Positions 1-64,000 of a DNA stretch of 64,000 nt are shown here, one piece after another. Source of the stretch: Promethearchaeota archaeon (lineage in GTDB: Archaea; Asgardarchaeota; Lokiarchaeia; Sigyniarchaeales; SOKP01). Numbering within the stretch: the stretch's first letter is position 1; every line of letters begins with the position of its first letter. Both the position numbers and the translations under genes were made by a program. The notes under the pieces were generated by a model. It was given only the letters and a program-made list of their open reading frames with translations, made no database searches and was not told the DNA's origin. The stretch is taken from the NCBI GenBank assembly GCA_029838195.1, contig JALGVJ010000012.1, positions 47,732-111,731 of the forward strand. The letters are read 5' to 3'.

Positions 1-66
1 ATCGAGGGAGGAGTTTGGGAATTTGAAATGGATATTACCAATAAATTGCGTCGAGAAAATCGCTGA
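1..66 (+). CDS. 3' end of a gene entering the window (IEGGVWEFEMDITNKLRRENR*)
   Basis: Frame 1 open from base 1 to TGA at 64-66; product not identifiable. Confidence 0.4.
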   Translation: MEGGVWEFEMDITNKLRRENR

Positions 67-167
67 CGAGTATTTGAAGGTTTAACACTCACAATTAGTT
101 GATCATTAATATAGGTGGAGGTGATCCCTTGATTTCATTATTAATTACCGAATTTCATGCTAACTAT

Positions 168-995
168 ATGAAAGAAGGTTTATCCGATAGGGTAATTGAT
201 GATTTTCGAAGAATTATTTTGGGGTATTATAATAAAAATAAGCGAAAATTTCCCTTTCGAGAAACGAGAAATGAATATTACGTGTTAGTAAGTGAAATCA
301 TGCTACAACAAACTCAAACGGGTGCGGTAGCGGAAAAATTCCTTAAATTCATAGAGTTATTTCCAGATTTTGCCTCGCTAGCTCGAGCTTCCTTAGAGGA
401 TGTATTGAACGCGTGGCAAGGATTAGGATATAACCGAAGAGCTCTTGCTTTAAAGACCATCGCAGAAAAAATCGTGAAAAACCATAGGGGTAAATTACCA
501 AGAGATAAAGAAATCTTAATTTCTTTTCCTCAGATCGGAGACTCTACGGCATCATCCATTCTTGCATTTGCCTTTAATGAGCCCACCGTATTTATAGAAA
601 CTAATATTAGACGCGTGTATTTGTACTATTTTTTTCCCGATCAATACGTGGTAAAGGATACAGAGATTTATCCGATCGTAGAAAAAACGCTTGATTGAGA
701 AAATCCGAGGGGATGATATAATGCATTAATGGACCATGGAGTCATGTTCAAAAAGAAATTTCCAAACTTGAATAAAAGGAGCTTTCATTATAAAAAACAA
801 AAAAAATTTGAGGGGTCCACCAGACAACTAAGGGGAAAAATATTAAAAATTCTTCTTACAAAAAAAGTCATTAACAAACACGAGTTAATGAAAGAATTGA
901 ATATTAATGAAAAGAAATTAAGTGAGATAACAATTAGATTAGAAAGAGAGGGTTTTATAACAAAAAAGGATAAACAAATTGTTTTAAACACCTAA
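168..995 (+). pseudogene. mutY: A/G-specific adenine glycosylase (HhH-GPD, MutY-like, C-terminal wHTH) broken by two in-frame TGA codons
   Basis: VSEIMLQQTQ, WQGLGYNRRA, PQIG-STASSI, ETNIRRV motifs; ORFs 99-698 and 729-995 share a frame, linked by LD*ENPRG*YNALMDHG (TGA at 696-698 and 714-716). Confidence 0.85.
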
Positions 996-1045
996 CAGGT
1001 TCTCTAATTCAATGGATCTGAAAATATTCTCGTTTTAGACGGAAA

Positions 1046-2362
1046 TTATTTAGAACTCCGCTGTTTTAAAAATTTTTTGGCTAATTGAGCTTGTCTTTTC
1101 CATGAACCGAATAAATTTCCGTTAGAAGTTAGCTTTTCTATCACGTTCAATAAATTTCCTTTCAGGAATCCCGGAGCTTTCGAAGAAAAAGGTGTTTGAG
1201 GTAGGGGCATGAAGTAGTGAGCGTGAATTGTCGCTCCAAGCTTCGTTAAATCTTTCATTACTTTAATTGTTTTCTCTACATCACTTTCATTTTCTCCCGG
1301 TAATCCAAAAATAAAATCCACGATTGCTTTTAATTTATATTTAGTTGTTAATTCCACGGCTTTACAAATATCTTCTACGGAATGTCCTCTATTACAAGAA
1401 TCTAATATTTTTTGACTCCCAGATTGGGCTCCTATTACGATATTATCATTAGATGCGTATTTTTTAATTAACTCAAGAGAAGCGGGAATGACATGTTCAG
1501 GTCGCGCTTCGGAAGGAAATGTACCAAAAAAAAGCCTTCCTTTCTTAGAAAAGCGATCCTTGGTCGTTCTCAAAAGCTCCTCAATTTTATTTAGATTCAG
1601 CTTTTTTCCGTCAATAGAACCGTAAGAAAAAGCATTAGGTGCCACGAATCTCACATCCGTGTGATCCTTGAATTGTTCAACCAAATCATCCACATGCTCG
1701 CAAATAGATTCTATACTTCTATGCCGAGGCTTGGTACCGAAAATGTGGGGTGTTTGGCAAAAATAACAAGCATGAGGACATCCTCTTGTGATTTCAATGG
1801 GGCCAAATCTTTTAAATTGGTGTTTGGGAAATGAGCGATAATCATCCAATTGAATAAAGGAACGCTTTCCGATGTATTGATGCTTTCCTTGCTCGTTAAT
1901 GAAATAAATTCCTTTAACTTTTCTGATATCATCATTGTTTTTAACGTGTTTTAGGAGTTCAGAAAAAGTTTTCTCTCCCTCCCCAAGAACGCCAATATCA
2001 ACTCCTATATCCAGAGTTCTTCGAGGATCACCTGTAGGATGAGGCCCACCCGCAATTAACTGAAGTTTTTTCCCATATCTCCTTTTTAAATTCTTCACGA
2101 GCCATTTTATTTCAAAAAACTGGGAAGTGAAAAGGGAAAAGCAAACATGGAGGAGAGCATGAGTTCTTAATAATTCATTTATTTTTTGAAGAAGATCCCA
2201 TTGAGACTCAATAATGAAAATATCCATGTCTCTCCCTTCTAAAACGTTTTCCGTTTCCAAAGCTGCTAAGAGAGCATTCCAACTATTCTTATTCACGTGC
2301 TCGTGATAAAGGATTACTGCGGTATCTTTAATAATATCACCTTCGAAATCATTAATATCCAT
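1046..2362 (-). CDS. B12-binding domain/radical SAM protein (TIGR04013-like)
   Basis: AGGPHPTGDP, GEGE, EITRGCPHACYFC, FFGTFPSEARPE. Confidence 0.85.
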   Translation of the reverse strand: MDINDFEGDIIKDTAVILYHEHVNKNSWNALLAALETENVLEGRDMDIFIIESQWDLLQKINELLRTHALLHVCFSLFTSQFFEIKWLVKNLKRRYGKKLQLIAGGPHPTGDPRRTLDIGVDIGVLGEGEKTFSELLKHVKNNDDIRKVKGIYFINEQGKHQYIGKRSFIQLDDYRSFPKHQFKRFGPIEITRGCPHACYFCQTPHIFGTKPRHRSIESICEHVDDLVEQFKDHTDVRFVAPNAFSYGSIDGKKLNLNKIEELLRTTKDRFSKKGRLFFGTFPSEARPEHVIPASLELIKKYASNDNIVIGAQSGSQKILDSCNRGHSVEDICKAVELTTKYKLKAIVDFIFGLPGENESDVEKTIKVMKDLTKLGATIHAHYFMPLPQTPFSSKAPGFLKGNLLNVIEKLTSNGNLFGSWKRQAQLAKKFLKQRSSK

Positions 2363-2501
2363 GCCACTTAAAAAGGTTCATGGTTCTTATATTAAAATTA
2401 AGCGAACAATAATTAATCATCTAAATTTATTAACCACCATTTTATTATATTATTAACCTAAAATATTCATTATAGTAGAAATTCCCATCAAGTGAAAGAT
2501 A

Positions 2502-2969
2502 ATGCTATTTAATTGGTTAATTGCCACTTCCATCGATGAAGTGGGTGTCAGTTGGTTTGATTTTTATAGTTTAGGCCATATATGTTTTGGAATCGGTGTT
2601 TTTTTGTTTTTTTCCCTATTTTATACCATTCCGAAGCATCAAGGGAAAATTCCTATCTTTTCCCTATTATTCGTTTTTATTTGCTCGCTTGCCGTTCTCA
2701 TTACATGGGAGCTTTTAGAGAATTCCCTTTTTATTGAACTTGGATGGAAGTTTGAAGGGAGAGCAGATAGCTGGCAAAACATTACCACGGACATCATATT
2801 GGGGGTCGTGGGCGCCCTTTTCACGTGGCTTTATTGCTATTTAGTATTCGAGAAAGAGAAGAAACTCTGGCTCTATTACCTCTATGGACTGCTTGCTTTT
2901 GGCATCTGGTTAATATTTTTCTTCATTGGACGCTATATAACGTACTGGTATGCGGGACTCTACGCTTGA
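2502..2969 (+). CDS. Membrane protein with conserved H/WE/D motifs (DUF2585-like)
   Basis: 4 hydrophobic segments; DFYSLGH, WELLEN, DSWQNITTDII. Confidence 0.6.
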   Translation: MLFNWLIATSIDEVGVSWFDFYSLGHICFGIGVFLFFSLFYTIPKHQGKIPIFSLLFVFICSLAVLITWELLENSLFIELGWKFEGRADSWQNITTDIILGVVGALFTWLYCYLVFEKEKKLWLYYLYGLLAFGIWLIFFFIGRYITYWYAGLYA

Positions 2970-3115
2970 TGTGGCTTTTTAAATTTTTTACCCATAAAAA
3001 TCGATATTATTATTTTTTTTTCCCTATTTATTAAATTTACTTTTTCTTTTATTAAAGAAAGCTTTAGATTCTCGGGACACCTTTTCCATTAAACCTTTAA
3101 AGGATTAAATCTAAT

Positions 3116-3913
3116 ATGATACTACCCATGGTGGAAAAAGTAATAAAAATGCCCATGTTTTTTGAAAAAGGCACGATTCCTTTAATATTTTCAGTACCGC
3201 ATGGAGGTTCCTTAAGGTGTAAGGAAATTCCTGAAAGAGAAAATGGTATATTTGGGATTGATAAAGGAACGATAGAAATAGCAAGAAAATTATGCTCCAT
3301 CATTTCCTCTCGATTAAAGATTAAAGAAAATAATGAAAAATCCATTCCTTCTCTCATCATATCCAACCTAAAGCGCTCACAAATTGACCTCAATAGAGAT
3401 GAACATGAAGCCTTTAATTCTAACTCGAAAATAGCCAAAAAACTATATCATTTTTATCATGATAAAATACGAGAATTCATTTCCTATAATTTAAAGTATT
3501 TTGGAATATCTCTTCTGATTGACATTCATGGATTTGAAAAACATAAGCGACCAGCGGGATTTAGGGACGTGGATATCGTCCTTGGAACTAATAATTTAAA
3601 TTCCATTTCAAACACCCCTATTCCAAGAAAGGATTGGGATAAAAATATTAGAGGGATGCTCATTAAAAAATTCTTGGAACATGATATTCCTATTGCGCCG
3701 GGCCATCCGAGAAGAAGGGAATACGTGCTCACGGGCGGATATATAACTCAAATCCATGGAGCATCGAGCATTAATAATAGTCAGGCGATTCAAGTTGAAT
3801 TTTCCGATAAAATTCGAATACATTATAAAAAGTATCAACAAGAAATCTTAGAAATCATGGCAACCGCGATTATCGAATATTTAGATACTGCTCAAACATT
3901 AAAAATAGGTTGA
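3116..3913 (+). CDS. N-formylglutamate amidohydrolase-like protein
   Basis: SVPHGG, IDLNR, LIDIHGF, GGYIT, AIQVEF. Confidence 0.75.
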   Translation: MILPMVEKVIKMPMFFEKGTIPLIFSVPHGGSLRCKEIPERENGIFGIDKGTIEIARKLCSIISSRLKIKENNEKSIPSLIISNLKRSQIDLNRDEHEAFNSNSKIAKKLYHFYHDKIREFISYNLKYFGISLLIDIHGFEKHKRPAGFRDVDIVLGTNNLNSISNTPIPRKDWDKNIRGMLIKKFLEHDIPIAPGHPRRREYVLTGGYITQIHGASSINNSQAIQVEFSDKIRIHYKKYQQEILEIMATAIIEYLDTAQTLKIG

Positions 3914-4226
3914 AATATCCGTGAAATTTATTCTTAAACATAGTGTTTCCATCAAAAAAAAAATCAAATCCGCATGATATGGTTTAGATTTATCTTACCT
4001 CACTACAATATCCATGTTTCGCAAGGTTTTATTTCACGCTTGCTTAATGGGTGAAAATTCTCTTTCTCATATGGCCAAATGACTTGAAGATATAGAAGAA
4101 TAGAATTTTTAGTGGTCTTAAATAAAGGTTTAGACTATTTTGTTGAAAATTGATGATATCTCTTCTTATTAATGGATTCTTCTAAATGATAAAATATTAT
4201 ATTAAAATTTCATTTTACACGATAAT

Positions 4227-4970
4227 ATGGCTCGCTCTGAAAATTTTAAGATAGGATTTGTTTTCGACCTCGATGGAACTTTAATAAATAGCATGGATAT
4301 TCGAAAAATAATAGCTAAAGAAATTTATGAGAAATTTAATATCAAAACCAATGACAAAATTGAACGAGAGATTGAAGAATTAATATATGAACTGGTGGGG
4401 GGCGAAAACAGGAAGCACTTAACAACCAAAGTAATGCTTTCAGTGTTTAAAAAATTAGGATTATCATTTTTTCAAAGAATTAAAGCGTTAATGATGGCAA
4501 ATAAAATTTTTAAAAGAGAATCAAAAAATATCACCCTCTATGAGGGCGTGAAGGAATTATTTCAAATTTTAGATGAGAAAAACATCCCTTATACCATCGC
4601 TACGACCTCCTCAAAAAAAGAAGTGGAAGAACGACTTTCAAAATTCCCGGAGTTTTACAAGAAATTTGATGGCAAAATCATTACTCGAAGTGATGTGAAA
4701 AATTTGAAACCCCATCCCGAAAGCATCATTAAAGCTTCAAAAATAATGAATGTTCCCATTAATAATATTATAGTGATTGGGGACATGTATACGGACGTTC
4801 AAATGGGAAAGAATGTACACGCTATTACCGTGGGTGTCGCAACGGGATTTCTCTCAAAAGAACAATTAAAACAACTTGAGCCGGATTTTATAGTTGAAAC
4901 GGTTGCGGATGTGAAAGAAATATTGAGTGATATCATGGCGGAAATAGAAAAAAGAGCTACCTTGCTTTAA
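4227..4970 (+). CDS. HAD-superfamily phosphatase (phosphoglycolate phosphatase-like)
   Basis: FDLDGTLINS, KPHP, VIGD..D. Confidence 0.9.
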   Translation: MARSENFKIGFVFDLDGTLINSMDIRKIIAKEIYEKFNIKTNDKIEREIEELIYELVGGENRKHLTTKVMLSVFKKLGLSFFQRIKALMMANKIFKRESKNITLYEGVKELFQILDEKNIPYTIATTSSKKEVEERLSKFPEFYKKFDGKIITRSDVKNLKPHPESIIKASKIMNVPINNIIVIGDMYTDVQMGKNVHAITVGVATGFLSKEQLKQLEPDFIVETVADVKEILSDIMAEIEKRATLL

Positions 4971-5136
4971 AAGTCAAAATTCTTTTTAATAGTATTTCGA
5001 TTTAAAATAACAAAAATTTTTATAGAAAACTTTTCATTAATTTTCACATTCTACTCAACAATAATTAATAAAAAGTATTAAAAATCGGTTAATATTTAAA
5101 TTGAACTATTTAACAACGCAGAGAATTTTAATTTAA

Positions 5137-5481
5137 ATGAATGATAATATCGATCCTGTTGATCCTAAAGATTTACAATCATTTATTGATGGATTAAAAA
5201 CATCTTTAGATTTTTTAGGCGAAGCAGACCCGATAGAATCGAAAGGATTTCAAGCTCAACTCGCTAAAGCGATTTCAAAGCTTAGAATAAAAAAAGTAGC
5301 GAAGATTGATGAAATTAAACCGCAGTTCGAACGATTTTCAAGAGAAGATTTAAAGCAATACCTTTTAGAAGAATTAAAAGCATTAAAAGATAGAATTGAA
5401 CTGAAAGACATCAGCTCTTTCAAGCGATATGAGCTTGCATTGGAAATCACCAAATTACGAGAACGGATCTCCAAATTATAA
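5137..5481 (+). CDS. Hypothetical helical protein
   Basis: 114-aa ORF co-oriented with neighbours. Confidence 0.6.
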   Translation: MNDNIDPVDPKDLQSFIDGLKTSLDFLGEADPIESKGFQAQLAKAISKLRIKKVAKIDEIKPQFERFSREDLKQYLLEELKALKDRIELKDISSFKRYELALEITKLRERISKL

Positions 5482-5529
5482 CTTCTTGGTTTCTTTTCGT
5501 TTCTTGTTTTTCTCATTTAGTTTATCAAG

Positions 5530-6294
5530 GTGGTAAAAATGATATGTGATGTGCATTGTCACGTGAATTTATATCTCACCTTAGATCAAATCATTGAGGA
5601 AGCTTTAAACGCTGGCGTGAATAAAATTATCGCCGTAGGAATGAGTTATATTGGTTTAAAACGCATTATTGAAATCTCGAGCCAACAGGATATCATTTAT
5701 CCGGCATTAGGAATCCATCCGGAGGAAGTCAAGATGAATAAAAATATCGAAAATCAAATGGAAAGCGCATGCGATTATATTAAAAAACATGCCGATAAAA
5801 TAGTTGCCATTGGAGAAATTGGGATTGACCATTATTTTATTAAAGAAAAAGAACTTTACCCCCTTCAAGAAAAGATTTTTAAAAAAATGCTTGAATTAGC
5901 TCAAGAATTAGCATTACCCGTCAATCTTCACACGAAAGGAGGAGAAAAACAAGTTTTTGATTTACTTCCCAGTTATTCAATACCGAATGTTAATATTCAT
6001 TGGTATTCGGGACCAGAAAAATATTTAAAAGAAGGAATGGATAGAGGCTATTACTTTTCCATTACTCCCGCTATTTCTTATTCTCCCGCCGTGCACAATA
6101 CCGTTGAAATGGTCGATATTTACCATCTTTTAGTGGAGAGTGATGGTCCTGTGAAATATAAAGGAAAAATTGGCACGCCTGCCATGATACGCCAAGTAAT
6201 TCGATCCATTTCCCTAATTAAAAACGTACCAGAAGGGGAAATTGAGGAGCAAATCTATCAAAACACGAGACACATTTTCCCTAAACTCTTTTAA
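5530..6294 (+). CDS. tatD: TatD-family hydrolase
   Basis: DVHCH, GIHP, IGEIGID, HWYSG, VESDGP. Confidence 0.9.
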   Translation: MVKMICDVHCHVNLYLTLDQIIEEALNAGVNKIIAVGMSYIGLKRIIEISSQQDIIYPALGIHPEEVKMNKNIENQMESACDYIKKHADKIVAIGEIGIDHYFIKEKELYPLQEKIFKKMLELAQELALPVNLHTKGGEKQVFDLLPSYSIPNVNIHWYSGPEKYLKEGMDRGYYFSITPAISYSPAVHNTVEMVDIYHLLVESDGPVKYKGKIGTPAMIRQVIRSISLIKNVPEGEIEEQIYQNTRHIFPKLF

Positions 6295-6356
6295 AGTTCT
6301 AATCTCTTTTTCTTATTTTAAACCTTGAATATTTTATCTTTTTCATTTACTCGCTA

Positions 6357-7349
6357 TTATTCAGTTTGCGATAAATCTTCTCGCATTCTCATTCTTTCTA
6401 ATAGATCTTCTACTTCGGGAATGGTATTTCCATAAATATGAAGGGAATTACTAAAATCGACGTAATGACCAATTTCCACATTTAATTGTTCTGCGACGTA
6501 TTTCTGAATTCTAATCATTCCATTCACGTTGGCTTCCCAAGCTCGAAACAAATCCCTGCTTCTCCACGTGGTTTGCATTAAAAGATGGTCATTTTTAATG
6601 CGCATGTAAATTCTCTGGAGACAAGGCGGGTCAAAATGATAAGGATCTACTAAGGGACGCCATGTTATGGCTTGAGCCCTTCTACTATAGGGTTTTTCTC
6701 TTAATTTCTCTATGATATACTTTATTTGATTGACCCTTGGAAAATTAAAAATTCCCATGGGAAGCTTTTCAAATCCCATTTGGTCTTTGATTTCCTTATC
6801 CAAGTGTATTTCCATTCCTTCCTCTAATTTCCAAACGTAGGTGTCTTTTATTTTTTCTATTTTTTTTGCCCTGTTTAATTTTTCATGATGGATAACTGAG
6901 TCGTTGTTCACGATCTCCATGTTATAATGCTTATGAATCGTATCTTCCAGAGAATAAGGCGCATAATTAAAAATCCGATCGTGGTAAGAATAAGGAAAAC
7001 TCGTCCCGGATTCTTGAATGTACTTATCATTCACGCCTTCCATGATTTCTTCGATATAACCACTCTGAATGGAACCAATTAAATAAGTATCTCCTAAATT
7101 ACCGTACACCTCGTGATAATTTCCAAACTTGGATTTTATTTTCAAGATTTTATTTTTTCTCGTTATGGGTTCGCTGAAGGGTTCTTTAACTTCAATTAAA
7201 ACCGTAGCATCCCGAGAGAGAGGATCGCCGGGTTTATCATATTCTGTCTTGATCTCATCACCCTTGTACAGAACCTCTTGTAAGGCTTTCAGCCACGCTC
7301 TTTTCACGCTTTTTTCGGAAATAAAAAATATTTTTGCCATGGAAAACAA
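6357..7349 (-). CDS. thyA: Archaeal thymidylate synthase-like protein
   Basis: YSYHDR, SRRAQAITW, PPCLQ, WRSRD, NSLHIY. Confidence 0.8.
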   Translation of the reverse strand: MFSMAKIFFISEKSVKRAWLKALQEVLYKGDEIKTEYDKPGDPLSRDATVLIEVKEPFSEPITRKNKILKIKSKFGNYHEVYGNLGDTYLIGSIQSGYIEEIMEGVNDKYIQESGTSFPYSYHDRIFNYAPYSLEDTIHKHYNMEIVNNDSVIHHEKLNRAKKIEKIKDTYVWKLEEGMEIHLDKEIKDQMGFEKLPMGIFNFPRVNQIKYIIEKLREKPYSRRAQAITWRPLVDPYHFDPPCLQRIYMRIKNDHLLMQTTWRSRDLFRAWEANVNGMIRIQKYVAEQLNVEIGHYVDFSNSLHIYGNTIPEVEDLLERMRMREDLSQTE

Positions 7350-7527
7350 GTAGAAATTTTTGGAATAATAAATATCAACATTATTTTAAGATTTTTATTA
7401 TAAACTTAATAGTTATTATAAGATAGTTGATAGTTAAACAAATGTATTTAAATGAAAAAATATTTAGAAATAAATTTATTTAATGTTTATGGAAATTTAA
7501 CTAATAAAATTAGGTGATGAGAGTAAA

Positions 7528-7818
7528 ATGAAATTAAATCTTGAGTTTTCGCCCCCTTTCAACGAGATTACCGGAAAAGTATTTCAAACCATGGAATTTG
7601 AAAAACCCCTCACGCTCCGAGAATTATTACAACGCCTTAAGGAAAAGTTCGGGCAAAAATTCTATGATTTAATCTGGGAAAATGGGAATGAAAATCAATT
7701 TAATAAATTACTCTCCATCATTATCAATGGACATTCTTACAGACATGAAAAATTTTTAGATACGGTCTTAAAAGACGGCGATGATATAGTATTTATCTAC
7801 ATCTATTTTGGAGGGTAA
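7528..7818 (+). CDS. MoaD/ThiS (SAMP-like) ubiquitin-fold protein
   Basis: IIING, LKDGD, C-terminal GG. Confidence 0.85.
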   Translation: MKLNLEFSPPFNEITGKVFQTMEFEKPLTLRELLQRLKEKFGQKFYDLIWENGNENQFNKLLSIIINGHSYRHEKFLDTVLKDGDDIVFIYIYFGG

Positions 7819-7828
7819 GAGTAAACAG

Positions 7829-8239
7829 TTAAAATTCTTCCCAAAATTTTTTAATGGGCTCTTGAAGGGCGTCCTCTATTACTTTTTCAAATTCCTCAAA
7901 TTTACTCAACTCGTAATCAAAATTTTCATTTTGTACCTCAGGGTAAAGCTTTAAGAATTTCTCAGCAATCGCTTCCAATTCGGCATTTACTTTTTTTTCT
8001 TTTACCTTTTTTGAATAATTGCAAATGAAGAGTAGATCTTTTTTCTTTATTAACGTAAATTTTTTATCACTTAATTCAAAATTACTTAATCCTCCTTCCG
8101 ATAATTGCTCAGCAAATGAATTTAAGGCGCTCATCAATGCCCCAAAAAGCTGATCTTCAATTTTCTTATTAAATACTCTGCTAAATAATACAATACCATT
8201 CTTTTTTTGAATCCAAATATCTTGTATGAGCTTGACCAT
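7829..8239 (-). CDS. Stand-alone longin-like domain protein (Asgard eukaryotic-signature type)
   Basis: DIWIQKKNGIVLFSR, QLFGALMSALNSFA, C-terminal F..FE..I pattern. Confidence 0.7.
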   Translation of the reverse strand: MVKLIQDIWIQKKNGIVLFSRVFNKKIEDQLFGALMSALNSFAEQLSEGGLSNFELSDKKFTLIKKKDLLFICNYSKKVKEKKVNAELEAIAEKFLKLYPEVQNENFDYELSKFEEFEKVIEDALQEPIKKFWEEF

Positions 8240-8350
8240 GAAATTCCCCTATTATTTCAAATAGGAAGATGGTTTTTAAATTTAATCTAAATACTCGAAT
8301 AAAAAATTTATCATAAAAAAATAAAGAGATAAATCTTGCTTGACATTATA

Positions 8351-9103
8351 TCAATTAGCCGACTCCGATTTGATTAGGATTTTTTTCATCCATTTGGGTA
8401 GCATGAAAGCGTTATAGAATTCAAAGGCGCTTAATATGAGAATGACTCTGAAAATAATGAGCGTAACTGCATTAGAAGGAAATGTTGCATCTAAGATCGC
8501 TCCCACGCAAAAAGTGGGAAACGCAGCAAGTAAAAGCTTTCCCTTAATTTTTGTTTCTGGATTGTCGATTTTTATGGATTCCCAGGCAAATTTAAGTCCC
8601 GTTAATAAGAAAGAAAAGATAAAAAAGAGCAGGTAAACAATTAATATCGAGGGATTGGCAGTAGTATCCACCGGTGAGATTTTGTGCCCTATATACCCGG
8701 GATCATTGATTAAGAAATAAAGAAATATAATATAAAAAATAAAAGTAATGAGCAGATAAATCCCAATAATCAATTTTTGCCGTTCTTTATAAAGGAAATT
8801 CGTAAAAGCCATGAGCCATGAGATTAAGCCAATTGGCAAGGGAATAAAATTCCATGCTAATATTGCCGCAAAACTTAACCCTTCTCCACCCGTGATCAGA
8901 GCTACGAAAAAAGAAATCGTAGTGCCATACCATCCTGACACAAAAAAACACCACGCAATGCCCACATACAAGAAATTAATATCCTTGTTCTTAAAATATT
9001 TAAACGTGATGATAAGACCTAAAATAATGGAGGTTCCAACTAATAACGTGCCTAAAATGCCGTTTAACAAATCTAAACGGGTTAGACTCATGGTAAAATT
9101 CAA
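8351..9103 (-). CDS. Stand-alone ~7-TM membrane protein
   Basis: Seven hydrophobic segments; C-terminal FMLPKWMKK. Confidence 0.7.
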   Translation of the reverse strand: MNFTMSLTRLDLLNGILGTLLVGTSIILGLIITFKYFKNKDINFLYVGIAWCFFVSGWYGTTISFFVALITGGEGLSFAAILAWNFIPLPIGLISWLMAFTNFLYKERQKLIIGIYLLITFIFYIIFLYFLINDPGYIGHKISPVDTTANPSILIVYLLFFIFSFLLTGLKFAWESIKIDNPETKIKGKLLLAAFPTFCVGAILDATFPSNAVTLIIFRVILILSAFEFYNAFMLPKWMKKILIKSESAN

Positions 9104-9560
9104 GGGTTCAATTTTTAATTTGTTAATTGCATATTGTTTTTCTTTAGTTAAAATAATTAATTCAATTCGTAATAAAGGTTTAGATCTTGATGAATGCGTT
9201 CGCTAAGAAAATTTTAGGTTTATCTAGTTTTTAAACTACTGATTACTGATTTCAACATTTAACAATCTTTTAAACGGTAGCAAAATGATCATTATCTCAT
9301 GAATCAGTTCCCAAACAAATCACCTGGTAAAAGAGTCGTGATCAAATCAAAATTTTTTCTAGGGGACATCTAAAAGGTAACATTTAAAAAGAATAAAAAT
9401 AATATATTTTTGCCCTCTTATAGGCTATTCGCATGGAAATGGTGTGAGAATCCCTCTCATCATTCTTATTCTAATTTGAATGGATGATTTTAAGTTAGAT
9501 GAAAATTCCATTTAGAATGCATTTGAAATCAGGAATCAATTTTAGTGAAGAAGATCAAAA

Positions 9561-10514
9561 ATGGCCGAAGTTTTAATGTATAGTTTGTTGTTAGTAGGAG
9601 GAATCGTTTTAATCATGTATTCCAGTAGAGTAGCTGTAATTCATTCTGCTAGATTAGCTTCTCAATTAGGAGTCTCAAGTTTAATCATAGGGATAACTCT
9701 TGTATCTATTGGAACTGATTTCCCCGAAATATTTAATTCCATCATTTCCAGTTATTTAGGCCATAGTGACATTAACGTGGGTGATTCTGTAGGTTCAGTT
9801 TTAACGCAATTAACTTTAGTGTTTGGCTTATTACCTTTCCTCTGCGGAACGATTTATATAAAACGAAAAGAATTCATTATTATTGGTTCATGTTTAGTCT
9901 TATCATTATTTTTGATTTTTACCGTGGTGGAAAAGGGCTATTTCACTCGTTTAGATGCCTTATTCATGCTGTTAAGTTTTATATTTTATACACTTATTAC
10001 TTATAACGTTACGCATTCTGACATGTTAGAAAAAGTAGATCTGATGGTTTTAGACAAATATAAACCAAAAAAGATACACCTCATGTTAGCGATTTTAGGT
10101 TTTCTGGGAGTTGCTATTAGTTCCTTTATTATCATCCAATCGATAATTATTTTATCATCTTTCTTACAAATTCCCGAATATATTTTAAGTTATACCATTT
10201 TAGCTATTGGGACATCTTCCCCTGAGTTATTCATAGAAGTCACGGCAATTAAAAAAAAAGAATATAACATTGCAATTGGAGATGCCTTAGGAAGTTGTAT
10301 CGTTGATGCTTCTATATCCATTGCGATAGGAAATTTCTTATTTCCTCAGAATGTTTCCGCAGAATTGGCCATGCCCACTATCCTCTATACAATAATTTCT
10401 TGCACAATGGTAATAGTGTTGGTCTCGGTCAGGCAAAAGTTAGACAAGAAAGCGGGAGCCATATTAATCTCATTGTATGCGATTTCCTTCATCTTATTTA
10501 TCTTTATTCTATAA
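9561..10514 (+). CDS. Na+/Ca2+ exchanger (CaCA/YrbG family)
   Basis: Alpha repeats GTDFPE and GTSSPE; multi-TM. Confidence 0.9.
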   Translation: MAEVLMYSLLLVGGIVLIMYSSRVAVIHSARLASQLGVSSLIIGITLVSIGTDFPEIFNSIISSYLGHSDINVGDSVGSVLTQLTLVFGLLPFLCGTIYIKRKEFIIIGSCLVLSLFLIFTVVEKGYFTRLDALFMLLSFIFYTLITYNVTHSDMLEKVDLMVLDKYKPKKIHLMLAILGFLGVAISSFIIIQSIIILSSFLQIPEYILSYTILAIGTSSPELFIEVTAIKKKEYNIAIGDALGSCIVDASISIAIGNFLFPQNVSAELAMPTILYTIISCTMVIVLVSVRQKLDKKAGAILISLYAISFILFIFIL

Positions 10515-10634
10515 CACCTAATTTAAATCATGAATATTTCATACACCCCATTCAATTTCATGAGGAGGGAAGGAAATATTTTAAATTAGAAAAAATTACA
10601 TTAATCCTATCCGAAAAGTTATCGTTGAATTCTT

Positions 10635-11234
10635 ATGAAAAAAATCATTTTAGCATCAAAATCAATCGATAGAAGCGAACTTCTAAAGCAAGCGGGAATC
10701 TCCTTTGAAATATTGGTTACTAATGTCAATGAAGAAGAATTTAAACGTAAGATCCCGGATCCCGTAAGTCTCGTGGAAGAATTGGCAAAACAAAAGGCTT
10801 TGGCCGCTAAAAATAAACTAATTTCAAGAAAAAACGAGTATATTATTATTGGATTCGATACCGTTGTTGAGCATCAGAGAGACATCATTGGAAAGGCTAA
10901 GAATGAAAAAGAAGCATTTAATATTCTAAAAAAATTACAAGGCACCACCCATTCATTAATTACCGGCATTGCAATTAGCGAAGTTCCCTCTCCTAAAATT
11001 ATCGTCGATCACGATATTACTCGAGTCAAGTTTTTACCGCTCTCAAATGAAGATATTTGGGCTTATATAAAATCAGGCGAATGGAGAGGGAGAGCTGGCG
11101 CATATTCAATTAGACAAAAAGCAGGCTTGTTCATCGATTATATTGAAGGTTCTTCGTCAAATGTAATGGGATTGCCTCTTAATAAATTATTTTTAATTTT
11201 AAAAAGAGAATTTAATCTAAATTTACTTCTTTAA
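10635..11234 (+). CDS. maf: Maf-family nucleotide pyrophosphatase
   Basis: IILASKS, DTVV, AGAYSI, GSSSNVMGLP. Confidence 0.9.
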   Translation: MKKIILASKSIDRSELLKQAGISFEILVTNVNEEEFKRKIPDPVSLVEELAKQKALAAKNKLISRKNEYIIIGFDTVVEHQRDIIGKAKNEKEAFNILKKLQGTTHSLITGIAISEVPSPKIIVDHDITRVKFLPLSNEDIWAYIKSGEWRGRAGAYSIRQKAGLFIDYIEGSSSNVMGLPLNKLFLILKREFNLNLLL

Positions 11235-11277
11235 ATTTAATAAAAGGAATAATTTTAGGATTTATGGAACAGTATCC

Positions 11278-11841
11278 ATGTTAAAAATATGCGTGGGGTC
11301 TTTAAATCCCTTGAAATATGAGGCAGTAAAAGATGGTTTTGCGAAATACTTCTCATCTTTTACCGTGAGTAAGATTAAAGCAGATCCGAAAGTTCGAGCC
11401 CAACCAATAGGAATTGAATTAATTTTGAAAGGAGCAATCAATCGAGCTAAAGAGGCTTTAAAATATTTAATGCAAGAAACAAAACAAACACGCGACATTT
11501 TTGGCGTGGGAATTGAAGCGGGCTTAGTTAAAATACCCCCTGCGATTACGGGCTACATGGATTTTCAATTCTGCGTTATCATGGATGAACATGAGAAAAT
11601 AACTATTGGAAGCGGAATCGGCTTTGAATATCCTCCACGGGTAATTAAAAAAGTATTATCGGACAAAACCACCGAAATAGGGGAAATCATGGGAAATTTA
11701 TTCGGAAATAAAAACTTGAAATATAAACAAGGTGCCATCGGAGTTCTTAGCATGCATGTTCTAAATAGAAAAACAATTTTAACTCAAGCTGTCATTTGTG
11801 CTTTATTACCCCGCATTAATAAGACATTATATAGTGAATAG
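11278..11841 (+). CDS. yjjX: Inosine/xanthosine triphosphatase
   Basis: VGSLNPLK, QP, GAINRA, VGIEAG, GAIGVLS. Confidence 0.9.
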   Translation: MLKICVGSLNPLKYEAVKDGFAKYFSSFTVSKIKADPKVRAQPIGIELILKGAINRAKEALKYLMQETKQTRDIFGVGIEAGLVKIPPAITGYMDFQFCVIMDEHEKITIGSGIGFEYPPRVIKKVLSDKTTEIGEIMGNLFGNKNLKYKQGAIGVLSMHVLNRKTILTQAVICALLPRINKTLYSE

Positions 11842-11974
11842 TGAAAACTCTCCCCTAATGATTAGAACTAAAGGCTCCTTTGAACTATTATTAAAAATTA
11901 GATCATCATTTAAATATTAACATTAGTTATAATCTATATTATTTATTGATTAAAAAAATGAAAAGAGGGTACAA

Positions 11975-12289
11975 ATGCCTAAATATAAGCGATATTCCAT
12001 CATGAAAATACTCGCTGTAGTAGGGGGAGTTTTAGCTCTAGTGGAATCTTTCTTGAGTTTTGTGGGGCGCTCCTTTACAATTTTCATCTCTTTAGGAGGC
12101 TCCATTATCGGCCCAATTATTGGAATTATTCTTGGAATAGTCGTTATTTTAGCGTGCGTGAGACCGGAAGATCCCATACCTTTTAATGCCGTACTATTTC
12201 TCATTTTGGGAATTTTAATTATTTTATTCTCGAGCTTAATTGGAGGAATTTTGGTCTTGATTGCCGGAGTTCTCGGGCTAATTAAATGA
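11975..12289 (+). CDS. Small ~4-TM membrane protein, paralog 1
   Basis: Hydrophobic; RPEDPIPFN loop shared with next gene. Confidence 0.75.
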   Translation: MPKYKRYSIMKILAVVGGVLALVESFLSFVGRSFTIFISLGGSIIGPIIGIILGIVVILACVRPEDPIPFNAVLFLILGILIILFSSLIGGILVLIAGVLGLIK

Positions 12290-12464
12290 TCTTAATAGTT
12301 CTATTTTCCATGAATTAAATAACAAACATTTTTTTTACATGTTTTTATATAACTATTAATTTTTTTTTTATCATCTCATCGCATTATTAAAAATAAACTA
12401 AAAAATTATTTGAGATCCAATGGTTATTTTTAATTAACATTTTGAACGAATTAAGGGTGATTAA

Positions 12465-12803
12465 ATGAAAAAGCACTATAAGAATGAAAAATTAATGAAG
12501 TTTCTAACCATCATCGGCGCAATTCTAGGCTTAGTGGGTGTAATATCCATGTTCGCTTCCTTAGCGGGATTAGGTTTTTTTCCTACTCCTGTACCTGTTG
12601 TTGTTAGCATTATCGTATCGGCGATAGTTGGTTTGATAATCGTCATCTTGACGTTTTTGTGTGCATTAAAACCAGATCAACCCCTTCCCTTTAACTGGAT
12701 CGTGTTGTTGGTTCTTGCCATCTTGCTTATCATTTTTGCTAATCTTTGGGGCGGGCTGATTGTTTTAATTGCGGCTATAATCGGGCTAATAGAAGATTTA
12801 TAA
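12465..12803 (+). CDS. Small ~4-TM membrane protein, paralog 2
   Basis: Hydrophobic; KPDQPLPFN loop. Confidence 0.75.
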   Translation: MKKHYKNEKLMKFLTIIGAILGLVGVISMFASLAGLGFFPTPVPVVVSIIVSAIVGLIIVILTFLCALKPDQPLPFNWIVLLVLAILLIIFANLWGGLIVLIAAIIGLIEDL

Positions 12804-13074
12804 TCTAAAATCGAGTAAAGATAAAAAAACTCATTCTTTTTTTTTAATTTTATTTTTCATTTCTCCCTATAATTTTTCCTTTTCTCTTATCATGATCCCT
12901 TTTATTTTCATTTAGTGATGCAATTTTTTTGAAATTCTCATGCGAGATTTTTATTTTTAATGTTTTTTTTTAAATTTTTAATTTGAAGTAAAAATTTGGG
13001 TGATTTATAATAATTTTAGAGTTGACTTTAAGTGCAGATCTAAAAGTATTTACTTGTTAGATTTCCATTTTAAA

Positions 13075-13144
13075 AAATCACTTTAGAGGAGGTGACCCTA
13101 ACCGAAAGATTTATATATGTAAAGTGATTTGTATAAATTAGGGT
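13075..13144 (+). promoter_or_regulatory. hsp20 BRE-TATA promoter flanked by two interleaved inverted repeats
   Basis: CCGAAAGA-TTTATATA (13102-13117); AAATCACTTTA/TAAAGTGATTT and ACCCTAA/TTAGGGT. Confidence 0.6.
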
Positions 13145-13163
13145 TTGTCAATCTATTATTGTC

Positions 13164-13204
13164 ATCCATCCATTAACTTAAAATCAATAAGTTAGGAGGT
13201 GGAT
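13164..13204 (+). promoter_or_regulatory. 5'UTR hairpin occluding the hsp20 Shine-Dalgarno (candidate RNA thermometer)
   Basis: AUCCAUC-CA-UUAACUUA / loop AAAUCAA / UAAGUUAG-GA-GGUGGAU; SD GGAGGUG lies in the 3' arm. Confidence 0.45.
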
Positions 13205-13207
13205 CAT

Positions 13208-13762
13208 ATGTCTGATTCCAAAAAAGTAGATGTTAAGAAAACAGAAAGTAAGGAAGATAAAAAATCGCGTGAAATCACGCTCAGACGAGAAAGCCCATTT
13301 TCCTTGTTTCAAGAAATGGATCGCTTCTTCGATGATGTGAGGAGAAGTTTTTTTGAGGATTGGTGGTGGCCATTTAGTGGACGAGCTTTTCGACCTTTAA
13401 GCCTAGAAATTAGCGAAGATGAACCCATTTTCAGAACTCCCTTGGCAAACATCAGCGAGACAAAAGATTACTTCATAATAAGTGCTGAAATGCCAGGCAT
13501 GGATAAAGGAGATTTAGAAGTTACCATTCACGATGGCATGTTAGAAATCAAGGGCGAGCACAAGGAAGAGAAAAAGGAAGAAGAGAAAGGAGAACTCATC
13601 AGACGCGAATATCGCTCTGCCAGCTATTACCGAGCGTTCAACTTGCCCGAATACATTGATGAGGACAAGATTGATGCTTCCTTGGATAAGGGCGTGCTTA
13701 CCATTAAAGTGCCAAAAATAGAGCCTCCAGAACCCGAGAAAAAGAAAATCGAAGTAAAATGA
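13208..13762 (+). CDS. Hsp20/alpha-crystallin small heat-shock protein
   Basis: AEMPGMDK, LEIKGE, YYRAFNLP, ASLDKGVLTIKVPK, C-terminal IEV; ATG 13208 follows a strong SD. Confidence 0.95.
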   Translation: MSDSKKVDVKKTESKEDKKSREITLRRESPFSLFQEMDRFFDDVRRSFFEDWWWPFSGRAFRPLSLEISEDEPIFRTPLANISETKDYFIISAEMPGMDKGDLEVTIHDGMLEIKGEHKEEKKEEEKGELIRREYRSASYYRAFNLPEYIDEDKIDASLDKGVLTIKVPKIEPPEPEKKKIEVK

Positions 13763-13786
13763 ATTTGCGACCAATTTACTAATGAA

Positions 13787-13811
13787 TTTCTTTTTTTTTT
13801 TAATTTATTTT
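13787..13811 (+). terminator. Oligo-T archaeal terminator of hsp20
   Basis: Long T run about 30 nt after the stop. Confidence 0.5.
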
Positions 13812-14091
13812 GATTTCACATGTTATCTCTTGCTTTTTGCTCCTTATTTTTAGCCTCATAATTCTCATAACGCCTCAATCTTTTTTTTATACAAAAATTT
13901 TATATAAAAGAGAGAAAGAGAGAAATTTCACTTGAAATGAAAGGATAAGAAGGTTTTTTTGATAATTTCATTAGGAATTAGATTTCTATATCTTAATTCC
14001 TTAAATTATTTCCCTAAATCGTGGTAAACTTTAACTTTCATGCCGTGCTTTAAGATTTAGTAGCACGCTTAAAACATGTAATAAAATTTCC

Positions 14092-15333
14092 ATGGAAAAA
14101 TCAGTGATGATCTCGAAATGGCCCTTTTGGCCCGTGCTTTTATTAGCCATTATCTATCCTATAAATGGTGCGCTAATAAATCTCGCCATCCCTCTTTATT
14201 TCTTTAACCAAGGCGTAGATGTGAGAATTATCGGTTTATTAAGTTCAGGCATGGCAATAACGTATTGCTTTTCCCCCATGGCCGTTAATAAATTTTCAAA
14301 TAAAATAGGTCGCAAGTATAGCATCATATTAGCGTGTGCCGGAGGATTTCTTGCCCAATTGACCTATTACTTCACGCTGCATCCTTTCGTTTTTTTTTTC
14401 TCTCGGGTTTTTGAAGGATTCATCATGGGCTTTTATTGGTCAAGCTTGCAATCGAGCATATCGGACTCAGGGCTTGAAAAAATTGACACGCTCATATCCC
14501 GCTATAATTTCTCTTGGAACTTTGGCATTCTCTCCGGATTCCTGATTGGGTTCATCCTATTATTTTCATTAAATGAACTCCTTTTTATTTTTTATATTAG
14601 CCCCCTCTTCCTTCTTCTAATGATTCTCATCAGTACTTGCTTTTTTAAAGAACCCCCTAAATTTAATTCTGTCAATTCCCTTTCGCTTGCGTCTCATTCT
14701 CCCGCCATTCCATCATCTTTTCAAACTTTAAACTCGAAGAATGAGGAAAATCACCTTTCTCTAAATACGGAGCAATTTCATGTCCCTATTGCCATTCCCA
14801 TCTATTTCATCGTTTTTTTTGCCTTGAGCGCTACAGGAATTAATTTCCTATACCCTTTAAAATCGGAAATCTTAGGTTTCCCCGCTTATACAACTTATCT
14901 ATTGGCTTTTTTGGCACTAATCATGCAAACCACGGTTGCTTTCTTATCCACCAAGGTATCCCTCTCAATACTGATGAAATGGTCGTTGCCTTCCATTTTG
15001 ATCATGTTAATCGTAGAAATCTTGTTTGGCATTACCAGCTCATTTCTAATTTTTATCTTCCTTTTTCTGTTCATCGGCTCCCTCAACGGCTTTTTCTACA
15101 GCATTGCTCTAAAGATATTCATTTTCTTAAACATCTTGAAAAATACCTCCAAGTATTCCGGTATCGCTGAAAGTGCAAATGGAATCTCATTCTTCTTTTC
15201 AACCAACTTTTTAAGCTTGATAGCAGCGATTTCCTTGAATTATAGCTTTTTTTTCTTATCAATGATCCTTGGAATCTTCTTGATCATCCATTTAATCCTC
15301 ATGAAAAAAATAATCATTCCAAAAACATTTTAA
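14092..15333 (+). CDS. MFS transporter
   Basis: About 12 TM; motif A-like FSNKIGRK; SRVFEG. Confidence 0.85.
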   Translation: MEKSVMISKWPFWPVLLLAIIYPINGALINLAIPLYFFNQGVDVRIIGLLSSGMAITYCFSPMAVNKFSNKIGRKYSIILACAGGFLAQLTYYFTLHPFVFFFSRVFEGFIMGFYWSSLQSSISDSGLEKIDTLISRYNFSWNFGILSGFLIGFILLFSLNELLFIFYISPLFLLLMILISTCFFKEPPKFNSVNSLSLASHSPAIPSSFQTLNSKNEENHLSLNTEQFHVPIAIPIYFIVFFALSATGINFLYPLKSEILGFPAYTTYLLAFLALIMQTTVAFLSTKVSLSILMKWSLPSILIMLIVEILFGITSSFLIFIFLFLFIGSLNGFFYSIALKIFIFLNILKNTSKYSGIAESANGISFFFSTNFLSLIAAISLNYSFFFLSMILGIFLIIHLILMKKIIIPKTF

Positions 15334-15335
15334 AT
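15231..15335 (+). repeat. 105-bp direct repeat copy 1 (3' end of MFS gene)
   Basis: Matches 17699-17803 with 4 mismatches and no gaps. Confidence 0.95.
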
Positions 15336-15590
15336 ATTATTCGCTCAAATTAAAAAAAAACAAAAACGCAGCAATCTCATCGAAATTTCATTTCCTTGAA
15401 ACATATATCAGAAAAAACTCAAATTTAAAAAATAATCTAAATAATACTCTTGAAATATATTTAAAAAAATCTTTTAGTGATTTCCGAAAAATTTCTCTCT
15501 TATCAAAGTAATAAAATTACTCCAAACATAATTATTTAAAATAGTGAAAATAAAATTACACTTTTATTATTTAAATCGAAAAAAATTTTA

Positions 15591-16232
15591 CTATTTTTTT
15601 AATTCCCTTAACGTCATTTCAGCATTAGAACGATCCTCACCAGATAATTGTCCTAAATGAAATTTAATCTCGTCTCCATTTAAAAACATAATATCTTCAA
15701 ATGCCAGTCTGCTGAAAAATCTAGTAATTTTATCAATTAATACTTTCAATGCGGGTTCCTTTAGCCGGCAAACATAAAAATATTGAATATTATTTTGAAA
15801 AAATTCATATGGAATTAAAAAAAGGCTTTTAAAATCTAATAATTTTGGTTTTTTAAAAAATTCAATTTGTTCCATCGGAGGAAAATAGTAAAACCTTGTT
15901 TCATCTCTAATGATATTTCTTATTCCCTTTACTCTCTTTTTAATATTATTAACAGAGAGTTTATTTTCAGGAAGATCTGTCAATTCCGCAAATAAAATTG
16001 AATAACCTTGTCGAATATCGCAAGATTGTGACAATATGACGCCATGAGCAAGAATAGGTTTTATTTTAAAATCTCCTTTTTCAGGTATTTCATTAATTTG
16101 AATGTTTTCTAACCAATAATTCTTAATATCATCGAAATTAACTTGATTAGGAGTTATTTTGGGAATATTTTGTAAAACATCTCCTTGTTGAGAAGGCCTT
16201 TCGGTACATTCGTGTCGTAAATCATATGTTAT
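15591..16232 (-). CDS. Hypothetical protein with QQGD...VILSQSCD motifs (TIGR04255-associated); start is ATA or frameshifted
   Basis: Frame stays open 66 codons upstream of the called TTG (16034) to ATA 16232; the ATG at 16225 is out of frame. Confidence 0.65.
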   Translation of the reverse strand: MTYDLRHECTERPSQQGDVLQNIPKITPNQVNFDDIKNYWLENIQINEIPEKGDFKIKPILAHGVILSQSCDIRQGYSILFAELTDLPENKLSVNNIKKRVKGIRNIIRDETRFYYFPPMEQIEFFKKPKLLDFKSLFLIPYEFFQNNIQYFYVCRLKEPALKVLIDKITRFFSRLAFEDIMFLNGDEIKFHLGQLSGEDRSNAEMTLRELKK

Positions 16233-16260
16233 TCAAAAAAAAACGCATGGTTTTTAAAAA

Positions 16261-17556
16261 TTAATCATTTAAAATATTTGCCAATTCCTTTTCAAGTTCT
16301 TTTTGATTGTTTTGTTCTTTTTGAAAAATTAATAAAGTGTCTATTAGATCATCTATAGCAATGAGAACGTCTTCAGAAACATTAGATAATAGCGAATTTT
16401 TATAAGAATTCAAGAATTCAATGGTAATGAAATCTACTGGACATATTTTCCATTGTAAAGCACCATTGATTTTATCGAATGTTGCCGGATAAATTTCTTT
16501 TAAACCTATTATCTGAAAAATGGTGAAAATCTGTTGGAAATTAATAACAGGCTCTTTTCTTGTTGCTTTCCAATATAATAAAAGGCCCTCAATGAATTTA
16601 TCAAAAATTTCAGGTAATAACTCCTTAAGATCATAATAAATTCTCTTCAAATTATCATATAATTGTTTCACTATATTTATTATAGCTTCTATGAAATTTT
16701 TAATCCATGAAGTTAAATTATCACTATTTACTGGATCTATACTATCTTCTATCAATTCATTTTTTTCATTATTTTCAAAATTAATATATGTTTTCATTAA
16801 TTTATGCATTATATTTAAAAATTTATCTTCAATGATATCATAAATATCATCTAATTCATCATTTAAAGTACCTTCATTCTCTATAGAAAAATTTTTTGTT
16901 CTTATATATATATTTTCTAAATTAAAACAAAAATGCCCTTCCTTTTTAGAAGACAGTCCTCTTAACCTAATTATATATTTATCGGATTCTGATGTTAAAA
17001 CTTTTATAGCGCAATAAAAATCATTATAATCAATCTCCCAATTAGAGGGAAATTCTGTGTGTAATTTAAAAAATTTTTTTAATTCGAAACCTTTCGAAGG
17101 AAAATTAAATTCATCAATATATTCCATTCTAATTTGCTCAATTTCCTTAATTTTTAAATTATTATTTAATTTTTTTAAAGTTTCAATTATTTTATTTTTT
17201 ATATCTTTCCAAGATGAATATTCTGTAAAAATGAATATCAGACCATTCGAATAAAAATGAATTTGACGCGTTTTCTCCTCATTTAAAAATTGAATCGGTC
17301 CTATTTGGATTGGAAAATCTATTTTAGTTAATATATCACTTGGATATTCTATTATATTTATATTGGGAGCAATCGGATACTTTTCTTTTATTGCATTTTC
17401 GAATTGAGCCATCATTTCAAAAGATAATTTTTTAGGCTTATTTAATTTAAAGTCAATTCTAAATGATTTTAAAGGTGGATTTTTTATTATTACCATAATA
17501 AATTTGTTTCTAGTTCTTTCTTTCTTTTTTCTACTATTGACATCAAGAGAAGTCAA
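16261..17556 (-). CDS. TIGR04255-family protein with ~190-aa helical C-terminal extension
   Basis: KNPPL, EYSSW, QIRMEYIDEF resemble the family's NPPL/Y..W/RIGLRYIN motifs. Confidence 0.7.
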   Translation of the reverse strand: MTSLDVNSRKKKERTRNKFIMVIIKNPPLKSFRIDFKLNKPKKLSFEMMAQFENAIKEKYPIAPNINIIEYPSDILTKIDFPIQIGPIQFLNEEKTRQIHFYSNGLIFIFTEYSSWKDIKNKIIETLKKLNNNLKIKEIEQIRMEYIDEFNFPSKGFELKKFFKLHTEFPSNWEIDYNDFYCAIKVLTSESDKYIIRLRGLSSKKEGHFCFNLENIYIRTKNFSIENEGTLNDELDDIYDIIEDKFLNIMHKLMKTYINFENNEKNELIEDSIDPVNSDNLTSWIKNFIEAIINIVKQLYDNLKRIYYDLKELLPEIFDKFIEGLLLYWKATRKEPVINFQQIFTIFQIIGLKEIYPATFDKINGALQWKICPVDFITIEFLNSYKNSLLSNVSEDVLIAIDDLIDTLLIFQKEQNNQKELEKELANILND

Positions 17557-17698
17557 TTCATTTTCTTTTTATATTATAGACCTGACTTTCATTAATGATA
17601 TAGATACGAATTTTTCAATTCGTATTGGAAAAAAGCACCATTTGGAGTATCACTTATTTTATCCTTATCATTTCTCTTTTTCTTCTCTTTTTTTTGTG

Positions 17699-17803
17699 TT
17701 CCTTGAATTACAGCTTTTTTTTCTTATCAATGATCCTTGGAATCTTCTTGATCATCCATTTAATCCTCATGAGAAAAATAATCATTCCAAACACATGTTA
17801 AAT
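17699..17803 (+). repeat. 105-bp direct repeat copy 2 (orphan MFS 3' end, ...IIPNTC*)
   Basis: Matches 15231-15335. Confidence 0.95.
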
Positions 17804-18042
17804 TTTAATCTCATTAAAAACAAGAAATTATTTGAAAAATTTCATTAAAATTATATTTTCTTGAATTAAGCAAATAATTGGAATGGTCATGAGAAAATTA
17901 TTAGAATAATGGACTTTATTGCCAACAAATTTAAATTAATTTCCCCTTATCTCTTTTTTTTTTTTAAATCATCATGAAATAATCAAAAATCGTTAAATTT
18001 TGAAAAATCGAAACGCAAGAGATGATTAGGAAGAGAAAAAAG

Positions 18043-18149
18043 CGCCCACAGCGGGATTTGAACCCGCGTCGCAGGAGTGACAGTCCCGATTCAGCCTCCC
18101 TGCCAAATAGCAGAACAAAGAATGCTAGACCGTGCTACACTATGTGGGC
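18043..18149 (-). tRNA. tRNA-Asp(GUC) with 32-nt intron at position 25/26 (18090-18121)
   Basis: Acceptor GCCCACA/TGTGGGC, anticodon arm CGGGA-CTGTCAC-TCCTG, T-arm GCGGG-TTCAAAT-CCCGC; relaxed BHB with helix TAGC/GCTG. Confidence 0.92.
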
Positions 18150-18499
18150 AAGTAAAAAAAATATATTTTAAGTGATGATTAAAATGTACTAAATTATAAA
18201 AATTTTATTCTCTTTCATTACTTGTTAACCGGGAGATAAATAGGTAAGCGAGCGAGAAAAAATCTTTTAGAATATAATGAAGGAAGAATGGCGGGTTCAT
18301 GGACCAATCGAATTTTTTTCGCATGAATTGATATCGGGCACATAGAAGGTAACTAAAACACACGTGAATATGTAAGGAAGAGGAATGCGACTTATGGGAA
18401 CATTTTTATAGGTACATCACGATGTTTTTAATATAATAACAGGTTGAGTTTTTTCATTTTAAGGGTTATATGGTAATTTTAGGAGGATAAGGGCTTTAA

Positions 18500-18937
18500 T
18501 TGCATAGATTAAAGTCATTACTAGATCAGCTGGAGCAAGAGAAAGAGAGGGATCGGTTTAGTTCAATTTTGGATGAAGTGATTAGAAGCTGTGTTCAGAT
18601 TGGGGAGTGGGAGGATGAAATTAAGGAAGAAATGAAATTATTGGATAAAATTTATCAATTTTGCGTTAGAGAAGGAAAAGATATAATATTTAGTTTTTGG
18701 ATAAAGAGAGAGCATAATAAATTGATTTATCAACAAGGAATTAATGAGAAAGCGGATCTTAAGATGATGATGACAAGGGAATCTTTACTGAAAGCATTAA
18801 AGCGAGAAGTTTATTTGGCCGATTATTACATGCGGGGCATGATTGAACTCGAGGGAGATTTTTATGAGATAATAAAATTTAGGAATTTTTTTCAATTTCT
18901 TTTGGAATATTTTTCAAGAAAGCGGAAGGCGAGATAA
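18500..18937 (+). CDS. SCP2 sterol/lipid-binding domain protein
   Basis: ADLKMMMT, YMRGMIELEGD. Confidence 0.75.
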   Translation: MHRLKSLLDQLEQEKERDRFSSILDEVIRSCVQIGEWEDEIKEEMKLLDKIYQFCVREGKDIIFSFWIKREHNKLIYQQGINEKADLKMMMTRESLLKALKREVYLADYYMRGMIELEGDFYEIIKFRNFFQFLLEYFSRKRKAR

Positions 18938-19039
18938 GGATTATCCCTAACTCCAAGAGATAGGATTATTTTTACGGTTAAATGAAAAATTTTATTTGAT
19001 TTCAATTATTATACTATTTAGACTCAATTATATTTGATT

Positions 19040-19144
19040 GGGCCTGTAATCTAGTCTGGATGTAGATTTCCGCATAGAAATTTTGCCAGAAAGGGTGCCC
19101 GGCTTCGGACTGGGATGTCGCAGGTTCGAATCCTGCCAGGCCCG
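19040..19144 (+). tRNA. tRNA-Arg(UCG) with 30-nt D-loop intron at 20a/21 (19062-19091)
   Basis: Acceptor GGGCCTG/CAGGCCC, CCCGG-CTTCGGA-CTGGG, GCAGG-TTCGAAT-CCTGC; BHB helix CTGG/CCAG with bulges ATG and AAA. Confidence 0.93.
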
Positions 19145-19455
19145 TTGATTTTCTTTTTCTTATTTTTATTTTTAATGATTTTTTCAATAATTTGGAATTA
19201 ATCATTCTTATCAGAAAACTGAATAAAATTAATGCACCGTAAGATAATAGGATTGAATTTCAGAATGTAAATTCTGATTCTTTTAATTTTTGAATAAGTT
19301 ATTTTTCGAATTCATTAATAATTTTTTCCTCTTATATGGAATGAGGCATTAAGATTAATATTTTTTCAAAACGACATTTAAATAGAAAATCTTAAATATT
19401 TTAAATATTAAATATTAAAAATTTAAATTAATCCTTTGAATAAAGTTTAACAAGC

Positions 19456-20526
19456 ATGTTAGGATGGAAAGAAATTTATAAATTAAAGGAGCAATATCAT
19501 TTTGGAGAATGCAATGGAGGATGGAATTTGGATTCTTATCCGGAACTCGAGTCCTTAGATGCGGGCAAATCAATAACAATTGCTAGAATATTAGGACCTG
19601 GAATAATAACTAATATACATACCACGCAGCATTTCATCCAAGATCCTGAACTTACAATAGAACAAAGAAGAGCTTTATGCGCGCGAGGTGTTATTCTTGA
19701 AATTTATTTCAATGATAATCCAATACCTTCGGTTAGAGTTCCACTTGCGGATTTTTTCGCTGACGGTTGTTTAGGGCAGGCAGAGGATTTCACTACTCCG
19801 TTTGTTGAAAAGGCACCAAAATCATATAATTGTTTCATTCCAATGCCATTCGAGAAATCTGCCCGAGTTGTACTCAGTAATGAAACGGCTCATAATATGT
19901 TAAATTATAGTTATGTTGAATATGAAGCATTTGATTCTTGGACGGAAAATCTTGGTTATTTTCATGCTACTTGGAAGAGGTTTGCATTCCAATTAAATAA
20001 TGATACGAATCATCATTTTTTTCATATAGATGGCAAGGGGCACTTAATAGGAAGGGCATATAGCATTAGTACGGATGAGCCGATGTTTAGAGGGTTCTAT
20101 TATGTCATGGAGGGGAATAATGAGATAAGAATTGATGGTGAGGATGAACCAAGAGTTGATTATTTAGGTACGGAAGATTCATTTGGATTTAGCTGGGGAT
20201 TTCAGAAACTTTTCAATGGAATTTTTAATGGTATCAATTATGTTAATCCCGCAAAACCCGCTTTACTTAGCATGTATCGTTTTCGGGGTATAAACCATAT
20301 TGGATTTAATAAAAGTTTGGATCTTCGCATAAATTGGTCAAACGATTGGACCAACAACGAAACGTTCCAGAAAAGAATTTCAAGAATAAATGCTAAAGAT
20401 CGTGGTTGGATAGATTATGCTACAACATATTATTGGTATCAGGATAAAGTTGGATATGAGCATGAGCCTTTAATGCCGGTTAATGAGAGAATTAAATTAA
20501 TTTTAAGATCAAATCTTGATAAGTGA
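19456..20526 (+). CDS. DUF2961 / GH172-like glycoside hydrolase
   Basis: GPGIITNIH, VPLADFF, NCFIPMPFEKSA, YFHA, MEGN, GTEDSF. Confidence 0.85.
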   Translation: MLGWKEIYKLKEQYHFGECNGGWNLDSYPELESLDAGKSITIARILGPGIITNIHTTQHFIQDPELTIEQRRALCARGVILEIYFNDNPIPSVRVPLADFFADGCLGQAEDFTTPFVEKAPKSYNCFIPMPFEKSARVVLSNETAHNMLNYSYVEYEAFDSWTENLGYFHATWKRFAFQLNNDTNHHFFHIDGKGHLIGRAYSISTDEPMFRGFYYVMEGNNEIRIDGEDEPRVDYLGTEDSFGFSWGFQKLFNGIFNGINYVNPAKPALLSMYRFRGINHIGFNKSLDLRINWSNDWTNNETFQKRISRINAKDRGWIDYATTYYWYQDKVGYEHEPLMPVNERIKLILRSNLDK

Positions 20527-20717
20527 AACCACTTGAACATATTAGGGAAATGTTTTAAAATTTAAAGAGGTCGATATTGATTTTCTTAAATTTCAAGGAG
20601 AACGATTAATAAATATCTCATGGACTTAATCTTTAGAATGAATTAAATACGAAATGGAGATAAAAATTGAGAAATCTTAAAAAGTAAGTAAAAAAGATAT
20701 TAAAAAAGCAAATGTAG

Positions 20718-21023
20718 ATGGTGTTAAGTATTACAGGTGAGAATAATAAGCCTCATAGTTCAGTTGTCGAGTATCAGAGTGATGGGAACTCTCTTTATAT
20801 TCAAATGGTTTCAGAAATAATTAAAGCAAGAGATATCATGAAAAATGATAAAGTTTCCGGAACTATTCATTTTTGGAAAAATTTCTTACATGAGATACTT
20901 CCCGCACCTCCAGCTGAATTGCATTTTACGGCAAAGGCTGAAATCATTTCTAAAGAAGATAAGGATGAAAGAAAAGTTTTAAAGAAGTTTATCAAGAATA
21001 CAGAAAGTATTAGCATTAAATGA
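20718..21023 (+). pseudogene. Truncated pyridoxamine 5'-phosphate oxidase-like (FMN split-barrel) fragment
   Basis: KPHSSVVEY, KARDIMKNDKVS; both ends appear missing. Confidence 0.5.
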
Positions 21024-21169
21024 GCTGAATTGGATTATAAATTCGGAGAAAGACCATAATAGCATTATAATGGAATGACTAATAAAAGAATGGAAGAAGA
21101 ATTTCAAGTATTTAAGCACTAGATAAAACATGGAATATTGGCAATAAAATAGGAAATTTCTTATAGGAT

Positions 21170-22213
21170 TTAATTCAAAACAATCATTTTATCAAGGACT
21201 TGGTCTTGTAATAGGATGCGATAATAGGATAATTTATCTTGAAAATATACTTTTTCTAATTTTCCTTCTACGAGAACGTTTTCTCCAGCTTTAGCTTGCT
21301 CGCAAAATCTGCCTCTAAAAGATGAAATTTCTTTTATTTCTTTCATCACAATCTCTTTACCTTTTATATCCACGTGAAGGATTTTTTGAGGTTCGATTTG
21401 ATAAGAACAAGGAGTAAAAATGGAATCGTCTGAATTAACAATTTTTGCTTTCAGTGAAATTCTTCCAAGATTTTTGAATTTATAGTCATCATATGAGCCG
21501 CCCCAGTCTTTAGGGCTCTTAATATAGCGAATAAAAAATTCAAAGCCCTTATATATGCCTTGGTGTAATTTTCTTTGTTCGGTAAACAAGAACGTATCAA
21601 AAGGGATATTAGAGCCGCCTACTCTCCATTCATAATGAGTTTGATATTCGCTTAAAGTATATTTTCTGCAAAAATTATTGTTTTCGAAAATTGATGGAAG
21701 ATATTCTTGAAACTGCTTGCTAATTTCAGTTCCATAGATGATTAAATCAATATCGGAATCATTTTTATAAAGTCCGACCATAGGAGAGCCAGAAATACCT
21801 ATCGCATACTCGGGCAAGTTTCCTTCAGAAATAAACAGGCGGTATAATTCAAGTGAGCATTTTTCTAATCGCGTGAGATTAGAGCGATGAATTAAAGATT
21901 TTAAATATTTTCGCGGGGTGTATATTTTTTTAATATCTTCATTTTTCACACCTTGAAGTTTCACATCCCATTGTTGAGAATAAAATAAGTATTGGGGATA
22001 GTTATTATTCAAAAATTCAAATCTTTCCTTGAGGTCATAAGTTTTTTTATAGCGTAAGCCATTTTTAATTCTATTGCCAGCAGGATCTGGATAAAAGCGA
22101 AGGAAACAAATTTTTCGATCTGGGGGATGGAGTAATCCTTTTACATCAAAAAACAAGTGGTCTTTCTTGGTTTCTATGTAATCACCTTCAATTCCTTCTA
22201 TTATTTGCTCCAT
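21170..22213 (-). CDS. Archaeal nucleotidyltransferase-domain protein (COG1665-like)
   Basis: VKGLLHPP, GISGS..SDIDLIIYG, FCEQA..GE.V.V.GKLE. Confidence 0.8.
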   Translation of the reverse strand: MEQIIEGIEGDYIETKKDHLFFDVKGLLHPPDRKICFLRFYPDPAGNRIKNGLRYKKTYDLKERFEFLNNNYPQYLFYSQQWDVKLQGVKNEDIKKIYTPRKYLKSLIHRSNLTRLEKCSLELYRLFISEGNLPEYAIGISGSPMVGLYKNDSDIDLIIYGTEISKQFQEYLPSIFENNNFCRKYTLSEYQTHYEWRVGGSNIPFDTFLFTEQRKLHQGIYKGFEFFIRYIKSPKDWGGSYDDYKFKNLGRISLKAKIVNSDDSIFTPCSYQIEPQKILHVDIKGKEIVMKEIKEISSFRGRFCEQAKAGENVLVEGKLEKVYFQDKLSYYRILLQDQVLDKMIVLN

Positions 22214-22359
22214 TTTATTTTTAGGGTAATTTTTTAAAGAAGCGGTATTTAAACTAAATTTTAAGAAAGAAAGTGGAAATAAAAGGCTTATGGATTCTTG
22301 AGAAATGCATGGATTTTTTTCATATTTCGGGACTAATTTTTCAAGAGAAATATTTTTTT

Positions 22360-23304
22360 CTATTCTTCTTTGAGTGTTCTTCTTAATTCTTCAATAGTGG
22401 TATTCATTTCAGCATAAACATTATACGGATGTATGCTTTCATAACTTTCAATTTTAAAAATGATTTTTAAATCATCCTCTAAATTGGGAAAATCTCGTGC
22501 AAGAAAATTTTTTGCCATTTCCCTGACTACATCTTCTGAGAAGAGAGGTTTTAAATGGGAACTTCGAATTAGTTCGGCTTCTTCCGGTCGTTTTAAGACA
22601 GATTGGATACGTCCACTCATAGATTCTTCGATCACGTCAATTATGTCGAGCACATCAATTTGATGGCTATTCAATTGAGTAATTTGGAGAATGATGGTAC
22701 CTTTTGAACGTTGATTGTGCGAGGCATAAGGTAAGATGTTGATTAATTTATTCAAATCTTCTTCAGAAATATTGATATCATTTCTTGATTGAATGATTTC
22801 TTTTGCATATTCTTGGCTCATTTCTTTTGCACAAGGGCAAACCGTCATACCCACAGCACTGGCTCCAATAAAATATTTATAATTAATGGCTCCTTCAAGG
22901 TTTTTTTCAGCGATCACGCATGTACTAATCTCATATGATTTTTGGATGGCTCTTTTCTCATTTTCTCGCATTTGAATGATGATTTTTCCCTCCAATTTAA
23001 CCTCAGCTTTAGAGGTATAGGGGTGTCGTTTCATTAATTTTTTAGCAATTCTATGAGCTAGTTCTTCAATAGAAGGTGTGGGTTTGAAAATCACTTCATT
23101 GATGACCTCTTCAATGGTCTCAGAAGTTCTCGACATATGAATTCCTCTCTGTTTAGCGGGAAGGCTAATCAAGGCGGAGATTTTCGGATAAAAGGAGTAT
23201 CTCTTGTTTTTCACGTTTTCAATTTCAACTTTTTTCTCTAATCCTCTAATTCCGACCTTATCGATTTCAAGATTGACACTTGAATTAGTATCTTGCAAGT
23301 CCAT
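22360..23304 (-). CDS. mptA: GTP cyclohydrolase IV (MptA/FolE2 family)
   Basis: RGIHMSR, GMTVCPCA, SHNQRS, LKRPEE, FSEDVVR, ESIH. Confidence 0.92.
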   Translation of the reverse strand: MDLQDTNSSVNLEIDKVGIRGLEKKVEIENVKNKRYSFYPKISALISLPAKQRGIHMSRTSETIEEVINEVIFKPTPSIEELAHRIAKKLMKRHPYTSKAEVKLEGKIIIQMRENEKRAIQKSYEISTCVIAEKNLEGAINYKYFIGASAVGMTVCPCAKEMSQEYAKEIIQSRNDINISEEDLNKLINILPYASHNQRSKGTIILQITQLNSHQIDVLDIIDVIEESMSGRIQSVLKRPEEAELIRSSHLKPLFSEDVVREMAKNFLARDFPNLEDDLKIIFKIESYESIHPYNVYAEMNTTIEELRRTLKEE

Positions 23305-23451
23305 TTTGAATTCGTGAATCGAGCATCACCAAGCTAAGTAAAAGATAATTATTATTTAATTATCTCTAATTTTTAAAAAGATGAATCAATTTTAATATTT
23401 AATATTTTATAGATAAATTGGTCATTTGTCTGACTTGCTGAGAAGAATTTA

Positions 23452-24621
23452 ATGTCAAGGAAATCGATCTCTTGTCGCTTTGGACTCATTGGAGATGAGT
23501 TAGTACTAAAAGAAGATATAAATTTAGAGATTGATGGAAATGGTAAAATAAGAAACATTACTTTTAAATCTCCAGATGGAATTTTGGATTTAAGAAAAGA
23601 AAAAAGGAATTATTTAATGATCCCAGCCTTGATAAATGCTCATGTTCATGTTGGAGATAGTTTTGCCAAAGAAATGGGTTTTAATGAAGATTTAAAAAAG
23701 GTGGTTGCTCCTCCCAATGGATTAAAACATCATTTATTACGGACCACCTCCGATGCCACTAAACAAGAAGGCATGAAAAATGCGATGGAAGAAATGATTA
23801 CTAATGGCATCACGTGTTTCGCAGACTTTAGGGAAGAGGGTATTGTGGGCATTAAATTATTGAAAAAAGCACTTGAAAAAGGAAGTCTCAAGGGAATCAT
23901 TCTTGGAAGATTTAAAACCATTAATGAATTGGAACCCATTTTTCAATTGGCAAACGGATTGGGATTATCAAGCTACAAAGCAGTTGAGGCAGAATTCATA
24001 GAAGAACTACAATCTCTAAAGCAAAAATACCGGAAATTAATAGCATGTCATTGCGCAGAAGTGGAACGGAGAGAAGATTTAATCAATCGGTTGTTAAATG
24101 AAGATTTAGTCGATATCATAGTCCATGGAACCCATTTAAATGAAAAAGATTTAAAAACGATTAAAGAAAAAAACCTTTCTTTAGTATTCTGTCCGAGATC
24201 TAATGGATATTTTGGCGTGGGGTTTCCTCCTATTAACGTGGCTAAAAAATTGGAAATTCCCATTAGTCTTGGCACGGATAACGTCATGGTAAATAACTTG
24301 AATTTATTTGAAGAATTGCGTTATTTATACAGAATCCAGCGAGTTTTTAGTCAAAAACGCGAACAAGAGGCATTAAATCCCTTGGACATGTTAAAAATGA
24401 TTACCATTAATCCCGCAAGAGCGTTAAGAATAGATGATACGATGGGGTCTCTTTCAAAAGGAAAGGACGCAAATTTCATTTTAATAGATTTAAATCATCC
24501 TAACTATTACGTGTCACGATTGAATGCAAAAAATCTTTATCCTTTAATAATTCAAAGAACTAATACAGAAAACTTGAAAAAAGTATATATTAAAGGAAAA
24601 AAGATTCATGAAAAGCCCTAA
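23452..24621 (+). CDS. Metal-dependent amidohydrolase (deaminase-type)
   Basis: NAHVHVGD, VAPPNGLKH, HCAE, VHGTH, CPRSN, GTDN. Confidence 0.85.
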   Translation: MSRKSISCRFGLIGDELVLKEDINLEIDGNGKIRNITFKSPDGILDLRKEKRNYLMIPALINAHVHVGDSFAKEMGFNEDLKKVVAPPNGLKHHLLRTTSDATKQEGMKNAMEEMITNGITCFADFREEGIVGIKLLKKALEKGSLKGIILGRFKTINELEPIFQLANGLGLSSYKAVEAEFIEELQSLKQKYRKLIACHCAEVERREDLINRLLNEDLVDIIVHGTHLNEKDLKTIKEKNLSLVFCPRSNGYFGVGFPPINVAKKLEIPISLGTDNVMVNNLNLFEELRYLYRIQRVFSQKREQEALNPLDMLKMITINPARALRIDDTMGSLSKGKDANFILIDLNHPNYYVSRLNAKNLYPLIIQRTNTENLKKVYIKGKKIHEKP

Positions 24622-25279
24622 AAAACCTTACGTGATTTTAAGTGCCGCTATGACCATTGATGGCAAGATTGCTTCTAAAACGGGTGATCCAGAATTATCC
24701 GATGAGGCGGACTGGAAAGAAGTCCATAAATTAAGAACAAAAGTAGATGCTATCATGGTAGGGAAAGGTACGATTCTTAAAGATAATCCCAAGCTCCATA
24801 TTAAATATTTCTCTCATAAAGGATATTATAGAATTGTCGTGGATAGTCATCTTACAATTCCGCTGGATGCGAACGTCATTACATATGAGCCTGCGCTTTA
24901 TCCAACGATTATTTGCACCACAGAGAATATTTCCTCTAGTCGAATTACCCTTTATCAAGCAAGAGGAATTACAATCATACAAGCGGGAAAGGGTGTCAAA
25001 GTTGATTTATCAAGAGCCTTGGAGGCACTTTCTGATATGGGGATAAAAAAAATTTTACTGGAAGGAGGAGGAACTTTAAATTGGGGCTTTTTAGAAAAGG
25101 ATTTAATAGATGAAATAAGATTAACAATAGCACCATGGTTTGTTGGTGGAAAACATGCCGTGAGCTTGGTGGATGGAGAAGGTTTTGATAAGATGAGCGA
25201 ATGTCCTCGATATCATTTAATTAATGTGAAAAAAAGAGAAAATTATTTGACCTTAAATTATAAAAGAATGAGATCATGA
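24608..25279 (+). CDS. arfC: 2,5-diamino-6-(ribosylamino)-4(3H)-pyrimidinone 5'-phosphate reductase (RibD C-terminal domain only)
   Basis: AAMTIDGKIA, DAIMVG.GT...DNPKL, LLEGGG, DEIRLTIAP. Confidence 0.9.
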   Translation: MKSPKKPYVILSAAMTIDGKIASKTGDPELSDEADWKEVHKLRTKVDAIMVGKGTILKDNPKLHIKYFSHKGYYRIVVDSHLTIPLDANVITYEPALYPTIICTTENISSSRITLYQARGITIIQAGKGVKVDLSRALEALSDMGIKKILLEGGGTLNWGFLEKDLIDEIRLTIAPWFVGGKHAVSLVDGEGFDKMSECPRYHLINVKKRENYLTLNYKRMRS

Positions 25280-26400
25280 ATTTCCAAGAAGAGATTCGCT
25301 ATTTTAAAGAGTTAAGCTTGAGAAAATTAAAAAAGGAGATAGCACGAATCAGAGGGGATTTACCTCCTGAGAAGAGGAAGATCATTACTTATTCCCGTAA
25401 TTTCACGTTATCTCTTTCCAATTATTGTCAGAATCAGTGTGGATATTGCTTTTATAATTTTAAAGTGCCAAAATTATCCGGAGAAGGGAATGTTGTATTA
25501 TTAGAAAATGAGAAAATGCGAGAAATCATTCAAAAAGGACTTGAACATGATTGTAAAGAGGCATTGATTTTATCAGGAGATCACCCTGATTCTTTCAAGG
25601 AAGTAAGAGATGAATTAACTGCTAGGCATTGTCATACTTTTGTAGAATTTGTCAAGGACACATGCATGTACGTGTTGGATTTTAACATTTTACCTCACGT
25701 GAATATAGGAATTCTTACAATCGAAGAATTAAAGGAATTAAAACCGTATTGCGCAAGCATGGGTTTAATGTTAGAAAGCACGAGTGTAGAATTATTAAAA
25801 AAAGGAGGTGTCCACGAATTTTCACCGTCAAAACATCCGAAAATGCGAATTGAACACATCGAGAATGCCGGCAAGTTAAAAATCCCCTTTACAACCGGAT
25901 TATTATTAGGAATTGGGGAGTGTTTTGAAGATCGCGTGAAGGATTTACTGCTCATTAAAAAGATTCATGAAGATCATAGACACATTCAAGAAGTTATTTT
26001 ACAGAATTTCGAATATAAAAAAGGGATTTCCTATACGCCCTCTAAACCTCTTTCCATGAAAGACATATTAAGAATCACGGGAATAGCCCGTGTCATTTTT
26101 CAAAATGAAATAGCCATTCAAGTTCCACCAAATTTAATTGCTGGGCATGAAAAAGATTTCATTAAATTAGGAATCAATGATTTTGGTGGGATTTCTCCCT
26201 TTGATCTAGATTACATTAATCCTGAAGCTCCTTGGCCCAGCATTTCCTATTTAAAAAAAAAATGTAAACAGATTGGGTATGAATTAAAGGAACGGCTACC
26301 GATTTATGATAAATTTATTAATAAAAAGGAATTTTGTACAGAAACTATTAAACAAAGAATAGATAATATTAACTTAGATGTTGACTACTCAATTATTTGA
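25276..26400 (+). CDS. cofG: FO synthase subunit CofG
   Basis: ITYSRN, CQNQCGYC, SMGLMLES, PFTTGLLLGIGE, IQVPPNL, DFGGISP, NPEAPWP. Confidence 0.93.
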   Translation: MNFQEEIRYFKELSLRKLKKEIARIRGDLPPEKRKIITYSRNFTLSLSNYCQNQCGYCFYNFKVPKLSGEGNVVLLENEKMREIIQKGLEHDCKEALILSGDHPDSFKEVRDELTARHCHTFVEFVKDTCMYVLDFNILPHVNIGILTIEELKELKPYCASMGLMLESTSVELLKKGGVHEFSPSKHPKMRIEHIENAGKLKIPFTTGLLLGIGECFEDRVKDLLLIKKIHEDHRHIQEVILQNFEYKKGISYTPSKPLSMKDILRITGIARVIFQNEIAIQVPPNLIAGHEKDFIKLGINDFGGISPFDLDYINPEAPWPSISYLKKKCKQIGYELKERLPIYDKFINKKEFCTETIKQRIDNINLDVDYSII

Positions 26401-27508
26401 TCAGATTGATCCGGAGATTCGAAGGATTCTCATTAAATCTCTAAATTCCGAAGAGCTTACTCCCAACGATGCCTTAAAATTGCTAAAAGTCTCGGGAAAA
26501 GAATTCTTGGCCCTTCAACAAATCGCGGACTATTCTTGTCAACAAAAAAAAGAAAATATTGTAACATTTGTGATAAATAGAAATATTAATTTTTCTAATA
26601 TTTGCTCGAGAGGGTGTAAATTCTGCTCTTTTAGTGTTCCAAAAGGATCTAAGGACGGTTTTCTTTTGGATATTGAAGAAATTAAGAAAAAAATCATGGA
26701 GGCAAAAGAAAACCATTGTACGGAAGTATGCATTCAAGGAGGGATTAATCCCGATTTAACGTATGATTATTACCTTGATATCCTTAAAGCCGCAAAGGAA
26801 ATTGATCCTGAAATCCATGTTCACGCTTTCTCACCTCAAGAAATATATAATGCTTCTAATTTAAGTGGAAATTCGATAAAAGAAGTACTTAGAGACTTCA
26901 AGAATGCGGGATTAGATTCGATTCCGGGTACCGCCGCTGAGATTTTAGTCGATGATATTCGAAAAATTATCTGTCCGAATAAAATTAGTACTAATCAATG
27001 GATCGAAATAATTACTCAAGCTCATGAGATGGGCATTCCGACTACCTGCACGATAATGTATGGACACGTGGAAGATTTAAAAGATAGAGTTGAGCATTTA
27101 GAAATTTTAAGAACTATTCAGAAAAATACTCGAGGGTTCACGGAATTCGTTGCTTTACCATTCATTAAAGAGAATCCGATTTTATCAAAATCGAAAGAAC
27201 ATCCCCTCAAACCAAGTTATGGAATGGCAGATTTAAAGTTATTTGCAGTTGCTCGTTTATTTTTTAAAGATCTCATCGATAACATTCAATGCTCATGGGT
27301 CAAACTGGGAATAAAATTTGCTCAAATTTCATTATATTATGGCGTGAATGATTTTTCCGGAACCTTAATGGAAGAAAATATTTCTCGTAGTGCAGGAGCA
27401 ACTCATGGACAATATTTGCCCCCCGATGAAATAATATATATCATCAAAGCAGCGGGTAAAAGACCTGCTCAACGTGATACGCTCTATAACATTTTAAAGT
27501 ATTATTAA
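26378..27508 (+). CDS. cofH: FO synthase subunit CofH
   Basis: NRNINFSNICSRGCKFC, PGTAAEIL, TIMYGHVE, SWVKLG, GTLMEENISR; follows cofG. Confidence 0.93.
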   Translation: MLTTQLFDQIDPEIRRILIKSLNSEELTPNDALKLLKVSGKEFLALQQIADYSCQQKKENIVTFVINRNINFSNICSRGCKFCSFSVPKGSKDGFLLDIEEIKKKIMEAKENHCTEVCIQGGINPDLTYDYYLDILKAAKEIDPEIHVHAFSPQEIYNASNLSGNSIKEVLRDFKNAGLDSIPGTAAEILVDDIRKIICPNKISTNQWIEIITQAHEMGIPTTCTIMYGHVEDLKDRVEHLEILRTIQKNTRGFTEFVALPFIKENPILSKSKEHPLKPSYGMADLKLFAVARLFFKDLIDNIQCSWVKLGIKFAQISLYYGVNDFSGTLMEENISRSAGATHGQYLPPDEIIYIIKAAGKRPAQRDTLYNILKYY

Positions 27509-27748
27509 ATCTTTACAACTTACCCTAACTTTCACAACATTCATGTCTAATGCATGATACATTTAAAATCCGACCGTGATAATGCTCATGAACGCCGTCC
27601 TAATTTTATTTCGTGAATTCCCATGGTATATTGAAGAACGATGATCCCATCCTTTTCTTTAAAAATTCAAATTCTTGGGTTTAATTTTTATTGAGTATAA
27701 TATTCTTCAGACATAAAAAAACTTCTTTAACTCGATAAGGTGTAATAC

Positions 27749-28546
27749 TTGAGTGTTCTTGAAAATATCCTACTCGAAATCAATGATGATAAGAAATATG
27801 GCATTATTTATTTAAATCGCCCTAATCAATACAATTCACTTAATTATCAAATAGCTCGAGAATTGCGAACAACATTAGAAAAAATACGAGACGATAATTA
27901 TGTGAATTGTTTATTAATTACCGGAAAAGGGAAAGCTTTTTGTAGCGGTGGAGATCTCATTGAATTTCGAAATACATCGGATCCCCAAGAGACAATTTCT
28001 AAAATAGCCCATGAATTACATGAATCGATAAAAATTATTTATTCCATACGAATACCGGTTATAGCAGCAATCAACGGAGCTTGCTTTGGAGCGGGATTAG
28101 GTTTAGCTAGTGCTTGCGATATTAGAGTTTGTTCAAGAAATGCTACCTTTGGAAGTGCGTTTACAAATGTGGGATTATCTCCAAATTCATCCACGACCTA
28201 TCATTTACCAAGAATCATAGGAATTGGATTAGCGAGCGATTTGATTTTAACGAATAGAATCCTTACTGCTGAAGAGGCGTTAAAATTTCATTTGGTCTCA
28301 CGGATCATTGAACCGGAAGAAAAATTCACGGAACAAATAATAGAAATGGCAACTAAAATCAGTTTAGGACCCCCCATCGCCATGGCTCTAGCTAAAGAAT
28401 CGTTAAGAAAAACATTTCAAAATGATTTGATAAATCAATTAGAATTAGAAACCAAAAATGTCGTAAAATCATCGGGAACAGAGGATTTTAAGGAAGGTGT
28501 GAATGCTTTTTTGGAAAAACGTACACCAAATTATAAAGGAAAATAA
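27749..28546 (+). CDS. Enoyl-CoA hydratase/isomerase
   Basis: LNRP, AFCSGGDL, IAAING, EGVNAFLEKR. Confidence 0.9.
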   Translation: MSVLENILLEINDDKKYGIIYLNRPNQYNSLNYQIARELRTTLEKIRDDNYVNCLLITGKGKAFCSGGDLIEFRNTSDPQETISKIAHELHESIKIIYSIRIPVIAAINGACFGAGLGLASACDIRVCSRNATFGSAFTNVGLSPNSSTTYHLPRIIGIGLASDLILTNRILTAEEALKFHLVSRIIEPEEKFTEQIIEMATKISLGPPIAMALAKESLRKTFQNDLINQLELETKNVVKSSGTEDFKEGVNAFLEKRTPNYKGK

Positions 28547-28598
28547 TTTCAATCTTTCTTAATAATATCAAAAAATAAAAAAAAAACAATATTAAAAA

Positions 28599-29717
28599 AT
28601 GAAGAATTTATTAGATGGAATTGAAGAAGTATTACTAATGGGGCCAGGACCTTCTTGCGTGCCTCCTGAAGTGTATAAAGCACTTAGTTGTAAGACCCTT
28701 GGTCATCTTGATCCATATTTTATTAAAATAATGGATGAGATCCAAATCTTACTCCAGCAATTAATGAACACGAGGAACAGATTAACTTTACCCATTTCAG
28801 GAACGGGTTCTGCCGGCATGGAAACATGTTTCGTAAATTTAATCGAGCCAAATGATCCTGTTTTAATTCTCACGAATGGCGTATTCGGCATGAGAATGCA
28901 AGAGGTTGCTGAACGATTAAGAGCTCAAGTAGATAATATTGATTTTGAATGGGGCACGCCTGTCATTCCAAGAGTAGTAGAAGAAAAGGTAAATGAAAAA
29001 GATTATAAGATTATCGCCGTAGTACATGCCGAAACTTCTACTGGCGTAAAAAATCCCATTGAAGCACTCTCTAAAATCGTGAAGAAAACTAATGCATTAT
29101 TCTTAGTTGATACAGTTACGAGTTTAGGGGGGATTGAAGTAAAAGTGGATGAATGGGCGATGGATGCTGTTTATAGCGGTACTCAAAAATGCCTCTCATG
29201 TCCTCCGGGATTATCTCCTGTCTCTTTTTCAGATAAAGCATTTACTAAAATAACCCATCGGGAGACAAAAGTGCCGAACTGGTATTTAGACATGTCTTTA
29301 ATAAGTCAATACTGGTCCGGAGAGCGTGCGAGAGTATACCATCATACGGCTCCTATTAACATGCTATATGCGTTATATCAAGCACTGCTTTTAATTTTTG
29401 AGGAAAGGCTTGAAAAGGTTTATAAAAGACATGAGGAGAACCACATAAGATTAAAAGAAGGTCTTGAAGAACTTGGACTTGAAATGTACGTGGAAGAAGG
29501 ATATCGCTTGCCCATGCTTAATGCCGTGAAAATTCCAGAAGGTGTGGATGATTTAAAAGTAAGATCTACGTTATTAAAAGAGCACAAAATTGAAATTGGA
29601 GGAGGCCTAGGGCCATTAGCGGGAAAGATCTGGAGAATTGGGTTAATGGGGCATGGGGCCAGATCAGAAAATGTAGATCGTTTATTAAAAGCATTAAAAA
29701 CCATTTTACATCCATGA
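28599..29717 (+). CDS. Alanine-glyoxylate/serine-pyruvate aminotransferase (class V PLP)
   Basis: LMGPGPS, HAETSTG, GTQKCLSCPPG, WRIGLMG. Confidence 0.92.
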   Translation: MKNLLDGIEEVLLMGPGPSCVPPEVYKALSCKTLGHLDPYFIKIMDEIQILLQQLMNTRNRLTLPISGTGSAGMETCFVNLIEPNDPVLILTNGVFGMRMQEVAERLRAQVDNIDFEWGTPVIPRVVEEKVNEKDYKIIAVVHAETSTGVKNPIEALSKIVKKTNALFLVDTVTSLGGIEVKVDEWAMDAVYSGTQKCLSCPPGLSPVSFSDKAFTKITHRETKVPNWYLDMSLISQYWSGERARVYHHTAPINMLYALYQALLLIFEERLEKVYKRHEENHIRLKEGLEELGLEMYVEEGYRLPMLNAVKIPEGVDDLKVRSTLLKEHKIEIGGGLGPLAGKIWRIGLMGHGARSENVDRLLKALKTILHP

Positions 29718-30377
29718 ATTCATCTTGAAACGCTTCATTAATTACTTGAGCTACTATTATGGCTTTATATTATTAAACTGCAAGATTATTATAATTTTTA
29801 TAATATTTCTTTTTATTATTTTGTACCCTATTTATTATTTTACGGGAAATGATTTTTGCTTTAATTAAAGCTGATTTTTAAAGCGTGTTGAAATAAAAGA
29901 AGATATTAGGTATTCTCTTATTTGGCTCACATATAACAAATTATCAAACGAATAGAAGCGATATAAACATTTTTATTGTTGCTCCCTTAAAACAAAAAAT
30001 TGAGGTGTTGTTTCAAAAAATCATGACATTAAATTTTTTTTATCATTACCGCTTTATTTAAAGATTCAAATCATGGAATATGGAATAGTAATCTATTCTC
30101 TTGATAAACTAGAATTACACGCATATTTTCATCCATTCAGGAAATTGTGGGCAGATCAGAAGCATGGGCAAGAATTGTCCTGGGAAGATTTGCTTTCTTT
30201 GTTAAATTAATCAAATGTTCTCATTGTCATTAGATTAAATTTTTTTAAAAATTTTATTAAGGCTTTCAATAAGAATTAAGTATGCTAATGGATTCTATAA
30301 AAAACAAAGCATGAATAAAAGAAATCAATCTTTCTCTTATCTTAGTTTTGAAAATGTTTTATCCTTCATTTTTTAGT

Positions 30378-31958
30378 TCAGTATTCTTGGAGATAGGGTT
30401 TGCCTAATTTAAGACATGTTTCTGCTTTACTCAATTCTCTAGAAACATAACTCACGTGATGGGGATCGTTAATTAAATTTTCCTGTAAAATTCTTTTACA
30501 AAGAGCTTCAGCATTATTTCCTATTAAGGTCATCTTCAATTCATTGTTATTGGAGAAAAAAAGCACGTAAATCTCTTTGTTATAATGATTTACGTGGAAT
30601 TTAAAATAACCTTTTGGATCAGGAATATAAGACTCATCTAATTTTGACACGTGAACTGCTGTCTCTCTATTAATATCAGGAACTTCCTCAGAAGTCTTGC
30701 CTTTTGCCTTAAATACTTCAATTCCCATATTAATTGGTGGTGCGTTGAGGTGTTTGGAGATGTAGCATAATTTAACACAATCGGATAATTCTTTTACGCC
30801 TCCCATTAATTTAACGCTATGTTCGACCGTGAATAAAATCCCAATATCCAATTCGATTGCCAAGCTTGATAATAATCCATTTATGCCGACCGAATCTACA
30901 TCCATGAGCTCAACTACGTTTGAAACTCCAAAAAAGAGGGGAACTTCAAATTCCGAATATCCACATTGAAAAACACGTTTTTTATAGAGAAAATACGCCT
31001 CCAAAGAATTACACATGCCTGGAGAGATGGGTGTTTGAAGGAGGGGGTCAGCTATTAGTTTCTGATATCCTAATTTTCTTAATTTCTTTATTAAAGAAAA
31101 TAAATTACGATTCTTAGTATCTGCATCTGAAGGAAAATATCCTTTACTAACATTCGTCGGTAAAATAACAATGGGAGTATCTTTCGGAATGGTTGAACAT
31201 TCTTTATAGTTGCCTAAATCCAAGCTTAGAATTAGATCAATACCTTCTTCTACGGCAGAATTAATCTCAACAGGATTCATGGAGTCAATACTTATTAATG
31301 TATCGAAATTTGTTCGCAATAATTTAATTATTTCTTTTATTCTTTCGGGATTGGGGCGATTCGACACGCATCCTATATCGATGATGTCCGCACCTGAATC
31401 AATATAATGTTTCGCTTTTTTTAAGATAGCATTATCTTCTTTAAGCGTGCAATTTACGATTTCTGCTATGATAGGAGGCGGGAGATTCCGACCGATCATT
31501 ACATCTGAACGTTCCTCATTAATATAAAAAGTATGAAATCCGAGATTCTTTTTAGCAATTTTCACCTGTTCAAGATAAAATTTTTCATAAAGCTCTTTTC
31601 CAGACTTGTGGAATAATTTATTGGCAGGAATTACCGATGATAATTTTATCTTATCCAAATTTTTAATTATCATAGGAATGTCTGAGGCAAACTCCGGTCC
31701 TTTTCTAACATCCATGCCACATTCCTTTTCTAAAGAACTTGTATCCCATTGAATAAATCCCGGAAGTAAAATTAAATCATAGTCCTTTATAGAAAGAGAA
31801 TTTAAAATTCTGCGAGCCATTTCTTTAGTAATGAATGCTGAAACCGAAACTGGGGCCGTTTTAATTTCGAATACGTGTTCTTTTAAAGGTTCTACAATCT
31901 TTTTTATGATATCATGAGTTTCCCGGCCGGTAATTATTAATATTTTAATGAAGATCAC
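30378..31958 (-). CDS. Dihydropteroate synthase-like protein (archaeal TIGR00284 type, DUF4346-like C-terminus)
   Basis: IIAEI, GADIIDIG, SIDSMN, NVVELMDVDSVGIN, DPKGYF. Confidence 0.85.
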   Translation of the reverse strand: MIFIKILIITGRETHDIIKKIVEPLKEHVFEIKTAPVSVSAFITKEMARRILNSLSIKDYDLILLPGFIQWDTSSLEKECGMDVRKGPEFASDIPMIIKNLDKIKLSSVIPANKLFHKSGKELYEKFYLEQVKIAKKNLGFHTFYINEERSDVMIGRNLPPPIIAEIVNCTLKEDNAILKKAKHYIDSGADIIDIGCVSNRPNPERIKEIIKLLRTNFDTLISIDSMNPVEINSAVEEGIDLILSLDLGNYKECSTIPKDTPIVILPTNVSKGYFPSDADTKNRNLFSLIKKLRKLGYQKLIADPLLQTPISPGMCNSLEAYFLYKKRVFQCGYSEFEVPLFFGVSNVVELMDVDSVGINGLLSSLAIELDIGILFTVEHSVKLMGGVKELSDCVKLCYISKHLNAPPINMGIEVFKAKGKTSEEVPDINRETAVHVSKLDESYIPDPKGYFKFHVNHYNKEIYVLFFSNNNELKMTLIGNNAEALCKRILQENLINDPHHVSYVSRELSKAETCLKLGKPYLQEY

Positions 31959-33039
31959 TTAAAATTTTATCTTTATTAAATGGAATGTAAAGATCATCTA
32001 ATACTGTTCCTGATGCTTTTTTCAACTCCATGTTATCAATAATCGATTTATATTTTCCTCCCAATAACCCTTCTGCTATAAAAGCTGCTCCTTGTGCGGC
32101 TCTTTTTGCAATTTGAGAATATGTTGCCATCATTCTCACGGGAGCTAAATCTGAAAGTTCTCGTGTGATTTCTCGTTTCATGTACGCGATACGTGCACCT
32201 CTTCCCGCTAATAAAATTTCTTGGATTTTTTCCTTCTTTGAAAAAGAGGCACAAATACTATATACGGCTTTTTTCACGTTAGAGAGATAAGCTTCCAAGG
32301 CAAGCTTAGTTTGGTGGTCTTTTTCTGCCAATAAGGTGATTTCATTCAAGCTTAAATCTGAAAATCCGGCAATGGATGACACTCCTCCCCTATAGATGTT
32401 CTTTTTTTCTATGTTTTTAATTAAATACGCAAGCTCCCCATCTAAGCTCCCACATGCCTTGAATCCCATGATATTTGAACCTCCTATTCCATCGATGATT
32501 TGCCCATTTTCCACTGCGATTACTGCTGTAAATCCATGGCCTATTTCCACCATTATAAAATTAACTTCTTTAGGCGACTTGTTAAATCTTTCACATTGAT
32601 CTCTAATTCCTACCACGGAAGTACAGAGCTTGTCCGCCGTGCCCATATCAATTTTATTAATCTTCCTATATCTCGGAACAGTTGGCAAGTGTTTAACACT
32701 TGGAACAATTACAGCGGGAATGTTTTCGGCTTTAATCATTCGAAGAACCTCTCCTAGCCCAATCAGGGAATCTTCCTTGTTTATCTTGAACTTTAACAAA
32801 GTATAAAAAATATCCGTTTCACTCAATTCGCTTACTCGTTTTAATGGCAATCCAAATCCACTAGGAGCGACCATTAAATCAATATTTTTAATTGATTTTA
32901 GAATCATGAGTGCTTTTTTCGGCTCTTCCAAGATTTCTTTCGAGGTAATAGATGCATCTAAAATTATTTTCTCGCCTTCTAAACCGAAAAAATCCCATGA
33001 AAGCGTTCCTGGGTCAACACCTACAACAATGTTCGGCAA
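31945..33039 (-). CDS. DUF1464 family ASKHA kinase-like protein
   Basis: GVDPGT, APSGFG, NKIDMGTADK, IIDGIGG, LDGELAY, AAQGAA. Confidence 0.85.
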   Translation of the reverse strand: MPNIVVGVDPGTLSWDFFGLEGEKIILDASITSKEILEEPKKALMILKSIKNIDLMVAPSGFGLPLKRVSELSETDIFYTLLKFKINKEDSLIGLGEVLRMIKAENIPAVIVPSVKHLPTVPRYRKINKIDMGTADKLCTSVVGIRDQCERFNKSPKEVNFIMVEIGHGFTAVIAVENGQIIDGIGGSNIMGFKACGSLDGELAYLIKNIEKKNIYRGGVSSIAGFSDLSLNEITLLAEKDHQTKLALEAYLSNVKKAVYSICASFSKKEKIQEILLAGRGARIAYMKREITRELSDLAPVRMMATYSQIAKRAAQGAAFIAEGLLGGKYKSIIDNMELKKASGTVLDDLYIPFNKDKILSDLH

Positions 33040-33261
33040 AATGAATCAATTTTGAACCATGTATTTAATTGTACAAATTTATAATTCTAAATATTTTTAA
33101 CTCGTTTTAATTCTTGCTTTTTCACCCCGATGAGATTTCAAGGAAAATCTCGTGGAGCCCATAGTCATATAAAAAATAAATCTAGAATATTTAAGTCTCA
33201 AATCTTTAATTAAAGCAGCATAACATGTAATTTTTAAAAACACAATAAGAGAGAAAAAATC

Positions 33262-33792
33262 ATGCAGGTAAATGTTTTTGTATGTGAAATCTGTGGAGAA
33301 GCTTATGTCGGGGAAGAGATCCCTTCAAGATGCCCTTTTTGCGGAGCGTATAAGAAATACTTGGTATTAGCAAGTGATTATGATGATACGAGTGCTTGGG
33401 ATGTGGAATTGAATGATAAAGATAAAGCAAATGTGGAAAAAGCTTTAGGATTAGAAATTTCCAATACTGTTTTTTATAAATGCGCGAGCAAGAAAGTACC
33501 AGAATTGGAAGGTCAAAAACTCTTTAAAATCTTAAGTAAGGTAGAAAACGAGCATGCTTCCGTGTGGAAAAAAATCCTTAAACTAAAAAGCATTGACCTT
33601 CCCAAATATGATGAGTGTGCAGAACAATACCAACCGAATCTTAAGGAATCTCATGAAAGAGAAGAAAGAGCAATAAAATTCTACAAGCAAGCTGCGGAAG
33701 AAGCGAAAAGTGAAAGAGTAAAACAAATTTTTGAAGCATTTGTGGAAGTTGAAACCGACCACTTGATCCTCTCCGAATCGCGAATAGAATAA
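33262..33792 (+). CDS. Rubrerythrin-family protein (N-terminal rubredoxin plus ferritin-like domain)
   Basis: CEICG...CPFCG; ENEH and ETDH. Confidence 0.9.
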   Translation: MQVNVFVCEICGEAYVGEEIPSRCPFCGAYKKYLVLASDYDDTSAWDVELNDKDKANVEKALGLEISNTVFYKCASKKVPELEGQKLFKILSKVENEHASVWKKILKLKSIDLPKYDECAEQYQPNLKESHEREERAIKFYKQAAEEAKSERVKQIFEAFVEVETDHLILSESRIE

Positions 33793-33982
33793 GTAGGAGG
33801 GGAAAAAAATAAAAGTAAGTTAACTTGTTATCGGTGTAAACTTTTTGTTTTGATTTAATTTTCCTTTTATTTTTTTTATTATTCTTTTTAAAGGATTAAT
33901 TATTTTTTGAAAAACTCAATTTTTAATAGCTACAGATCCTTATGATGTTTAGTTAATTATTATTAAAAAAAGGGAAGAAAAA

Positions 33983-36469
33983 ATGAGTAAGATAGAAAAA
34001 AGAATTACCAGTAAACTCATTGAGCCTCATGATTTATCCCACCGCTCCAAATGGTTAAGAGATTATTATTTCTTGGGACCAGAAAGGGAATGGAATAATG
34101 AATTCATGCCATTTACAACTGGCACGGATTGGGATATCATTTGGAATGAAACAGATTATTACGTGGCACCTGAAACTCATACTTACATTGGTATAAAGGG
34201 AAAGGGGGTTTTTGAATGTAGTTTTCGGTCCGTTGCCAAGCCAGTTACAACGCTCCCTGAAAATTTTTGGGATCTATCCTTACCGGAGCGTAGGACACTC
34301 TTTTTGGAAGAAGTAATATTAAATTATGTTCCTCAGGAAATTGTTGGACCCTCTTTACTCGCCGGTTCTCGATTCAATACTCAATTGAGTAAATGCTTCA
34401 ATAAAAAAGAAGCGGAAAAATATTGGAAAAAGAATTTAAAAGCACGTAAAGCTTTTTTCAAGTATCATAAATCTGGATTCGGCAATTGCGGAGCTACGGC
34501 TGGCCACATAATAGTTGATTACAAGACTGTAATTACTAAAGGATTTAAATATCTTCATGAAAAAGCAATAAAAACATATGAAAATCTAAGCGAAAAAGAA
34601 AAAAAGGGCCCAAAAGGGGCTGAATTGCGAGCTATGATTAGAAGCACTCTGATTCCAAAAAAATTAGCTGAAAAATATGCTGAAGAATGTAGAAGATTGA
34701 AAAAAGAAGCTCCTACTCAAGAAAGAGTGGAAGAATTAGAACAAATGGCAAGAAATCTTGAAAGAGTTCCATGGGAACCGGCAGAAACCTTTTGGCAAGG
34801 AGTTCAAGCGCTTTGGTTAACACACATGTTGATCATGGCCGAAGAATCATATCCCGGACCTGGAACCAGTTTCGGCAGAACAGATCAGTATTTATGGCCA
34901 TTATATAAAAAAGATGTAATAGAAGAAAAAAATATTACCAAAGAATTTGCTAAGGACATATTAGGTAGCTTTTGGTTTCATTGTAATACAGTATACGATG
35001 CCATGATAAGAATTGGACGTCAAGGAATAACATCCGCATTTGGACAATTAATGACTTTAAGCGGATGCGGCCCTAATGGAGAAGATTTAACTAACGAGCT
35101 AACATATGCCATTCTTGAAGTAATTGATGAATGGATGCCCATATTAGAACCAAAACCGAATGTTCGCCTTCATCGAAATTCTCCCGAAAAACTATTAAAC
35201 ATCGTGATTGATATGATTTCTCGGGCTCAAGGCGCTCCCTTCTTGATTAATTTTGATGAACGCTCTATTGCCGGGATGATTTTGGAAGGGATTCCTAAAG
35301 AAGAAGCCTGGGATTATGCATGCGTCGGATGCTTGGAAAATACCATGCAAGGAAATGATAGGAGTGGTACTGTCAATTGTAACCCTAACTTAGCAAAAAG
35401 TCTTGAATTAACTTTATGGAATGGAAGAAACATGCCAGGAAACGTCAATAAACCCTGGAATAAGGAAGGTGAGCAATTTGGACCTAAAACGGGAAATCCC
35501 GAGAATTTTCAGAGTTGGGAAGAGTTCTGGAACGCGTGGACTGAACAAATAAAGTTCATCATTAAATATACGGTTGACGTTTACAACATAACGGAAGAAT
35601 TAAGAGCAGAATTCTTGCCTACACCTTACGTTTCCACCCTCGTTAGAGGATGCATTGAAAAAGGATTGGATGTAAGATGTGGCGGTCCAGAAATCAGATT
35701 TGTAACGATTGAAGGAGTCGCATTTGCGACCACGGTGGATTCATTATTAGCCATCAAGCATTTCGTTTATGACAAGAAAAAATATACCATCTCTCAGATT
35801 AAAGATGCATTAGTAAATAATTTTGAAGGGAAAGATTACGTTATAATGCAGACTGAATTGAAAAATAAAGCACCGAAATATGGAAATGATGAGGATGAAG
35901 CCGATGAAATAGCACGATTAGTTATGAAAACTTGGGCTGATGAAACGTGGAAACATGAAACTCCAACAAGGTTTCGCTTCCGTCCCGGCATGCTTTCTTG
36001 GAATTACTGGGCTGGCTCCGCAGCAAGCTTAACACCCGCCACGCCTGATGGGAGGAAAAAAGGAACGTTTTTATCAAACGCCATTTGTCCTACAACTGGT
36101 GCAGATCTTAAAGGGCCTACCGCAGTAACTAATTCTGTCGGTCGAGCACTGGGGGGAAAAACGGAAACAGGCGAATATGTAAATTACTTGCCTAATGGAG
36201 CTTCCCATACAATAACGTTTAATCCGTCTATTCTTCGAGATCCCGAACACAGGGACAAATTCAAGGCTTATTTAAGAGGTTATGTTGAAAATGGCGGTAC
36301 TTGTTTACAAATAAACATGTTAGATGCGGACATGTTGCGAGATGCTCAGAAGCATCCTGAGAATTATAAAAACCTACTCGTGAGAGTAACGGGCTACAAC
36401 GCATATTTCAATGCTATCGGCAAGGAACTACAAGATGAGATAATTGCGAGGGAATCACACCACATGTAA
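33983..36469 (+). CDS. Glycyl-radical enzyme (PFL superfamily), substrate unknown
   Basis: SFGRTDQYL, ACVGCLE cysteine loop, ATPDGR, RVTGY glycine loop. Confidence 0.92.
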   Translation: MSKIEKRITSKLIEPHDLSHRSKWLRDYYFLGPEREWNNEFMPFTTGTDWDIIWNETDYYVAPETHTYIGIKGKGVFECSFRSVAKPVTTLPENFWDLSLPERRTLFLEEVILNYVPQEIVGPSLLAGSRFNTQLSKCFNKKEAEKYWKKNLKARKAFFKYHKSGFGNCGATAGHIIVDYKTVITKGFKYLHEKAIKTYENLSEKEKKGPKGAELRAMIRSTLIPKKLAEKYAEECRRLKKEAPTQERVEELEQMARNLERVPWEPAETFWQGVQALWLTHMLIMAEESYPGPGTSFGRTDQYLWPLYKKDVIEEKNITKEFAKDILGSFWFHCNTVYDAMIRIGRQGITSAFGQLMTLSGCGPNGEDLTNELTYAILEVIDEWMPILEPKPNVRLHRNSPEKLLNIVIDMISRAQGAPFLINFDERSIAGMILEGIPKEEAWDYACVGCLENTMQGNDRSGTVNCNPNLAKSLELTLWNGRNMPGNVNKPWNKEGEQFGPKTGNPENFQSWEEFWNAWTEQIKFIIKYTVDVYNITEELRAEFLPTPYVSTLVRGCIEKGLDVRCGGPEIRFVTIEGVAFATTVDSLLAIKHFVYDKKKYTISQIKDALVNNFEGKDYVIMQTELKNKAPKYGNDEDEADEIARLVMKTWADETWKHETPTRFRFRPGMLSWNYWAGSAASLTPATPDGRKKGTFLSNAICPTTGADLKGPTAVTNSVGRALGGKTETGEYVNYLPNGASHTITFNPSILRDPEHRDKFKAYLRGYVENGGTCLQINMLDADMLRDAQKHPENYKNLLVRVTGYNAYFNAIGKELQDEIIARESHHM

Positions 36470-36894
36470 TCATCTTAACTAATATTTTTTATTTTTTTTT
36501 CTCTCTTTTTTAAATATTAATTCTTTTAAGTATTGAGGTTTGAAGTTCAGAAGAGATTTTTATCATTTATTTCATGCGGATCTTGTTCTTAATGGTTAAT
36601 CAAGTATTAGACAATTTTGTGAAAATCTGGTCAATAAAAATTCTTTTAAAATAAATCCCTTGAATTAAAAAAAAGATTCTTAAATGGGTTAATTAAAAAA
36701 AAAATCGCTTTTTAACTTAGAGAGCCTCTCTTAGTTAGTTAATTAGGAAGGAAGTAGACTCATCATTAATTTATTATTTAAATTCAAAATTAGTTTGAAA
36801 AGCCTTAATTTATTTCATATGAATAAATATAATGGGAAAAAAATATCAAATTATTTTTTCATTTATTAATTCCCCTGGTTTCTATAAACCATTT

Positions 36895-38691
36895 TTATTG
36901 CTGCTCATATGCTCTTTCCAATGCCCTTGCAAATGCTCTGCTAAATGCTCTCGCAAATGCTTGTTCAAACGCCCTTGCAAATGCTCTGCTAAATGCAATT
37001 TCCCAATTTATTGATATTTCTTCCTCTCCTTCTTGGGTTTCAGATAACCCATAAATTGTATTATAGAAAGTTGCACTTGTTTCCGAGGTATTTGCCCGAT
37101 TTGCAGTAGAATTATAGGAAATATCAATCCACACCGGTGAGGGCCCTCCAAATTGAAGTTTTTGAAGTTTTAATTCATCATAATTATTAGTGCACGATAT
37201 TGTGATGTTCAATAGGATCATGTTTGTTGAATCATTCATCCATATATCAAGATAGACTAACGCATTATTGAGCTCATTCTCAATTGGTAAATAATGAAAA
37301 CCGGCAAATAAAACATGAGTATCTTGACGAACATCACAAATAATTTTGATTTGAAAATCTCCTTCGGCACCAAATGGATTAATGACAAATTCATTATTTC
37401 GTCCATTAATTACGGTAGAATTTTTATAAAATATAACGATATCCTCTGGTTCCATGAAATCTGCCACGCTATATTTATGAAGATATTTTAAAACTCCATT
37501 GCTAAAATATTCCAGGTAAACATAACTATTATTTATTGTATTATATATCTTTATATAATTTTCCCCCGTATCCACGGCGTCCACGTATGGTGAATTATCC
37601 GCATAATCTTGCCAATGGTTCTCTACATCGTATCCCCTTGTTCCTTTAGGTAGTAAAAAGAAACTGGGTCCTTGATTCTCTATAATTGTCATTGGATCAT
37701 TATCATTTGCCCTCCCGATAGGAATGAAATCTTCTTGTTGCCATTTATGCTCGCTACCATCCCAGTATGTAATATTTGCCCATACTTCTTGATAAGTAAG
37801 GGGTTCGTTTTCTTGAATGATGGTAGTTTCATTTATTTTCATGATCTCGGATCTCAACTCGACATAATCTCGTCCAAGATATAATAAATCGCCAACATTT
37901 AAAGCCCATTGGGTATCATTCAAGGGATTAAAATCGCTAATTCGTTCATATCTAATTTTTGCTTTTTCAGATCCATGATATACATGTATTTCTCCAAAAA
38001 TGAGAATTCCATTTATATCATAGGTCATGTTAGCATAAGTATCCATGTCAGTATTTGTATAATTAATGTTCCAGTAAGTGCTCCCATCTGTTTTAGTGTA
38101 AACATCCGTTGTTGAAGCTGTTCCATTACTTAGCGTGTGATTATAATAAGGATAAAGGAGCTCTGCACAATAAACCATATCTGGTTTATTAGTTGTTCCG
38201 TTAATCGGTATGAAAGGATTCACTTCTATTTGCCTTCCTTCTTCAGGACCTTCAGGATTTAAGGGAAACATTAGCGGGAGAGGATACACATCCGTATAGT
38301 TTACTAACGAGACATTGATTAATGGGTAATTGGGTAGCACGTTTCGCAATGGTTCTAATCCCGGCGTGGATAAATTTGCATTCCAAAACAAGCGATCTAA
38401 TACAATTCCATACGCATCAAATTTATTTGTATCAAATGCCAAGCCATCTTCTATAAGCTTAATCTCCGAGATGTTATATATTAAATCCCGTACTCTTGGC
38501 CCACTTCCTTCAAGAATTGTCGCGCGCCAACCAATTGTAGTATTCACATCAAAACCCCAATAAGGATGAGGACGCGGAAGGGGAGGAGCTGGCTCCATTT
38601 GAGTATCTGCTTTTATGTCCACGAAGAGCCAAGAGGAAGAAATTAGGATGATTGAACAAAATAAAATTAATTGAACTTTGGTCATTCGCAA
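36895..38691 (-). CDS. Secreted/surface protein with C-terminal (AFxR)n repeat
   Basis: N-terminal signal peptide; Asn/Thr/Tyr-rich with many N-x-S/T sequons; repeat tail. Confidence 0.8.
   Translation of the reverse strand: MRMTKVQLILFCSIILISSSWLFVDIKADTQMEPAPPLPRPHPYWGFDVNTTIGWRATILEGSGPRVRDLIYNISEIKLIEDGLAFDTNKFDAYGIVLDRLFWNANLSTPGLEPLRNVLPNYPLINVSLVNYTDVYPLPLMFPLNPEGPEEGRQIEVNPFIPINGTTNKPDMVYCAELLYPYYNHTLSNGTASTTDVYTKTDGSTYWNINYTNTDMDTYANMTYDINGILIFGEIHVYHGSEKAKIRYERISDFNPLNDTQWALNVGDLLYLGRDYVELRSEIMKINETTIIQENEPLTYQEVWANITYWDGSEHKWQQEDFIPIGRANDNDPMTIIENQGPSFFLLPKGTRGYDVENHWQDYADNSPYVDAVDTGENYIKIYNTINNSYVYLEYFSNGVLKYLHKYSVADFMEPEDIVIFYKNSTVINGRNNEFVINPFGAEGDFQIKIICDVRQDTHVLFAGFHYLPIENELNNALVYLDIWMNDSTNMILLNITISCTNNYDELKLQKLQFGGPSPVWIDISYNSTANRANTSETSATFYNTIYGLSETQEGEEEISINWEIAFSRAFARAFEQAFARAFSRAFARALERAYEQQ
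36901..36996 (-). repeat. 12-nt (4-aa) tandem repeat x8 with 48-nt higher-order duplication
   Basis: GCCCTTGCAAATGCTCTGCTAAATGC exact at 36923-36948 and 36971-36996. Confidence 0.9.
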
Positions 38692-39138
38692 AATTATATT
38701 TCACCTAATTTATAAGAATGATATATAATTATGAGTTATTCAAGAAAGACCTTTTAAAAAGGTTTTGATTCAAATATGCTCTATAGTAAAAATAGTTTTA
38801 AACTCGCAAATATAATGGAATCCCGATTTGAGACTGATATTGTACATTAAATTCAAAATCATTTGTGAGGCTCTTTTATTCATTCAATAATCAATCCACC
38901 TAAAAGAAAGAATGGAGAGAAAAATTAATTATTACTTTTTTTATACTCTCTCGAATTTTCAAGAACAAAATCCCTCTTTTATTTTACTTACTTTTAATTT
39001 ATTCAAGGCTGTAATTTTTTGGAAAAAATAGGATTTTTGTATTAAAATTTATATCATTTAATTTCGAAATACATATTAAAGAAAAGTTTTCATCACGATT
39101 CATGGTAATAATTTATTAAAATAAAAGGAGGGATTTAG

Positions 39139-40776
39139 ATGGCTGAAGCAAGTTGTTTTTTAATTAAGAATGGAAAGATTATTGATGGAACGGGAAATCC
39201 ATGGTTTTATTCCGATATATTAATTGAAGATGGAAAAATAAAAGCAATTGCTCCAAGGATTCAGAATCGTGAAGCTGAACAGATAATAGATGCTTCAAGG
39301 TTAATAGTGTGTCCTGGATTTATTGACATTCATACTCATTCGGATTATACAATTCTAATTAGTAGAGGAGAAAATGTGTTAGCTCAAGGAGTGACTACTC
39401 ATGTTGTAGGAAATTGTGGTTTTTCCTTAACTCCCTTGCATCCAACCCTACTTAAAGATGATAAGAGCTTGGAAGCATTTAGGAACATGTTAGGTATATT
39501 AGAACAAGATGTTAATTATTTTACATTGGATGAGTATTTGGAGGATGCTAAAAAGAGAGGAATTCCCGTTAATTTAGTGCCCATGATTGGACATAGTACG
39601 ATTAGAATGAATGCCATGGGACTTGAGAATAGAAAGCCTTCTACTGAAGAGTTAACCCTCATGAAAAACATTCTAAAAGAGGAATTAGAGAGAGGAGCTT
39701 TTGGTCTATCTACGGGGTTAGATTATCCACCGGGCTCTTTTGCGAAGACAGAGGAAATCATAGAATTATGTAAGGTGGTAAAGGAATATAATGGACTTTA
39801 TGCTACTCATATTAGAGGTTTCGCATTTGGTTTGATCAAAGCTACTAAAGAAGCGATTAAAATAGCTGACACCGGCGTTCCCGTGGAAATTAATCACTTC
39901 AAGCCTTTTGGTTTCTGGAGAGGGAAAGGGAAAATAAAGCGAGCTCAAGAATTAGTAGAAAAAGCCCGTGAGAGCGGCTTAGATATTAATTTTGACGTGT
40001 TTCCTCATGCGTCCAACTCCACCTTTTTATTTGCCATGATACCCCCATGGATTTATTTATCTGAAGAAAAGGTAGATATTCCGAGGGCAGTGGAGTTCTT
40101 GAAAAAATCGAGAACAGATACAAACTTGAAAGAAAAAATATATAAAGAAATGAACGTTATTGCGAGGAGTTTTCTGGATATAACGGATGAGGAGGGATGG
40201 AAAAAGGTTTTCATAAATGCCCCAAATAGCAAACGGTATAATGGACGTTCTGTATTCCAAAATGCGAGAGAATACAATATGGATCCTAGGGAAGTAATCA
40301 TTGATGTATTAATTGAACAAAATGGAGCGGTTAGCGGTACTTATTTATCCATAATTCCAAAGGATAATATTCTTACAATAACGCATCCTTTAACCATGTA
40401 TGCGTCGGACGGGAGAATAATTCCAGAAGAGCAGGCCGGCTATTTTCCCAACCCTTATTGCAATGGCACATTTACACGTATTTTGAGTAAGTACGTGAGA
40501 GAAGAAAAATTGTTGCCTTTACATGATGCAATTAGAAGAATGACTTCATATCCGGCTCAAAAACTAAATTTAAAAGATAGAGGCTTATTAAGAGAAGGTT
40601 CATGGGCAGATATAGCCATTTTTGACCCGCATGAAGTAATAGATAAAGCCACGTATGAAGAACCGCGACTATATTCGGTAGGCATACATTACGTTTTTGT
40701 AAATGGCAAGCCCGCAATTTTTAATAAAGAATTCACGGGGATTAAAGCAGGCATGCCCATTAAGAGACCCACGTGA
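39139..40776 (+). CDS. N-acyl-D-amino-acid deacylase (D-aminoacylase)
   Basis: PGFIDIHTHSD, GNCGFS, STGLDYPPG, SDG, MTSYPA. Confidence 0.9.
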   Translation: MAEASCFLIKNGKIIDGTGNPWFYSDILIEDGKIKAIAPRIQNREAEQIIDASRLIVCPGFIDIHTHSDYTILISRGENVLAQGVTTHVVGNCGFSLTPLHPTLLKDDKSLEAFRNMLGILEQDVNYFTLDEYLEDAKKRGIPVNLVPMIGHSTIRMNAMGLENRKPSTEELTLMKNILKEELERGAFGLSTGLDYPPGSFAKTEEIIELCKVVKEYNGLYATHIRGFAFGLIKATKEAIKIADTGVPVEINHFKPFGFWRGKGKIKRAQELVEKARESGLDINFDVFPHASNSTFLFAMIPPWIYLSEEKVDIPRAVEFLKKSRTDTNLKEKIYKEMNVIARSFLDITDEEGWKKVFINAPNSKRYNGRSVFQNAREYNMDPREVIIDVLIEQNGAVSGTYLSIIPKDNILTITHPLTMYASDGRIIPEEQAGYFPNPYCNGTFTRILSKYVREEKLLPLHDAIRRMTSYPAQKLNLKDRGLLREGSWADIAIFDPHEVIDKATYEEPRLYSVGIHYVFVNGKPAIFNKEFTGIKAGMPIKRPT

Positions 40777-40794
40777 ATTTATAAGAAGACTTTT

Positions 40795-41334
40795 TTAAAG
40801 CCCTTTATTAAGAAAATACCATAAAAAAGCAACGACTACATACGTATTTCTGATCTTTCCGGCTCTCAAAAGATTTTTAACATCCTTTTCCGTTGCGAAC
40901 TCTATTTCAATGATTTCATTGAGGTCAAAATCAGGGGAACCTTTCTCCCCCAATCTTCCTAAAAAAGTATGGCATTTATTATTCATGATGGCGGGATTTC
41001 CGTCAACGGACCCAATCCTTGTTAATGATGTCAGCTTATATCCCGTTTCTTCTTTTAGTTCCCGTCTTGCAGCTTTTTCAGGTGTTTCTCCTGCTTCCAT
41101 GCAGCCACCTGGAATTTCAATTTCTATCTCATCATTTCCAAATCTAAATTGTTTAATCAATAAGATTTTATCATTTTCATCCAAAGCAATAACATTCACC
41201 CAATTGGGCACGTCGATGACATTTGCTATAACTTTTCTATGATCTCTCGGGTGAATGTATTCTTTTTCTAAAATATTAAATGGTGGCGTGCTTAAAATTT
41301 GACAAGATTTTAATAGCGTCCATTTTTTTATCAT
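40795..41334 (-). CDS. NUDIX hydrolase (ADP-ribose pyrophosphatase-like)
   Basis: Nudix box GCMEAGETPEKAARRELKEETG; QFR. Confidence 0.92.
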   Translation of the reverse strand: MIKKWTLLKSCQILSTPPFNILEKEYIHPRDHRKVIANVIDVPNWVNVIALDENDKILLIKQFRFGNDEIEIEIPGGCMEAGETPEKAARRELKEETGYKLTSLTRIGSVDGNPAIMNNKCHTFLGRLGEKGSPDFDLNEIIEIEFATEKDVKNLLRAGKIRNTYVVVAFLWYFLNKGL

Positions 41335-41542
41335 AGCATTTATTCAACCTCAAGCTGGTGAGTAGGTAAATGCTTTAAGATTCATTAAATTTGCCCTTAA
41401 GATGATCCTTAAAATTTTATGGGGTGTATTATAAAATTTGGAAAATTTGAATTTTTTTTTCAGAGAGATTCATGGGGATACATATTATTAATTTATTTAT
41501 ATATCTTCTTAAAACCTTTAGAATGGAGTGATATTATAATTC

Positions 41543-41749
41543 ATGGTCGATGTTGTCAAATTATTCCGTCCTATTTTAACCTTACAAGCTAAAAGAAAGC
41601 GGAACCGATTAAAAGAAATCCTCAATAGCTCGTTGGACTTCATGGAATCGATTCAAAAACAAGAGCTTAAACCTTTAGAAGGCACGTTTACCTATCATCG
41701 TCCTCTTGATTATTTGGGATGTTCTTTTCATCTTTTTTCTTGCTTTTAA
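41543..41749 (+). CDS. Small hypothetical ORF or gene fragment
   Basis: 68 aa preceded by SD-like GGAGTGA. Confidence 0.3.
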   Translation: MVDVVKLFRPILTLQAKRKRNRLKEILNSSLDFMESIQKQELKPLEGTFTYHRPLDYLGCSFHLFSCF

Positions 41750-41852
41750 CCGTATTTACCTTCCAAACCATGCCAAAAAAAAATAATGAAATAGTTAAAA
41801 TGAGAGACAACTTTTTTCAACCCAATTCAAAAAATAGTAATTTTTAGTTAAC

Positions 41853-43811
41853 CTACATGCGTGAAGCGCAGTTAAAATGGCTTCTATTTATCCAAACAGT
41901 CATTTCTCCCGCGCCCCGATGGGCCCAAGCATAATATGGAATAGCAATAAAGTCATGTTCTTTTTTAGAAGTTCCATTTTCCTGATAATTTAGCTTACCT
42001 TTAATTATTTTAATACCATTCAATAAATCTTTTCTAAATTCGGAAGTCAACCCGTTAGAATCAGGTAAAAATGCGTTTTCAAAATCTTTAAAATGGTTAT
42101 CAGGCCATTCTAAGCAATATACTAAAGGTCCTCGTTCGAGAGCAACTTTTCCTAAATTAAATTTCACTTTCTCATTGGATATAACTCTTCTTGTGGGCAT
42201 AGACATCAATATTCCAATTTGATCTCCTTTTTTCCATTCTCTGGAAAGAATGGCATATCCATTCTCAGAATTATAATCCATTTTTTTTCCATTTACCTTG
42301 ATGATGACATTTTGAGTGTTAGTTTCCAGATAATGGTATAAATCACTTGGCACGGGGTTATTTTTTGCCCAACCGGGAATTCTTAGTGCTATATCGAAAG
42401 AAGTTTGGTGACTTGGATTAATTTTAAAATTAATCTTCCCTTCCCATGGATAATTTGTTTCTTGAATTATTGAAAGAGAAATGTTATCAGAAATTGCAAA
42501 AGTAGCTTTACTATTAATATAGAGATTAATAAATAACCGATCATTCATAAGAGCATACACGTAGCCTGAGATCATGGGAATGAAACGAGTTATATTAGAT
42601 GGACAACAAGCGCATGAATACCACGGCCGCCTTTTGTCATTACCCTTGGATGCTAAAGGATTCGTGTAAAAAAATCTCTTTCCATCTAGAGAATATCCCG
42701 CCAGAAATCCGTTATATAAGGTGCGTTCTAACACGTCTATATATTTTGAATCTCCATGTAATAAGAATAAGCGATGACTCCAAAAAATTAAACCGATAGC
42801 CGCACAAGTTTCGTTATAAGCATCTAAATTCGGCAAGTGATATGCTTTTCCAAATGCTTCTCCAATGGGTTCATTACCAACACCACCAGTTATATACAAT
42901 TTTCTAAAAACAACATCTTGCCATAATTTTTCATGAATTTTGATATATTCTTTAGTATTTGTTAAAACACCCACATCTAATATGGCACAATACATGTATA
43001 AAGCGCGAACTGCGTGGCCGATAGCTTCTTCTTGTTCAATAACTTTCGCATGAGTTTGGTTATATTTAAATCGATCTTCTCCTTTCCAAGGGAATTGATT
43101 TTTTGATCTTTCAATATATTCATGATAACCTTTTCTTTGTTTATCTCCTCGAATTTCTAAGAAAAATTTTGCTAAATCTAAATATTTTTTCTCCCCCATT
43201 TGCCCGAATAATTTCACCAATCCAATTTCAATTTCTTGATGTCCTGGAGGACTCTCAATTTTTCCGCGGCCAAATTCTTTAGCTACTAAATTAGCATTTT
43301 TGATAGCTTCATTCAATAAAGTTGATTTACCCGTTGCTTTAAAATGAGCTACAGCAGCTTCATATAAATGTCCCACATTATATAATTCATGACTAAAAAT
43401 AGAAACCAATTCCCAACGCTTCTTGCCGGCCCAAGGATGAGGATTATGGGAATTTATAGTTCGATTAGTATATAAATATCCATCATCTTCTTGAGCGGCA
43501 GCAATTTTTTCAATAATATCATCAACCTTTCTTTCTAAATTGGGATCGGCTTGAGTTTTTAAAACATGCGCCGCTCCTTCTAAGATTTTATACACATCAG
43601 AATCATCAAAAGGAAATTTAGAAGTTTTCCCTCCTTTTTTTAAACCTCCCGCAATGGCAAAATTATCAATCCTATGGGTTTTTTCACACTTGTTCAAAAC
43701 ATGAGATAGCGTTTTTTCACGGTGAATTTTAATTCGTGGAGCCCAAAATCCCCCCGTTATTTCTACCTCATGAAAAGGAATGGCTGTTATTGGATAATCT
43801 GAATGTTTCAT
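41853..43811 (-). CDS. GH127 beta-L-arabinofuranosidase-like glycoside hydrolase
   Basis: DSDVYK, HELY, GHQEIE, GHAVRA, YNETCA, CACCP, IPYYAW. Confidence 0.92.
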   Translation of the reverse strand: MKHSDYPITAIPFHEVEITGGFWAPRIKIHREKTLSHVLNKCEKTHRIDNFAIAGGLKKGGKTSKFPFDDSDVYKILEGAAHVLKTQADPNLERKVDDIIEKIAAAQEDDGYLYTNRTINSHNPHPWAGKKRWELVSIFSHELYNVGHLYEAAVAHFKATGKSTLLNEAIKNANLVAKEFGRGKIESPPGHQEIEIGLVKLFGQMGEKKYLDLAKFFLEIRGDKQRKGYHEYIERSKNQFPWKGEDRFKYNQTHAKVIEQEEAIGHAVRALYMYCAILDVGVLTNTKEYIKIHEKLWQDVVFRKLYITGGVGNEPIGEAFGKAYHLPNLDAYNETCAAIGLIFWSHRLFLLHGDSKYIDVLERTLYNGFLAGYSLDGKRFFYTNPLASKGNDKRRPWYSCACCPSNITRFIPMISGYVYALMNDRLFINLYINSKATFAISDNISLSIIQETNYPWEGKINFKINPSHQTSFDIALRIPGWAKNNPVPSDLYHYLETNTQNVIIKVNGKKMDYNSENGYAILSREWKKGDQIGILMSMPTRRVISNEKVKFNLGKVALERGPLVYCLEWPDNHFKDFENAFLPDSNGLTSEFRKDLLNGIKIIKGKLNYQENGTSKKEHDFIAIPYYAWAHRGAGEMTVWINRSHFNCASRM

Positions 43812-43976
43812 GCATGTTTTCTCCAGGAAAAATTAATTTTTAATAAAAATAATGAAATTTTACAGGGGAAACGGTTATTGAAATAAAAATTTATTGTTTT
43901 AGTCAATAAGAACATGGTATATATTAATAAATTAAATGAGTAAAAATTTTGACCCGTTTTAATTTTTAGGATCCTA

Positions 43977-44055
43977 CAGAAAATTTCAGTTTTCTGAGAA
44001 ATTAATTTTATATCCTCAGGATATATAAAAATTACCGTGAAATTTCGGTTTCACG
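43977..44055. promoter_or_regulatory. Three inverted repeats in the divergent GH127/activase intergenic region
   Basis: CAGAAAA-tttcag-TTTTCTG; TATATCCT-c-AGGATATA; CGTGAAA-tttcgg-TTTCACG. Confidence 0.45.
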
Positions 44056-44258
44056 AATCCAAGGGAAAAATTATTAAAAATTCAAGGTTAACAAAAATTC
44101 GATTCAAGGACTCCTTTTCTTCTTATTAAAAAAAGAGAGTTAAAATCAAGTAGTTTATTTTCATTATCACAAGATTGAAGAAGAATAAAATATTTTCCAC
44201 ATTAAGATTTTAATATAGAAAGAAAAAAATGATAATTTTTTTAAACTGATGGATTCTC

Positions 44259-45281
44259 ATGCTTGAATCAGTGGAAAAAAAAAGAAAATTGCGCGGCCTT
44301 ATTTTTGAAATTCAAAAGATGTCTACGGAAGATGGTCCGGGCATTCGAACTACAGTATTCTTCAAGCAATGTCCACTAAGATGTGCCTGGTGCCATAACC
44401 CAGAATCTATATTAAAAAGAAAACAAGTAGAATGGTTTAAACACAAGTGTATTGGATGCAAAATCTGCATTGAAACTTGTAAGCAAGGAGCCATATCGTT
44501 CACTGAAAAAGGATTACATGTAGATCATGAGAAATGTAAAGGATGTGGACGTTGCGTGGAAGAGTGCCCAAGTACTGCCTTGCACATGTTTGGCAAGGAA
44601 TATACCCTTGAGGAACTTTTTCATGAGATAAATAAGGATATCGTATATTACAAAAAATCAAAGGGTGGCATCACGGTATCAGGAGGCGAACCTACTTTAC
44701 AAGCTGAATTTGTAGTTAAATTTTTAGAGAAATGCAAGGAAAATGGCATATCAACGGCGTTAGATACGTGCGGATATGCCTCTCAAAAGATATATGAAAA
44801 GATCTTACCTCATGTAGATCTTGTCTTGTATGACATAAAAGAAATTGATCCCATAAAACATCAGCAATTTACTGGGGTTTCAAACGAGTTAATTTTAGAA
44901 AATGCCATTTGGATTGCAAACTACATGAAACAAAATAATAAAACAATGTGGATTCGAACACCAATTATTCCTCGATTTACTGCTTCTGAAGAAAACATTA
45001 GAGGTATTGGTGAATTTATTGTAGAGAAATTGAATAATATTCCAGAGCGCTGGGATTTATTAAGTTTTAATAATCTTTGTACCACTAAATATGAGAGGTT
45101 AGGAATGGACTGGTGTTTAAAAGATGAGCCATTAATGGAAAAGGAAGAAATAGAACGGTTATTTGAAATTGCCAAGAGCACCGGCGTCAAAAATGTAAAG
45201 TGGTCGGGTTTGACTAAAAAACCAGAATATTTAGAAGAAGTAACGCAAGAAGAAAAAGCTCCAAAATTTAAATCTTGCTGA
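44259..45281 (+). CDS. Glycyl-radical enzyme activating protein (radical SAM with 2x[4Fe-4S] insert)
   Basis: DGPGIRTTVF, CPLRCAWCHNPE, two CxxCxxCxxxC, SGGEP, DTCG. Confidence 0.93.
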   Translation: MLESVEKKRKLRGLIFEIQKMSTEDGPGIRTTVFFKQCPLRCAWCHNPESILKRKQVEWFKHKCIGCKICIETCKQGAISFTEKGLHVDHEKCKGCGRCVEECPSTALHMFGKEYTLEELFHEINKDIVYYKKSKGGITVSGGEPTLQAEFVVKFLEKCKENGISTALDTCGYASQKIYEKILPHVDLVLYDIKEIDPIKHQQFTGVSNELILENAIWIANYMKQNNKTMWIRTPIIPRFTASEENIRGIGEFIVEKLNNIPERWDLLSFNNLCTTKYERLGMDWCLKDEPLMEKEEIERLFEIAKSTGVKNVKWSGLTKKPEYLEEVTQEEKAPKFKSC

Positions 45282-45475
45282 GGTTTTATTTGCCATTTTT
45301 TTTTTCACGTGAAAACGTACGAGATCCATTGCATTTAATTCGTAATTTTTTCACTTTTTTTCTTTTACATGAATGGAAACCAATATCTATTAATTATGTG
45401 AAGTAATTATGTTATTTAAAAGAGTTAAATTGAAAACCTTTTAGTGGATAAAAAATAATCATTCGAGGAATTAAA

Positions 45476-46360
45476 ATGGAAAAAAGAACCAAAATGAATA
45501 ATTGGCTTTCTGAAGCTTCAGAAGAGGCAATCCAATTTACCCAGCCGGACATAATGCTTAAACTCATAGCGACCATAGATGAGAGAGGATGGCCACACAT
45601 AACAATGATTTCAAGCAATAAAATAATTGATCCTCATACAATTGTATGGGGCGCTTTTACGGAGGGACAAAGTAAAAAGAACGTGTTAAAAAATAATAAA
45701 CAAGGGATCTTTTACATGACTGCTGAGATGCCCTTTAAATTCTTACAAGTAAAAGCAGAGTTCGAAAATATTAAAAAAGAAGGACCTGAATTAGAGGAAT
45801 TTAATAAGTCTCAATTGATGAGATACTTTACTTATGTGAGAGTACATACAGCTTATTATAATAAGATTGTAGGAGTAACAAAAGTGAGAAATTTGTCGCT
45901 AAGCGGAATCATCACGGGAATCATTAAAGACATAATTGGAAAAGGAGGTGCTAAAACAGGATTAGCGGAAAAACGTTTAAATGTCATTGGATATAGGCTA
46001 TTTACGGCACCAATCGCAGTAAGAGCCCTTGCATATATAGATCCTAAAGATGGTTATCCTGTTATTATCCCTTGCATTCCATTACAAGCCGCAGATCATA
46101 ATAGATTGGTTTTTCCATTGAGTTCATTGAAGAAGGATCTCTTGAAAATACCTGTTAATTCTCAGGTCGCGGTGTTTTGCATGAATTTTGATTTCGCTAA
46201 CCAAGTAGTAAAGGGTCCTTATAAAGGAATAAAGAGATTTAGAGGGATTAAATTTGGCGTGATAGAAATCGAAGAAGTTTATAATTCAGCTCCACCCGTT
46301 AGTGGGCCTGTTTATCCAAAACTGTATACCCGTCCCAAAATTTCTAAGTTTAAATACTAA
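45476..46360 (+). CDS. Tandem pyridoxamine 5'-phosphate oxidase-like (split-barrel) protein
   Basis: IATIDERGWPHIT and LAYIDPKDGYP start two similar halves. Confidence 0.7.
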   Translation: MEKRTKMNNWLSEASEEAIQFTQPDIMLKLIATIDERGWPHITMISSNKIIDPHTIVWGAFTEGQSKKNVLKNNKQGIFYMTAEMPFKFLQVKAEFENIKKEGPELEEFNKSQLMRYFTYVRVHTAYYNKIVGVTKVRNLSLSGIITGIIKDIIGKGGAKTGLAEKRLNVIGYRLFTAPIAVRALAYIDPKDGYPVIIPCIPLQAADHNRLVFPLSSLKKDLLKIPVNSQVAVFCMNFDFANQVVKGPYKGIKRFRGIKFGVIEIEEVYNSAPPVSGPVYPKLYTRPKISKFKY

Positions 46361-46422
46361 CTCTTTTTTCCGATTTTTTTCCCTTGATTTAAATTTCTAC
46401 TACATGATTTTTATAATTCCGC

Positions 46423-47166
46423 ATGAAGTTCAATCCTGGGCAATTTGGGTTAAAAAAATCATATTTATATGAAGTATTGGCAACAACTTTTTCAATTCAT
46501 GAAGAAACAAATCGCATTATTCCCAATACTTCTTGCATGGGAATTCGCCTCCATGAAGGAAATTTAATTCAAATGAAACCTTATCCTTCTAGCCAAACAT
46601 TCAAGAATATTGAGGCAAACAACCTAATTGGTATTAATTTCGTGGATGATATTTACTTATATGCTCTGGCTGCCTTAAAAGAGCCTCATTCAAAATTTTC
46701 TATTATTCAGTTTCCTGAAATCTATTATGATTATCTTGACGTGAATGACGTCGTTAAAAATGGGAATCTGCTGAAAAGCAATTTAATAGAAAAGGTGGCG
46801 AAGTTCCCTATTCTTAAAGATGCTTGGAGTGTTCTGATCTGTAAAAAAATTCAAGAAAGTGAAGAGTTTCGAGAAGATCAAGTAGGAAAATTACGATTGA
46901 AAAATTTCTTACTTAAAATCATTTATTTCAAGAAACAAAAAGAAAGTTATAAATTATTTAATAGAGCAGAAAATTTGGTATTAGAAAATCTCATTTTAGC
47001 TACACGCTTAAAGGTTGCTCGGCAAAATAATAACGAGAAGTTGTTTCATGACCTTTACGAAAAAATAATAACATCCATGAAAGATATCATGGGATTTTGT
47101 AAAAATAAAGAAGCACTCAAATCGCTTGATTTAATTAGGGAATATATAAATTATTGGAAGCTATAA
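46423..47166 (+). CDS. DUF447 family protein
   Basis: YEVLATT, PNTSCMGI, SQTFKNI, FNRAENLVLE. Confidence 0.75.
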   Translation: MKFNPGQFGLKKSYLYEVLATTFSIHEETNRIIPNTSCMGIRLHEGNLIQMKPYPSSQTFKNIEANNLIGINFVDDIYLYALAALKEPHSKFSIIQFPEIYYDYLDVNDVVKNGNLLKSNLIEKVAKFPILKDAWSVLICKKIQESEEFREDQVGKLRLKNFLLKIIYFKKQKESYKLFNRAENLVLENLILATRLKVARQNNNEKLFHDLYEKIITSMKDIMGFCKNKEALKSLDLIREYINYWKL

Positions 47167-47168
47167 AT

Positions 47169-47567
47169 TTATTCTTCTAATTGCGTTATCTTTTCTATGT
47201 ACATCAAGGGATAATTTAAATCTTCTTTCCATTCTACTCTTGCAATGATCCTTGTTTTTTGATATTTTAAAATAACCATTGCTTTGATGATTTCACCCGA
47301 AATTTCGTCATAATCAAAAATATCGGTTTTAGTCCCTTTTATCTTACTTTTATCTAATTCAATATTCACGGATTCCACATGAGGTTGACAAGAAATGGCC
47401 GCTTCAATTCCTCTCTCTATTGAAGCTATTATATTTTCATTTAAAGCCACTGGAATTCCACAGAGAACATGATAAAGTGCTCCAAGCTTAATTCCTGCTT
47501 CGAAACAAGCCCTTTCTCTTTCTGAGAGATCCGATGCAAAATACTTGTCACTTTTTTTACTTGACAT
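47169..47567 (-). CDS. mptD: Archaeal dihydroneopterin aldolase (DUF381)
   Basis: ERACFEAGIKLGALYH, QPHVE, LNYPLMYI. Confidence 0.9.
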   Translation of the reverse strand: MSSKKSDKYFASDLSERERACFEAGIKLGALYHVLCGIPVALNENIIASIERGIEAAISCQPHVESVNIELDKSKIKGTKTDIFDYDEISGEIIKAMVILKYQKTRIIARVEWKEDLNYPLMYIEKITQLEE

Positions 47568-47574
47568 GTTTACA

Positions 47575-48609
47575 TCAATCTTTATTAATATACTTTACTT
47601 TAGCGCCATTATTATTTGGTTTCGATAGATAAATATGTTCTCCATTTCTCCCAAGTTTTTCCTCCACGGCTTTTTTGACTTCTAAAGCCTCTTCATCCGA
47701 TTCGGTGATAGCAATTACACTCGGTCCGAACGATGACATAGCATGGGCTTTCGTTCCATATTCCTCAAAAAATGTAAGTAGATCTTTTACAATTTGATCT
47801 TGCATGCTAATTTCAATTTTTTTAAACCCGATATTTTGAATTCGTTTTAACCCTTGACCAAAACATTCCAAATCATTCTTGATAATCCCGGGTAAAATTT
47901 TCATAAGAATTTGATGAGATACTTCATTTACTTCTTCTTTTGGAATGGGAGTACAATTTTGGAAAATGCTAACTTCTTCATCTCCATATGCTCCTTTTTT
48001 CACATTAGGAATCACGAGAACAAAACGCCAATTTTCCGGTATGGGATATCTTAAAATCGTAAGTGCTGGATTCGCATCTTGAGAAGCTGAGGAGGGCAGA
48101 AATGATTCTTTTTCTTTTCCTTTTCCAAAATCGTGGCCCGCATCCAAAATAAATCCGCCTTCTTCAAATCCTTTCCATCCAATGCCTGATGTACCCCCTC
48201 TCCCTACGATTTTTGTTAACGTGCGAATGGAGATCTCTTTTTTTTTTAATATCGCAATCGCTAATGCTACTGCTAAACTTAATTGAGTTTTTGATCCTAG
48301 TCCCACGTGGGATGGATAATAACGTCTAAGATTAAAGCGAAAATTTTTATTACTGATATTAAAAGCTTTAAAGACGCGAGAGGCTTTTTCATTAATTACT
48401 TCAATAGATTCTCGATAATATTTATTCGCTTTAATTTGAAATTCATCCGAATCATTACTCGCTTCAAATACAACATTAGGACGATCTAACATTAGACCAA
48501 TTCCTCCATCCACCCGTCCCGTATATCCATTCTCATCAATCAGAGAGAGATGAATTCTACAAGGCGTAGTAATACGGATGAAATTACCACTACCTTTCTC
48601 AATTAGCAT
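47575..48609 (-). CDS. mptG: beta-ribofuranosylaminobenzene 5'-phosphate synthase (GHMP fold)
   Basis: TPCRIHLSLID, RVDGGIG, HVGLGSKTQ, GRGGTSGIG, SSFGP. Confidence 0.9.
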   Translation of the reverse strand: MLIEKGSGNFIRITTPCRIHLSLIDENGYTGRVDGGIGLMLDRPNVVFEASNDSDEFQIKANKYYRESIEVINEKASRVFKAFNISNKNFRFNLRRYYPSHVGLGSKTQLSLAVALAIAILKKKEISIRTLTKIVGRGGTSGIGWKGFEEGGFILDAGHDFGKGKEKESFLPSSASQDANPALTILRYPIPENWRFVLVIPNVKKGAYGDEEVSIFQNCTPIPKEEVNEVSHQILMKILPGIIKNDLECFGQGLKRIQNIGFKKIEISMQDQIVKDLLTFFEEYGTKAHAMSSFGPSVIAITESDEEALEVKKAVEEKLGRNGEHIYLSKPNNNGAKVKYINKD

Positions 48610-48714
48610 CTTTTTTCCATTTTCTCAGAACTTTTTAACTAATACCAAGGTCATGTCATATAATTAGATACTATCAAAAAAAGTTTGGGATTGTTCTAGG
48701 AATTTCTCTCATGA

Positions 48715-50832
48715 TTAAATTAAGAAAATAAGCATGGCACCAAAATGAATGATTCCTCCAATTAATAGAGCAATGGCGATTTCCATTAAAGAGATTTGAA
48801 TGGCATATTTCCAATTGGTCTGCCGAGCAATGATGATGATAGTGGCGAAACATGGAACGTAAAGCATCGTAACTAAAGCAAACGTAATCATTTGTATAGG
48901 TGTTAATAATTCAATGATACTTAATCCAAGAGAGGTCGCTAAGATACTAAGAAGGACTAAAGTCAGTTCTTTTCTAAGAATACCATAAAGCAAGAATACT
49001 CCCGTGATGGCAGGCAATCCTAACCAAAATACCGTGATGGGAGATAAAATGAAATTTATTGGTTCTAAAGCATTTAAAATCAAGGCAATTTCTAACAAGA
49101 TGCCGATAATAACGATTAAAGGCATAGATTTTAGTACAAATTCTTTAGTCCGCATCCATGTCTGTTTAAGGATGACCCCATAATTAGGAATGCGATATTC
49201 ATGCATTTCCATTATTAATTCTGTGCATTCGCCCGGCATTATTTTGTTTAAAATTTTCCCAAAAATAATCACGATGGTTAAATTAATGATTAAAAGGATG
49301 AGTACCCAAGTTAATCCTAAATATCTCCCTACTAATCCTAAAACAACTGTCATAACTGCCGCACATGGTATGAGAGATGTGAGGGCAATAGATATTTTTT
49401 TTTCTCTCTCTGTTTCCATTATCCTACAACCCGCACATGCAGGTACATTACATCCAAATCCTAATATCATGGGAATGATGGTTTTTCCATGAACCCCAAT
49501 GAAGTGCATGAAGCTGTCCATTAAAAAGGCTGCTCTTGGAAGATACCCGGAATCTTGTAAGATTTCAATCACCAAGAAAAAAGGAACGACATACACCAAC
49601 ACGCCCCCAATAGCTCCAAAGAATCCTCCTACAGCCCCGTCCCAAAAAATTATTACCACAAGATTTTCCGTACCATATGTTGTATAGACTTGTTCGCTCA
49701 ATGTCTCATAATATCCCTCCATTAATCCACCCAAATAATCACCTATCGTAAAAGTAAAAGTATAAATGCCGATTATCACGAGCACGAGGATAAAATACCC
49801 CCAAACAGAGTGGGTCGTAATATGATCTAATTTATCTGCAAACGTTTGTATTTTTATATCTTTTTTTGATTTTTGGATGAGGACTTTATCAATAACATTA
49901 TTTATATTATTGTAAATCTCTGATGATATGATGGTATGAATATCTTCTCCATGTAGCACCTCCAATTCCTCTCTGAATTTAACCACGGATTTCAAAATTT
50001 CTTCCGCCTGCTCTATATTTGAGATTAATTTAACGATTTCCTCATCATTTTCCAATAATTTAATGGCTAAGAATCTAGGGGGATATTTTACATCCTTTAA
50101 TACATTGCCTAATTTTTCTATTTTCGTTTTTAGAATCTTTATTTTGCTTTCTACTTCTCTTCCAAAGGAAGTGATTTTTGATAAGTCGGGAAATGGATAG
50201 GCATCCTTAAAAACTGAGGTAAAATTTTCAATTTCTAATTGAGAGAAAGAAGGTTCCACGTGAAAACGTCTTGAGATATCACGAGATTTTTCATGATTAT
50301 GATAATTCACTGCTCTTTTGTACACGACCATTTGAATTGCTTCTTCAAGTAATTGATGTACTCCTATTCCATGAACTGCGACTACGGGTAATACCGGAAA
50401 TTTAAACATATTTTGGAATTTTGCAAAATCGATATCCATATTCCGTTTTCTCAAGATGTCCATTTGATTAATTGCAAGAATCATCGGAATTTTTAGGTCT
50501 AATAATTGAAAAGTTAAGAAGAGATTTCGCTCCAAGTTGGTTACATCAATGACGTTAATTATTAGGTCTACTTCCCCAGAAATGATATATTCCCTACTAA
50601 CAATTTCTTCTAATGAATAGGTAGATAAACTATAGATTCCTGGAAGATCGACAATATTAAAATGAAATCCCAAAAAATCAAGATGTCCTTCCATTTTTTC
50701 CACCGTTTTTCCGGGCCAATTTCCTATTGTTTGGGATAAGCCCGTTAGTTGATTAAAAATAACCGATTTTCCCACGTTAGGATTACCCGCGAGTGCAATA
50801 TTTATCGAGCGTTTAGTGGAAAAATCTTTCAT
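48715..50832 (-). CDS. feoB: Ferrous iron transporter FeoB
   Basis: GNPNVGKS, GNWPGKTVE, DLPGIY, GFGCNVP, LYVPC; start taken as ATG 50832 (frame open to 50901). Confidence 0.95.
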   Translation of the reverse strand: MKDFSTKRSINIALAGNPNVGKSVIFNQLTGLSQTIGNWPGKTVEKMEGHLDFLGFHFNIVDLPGIYSLSTYSLEEIVSREYIISGEVDLIINVIDVTNLERNLFLTFQLLDLKIPMILAINQMDILRKRNMDIDFAKFQNMFKFPVLPVVAVHGIGVHQLLEEAIQMVVYKRAVNYHNHEKSRDISRRFHVEPSFSQLEIENFTSVFKDAYPFPDLSKITSFGREVESKIKILKTKIEKLGNVLKDVKYPPRFLAIKLLENDEEIVKLISNIEQAEEILKSVVKFREELEVLHGEDIHTIISSEIYNNINNVIDKVLIQKSKKDIKIQTFADKLDHITTHSVWGYFILVLVIIGIYTFTFTIGDYLGGLMEGYYETLSEQVYTTYGTENLVVIIFWDGAVGGFFGAIGGVLVYVVPFFLVIEILQDSGYLPRAAFLMDSFMHFIGVHGKTIIPMILGFGCNVPACAGCRIMETEREKKISIALTSLIPCAAVMTVVLGLVGRYLGLTWVLILLIINLTIVIIFGKILNKIMPGECTELIMEMHEYRIPNYGVILKQTWMRTKEFVLKSMPLIVIIGILLEIALILNALEPINFILSPITVFWLGLPAITGVFLLYGILRKELTLVLLSILATSLGLSIIELLTPIQMITFALVTMLYVPCFATIIIIARQTNWKYAIQISLMEIAIALLIGGIIHFGAMLIFLI

Positions 50833-51024
50833 TTTATTTTTTCTCGTTTGATTATTACTTAAATGTCTACAGGTTTTAATAAAAGGCATTTTAACCACCA
50901 ATTACTATTCCATGATTCATGTGATTTTCTAAATTAATAACAAGGTGTTTAATAAAATCTGGCATGACTCAAGCTTTTATTTATTATTCATATTTATTCC
51001 AATATAAAATTTTGAATAATTGAA

Positions 51025-51306
51025 TTAACTATAATTGACTAAGATTTTTGAAGCGATACCTCTACCCAATACCATGCAACTTCCCTTGACTTCGATTTCA
51101 ACTGGTCCTCGAAAAGGAGCAGCGCGCTTTTTGATAATTTCGACTCCAGGTACGATTCCTAAATTAGCTAAGCGTTGCTTGGCATTTAATCCGGCATTTA
51201 CTTTGCACACTTTTAACTTTCTTCCATTTTTACAATTAATTAATAAATTGGGTAAAGAATCTTCCCTAGAAGGCGTTGATTCTTTTTCAATGTTTTTACT
51301 TAACAT
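51025..51306 (-). CDS. feoA: FeoA
   Basis: RLANLGIVPG, APFRGPV, LGRGIA. Confidence 0.9.
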   Translation of the reverse strand: MLSKNIEKESTPSREDSLPNLLINCKNGRKLKVCKVNAGLNAKQRLANLGIVPGVEIIKKRAAPFRGPVEIEVKGSCMVLGRGIASKILVNYS

Positions 51307-51362
51307 TTTAACTCCTTAATGCTTTAATTCCAATTAATTAAATTATTGATTCTAAATAAATA

Positions 51363-51376
51363 TTAGGTTTACCTAA
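51363..51376. promoter_or_regulatory. DtxR/IdeR-like operator upstream of feoA-feoB
   Basis: Palindrome TTAGGT-TT-ACCTAA just downstream of a minus-strand TATA (TTTAAATA, ~51385-51392). Confidence 0.65.
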
Positions 51377-51729
51377 ATTGAATATATTTAAAAAAAATTT
51401 AATTATTAGATAAGCAGTTTTAATAAATAAGTAATAAATTATTAATTAAAATTAAAAATTAAATTATTCAAAATTGAAACTGTAAAAAGATTTTTTAGGG
51501 AAATATGATTCCCTTCTTGATAACAATAATTTCATTGAATATTTTGAAAATTATAGGGACTCTTTTAATCAATTTCTTAAAAACAAAACCTTTAAGATTG
51601 AGCACAACAATTTCATTATAAGATTAAAATGAGTATTTTTGACCAATCTTAGCATAAATTTCCCATAAAATGTGTTTAAGCTCCGTTCGAATAAAGGAAA
51701 ATAGATTGTAAAAGAAAAACAAAAATTAA

Positions 51730-52008
51730 TTAATCAAAATCTTTAACGCAATTTCCATTGCAATTAACTATAATCTTTGAAGCAATTCCCCTTCCTAAAG
51801 CGAGAGAGGTTCCTTTTACCTCAATTTCAACAGGACCTTGAAAGGGAGCTGCTTTTTTTTTAATGATTTTTACACCAGGTATAATTCCCAAATTAGCGAG
51901 CCTACTTTTTGCTTTCCGACCAGCATTAACTTGGATAACAGTTAATTCAGCACCATTTTCACATTCAGTAAGGCATTTAATTAAGGAAGTTTTTTGCCGT
52001 GAATTCAT
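51730..52008 (-). CDS. feoA: FeoA (second paralog)
   Basis: RLANLGIIPG, APFQGPV, LGRGIA. Confidence 0.9.
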   Translation of the reverse strand: MNSRQKTSLIKCLTECENGAELTVIQVNAGRKAKSRLANLGIIPGVKIIKKKAAPFQGPVEIEVKGTSLALGRGIASKIIVNCNGNCVKDFD

Positions 52009-52035
52009 TTTTAATAGGAGTTTAGAATAAGTAAT

Positions 52036-52049
52036 TTAGTTTTTCCTAG
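52036..52049. promoter_or_regulatory. Degenerate DtxR-like operator upstream of the second feoA
   Basis: TTAGTTTTTCCTAG next to a minus-strand TATA at 52051-52059. Confidence 0.45.
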
Positions 52050-52208
52050 ATATATATAATACTCCTTTCAATATAAAATCTTTCAGTAAAAAAGTAGAGA
52101 TAATAACTTTTATTTCAAGAATCAACTATATTAACATTAAATCCTTATAATAAGGGGAAAAAATAAAAAAAATTTTATAACTCGTGAAAAAACAACAATG
52201 GTTAAAAA

Positions 52209-53630
52209 ATGAGCGATTTAGAAGGTTTAACTAGAAATTTAATTAGAAAAGGGTATTCAGAAGAGCAGATAGTGGAGAGATTGGTTGAAGAATATCTCGA
52301 TTTCAAGGAAATCACGAAAGAGAAAGCAAAAGTATTAGCAAGAGCCGTGTTAGAAGAGTGTAAAAACAGTGATACTTCTTCAATTGGTAATCCTTTTATT
52401 AAGCGTTTGTTAACGATAAATGAAGCGAACATCACGGTAGGAAAACAAGGAGTGGGTTGTAGGGGAGCAGGGGATTTTTTTGTGCACAAGCTTATTGCAA
52501 GTCTTTCCGAAACAGAAAAAATTCCTTTCCTTTCTCCACAATCCTTAGATGATGCTGGTGCCGTCCGGTTAAAAGATATGGCAAATCTTGGAGGCATGTC
52601 AGAAGGAATGGAGGATTTATTTATTGTTTCTAAAATGGAAGGGATTCATTCTCGTTTAAGTGATTTTCCCTTTATTTGCGGCTTTCACGTAAATGCATGT
52701 AATTAATATTACATCTGCGTAGCGAGAGCTGCTTTAAGAGATCTATATGTAAAGGGTGCTCGTCCCATTTCCATCATGATAGACATTCATTTAGGAGATG
52801 ATGCTGACGTTGGAAAGTTATTTGATTTCATGGCTGGCGTGTCAACAATTTCCGAATTGACGGGCGTGCCAATTACAGCAGGATCTACCCTCAGAATAGG
52901 AGGAGACATGGTGATTGGCAATAGGATCGTGGGGGGCATCGCTGCCGTCGGGCTTGCGAAAAAAAATCTTTTAGTACGTAGAAATATTCAAGAAGGAGAT
53001 AAAATATTAATGACAGAAGGAGCTGGTGGAGGAACCATTACCACGACGGCCATATACTCTGGAAATCATGATATCGTAAAAGAAACTTTAAACTTGAAAT
53101 TTTTAGAGGCATGCGAGCTTCTCTTAAATTCCGATTACCTGGATAAAATTCATGCAATGTGTGATGTCACAAATGGTGGATTACGAGGAGATTTATATGA
53201 AATAAATCATGAAGCCGATTGTGGGGTGGTAGTTCATGAAAAACGTGTTCGAGAATTAGTAAACCCTGCAGTCTTGAGATTACTTGAAGAAGCCAGAGTT
53301 GATTATTTAGGTGTCTCTTTAGATGCTCTTTTAATTTATTGTGAAGAATCCATTGCAAGTAAAATCATTTCTGATTTAAATGCCCGAAATATAAAATGCA
53401 CAGAAATAGGACATGTGGATAACTCAAATGAGATTACCATGATATTTGAAGAAAAAGGAGAAAAAAAGGTTTTACCTCGTTTTCGAGAATCAGCTTACAC
53501 TAAAATCAAGCAAGAAATAGGAGAAGATACACCAGAAGCAATGCCCTTCATGGAACAAAAGGTAGAAAAAGCGGCTCAAGCGGCCTTAGAAAAGAGAAAA
53601 TTCATAATTGATTTCATGAAAAAGCATTAA
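52209..53630 (+). CDS. AIR synthase-related (PurM/HypE-like) protein, join(52209..52692,52723..53630), 463 aa after splicing
   Basis: GVGCRGAGDF, DDAG, EGIHSRLSDFPF, GSTLRIGGD, DVTNGGLRGD; both ORFs share a frame and the only stop lies inside a BHB-bounded 30-nt insert. Confidence 0.85.
52693..52722 (+). other. Putative bulge-helix-bulge intron in an mRNA
   Basis: 9-bp exon-exon stem, 3-nt bulge AGC, 4-bp helix ACGU/GCGU, AAA bulge/loop, 7-bp inner hairpin with TAA in its loop. Confidence 0.8.
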
Positions 53631-53654
53631 GCATAAAAAGATAATATCAAGATC

Positions 53655-54512
53655 ATGAATCGTTTCGAAAGAAGTAAAATTGCTCAAGAAACATTATCAA
53701 TTTTAAGCCAAGGATATTATCATGGAACAAGAGGTACACTAGTGGATTTTAAAAAAGAATTAACGTATTCAATAAATAATTCTATTTTATACACTCCTTT
53801 TAATATTGAAAATGTATTCATGCAAAGAGATTACATGTTTAAGACCAAAAATCCTTATCATGAGACGATTTTTGAAATTAAAAATGAATCAACGTTATAT
53901 TCAGCTAGGCGGTTGAGCAATGAAAAGAATTACAATAATGTAACATGTTTGAATTTTGCTTCTGAAATTAATCCTGGAGGCGGATTTTTAAAAGGAAGTC
54001 AAGCTCAAAAAGAGAGCCTTGCTAGAGCCACGGGTTTATATCCTTGTATAGCTCAAATGAAAGAAATGTATGACGCAAATAAAAAAAATCGCTCTCCCCT
54101 TTACTTGGATTATATGATTTATTCTCCTCAAGTTCCCGTGATTCATTTTGATGATGGAGTGTTATTAGATACACCTTATTTCGTTTCCATCATTACTGCT
54201 CCGGCGGTAAATGCAAGAGCCGTTTTCAAATATTATAAAAGTGATATAAATAAAATCCGCTCAACAATGATAAACAGAATAGAGAAAATCTTATCAATTG
54301 CTCTAATTAATGATGCTGATGCCCTCATATTAGGTGCATGGGGTTGTGGTGTGTTTGGAAATGATCCCAGGGATGTGTCTAATTATTTTAAAGATTTCTT
54401 ACTTGAAGGTCTATTTAGAAATCGGTTAAAAAAAGTGGTTTTTGCGATTTTAGATCATACATCAAATTTAAAATACTTAACACCTTTTAAAAAAGCTTTC
54501 ATGACGCAATAA
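53655..54512 (+). CDS. TIGR02452/DUF2263 microbial PARG-like macrodomain protein (variant catalytic motif)
   Basis: LNFAS, NPGGGF, AQKESL, IYSP, LGAWGCGVFGN. Confidence 0.88.
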   Translation: MNRFERSKIAQETLSILSQGYYHGTRGTLVDFKKELTYSINNSILYTPFNIENVFMQRDYMFKTKNPYHETIFEIKNESTLYSARRLSNEKNYNNVTCLNFASEINPGGGFLKGSQAQKESLARATGLYPCIAQMKEMYDANKKNRSPLYLDYMIYSPQVPVIHFDDGVLLDTPYFVSIITAPAVNARAVFKYYKSDINKIRSTMINRIEKILSIALINDADALILGAWGCGVFGNDPRDVSNYFKDFLLEGLFRNRLKKVVFAILDHTSNLKYLTPFKKAFMTQ

Positions 54513-54577
54513 AAACTAAAATTACAAGATTCTTTACTAACTGGTTTTTAAGCACGCTTGAAAAGAAAACTGCCCAA

Positions 54578-55405
54578 TCACGTATTCACATCCATGGAAC
54601 CCGAACGAAATCCTTCGATATCAATCGTTATGTAGTTAAATCCAAAATTTTTTAATTCGGTTTTAATTTGGTCAAAAGCCTGAAGATTGAGAATTTTAGC
54701 CATATCTTCCGGTAAGAGTTCTATTCTAGCTAAGTTTTGCTCATGTAACCTTACTCTTAGTTGAGACAATTTAAATTGTTTTTTTAAAAAATGTTCCGCT
54801 TGTTCGATCATTTTAATTTTCTCTATCGTTATTAGATTATTATATGGTATTCGAGATGCGTAGCACGCAATTGAAGGTTTAGCATGAGTATCTAAATTGA
54901 AATACCGACTCAATGTTCTTATTTCTCGTTTGGTTATTTGAAATTCGATATACGGTAAGGAAATATTTAATTCTTTTAATGCTGCATATCCTGGTCGATA
55001 TCCAGAAATGTCACTCATGTTAGTGCCGTCAATGATAACATCCAAGTTCTCTTTCTCTTTTATCTCAACCAATTTTTGATATAAATTTTTCTTGCACACG
55101 TAACAACGATTTTTTGGATTAAGAATGAATTTCTTATTTTCCAAGGGATTAATTTCGATTAATAAATGGGGGATATCATGGGTTTTTGATAAGTTTAAAG
55201 CATCCTCCAATTCCTCTTTCGGTTGAAGTATAGATTTATTAGTGATTAATAATGTTTTCTCCGCATGTTTTTTTGAAAGATAAGCTAATAAACTGCTATC
55301 AACGCCCCCAGAAAACGCAACCAGAACTTTTTTTCCCTTGAAAAAATTCTCAAGGGCGTGTAATTTTTCCCTCAACTCTTTAGATAGTTCCACATTTACG
55401 CTCAT
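54578..55405 (-). CDS. larE: ATP-dependent sulfur transferase LarE-like (PP-loop)
   Basis: AFSGGVDS, RCYVCK, DGTN, RPG, CYASRIPY, GFRSGSM. Confidence 0.9.
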   Translation of the reverse strand: MSVNVELSKELREKLHALENFFKGKKVLVAFSGGVDSSLLAYLSKKHAEKTLLITNKSILQPKEELEDALNLSKTHDIPHLLIEINPLENKKFILNPKNRCYVCKKNLYQKLVEIKEKENLDVIIDGTNMSDISGYRPGYAALKELNISLPYIEFQITKREIRTLSRYFNLDTHAKPSIACYASRIPYNNLITIEKIKMIEQAEHFLKKQFKLSQLRVRLHEQNLARIELLPEDMAKILNLQAFDQIKTELKNFGFNYITIDIEGFRSGSMDVNT

Positions 55406-55566
55406 GATTCATTCCAATAGTAGAAAGAAAGAAATCTTTTAAATTTTAATATTTTAAAAGGCAAATCGGTTATTTTTAAGCTCGTTCCTATAAATTAATT
55501 CATAGTCTCTTTCCGCGGAAAAAAAAAGAGAATTAAATCGTGCGTCCGTGCTCTTTCCTTGTTATT

Positions 55567-56457
55567 CTAAATGCTTGCGAAAATAAACGCTATTAAACCC
55601 AAAAAACCTCCAGCTTTTAATATCAAGCTCACTTTTTTGAAATCTTCCTTGGATAACTCCTTCCTTGCCATTAAAATGATAGCTAATCCCACATCTATTA
55701 ACCCAAAAATCATGGTTATGAGAAATAAAAGTGGGTTAATAATGTTGGTAAAAATGGGCAATATAAAGAATAAAATGGCACATGCCGCAAAAATAAGGGA
55801 AAAATATTTAGCCTTTTTAATTCCAACCCGTATTGCTAAGGTCTTTACATTTTCCTTTTTATCTCCTTCGATATCTTCACAGCCCTTAATGATTTCCCGC
55901 GATAATAACAAGAAAAAAGAGGTTAAAAAGAAGAAATAAATGTAAGCTGGAATATTAGAGCTGTTTAATAATGCTCCATAAATCAGCCCGATGGAAAATG
56001 AAATACTCACGATAATATTCCCGGGAAATCCACTTTTCTTTCCCCAAGCAGCATATAGCCATCCAATGAACGCAAAAAAAAGGGCAAAAAGGATGTTCAA
56101 GACGCCGAGATTTAAAATCATGCTGTTTATTATGGCACAGCCCATACCAATGGCTATCGTTATAACCCACAATAATTTGGCCTGCTTTAATGTTATTCTT
56201 CCACTAGGAATAGGACGATCAGGTCTATTGATTTTATCAATTTCTACATCATAAATATCGTTAATGATCATCCCAGAAGCAGCAATAAAGAAGTAGGTGA
56301 TTATTCCAAGAATTAAATTAATGACTACATTTATAATACTAATACCGGTGCGTGTATTTAAAATTCCAATGATAACCGTTAAACTTCCCATTATATCATT
56401 AACAGGGCGCATGATTTCGAATGTATCTTTTAATTTCATTAAACTTCCTCCCCGCAT
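55567..56457 (-). CDS. Digeranylgeranylglyceryl phosphate synthase (UbiA family)
   Basis: RPVN, NDIYDVEIDKINRPDRPIPSG, REIIKGCEDIEGD; next to GGGP synthase. Confidence 0.88.
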   Translation of the reverse strand: MRGGSLMKLKDTFEIMRPVNDIMGSLTVIIGILNTRTGISIINVVINLILGIITYFFIAASGMIINDIYDVEIDKINRPDRPIPSGRITLKQAKLLWVITIAIGMGCAIINSMILNLGVLNILFALFFAFIGWLYAAWGKKSGFPGNIIVSISFSIGLIYGALLNSSNIPAYIYFFFLTSFFLLLSREIIKGCEDIEGDKKENVKTLAIRVGIKKAKYFSLIFAACAILFFILPIFTNIINPLLFLITMIFGLIDVGLAIILMARKELSKEDFKKVSLILKAGGFLGLIAFIFASI

Positions 56458-56463
56458 ACCATT

Positions 56464-57297
56464 TTATTTCACAATAAACCCATGTCTTTGACGATTTTCA
56501 GTGCCAGCCTCCTTGATCTCGTCTATTATGGATTTTAAAGAAGACCCATTATCTTTTAAGATATTGTTTTCTAAAAAACTCCCCATGACAATGATACTAG
56601 CTCCAGCCTCCACGAATTTCCGAGCATCTTCTTTATTATCTACACCCCCTCCGACAATGATGGGAATGCTCAATACTTTAGAACATAAACTAATGTGTTC
56701 AATGGGTATTTTATCACTTCCAGATCCCGCTTCTAAATAAATTAATTTCATGCCGAACATTTCTGCGGCCAAAGAATAAGCTGCGGTTAATTTTGGCTTG
56801 TTTCGGGGAATTAATCGGGCTCTGCCAATATAGCCCGCCGTGCCTCCCGGTTCAATTATGATATAGCCCATAGAGATGTGTTCTAAATTTGCCATTTTAA
56901 TAGTATAAGACGCCACAGCCTGTTGCCCAATAATGAAGTAGGGGTCTTGCGAATTCAATAGAGACATAAAGAGAATGGCATCCGCTTCCTTCGAAATATT
57001 GGAAATTCCTCCCGGAAATATGATGATCGGAATCTCAACATTTTTCTTAATAATAGAGATGGTTTTATCCACAAAATTTTGGTCGCAAATCGTACTTCCC
57101 CCAATTAAAATTACATCTGATCCCGCTTCTTGAGCATATCGAGCCATTTTTGCCGCTTTTTTAGGTGTTTGACGGATGGGATCAGGATCAATTAAGGAAA
57201 AATGAAGGGCACCCTCATTATTTATCTTTTTAATGATATATTCATACACGCTATTTTCTAAATAGTCGTTTATAATTACATCAACCATATATTTCAC
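56464..57297 (-). CDS. Geranylgeranylglyceryl phosphate synthase (group II)
   Basis: LIDPD, IGGST, IFPG, FMSLLNS, YLEAGSG, VGGG. Confidence 0.92.
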   Translation of the reverse strand: MKYMVDVIINDYLENSVYEYIIKKINNEGALHFSLIDPDPIRQTPKKAAKMARYAQEAGSDVILIGGSTICDQNFVDKTISIIKKNVEIPIIIFPGGISNISKEADAILFMSLLNSQDPYFIIGQQAVASYTIKMANLEHISMGYIIIEPGGTAGYIGRARLIPRNKPKLTAAYSLAAEMFGMKLIYLEAGSGSDKIPIEHISLCSKVLSIPIIVGGGVDNKEDARKFVEAGASIIVMGSFLENNILKDNGSSLKSIIDEIKEAGTENRQRHGFIVK

Positions 57298-58699
57298 TTC
57301 TTAATAAAATATCTTTATTTCTTGATCTTATTATAATTTTAATTAAATTATCATAAATTTGAATGGTTTTTTCCCTCCACCGGGTAAATTCCTCAAAATT
57401 AAAACCCTCTGGAAAATGCTTGTAATGCTTAGTTATTTCTTGCATGCGCAGCCTTAAATAATTTAAATCCAATAACAAGTTAGGACGGGCCAGGCCTTTA
57501 AACGCCTTAACGGCGAAATCCATGATAGATAAATTAAGCCCTCCCGTGGAACTTATTTCTAATATTTCTTCTCCTGTTAAAAGATTTCGTTCTAATCCAA
57601 AATTTATATCATCATTAGTCAAAGCCTGTAAGACCATTCTCAATAAATCTAAAGGAGCAAATTCTGCCCCTAAAGTCGTCATTATATTATGATTATACTT
57701 CCACAATCCCTTTTTGGAAAAATCTTCTCTCTCGAATGCTTGAATTGCAGTTTGTGCGGCCATAAAACCCGCTCTCATGGAAGGATCTATACCACCGCCA
57801 TGAAGAGGATTAACTTGACAGGCCGCATCTCCCACAAACATGATAGAATCCTCCACGCAAGACCATAAAGGCCTTCTCACGGGCACCACTCCTCCGCCAG
57901 AGGAGAGAATTTCCACCTCTGAAGTATTTATGAATTGATTGAAAACGTGCTGTTTATAATTATTTTTAAGGATGTTCTTATGTTTTAAAAAAGTACCAAG
58001 CCCCAAATTTACTGAAGACTCATTCTTGGGAAAATACCAAATATATCCTCCGGGTGCTTTTTCTTGATCTAAAATTATTGAAATATATTCCGGATCCCTT
58101 ACTTCTTGATCTTTGAATGGAAAAGAAATGATCTCTCTATAACATAAGATGGTATCTTCTTTTAAAATGTCATTTTCTATAAGAGGACTCCGGATTTTCT
58201 TTCGAATGGGAGAATAAAATCCGCTCGCATCAATGATGACTTTTGCCCTTAACTCTTGCCTCTCACCATTCTTTGTCTTTACCTTCACGCCCGCTACTTT
58301 CTTATCTTTGTAAATTAAATCTAATGCCATTGTCTCATCTAAAAAACTCTTTACTCCAGCATCTAGAGCTTCATTTAGCAATCGCTGGCCGAATTCTAAA
58401 CGGTTAATAATGTATCCTGCTTGTTTCGGATCAACTAACGTCAAGCAAGAGTTCATGCTTGGAGGATAAAGCTTGGCTCCTTTAATATGGCAAGATAATT
58501 CTTCATTTTTTGGATGCGGGATGTTTAGATAATCAAAAATTTCATTACCTACGGCATCTCCGCAAATTTTATTTCCTACAGACTCTTTCGGCTTTCTATC
58601 AATTAAACAAACATCTAATCCACTTTTGGCAGCAAATCGAGCTGCAATTGACCCGCCCGTTCCAGCACCAATGATTAGAACGTCGTGAGAACCCATCAT
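57281..58699 (-). CDS. Geranylgeranyl reductase family protein
   Basis: GAGTGG, KICG, PGGYIWYFPK, VGDAA..VNPLHGGGI. Confidence 0.9.
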   Translation of the reverse strand: MMGSHDVLIIGAGTGGSIAARFAAKSGLDVCLIDRKPKESVGNKICGDAVGNEIFDYLNIPHPKNEELSCHIKGAKLYPPSMNSCLTLVDPKQAGYIINRLEFGQRLLNEALDAGVKSFLDETMALDLIYKDKKVAGVKVKTKNGERQELRAKVIIDASGFYSPIRKKIRSPLIENDILKEDTILCYREIISFPFKDQEVRDPEYISIILDQEKAPGGYIWYFPKNESSVNLGLGTFLKHKNILKNNYKQHVFNQFINTSEVEILSSGGGVVPVRRPLWSCVEDSIMFVGDAACQVNPLHGGGIDPSMRAGFMAAQTAIQAFEREDFSKKGLWKYNHNIMTTLGAEFAPLDLLRMVLQALTNDDINFGLERNLLTGEEILEISSTGGLNLSIMDFAVKAFKGLARPNLLLDLNYLRLRMQEITKHYKHFPEGFNFEEFTRWREKTIQIYDNLIKIIIRSRNKDILLRSEIYG

Positions 58700-58776
58700 T
58701 TTTTATTTTTTATTTTTTATTTCACGGATGGTTTTTCTTGGATTAGATTAAAATGCTTGTTTATTTTTACCTCATT

Positions 58777-59541
58777 TTAAATAAAGGGAAGGGAAAAAAG
58801 AAAGATGATCAACGTGGAAATTAAAGGAACGCTCAAATCATCATAAGTGCTCGGAGATAATTGTTCGATAATTGTAGCAGAAACCGACGTAATTATCGAA
58901 AAAATTAAAATATTCCCCCATGTCAATTGAGCTTGATTGTTTGGAATAAGTAATCCAAAAAAATATAATGAAAATAGACAAATTGCAAATGAAGTAATGA
59001 GAAACGCCAAGGAGCCTTCTAATGAACGCGTGGTACCCGTCCAAGATAACGTGATGGTCCTTTTCCCAAATCGCTTGCCTATTACGGATGCTATAGTGTC
59101 TGATACGATCATGATTAAAATTCCTGCTATGGGAAAATAAAATTTATCAGGAGCCATTAATGCAAAAATGAACACTAATAACGTGATAGAAAGACAATAG
59201 AAAAAAGGTCCTTGAAGATAGCCTACTCTCTCTTCAGCCTCTTCTCCAATCGCCTCATAAAGCTCTTTTAATTGCTTGACTTTTGACTCTTTAGAGCTAA
59301 AATAGACTAAAACAGTTAAAGAGCCGGCGATTATTGTTGGAAAAAATGGCCAGACATAGAAGGGCGAAGAGAGGATCGCCAGCCCCGCAAACATGTGTAC
59401 GGCTTTTCTGGCGGTAAATTTCGAGATTATATCTTTTTTTTTCAAGATGAGGGGGATGAAAATCGTTAAGAGGACGTATACATAGGCAACCAACATGACT
59501 ATGAGATCGTTTACTAAATTATCAATGGTATATGCTGACAT
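58777..59541 (-). CDS. CTP-dependent prenol kinase (phytol/dolichol kinase family)
   Basis: RKAVH, GPFFY, DTIASVIG, RSLEGS, YDDLSVP; multi-TM. Confidence 0.85.
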   Translation of the reverse strand: MSAYTIDNLVNDLIVMLVAYVYVLLTIFIPLILKKKDIISKFTARKAVHMFAGLAILSSPFYVWPFFPTIIAGSLTVLVYFSSKESKVKQLKELYEAIGEEAEERVGYLQGPFFYCLSITLLVFIFALMAPDKFYFPIAGILIMIVSDTIASVIGKRFGKRTITLSWTGTTRSLEGSLAFLITSFAICLFSLYFFGLLIPNNQAQLTWGNILIFSIITSVSATIIEQLSPSTYDDLSVPLISTLIIFLFSLPFI

Positions 59542-60060
59542 CTTAAAAGCGATATTAATTTAATCAGTAATTAAAAGCTAAAAATTTATTTTTGGTTTTA
59601 AAAGTTGCAGACACTTTAACAATTTGAACCATTCAGATTCGGAAAAATGGGAAAAGATTTTAATAATTAACAGAAATGAAAGAGAGGTTAAGCTTGAAAA
59701 AGATTTATTTTAATTCATTTTTGTAGCATGTTAACTTTTTAAACATGAGAAACAATGAAATCAGTAAAAATCATTAAGTTTTCTGGTGTTTTGAGGAAGA
59801 AATAAAATTCTTGAAAAGAAAAGCAAGAAAACTATAAATTTGTATAAAAATAAAGAATAATTACGATTGATTCTTTTTTGTTAGAAACTTTTAAGAAAAA
59901 AGAAAAATAAAAAATATTAATTAAGAGTTTTGTCGGCATAAGATGCTAAAAACTTAAAAAGCAAGCTAAATTGTAAACTTAGAAATACCCTCATTTATAT
60001 TGAAAATTTATAAATATGTTAAATGATATTAATAACACACCACTTTATTAGGAAAAAAAT

Positions 60061-60210
60061 GTGAAGAAAATGTTACCTGAACATATGCCTGTATTAGAAG
60101 GAAAGGATGCAAAAAGGTTTATGAAACAAGATAAGAAACCTTTAAGCAGTAAGCAAAAGGAATATTTAAAGAATTGTCTAGAAATATATGAAAAAAATCC
60201 TATAAAGTAG
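60061..60210 (+). CDS. Small putative antitoxin (49 aa, not in ORF track)
   Basis: MKKMLPEHMPVLEGKDAKRFMKQDKKPLSSKQKEYLKNCLEIYEKNPIK; directly upstream of a GNAT toxin-like gene. Confidence 0.6.
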   Translation: MKKMLPEHMPVLEGKDAKRFMKQDKKPLSSKQKEYLKNCLEIYEKNPIK

Positions 60211-60749
60211 ATTCTTATTAACTTCGATAACATTAAAATCGAAAAACTTGATACTCATCACGATTTATCTAAATTCGATTACAGTATTGATGATGATTTA
60301 GATTGTGATGGATTTATTCATAAGGAAGCTTTATTATTCCAAAAAGAAAGACAAGGAATAACATATTTGTTTTTCTATGATGCTAATATATTAGGTTATG
60401 TTACTTTAGCAATGTCGAGTTTATCGTAGCAATGTCGAGTTTATCGGCTAAATATTTAACAGCCAAGCATAAGAAGACTGTTCATTTAATTACTTATCCA
60501 AGTTTGCTTATTGGAAGACTTGCTGTAAATAATGAATACCGTAGAAAAGGAATTGGAAAATATATTAGCGATTGGTGTTTAGGCTTAGCAATGAAACTCT
60601 CTAATAAAGTAGGTTGTAGATATATAATTTTAGAAACAACAGAGAAAATAGTTAAATTCTATAAGAAATGTAATTTTGAAAAAGGAAAAGTACTAGAAGA
60701 AGAACAAAGGAAACTAATTTGGATGTATCAAAGAATATCACTTGAATAA
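60211..60749 (+). pseudogene. GNAT acetyltransferase toxin-like gene frameshifted by a 20-bp tandem duplication
   Basis: HDLSKFD, ILGYVTL, YPSLLIGRLAV, RRKGIG, VGCRYIILE, FYKK; duplication at 60407-60446. Confidence 0.8.
60407..60446 (+). repeat. Perfect 20-bp tandem duplication TAGCAATGTCGAGTTTATCG x2
   Basis: 60407-60426 equals 60427-60446; creates in-frame TAG at 60427. Confidence 0.95.
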
Positions 60750-60832
60750 AACTTTTATATAAACGATTATCTATTTAAATAGAAAGCATTAAAAAAATGT
60801 CCGATATTAATTAATCTTTTTATAACACGCTC

Positions 60833-61477
60833 ATGTCGGCTCTAAATTCCAAGGATAGCGAGAAAATGGAGAAAAGAAGGAGACTTAGAACATTCTTTCT
60901 GAATTTAGGGAATAGAATTGAAGATTTCTTAAAAGCTGGGATGCGATACATCGAAATGCGGCTTCCAATGGAGAACATTACTGAAGAATTTATTTATACT
61001 ATTGAGAGGAAATCTAAAAAAATTAGCGAGAAGCTGGAAATAAGAACTGCCACGGAAAAAGATATTTCCAGCATTAAAGAGATTTATAATGCCGCTTGGG
61101 AACATTCTCCCATGCCCTTTAGGCCCATTACGGAGGAAAAGCTCTTGACAATATATAATGACAAATCCTCGGTATTTTTCATTGGTAGAATGGATGGTAC
61201 TGATGTGGGGTTCATGCTCATCGATTTTGAAGAGGAAAATGAGAAGAAATTAGGCATCATTGCGGGGCTTGGAATTCTACCAGAATTTCAAAAGCTGGGA
61301 ATAGGGACTGCTTTAGGACTCCATAGTTATTATTATTTTAAAGAAAAAGGAGTAGAAGAATTGAGATGTGAGGTACACGTGGATAATGAAATATCCTATA
61401 GATTCATCAAGAATTTAGGATTTGAAGAATTTAATGAGAAATTTTATCGACAAAGCGATTTTCTATTAAAATGGTAA
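60833..61477 (+). CDS. GNAT N-acetyltransferase
   Basis: LGILPEFQKLGIG, CEVHVDN, FIKNLGF. Confidence 0.88.
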   Translation: MSALNSKDSEKMEKRRRLRTFFLNLGNRIEDFLKAGMRYIEMRLPMENITEEFIYTIERKSKKISEKLEIRTATEKDISSIKEIYNAAWEHSPMPFRPITEEKLLTIYNDKSSVFFIGRMDGTDVGFMLIDFEEENEKKLGIIAGLGILPEFQKLGIGTALGLHSYYYFKEKGVEELRCEVHVDNEISYRFIKNLGFEEFNEKFYRQSDFLLKW

Positions 61478-61915
61478 AAAAAAGAGTGATTCTCAAGATT
61501 TTATCTTTTTATTTTTCCGAAACTATGTCAAAAAGCGAGCTGACGATAAAGGATTTTTAAATTTAGGCTAACTTTTTTAATGAATTTCATTTTTAATCAT
61601 TTTTCATATTCGGATGGTGTGGATTAAAATTATTCGAATTTAAAGGATTTCGTAAGTATGATTGGTTAAGAGAAATACTCCATAATTTAAGATTAAATTT
61701 TAAAATTTAACTCCAGAGCTAAATAACTATTCTAACCCAAAATTATTAAAATTATAAAAAATTATAAATAATAATATCCTAATATTACATTTTTATTAAA
61801 CGTTCTAGTTAAATTTGGTATCTATTTTATTAAATTTAACAAATATTTTTTTAAAGTTTAAAAGAATATTTAAATTTAAATACAATTTAATATTTTATTT
61901 TGAAAGATTTTACTA

Positions 61916-62632
61916 ATGGTGAAAAAAGAAAAAAATCTTAAGTATATTGGATTTTATCTTGATGAAAAAACAAAAAACAAATGGGTAACATATTCAAAGA
62001 GTCATGGCTATTCATCACTCTCTAAATTGATTCGAGAGGCTGTAGATTTTTATATAGATTCAAATTTAAAAATTTCTTATATCAAAAACTTTTCAAAAAT
62101 ATCTCAGAAATTAAAGCGTCCTCTCATATCAATTAAGGGTTTTTCTCAATTAATGCTTGAACATAATTCAGAATCATTGAACCTAGAGATTTTAGAAAAA
62201 ATTCGAGAGATCTTTAAGAGTAGTCAATTTCTTGAAAAACAAATTAATAATTTATTCCAAGATGAGACGAGCAAAGAAAAATTTGATATTTTAATTATAG
62301 ATAGCCATTTTGAGTCTGATATAATTTTAACAGAATGGTTTAAAAAGAAAGGGTTTAAAGTAAAATTTGCATTGACAATTGATGATGGATTAAAAATTCT
62401 TGAAAATACAATTCCTAAGGCAATTCTTCTTGATACATTTACTGATCGAGAAGATATTATAACTGTTTATAATAATATTCGTGAAATTGTCTCGGAATCG
62501 TCAAAGATTTATTTAATTTCTTCCCTTAATGAAAAGGAACTTTTAAAAATCGTAAAAAAAACAAATGCTAATGGTTATTTCCTTAAACCATATAATCTCA
62601 ACGATTTTAACAGTTTAAAACTAAGGGACTAG
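61916..62632 (+). CDS. RHH - HisKA-like - response regulator receiver fusion
   Basis: IGFYL..W..SLSKLIREAV; LKRPLISIKGF; ILLD; YFLKPY. Confidence 0.75.
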   Translation: MVKKEKNLKYIGFYLDEKTKNKWVTYSKSHGYSSLSKLIREAVDFYIDSNLKISYIKNFSKISQKLKRPLISIKGFSQLMLEHNSESLNLEILEKIREIFKSSQFLEKQINNLFQDETSKEKFDILIIDSHFESDIILTEWFKKKGFKVKFALTIDDGLKILENTIPKAILLDTFTDREDIITVYNNIREIVSESSKIYLISSLNEKELLKIVKKTNANGYFLKPYNLNDFNSLKLRD

Positions 62633-62654
62633 TTTTAATGATGTTATTTTTATT

Positions 62655-63630
62655 CCACGACCCACAATAAAGAGATACTTGGGCTTTCCATGATCACCAC
62701 GCATTTCTGCGGGGGTCCTTTCGAATATCCCCTCGATTGCTTGCTCTATCGACGTCCGCAGGAATTAGAAAAGCGGTGCCACTCCGAGCGGTACGTGCCG
62801 AAAAATGAACTTGCCGTCAACTCATCCAAGAGTACCATGCCATGAGATTTTCCTGCAAGACCCTGGTCACGGACTCTTATTTAATGACGAATGAGAACGT
62901 GAATCTCTTGACTTCGCTCAACTATTCCTACGTGTCTAAAATAAAACGCAATTGGATGGTCATGTATCAGCGGAAGCGCCGGAAGATGGAAGAGTTGTAC
63001 GAGGATATTGCAGAATCAGAGTTTGAGCGCGCGGGCGGAAGTCACGGATCCCAAGACCAAGGAAAAGCGCCATTATTTGATGGCTCATCGGGATGTACTT
63101 GTTCCCAAAATTGGCTTGTAACGAGTCCTCTTCCTGCGAGAGGTGATGTGAGACACTTCGGGGAAATCTGCCCCGAAATATAAGAAAGGATGGACTGGTT
63201 TAGTTTCCAACATGCTGAATGAACGTCCCAAGGGCATCATCCAAGCCTATTTGAAGCGTTGGACCATCGAAACGAGTTATCGGGACGAGTCCCAAGAGTT
63301 GCACTTGAAAGGGTGCATGTTTAGAAAGATCGAAGGGCAGTATTGCCTTATTACCCCGGTATTTTTAGCGTACCGCCTCCTCACGTGGGCAGCTCGCTTG
63401 GGATTGTTATCGCCGTATCACCCGGATGCGGACACGTTGGACAGGAAATGGGCGGCTTTTCGCCAGTTTCATGAGGAGATCTTTGGCGCCTGGATTACCT
63501 CCTTAAAAGAAGAATGTAGGGCGTGCAAGATCGCTCGAGTTATACACGTTAATCCATAGAGGAAATCCGCATGCTATAGACCCCCTTTTAGGCGAGAAAG
63601 CAAAAATTAATAGGACTTGTCGACATTTAG
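62655..63630 (+). mobile_element. Degenerate IS701/IS4-superfamily element; 5'-truncated, multiply frameshifted transposase
   Basis: Abrupt GC rise; YPL..LY, VTDSY, Y.KRWTIETSYRD (Y-R-E signature) in several frames. Confidence 0.75.
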
Positions 63631-63804
63631 TTTATACGAAAAGTTTTAAAAAAAGAAAGAAAAGATTAAACAATAATATTACAATAAAACAATACCTATT
63701 TAATTAATTACTTAAGTTTTGTATTTTTTTAATGGTTGTTAGTTAGATCTTTTATTTCCTCCTTTTAATGCTTTTCTAATTCATGAAAAAAAGGGACTCG
63801 AACA

Positions 63805-64000
63805 TCAGGCGGATTCGGATATCAACAATAATCGCGTGCTCTGACACGTGAATTGAATGACCTCATGATTTCGGGAATGCTTTTCGCGGAATTGCCGCAA
63901 GAGGTCCTGAATCTTCCGCCCTCTTGAACATTGCTCGTAGACCCGGATGAGAAACCGTTCAAACATGAGATGCCGGTACGCACGCACCTCTTTTCCCTTG
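63805..64000 (-). mobile_element. Probable C-terminal end of a second transposase, running off the window
   Basis: GC-rich stretch, frame open to the window edge, convergent with the first IS. Confidence 0.45.

What the first reader, a model, noticed from the sequence alone, without database searches (positions are those of the whole stretch)
52678..52732. Candidate bulge-helix-bulge intron inside a protein-coding gene of an Asgard-type archaeon
Seen: ORFs 52209-52706 and 52776-53630 are in one frame, and the only stop (TAA 52704-52706) is in the loop of a hairpin. The region folds as an exon-exon stem GCGGCUUUC(52678-86)/GAGAGCUGC(52724-32), a 3-nt bulge AGC(52721-23), a 4-bp helix ACGU(52687-90)/GCGU(52717-20), AAA(52691-93) opening onto a small internal loop, and an inner stem AUGUAAU/AUUACAU. 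Established: archaeal splicing endonuclease cuts after the second nucleotide of each bulge. Applying that rule removes exactly 30 nt (52693-52722), keeps the frame, deletes the stop and gives ...PFICGFHV-T-RAALRDLYVKGARP..., which fits my recollection of this family's motif. The same rule correctly splices both tRNAs in this window (30 and 32 nt, relaxed motifs). The best-known archaeal mRNA BHB introns are in crenarchaeal cbf5. Inference: EndA/RtcB-type mRNA splicing of a metabolic gene in a close relative of eukaryotes, reminiscent of non-spliceosomal HAC1/XBP1 splicing and possibly regulatory. Pipelines would call such genes split or pseudogenes, so more may be hidden.
Basis: partly seen in the sequence, partly recalled or inferred. 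Interest (0 to 1): 0.95.

Follow-up and report, generated by a model that had tools for sequence, protein, structure and literature searches.

The report
tRNA-type mini-intron in Asgard enzyme gene
A 30-base insert shaped like the introns archaea cut out of tRNAs interrupts an enzyme gene of an Asgard archaeon. Dozens of related genomes show that the insert must be removed from the message for the protein to be made; the papers I could search report this for only one other archaeal protein gene (cbf5).

Summary
Window 52209-53630(+) is a single AIR-synthase-family gene interrupted by 30 nt (52693-52722). The insert carries the only in-frame stop and sits in a bulge-helix-bulge (BHB) fold.

Evidence from related sequences:
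- About 88 orthologues are colinear (...GFHV-T-RAAL...).
- 28 of 135 species genomes of the same Promethearchaeota family, and 38 metagenome contigs, carry a 29- or 30-nt insert at exactly this site.
- In 46 distinct copies, 97% of the predicted pairs form (32-55% when the 3' partners are slid by 1-3 columns). Six inner-helix pairs show compensatory changes. In 15 of the 18 genome-derived copies folded, the minimum-energy fold is the textbook hBHBh' motif.
- Cutting after the second bulge base restores a 458-477 aa frame in all 20 copies tested, including the frame-breaking 29-nt forms.
- Both halves are under purifying selection (dN/dS 0.09-0.17).
- The exon-exon helix is kept through synonymous codon choice only where the insert is present.
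- The genome encodes two full-length EndA-family proteins and RtcB.

Limits:
- I could obtain no RNA evidence.
- The window's own copy is the most relaxed member.
- The regulatory (HAC1-like) idea is untested.

This scan has noted BHB mRNA introns before in this genome and in other Asgard genomes, and the 29-nt form of this same intron in another genome. The searchable papers report coding-sequence cases only for crenarchaeal cbf5.

The parts
52209..52692 (+). Exon 1 of the AIR-synthase-family gene (161 codons plus the first base of the Thr codon); ends ...TGC GGC TTT CAC GTA A
   Evidence: ORF list and translation. Colinear with residues 1-161 of intact orthologues.
52693..52722 (+). 30-nt BHB intron, phase 1, carrying the in-frame TAA (52704-52706)
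   Evidence: Absent from about 88 colinear orthologues. Present at the same site as 29/30 nt in 20 fetched loci, 28 of 135 family genomes and 38 metagenome contigs. Its removal restores a 463-aa frame.
52723..53630 (+). Exon 2 (CG of the Thr codon, then RAALRDLYVKGARP... to stop TAA 53628-53630); holds the DX4GAXP-type motif DLYVKGARP and the AIRS_C domain
   Evidence: Pfam AIRS 27.9 bits (cut-off 24) and AIRS_C 54.4 bits (cut-off 23.1). dN/dS of this half against the congener is 0.05, with dS saturated.
52678..52686 (+). 5' strand of the exon-exon (outer) helix, GCGGCUUUC
   Evidence: Pairs 9 of 9 with 52724-52732. Intron-bearing genes have 8-9 of 9 pairs (19 of 19); only 6 of 76 intron-less genes reach 8.
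52687..52690 (+). 5' strand of the 4-bp central helix, ACGU
   Evidence: Pairs with GCGU 52717-52720. 98% of cells paired in 46 copies.
52691..52693 (+). 5' three-base bulge AAA; predicted cut between 52692 and 52693
   Evidence: Cleavage between the 2nd and 3rd bulge residues is the published rule (PMC2738675). It gives Thr ACG in all 20 copies.
52697..52714 (+). Intron hairpin AUGUAAU-UAAU-AUUACAU. It is separated from the bulge and central helix by a small internal loop (UGC/CU), so the inner helix does not abut the bulge.
   Evidence: In 15 of 18 relatives the inner helix abuts the bulge directly.
52717..52720 (+). 3' strand of the central helix, GCGU
52721..52723 (+). 3' three-base bulge AGC; predicted cut between 52722 and 52723
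52724..52732 (+). 3' strand of the exon-exon helix, GAGAGCUGC

Best explanation
Window 52693-52722 is an archaeal bulge-helix-bulge intron inside the coding sequence of a PurM/AIR-synthase-superfamily gene of a Promethearchaeota (Loki-type Asgard) archaeon.

Proposed mechanism:
1. In the pre-mRNA, exon 1 (GCGGCUUUC) pairs with exon 2 (GAGAGCUGC).
2. A 4-bp helix (ACGU/GCGU) is then flanked by two 3-nt bulges.
3. The splicing endonuclease EndA cuts after the second base of each bulge.
4. RtcB joins the exons (CACGUAA^CGAGAGC). This yields ...GFHV-T-RAALRDLYVKGARP..., and probably a circular 30-nt intron.

Unspliced message ends at the TAA in the intron loop, so splicing is obligatory for the enzyme.

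The intron most likely arose once near the base of this family and has since been lost precisely many times.

What is shown: the motif, its conservation and covariation, the exon constraint, selection on both halves, and the presence of the enzymes. What is inferred: the cleavage and ligation themselves.
For: 1. Same-site inserts. The insert is present in 20 fetched loci, in 28 of 135 species genomes in 6 of 13 genera (one per genome), and in 38 metagenome contigs. About 88 orthologues are colinear without it.

2. Structure.
- In 46 distinct copies, 97.2% of cells pair, against 32-55% when the partners are slid.
- Six of nine inner-helix pairs show compensatory changes, and 0 of 500 shuffles reach the observed values on four of the five measures (2 of 500 on the fifth) (the 18-copy set gives the same picture).
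- In 15 of the 18 genome-derived copies folded, the minimum-energy fold is exactly hBHBh'.
- Nine chance matches to the search pattern in unrelated DNA do not fold this way.

3. Frame restoration. The published cutting rule (PMC2738675) restores a 458-477 aa frame with V-T-R in all 20 copies, including the 29-nt forms that shift the frame.

4. Selection. Pairs in which both genes carry the insert have dN/dS 0.09-0.17 in both halves. The 29-nt pair L028/L030 has dS 0.69.

5. Exon constraint.
- His CAC 20 of 20 with the insert, 20 of 88 without.
- Thr ACG 20 of 20 with, 10 of 88 without.
- Arg AGR 20 of 20 with, 32 of 88 without.
- The outer helix has at least 8 of 9 pairs in 19 of 19 genes with the insert and in 6 of 76 without.
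- In 9 phylogenetically independent contrasts, helix complementarity follows the insert about 8 to 0 (median p 0.008).

6. Machinery. The genome has a 202-aa EndA with Tyr/His/Lys motif residues, a 199-aa paralogue without the His, and one RtcB. Asgard archaea are reported to have the (alpha-beta)2 EndA with the L1 loop, which accepts relaxed motifs (PMC5829648).

7. Copy number and assembly.
- This is the only copy of the gene in the genome.
- The insert is identical in a second assembly that differs at 6 of 4586 bases.
Against: No RNA-level observation:
- No database protein matches this lineage's exon 2 at near-identity apart from the split 305-aa call, so no spliced form was seen.
- The spliced-junction pattern has 0 matches in the metagenome contigs.

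The window's own copy is the weakest member:
- It has the lowest model score, 56.9 bits.
- Its inner helix does not abut the 5' bulge.
- Its BHB conformer lies 2.1 kcal/mol above the minimum-energy fold and makes up about 1% of the ensemble.

Three of the 46 copies have an A.G mismatch in the central helix.
Confidence: 0.87

Rival explanations
1. Translational bypass. Ribosomes take off at Val GUA (52689-91), skip 30 nt and land on the GUA at 52719-21, as in T4 gene 60 or the mitochondrial 'byp' elements. The product would be ...GFHV-A-RAAL... with no RNA cutting.
For: A CGUA direct repeat flanks the insert. A matching 'landing' GUA is present in 43 of 46 copies. A hairpin lies in the gap. Ala or Ser at this position occurs in 9 of 88 intron-less orthologues.
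Against: - The repeat follows automatically from a palindromic ACGU central helix with bulges that begin with A.
- Three copies have GGA instead of GUA at the landing site.
- No stop codon directly follows the take-off codon.
- Bypass does not predict the 9-bp exon-exon helix kept by synonymous codon choice only in insert-bearing genes, nor the exact 3-4-3 geometry.
Confidence: 0.04
2. In this particular genome the intron has degenerated and the gene is a young pseudogene, or is spliced only poorly, even though the intron is functional in relatives.
For: - The window's copy has the lowest covariance-model score of 28.
- Its inner helix is shifted away from the bulge.
- An alternative fold is 2.1 kcal/mol more stable.
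Against: - After excision all 463 codons are free of other lesions.
- The outer helix (9 of 9), the central helix (4 of 4) and both bulges are intact.
- The downstream half has dN/dS 0.05 against the congener.
- It is the only copy of the gene.
- Heteromeric EndA with the L1 loop is reported to cut relaxed motifs (PMC5829648).
Confidence: 0.06
3. The insertion is tolerated without removal: the gene is expressed as two polypeptides (165 aa plus a restart at ATG 52776), or by stop read-through or frameshifting.
For: Gene callers produce two ORFs. The 30-nt form is in frame.
Against: - A restart at 52776 would drop RAALRDLYVKGARP, the DX4GAXP-type motif.
- Some insert-bearing relatives have no Met there: L028 reads ISILV.
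- The 29-nt forms would need a frameshift as well as read-through.
- Neither route explains the covarying BHB or the exon helix constraint.
Confidence: 0.02
4. Assembly or sequencing artefact, or a strain-specific insertion at the CGTA repeat.
For: The short direct repeat CGTA flanks the insert.
Against: - The insert is identical in a second assembly.
- Homologous inserts occur in 28 species genomes and 38 metagenome contigs from many projects.
- The downstream half shows no decay.
Confidence: 0.01

Closest known systems
BHB intron in the cbf5 (pseudouridine synthase) pre-mRNA of Crenarchaeota (Watanabe 2002; Yoshinari 2006; Yokobori 2009, PMC2738675)
   Same: - A small intron in a protein-coding sequence, bounded by a BHB-type motif.
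- Predicted cuts between the 2nd and 3rd bulge residues.
- Phase 1 (after the first base of a codon), inside a highly conserved motif.
- Linked to heteromeric EndA.
- Patchy distribution, explained by gain and loss.
- Gene callers mis-annotate the gene.
   Different: - Different host gene (AIR-synthase superfamily, function unknown).
- Different phylum (Promethearchaeota, Asgard).
- Most copies here are strict canonical hBHBh', whereas most cbf5 motifs are described as unconventional (PMC2738675).
- cbf5 splicing has cDNA and in vitro support; this one has none.
BHB intron in the 5' UTR of Haloferax volcanii HVO_1309 (PMC7714728)
   Same: An mRNA substrate of the splicing endonuclease outside tRNA and rRNA, with a circular excised intron.
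   Different: It lies in a UTR, not in coding sequence, so the reading frame does not depend on it. It is 46 nt long and was shown experimentally.
tRNA introns of Asgard archaea (bioRxiv 10.64898/2026.10.13.758758; PMC5829648)
   Same: Same predicted machinery and motif. Asgard tRNA genes are heavily interrupted, and two interrupted tRNA genes lie in this window.
   Different: The substrate here is an mRNA. The exon helix is built from codons, so it constrains synonymous sites.
Unconventional HAC1/XBP1 mRNA splicing in eukaryotes
   Same: Non-spliceosomal endonuclease cuts followed by ligation, with RtcB as the ligase for XBP1 (my own knowledge). A short intron whose removal changes the reading frame or product.
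   Different: The endonuclease is IRE1, not the tRNA endonuclease. It recognises two stem-loops, not a BHB, and is regulated by stress. Nothing here indicates regulation, so this is an analogy only.

Membership tests
Archaeal BHB (EndA-type) intron | Two 3-nt bulges on opposite strands separated by a 4-bp helix | tested here: met
   Window: ACGU/GCGU with AAA and AGC. In 46 copies the central helix is 98% paired and the bulge columns sit in fixed positions.
Archaeal BHB (EndA-type) intron | Flanking helices h (exon side) and h' (intron side) closing both bulges (strict hBHBh') | tested here: inconclusive
   The outer helix is 9 of 9 in the window. The inner helix abuts the bulge in 15 of 18 relatives, where the minimum-energy fold equals hBHBh'. 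In the window's own copy an internal loop intervenes, giving a relaxed bulge-helix-loop form.
Archaeal BHB (EndA-type) intron | Cutting between bulge residues 2 and 3 gives a functional, colinear product | tested here: met
   All 20 copies give a 458-477 aa frame with V-T-R, as in intron-less orthologues. The rule is from PMC2738675.
Archaeal BHB (EndA-type) intron | Splicing endonuclease and RNA ligase encoded by the organism | tested here: met
   PF01974 hits of 100.7, 66.4 and 29.6 bits (cut-off 27). PF01139 RtcB at 553 bits.
Archaeal BHB (EndA-type) intron | Spliced junction and excised (circular) intron observed in RNA; cleavage by EndA in vitro | not testable with these tools
No spliced form was found in the protein or contig collections.
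PurM / AIR-synthase-related superfamily (ThiL, SelD, HypE, PurM, PurL) | AIRS N-terminal and AIRS_C domains above Pfam cut-offs; DX4GAXP-type motif | tested here: met
   PF02769 54.4 bits (cut-off 23.1) and PF00586 27.9 bits (cut-off 24). DLYVKGARP is read directly from the sequence; the motif name is from my own knowledge.
ThiL, SelD or HypE (specific enzymes) | Score above the NCBIfam equivalog cut-off | tested here: not met
   An intact orthologue scores thiL 59 (cut-off 184), selD 47.5 (125) and hypE 43.4 (252). The best solved relative is HypE at E = 1.4e-6. The specific function is unknown.
Translational bypass element (T4 gene 60 / mitochondrial byp) | Matching take-off and landing codons, with a stop codon directly after take-off | tested here: not met
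   GUA/GUA match in 43 of 46 copies but GGA in 3. The codon after take-off is AAU/AUU, not a stop.

The most novel reading that the evidence does not exclude
This intron is one of many. In this family of Asgard archaea the tRNA-splicing endonuclease and RtcB routinely splice ordinary protein-coding mRNAs, possibly dozens per genome, with introns gained and precisely lost over time. The closest prokaryotic relatives of eukaryotes would then have an obligatory, protein-enzyme-based mRNA splicing layer that genome annotation currently misreads as split genes or pseudogenes.
Probability: 0.5. Interest if true: 0.9.

Novelty: new member of a known kind. Interest (0 to 1): 0.8.

Why it matters
In the papers I could search, endonuclease-type splicing inside an archaeal coding sequence is documented only for crenarchaeal cbf5. 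A 2020 study states this outright and adds one 5'-UTR case (PMC7714728).

Here the same kind of intron sits in an unrelated gene in Asgard archaea. The comparative support is unusually complete: covariation, exon-side synonymous constraint tied to intron presence, frame-breaking variants under purifying selection, and about nine or more independent losses.

If RNA work confirms it:
- mRNA splicing by the tRNA machinery exists in the closest archaeal relatives of eukaryotes.
- Precise intron loss can be studied in a prokaryote.
- Asgard gene catalogues need correcting, because this gene is called as a 165-aa orphan plus a truncated 305-aa protein.

The gene-level consequence is modest, since the enzyme's function is unknown. 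The value lies in the mechanism and its phylogenetic position.

Tried and rejected
1. RNA evidence.
- A protein-database search with exon 2 found no spliced full-length form of this lineage. The next hit after the split 305-aa call is 79% identical.
- The degenerate spliced-junction pattern had 0 matches in the metagenome contigs, while the unspliced pattern had 48, of which 38 are this gene. That collection appears to be DNA, so this says nothing about splicing.

2. De novo census of BHB-plus-ORF-join events in the whole genome.
- With loose motif rules, the observed counts equalled the chance expectation, because boundaries between adjacent genes dominate.
- With a strict 'minimum-energy fold equals hBHBh'' rule, only 2 sites passed on the plus strand, neither of them joining ORFs, and the window's own relaxed intron fails that rule. 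The minus strand was not run.
- The census is uninformative. It is not evidence against other introns.

3. tRNA side-claim.
- ARAGORN default and Rfam gathering thresholds find no tRNA in the window.
- ARAGORN in intron mode finds two, but deletion scans give many alternative boundaries.

4. Repeated-element idea. blastn-short with all intron variants finds nothing similar elsewhere in the genome.

5. Considered and rejected: intein (the insert has a stop and is not always in frame); group I or II intron (30 nt is far too small); assembly artefact.

Full report
**Observation.**
- The frame 52209-53630(+) has a single internal stop, TAA 52704-52706.
- That stop lies in the UAAU loop of the hairpin AUGUAAU/AUUACAU.
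- GCGGCUUUC (52678-86) pairs 9 of 9 with GAGAGCUGC (52724-32).
- ACGU (52687-90) pairs with GCGU (52717-20).
- AAA (52691-93) and AGC (52721-23) are the two 3-nt bulges.
- The topology is that of an hBHBh' motif: each bulge lies 3' of its strand of the central helix.
- The 75-nt region folds better than all 200 shuffles (z = -3.85).

**The gene and the organism.**
- Exon 2 carries the Pfam domains AIRS (27.9 bits, cut-off 24) and AIRS_C (54.4 bits, cut-off 23.1).
- An intact orthologue scores far below the cut-offs for ThiL, SelD and HypE. The nearest solved structures are HypE proteins at E = 1e-6 to 1e-4.
- The gene is therefore a PurM-superfamily enzyme of unknown specific function. Sources call it 'AIR synthase-related protein'.
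- The intron lies six codons upstream of DLYVKGARP, a DX4GAXP-type motif (the motif name is from my own knowledge).
- Record titles of orthologous contigs name Promethearchaeota or Promethearchaeia, formerly Lokiarchaeota. 'Asgard-type archaeon' is correct.
- The genome is 4.5 Mb, 33% G+C, in 94 contigs.

**Same-site inserts in relatives.**
- A six-frame search of 40 related genomes found the orthologue in nearly all. Most copies were uninterrupted and colinear (...CGFHV-T-RAALRDLYVKGA.P...).
- Five further genomes were broken at the same residue.
- Read at the DNA level, 20 fetched loci carry an insert at exactly this position: 30 nt in 17 and 29 nt in 3. About 88 loci lack it.
- A covariance model of the motif finds one full-length match per genome in 28 of 135 species genomes of the family, in 6 of 13 genera.
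- A congener of the window's genome lacks the insert.
- It was not found in the 16 genomes of the three other families of the order that were searched.
- A pattern scan of metagenome contigs found 38 more copies of this gene. It also found 9 chance matches in unrelated DNA, and those do not fold as a BHB.

**Structure.**
- In 15 of the 18 genome-derived copies, the minimum-energy fold is exactly: 9-bp outer helix, 4-bp helix, two 3-nt bulges, 9-10-bp inner helix.
- On 46 distinct copies, 97.2% of cells form standard pairs, against 32-55% when the 3' partners are slid by 1-3 columns.
- Six of nine inner-helix pairs show changes on both sides (30 cells), and 0 of 500 shuffles reach the observed values on four of the five measures (2 of 500 on the fifth) (the 18-copy set gives the same picture).
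- Caveat: the metagenome copies were retrieved with a pattern that fixes parts of the exon helix and the 5' central strand. Invariance there is partly by construction; the inner helix was free to vary.

**The cutting rule.**
- The cbf5 paper states that cleavage falls between the second and third bulge residues (PMC2738675).
- Applied to all 20 loci, the rule removes 29 or 30 nt and yields an open frame of 458-477 aa reading V-T-R at the junction.
- Intron-less orthologues have Thr there in 79 of 88 cases.
- The 29-nt forms shift the frame, so they cannot be tolerated as in-frame insertions.

**Selection.**
- Six pairs in which both genes carry the insert have dN/dS of 0.09-0.17, and both halves are constrained. 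The 29-nt pair L028/L030 has dS 0.69 and dN/dS 0.15 in the downstream half.
- No intact second orthologue is present in the window's genome.

**Exon-side constraint.**
- All 20 insert-bearing genes use His CAC, Thr ACG, Arg AGR and Ala GCY at the junction. Intron-less genes use these in 20, 10, 32 and 46 of 88 cases.
- The outer helix has 8-9 of 9 pairs in 19 of 19 insert-bearing genes. Only 6 of 76 intron-less genes reach 8.
- Over 9 phylogenetically independent contrasts, complementarity goes with the insert about 8 times and never against it (median sign-test p = 0.008).
- EndA recognition predicts this pattern. The rival explanations do not.

**History.**
- On the protein tree the insert needs at least 9-11 changes of state (FastTree).
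- The intron sequences are clearly homologous to each other.
- One origin near the base of the family followed by repeated precise loss is the simplest reading. Spread by recombination is not excluded.
- The intron is not a repeated element in the genome.

**Machinery.** The genome encodes:
- a 202-aa EndA with the Tyr/His/Lys motif residues;
- a 199-aa paralogue lacking the His, which is beta-like (my reading of the motifs);
- a 106-aa near-copy of that paralogue;
- one RtcB.

Asgard archaea are reported to have the (alpha-beta)2 EndA with the L1 loop associated with broad substrate range (PMC5829648).

**The window's own copy.** It is the outlier.
- It has the lowest model score, 56.9 bits.
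- An internal loop lies between the 5' bulge and the inner hairpin.
- The BHB conformer is at -18.0 kcal/mol against a minimum-energy fold of -20.1.
- The outer helix, central helix and both bulges are intact, and the 463 codons carry no other lesion.
- I read it as a relaxed but probably functional motif. I give a small probability that this lineage's copy is decaying.

**Independent assembly and annotation.**
- A second public assembly, differing at 6 of 4586 bases, has the identical insert.
- Its gene caller made two genes there, of 165 and 305 aa.

**Rivals.**
- Translational bypass is suggested by the CGUA repeat. That repeat follows from a palindromic central helix, three copies lack the landing codon, and bypass does not explain the exon helix constraint.
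- Split expression or read-through fails on the 29-nt forms, and it would lose the conserved motif.
- An artefact is excluded by the number of independent sources.

**Literature.**
- Five searches found no report of BHB introns in Asgard protein-coding genes.
- A 2020 study says cbf5 was then the only other mRNA case besides its own 5'-UTR intron (PMC7714728).
- A 2026 preprint on Asgard tRNA introns does not treat mRNAs.

**Earlier notes of this scan** (unchecked AI notes).
- They list BHB introns in several other genes of this same genome and of other Asgard genomes, and the 29-nt form of this very intron in another genome.
- I partly checked one, rpl11. In G000 the first 18 codons are in a different frame from the rest, about 28 nt apart, while most relatives are colinear.

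**What failed.** No RNA runs could be obtained. No spliced form turned up in the protein or contig collections. My de novo genome-wide scans were uninformative. The tRNA intron lengths were not verified.

**Verdict.** This is a real, conserved, selected BHB intron in a coding sequence, almost certainly removed by EndA and RtcB. It is a new member of the kind known from cbf5, in a phylum where it matters more. Regulation is pure speculation at present.

Noticed in passing
window 18042-18149 (-) and 19039-19145 (+): Two interrupted tRNA genes. ARAGORN finds them only in intron mode, with doubtful calls (Leu-gag with a 15-nt intron, Pro-cgg with a 31-nt intron). Rfam at gathering thresholds and default ARAGORN find no tRNA in the whole 64 kb. 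The true intron positions look non-canonical, for example near position 26/27 in the second gene.
   Followed up: partly
G000 contig C47, about 5655-5720 (-), outside the window: The only rpl11 gene has its first 18 codons (MSTGGKGKVVVKALVTGG) in a different frame from the rest (..ASGGPPIGPAVGP..), separated by about 28 nt. The L11_N profile match starts at position 8 here but at 1-4 in most relatives. G006 has a TAA inside its match.
   Followed up: partly
L113:1492-1812 (-) = G000 contig C53: A 106-aa ORF that is a near-copy of the middle of the beta-like EndA paralogue on contig C8. It could be a truncated duplicate, or contamination (the genome is rated 7.9% contaminated).
   Followed up: no
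G019:C61:12798-13286 (+), 2 kb upstream of L006's gene: A second match to residues 1-163 of this protein (61% identity, one TAA) inside a 770-aa open frame. It may be a duplicated N-terminal module fused to another gene.
   Followed up: no
window 49209-52008 (-); L117:1-2800: Upstream on the opposite strand lie FeoB and two FeoA genes (Pfam calls in the near-identical public contig). No functional link to the AIRS-family gene was examined.
   Followed up: no
L126, L157, L085 (positions 40-43 of alignment A3): Three intron copies read ..CGGAU instead of ..CGUAU, giving an A.G mismatch at the end of the central helix. In two of the three the minimum-energy fold loses the central helix. These may be weakened or differently recognised variants.
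   Followed up: no
G000 C63:16737 and C26:26271 (+): These are the only two plus-strand sites whose minimum-energy fold is a strict hBHBh' at -12 kcal/mol or below in my scan. Both are G+C-rich and lie outside long ORFs, so they are probably tRNA or rRNA processing sites.
   Followed up: no
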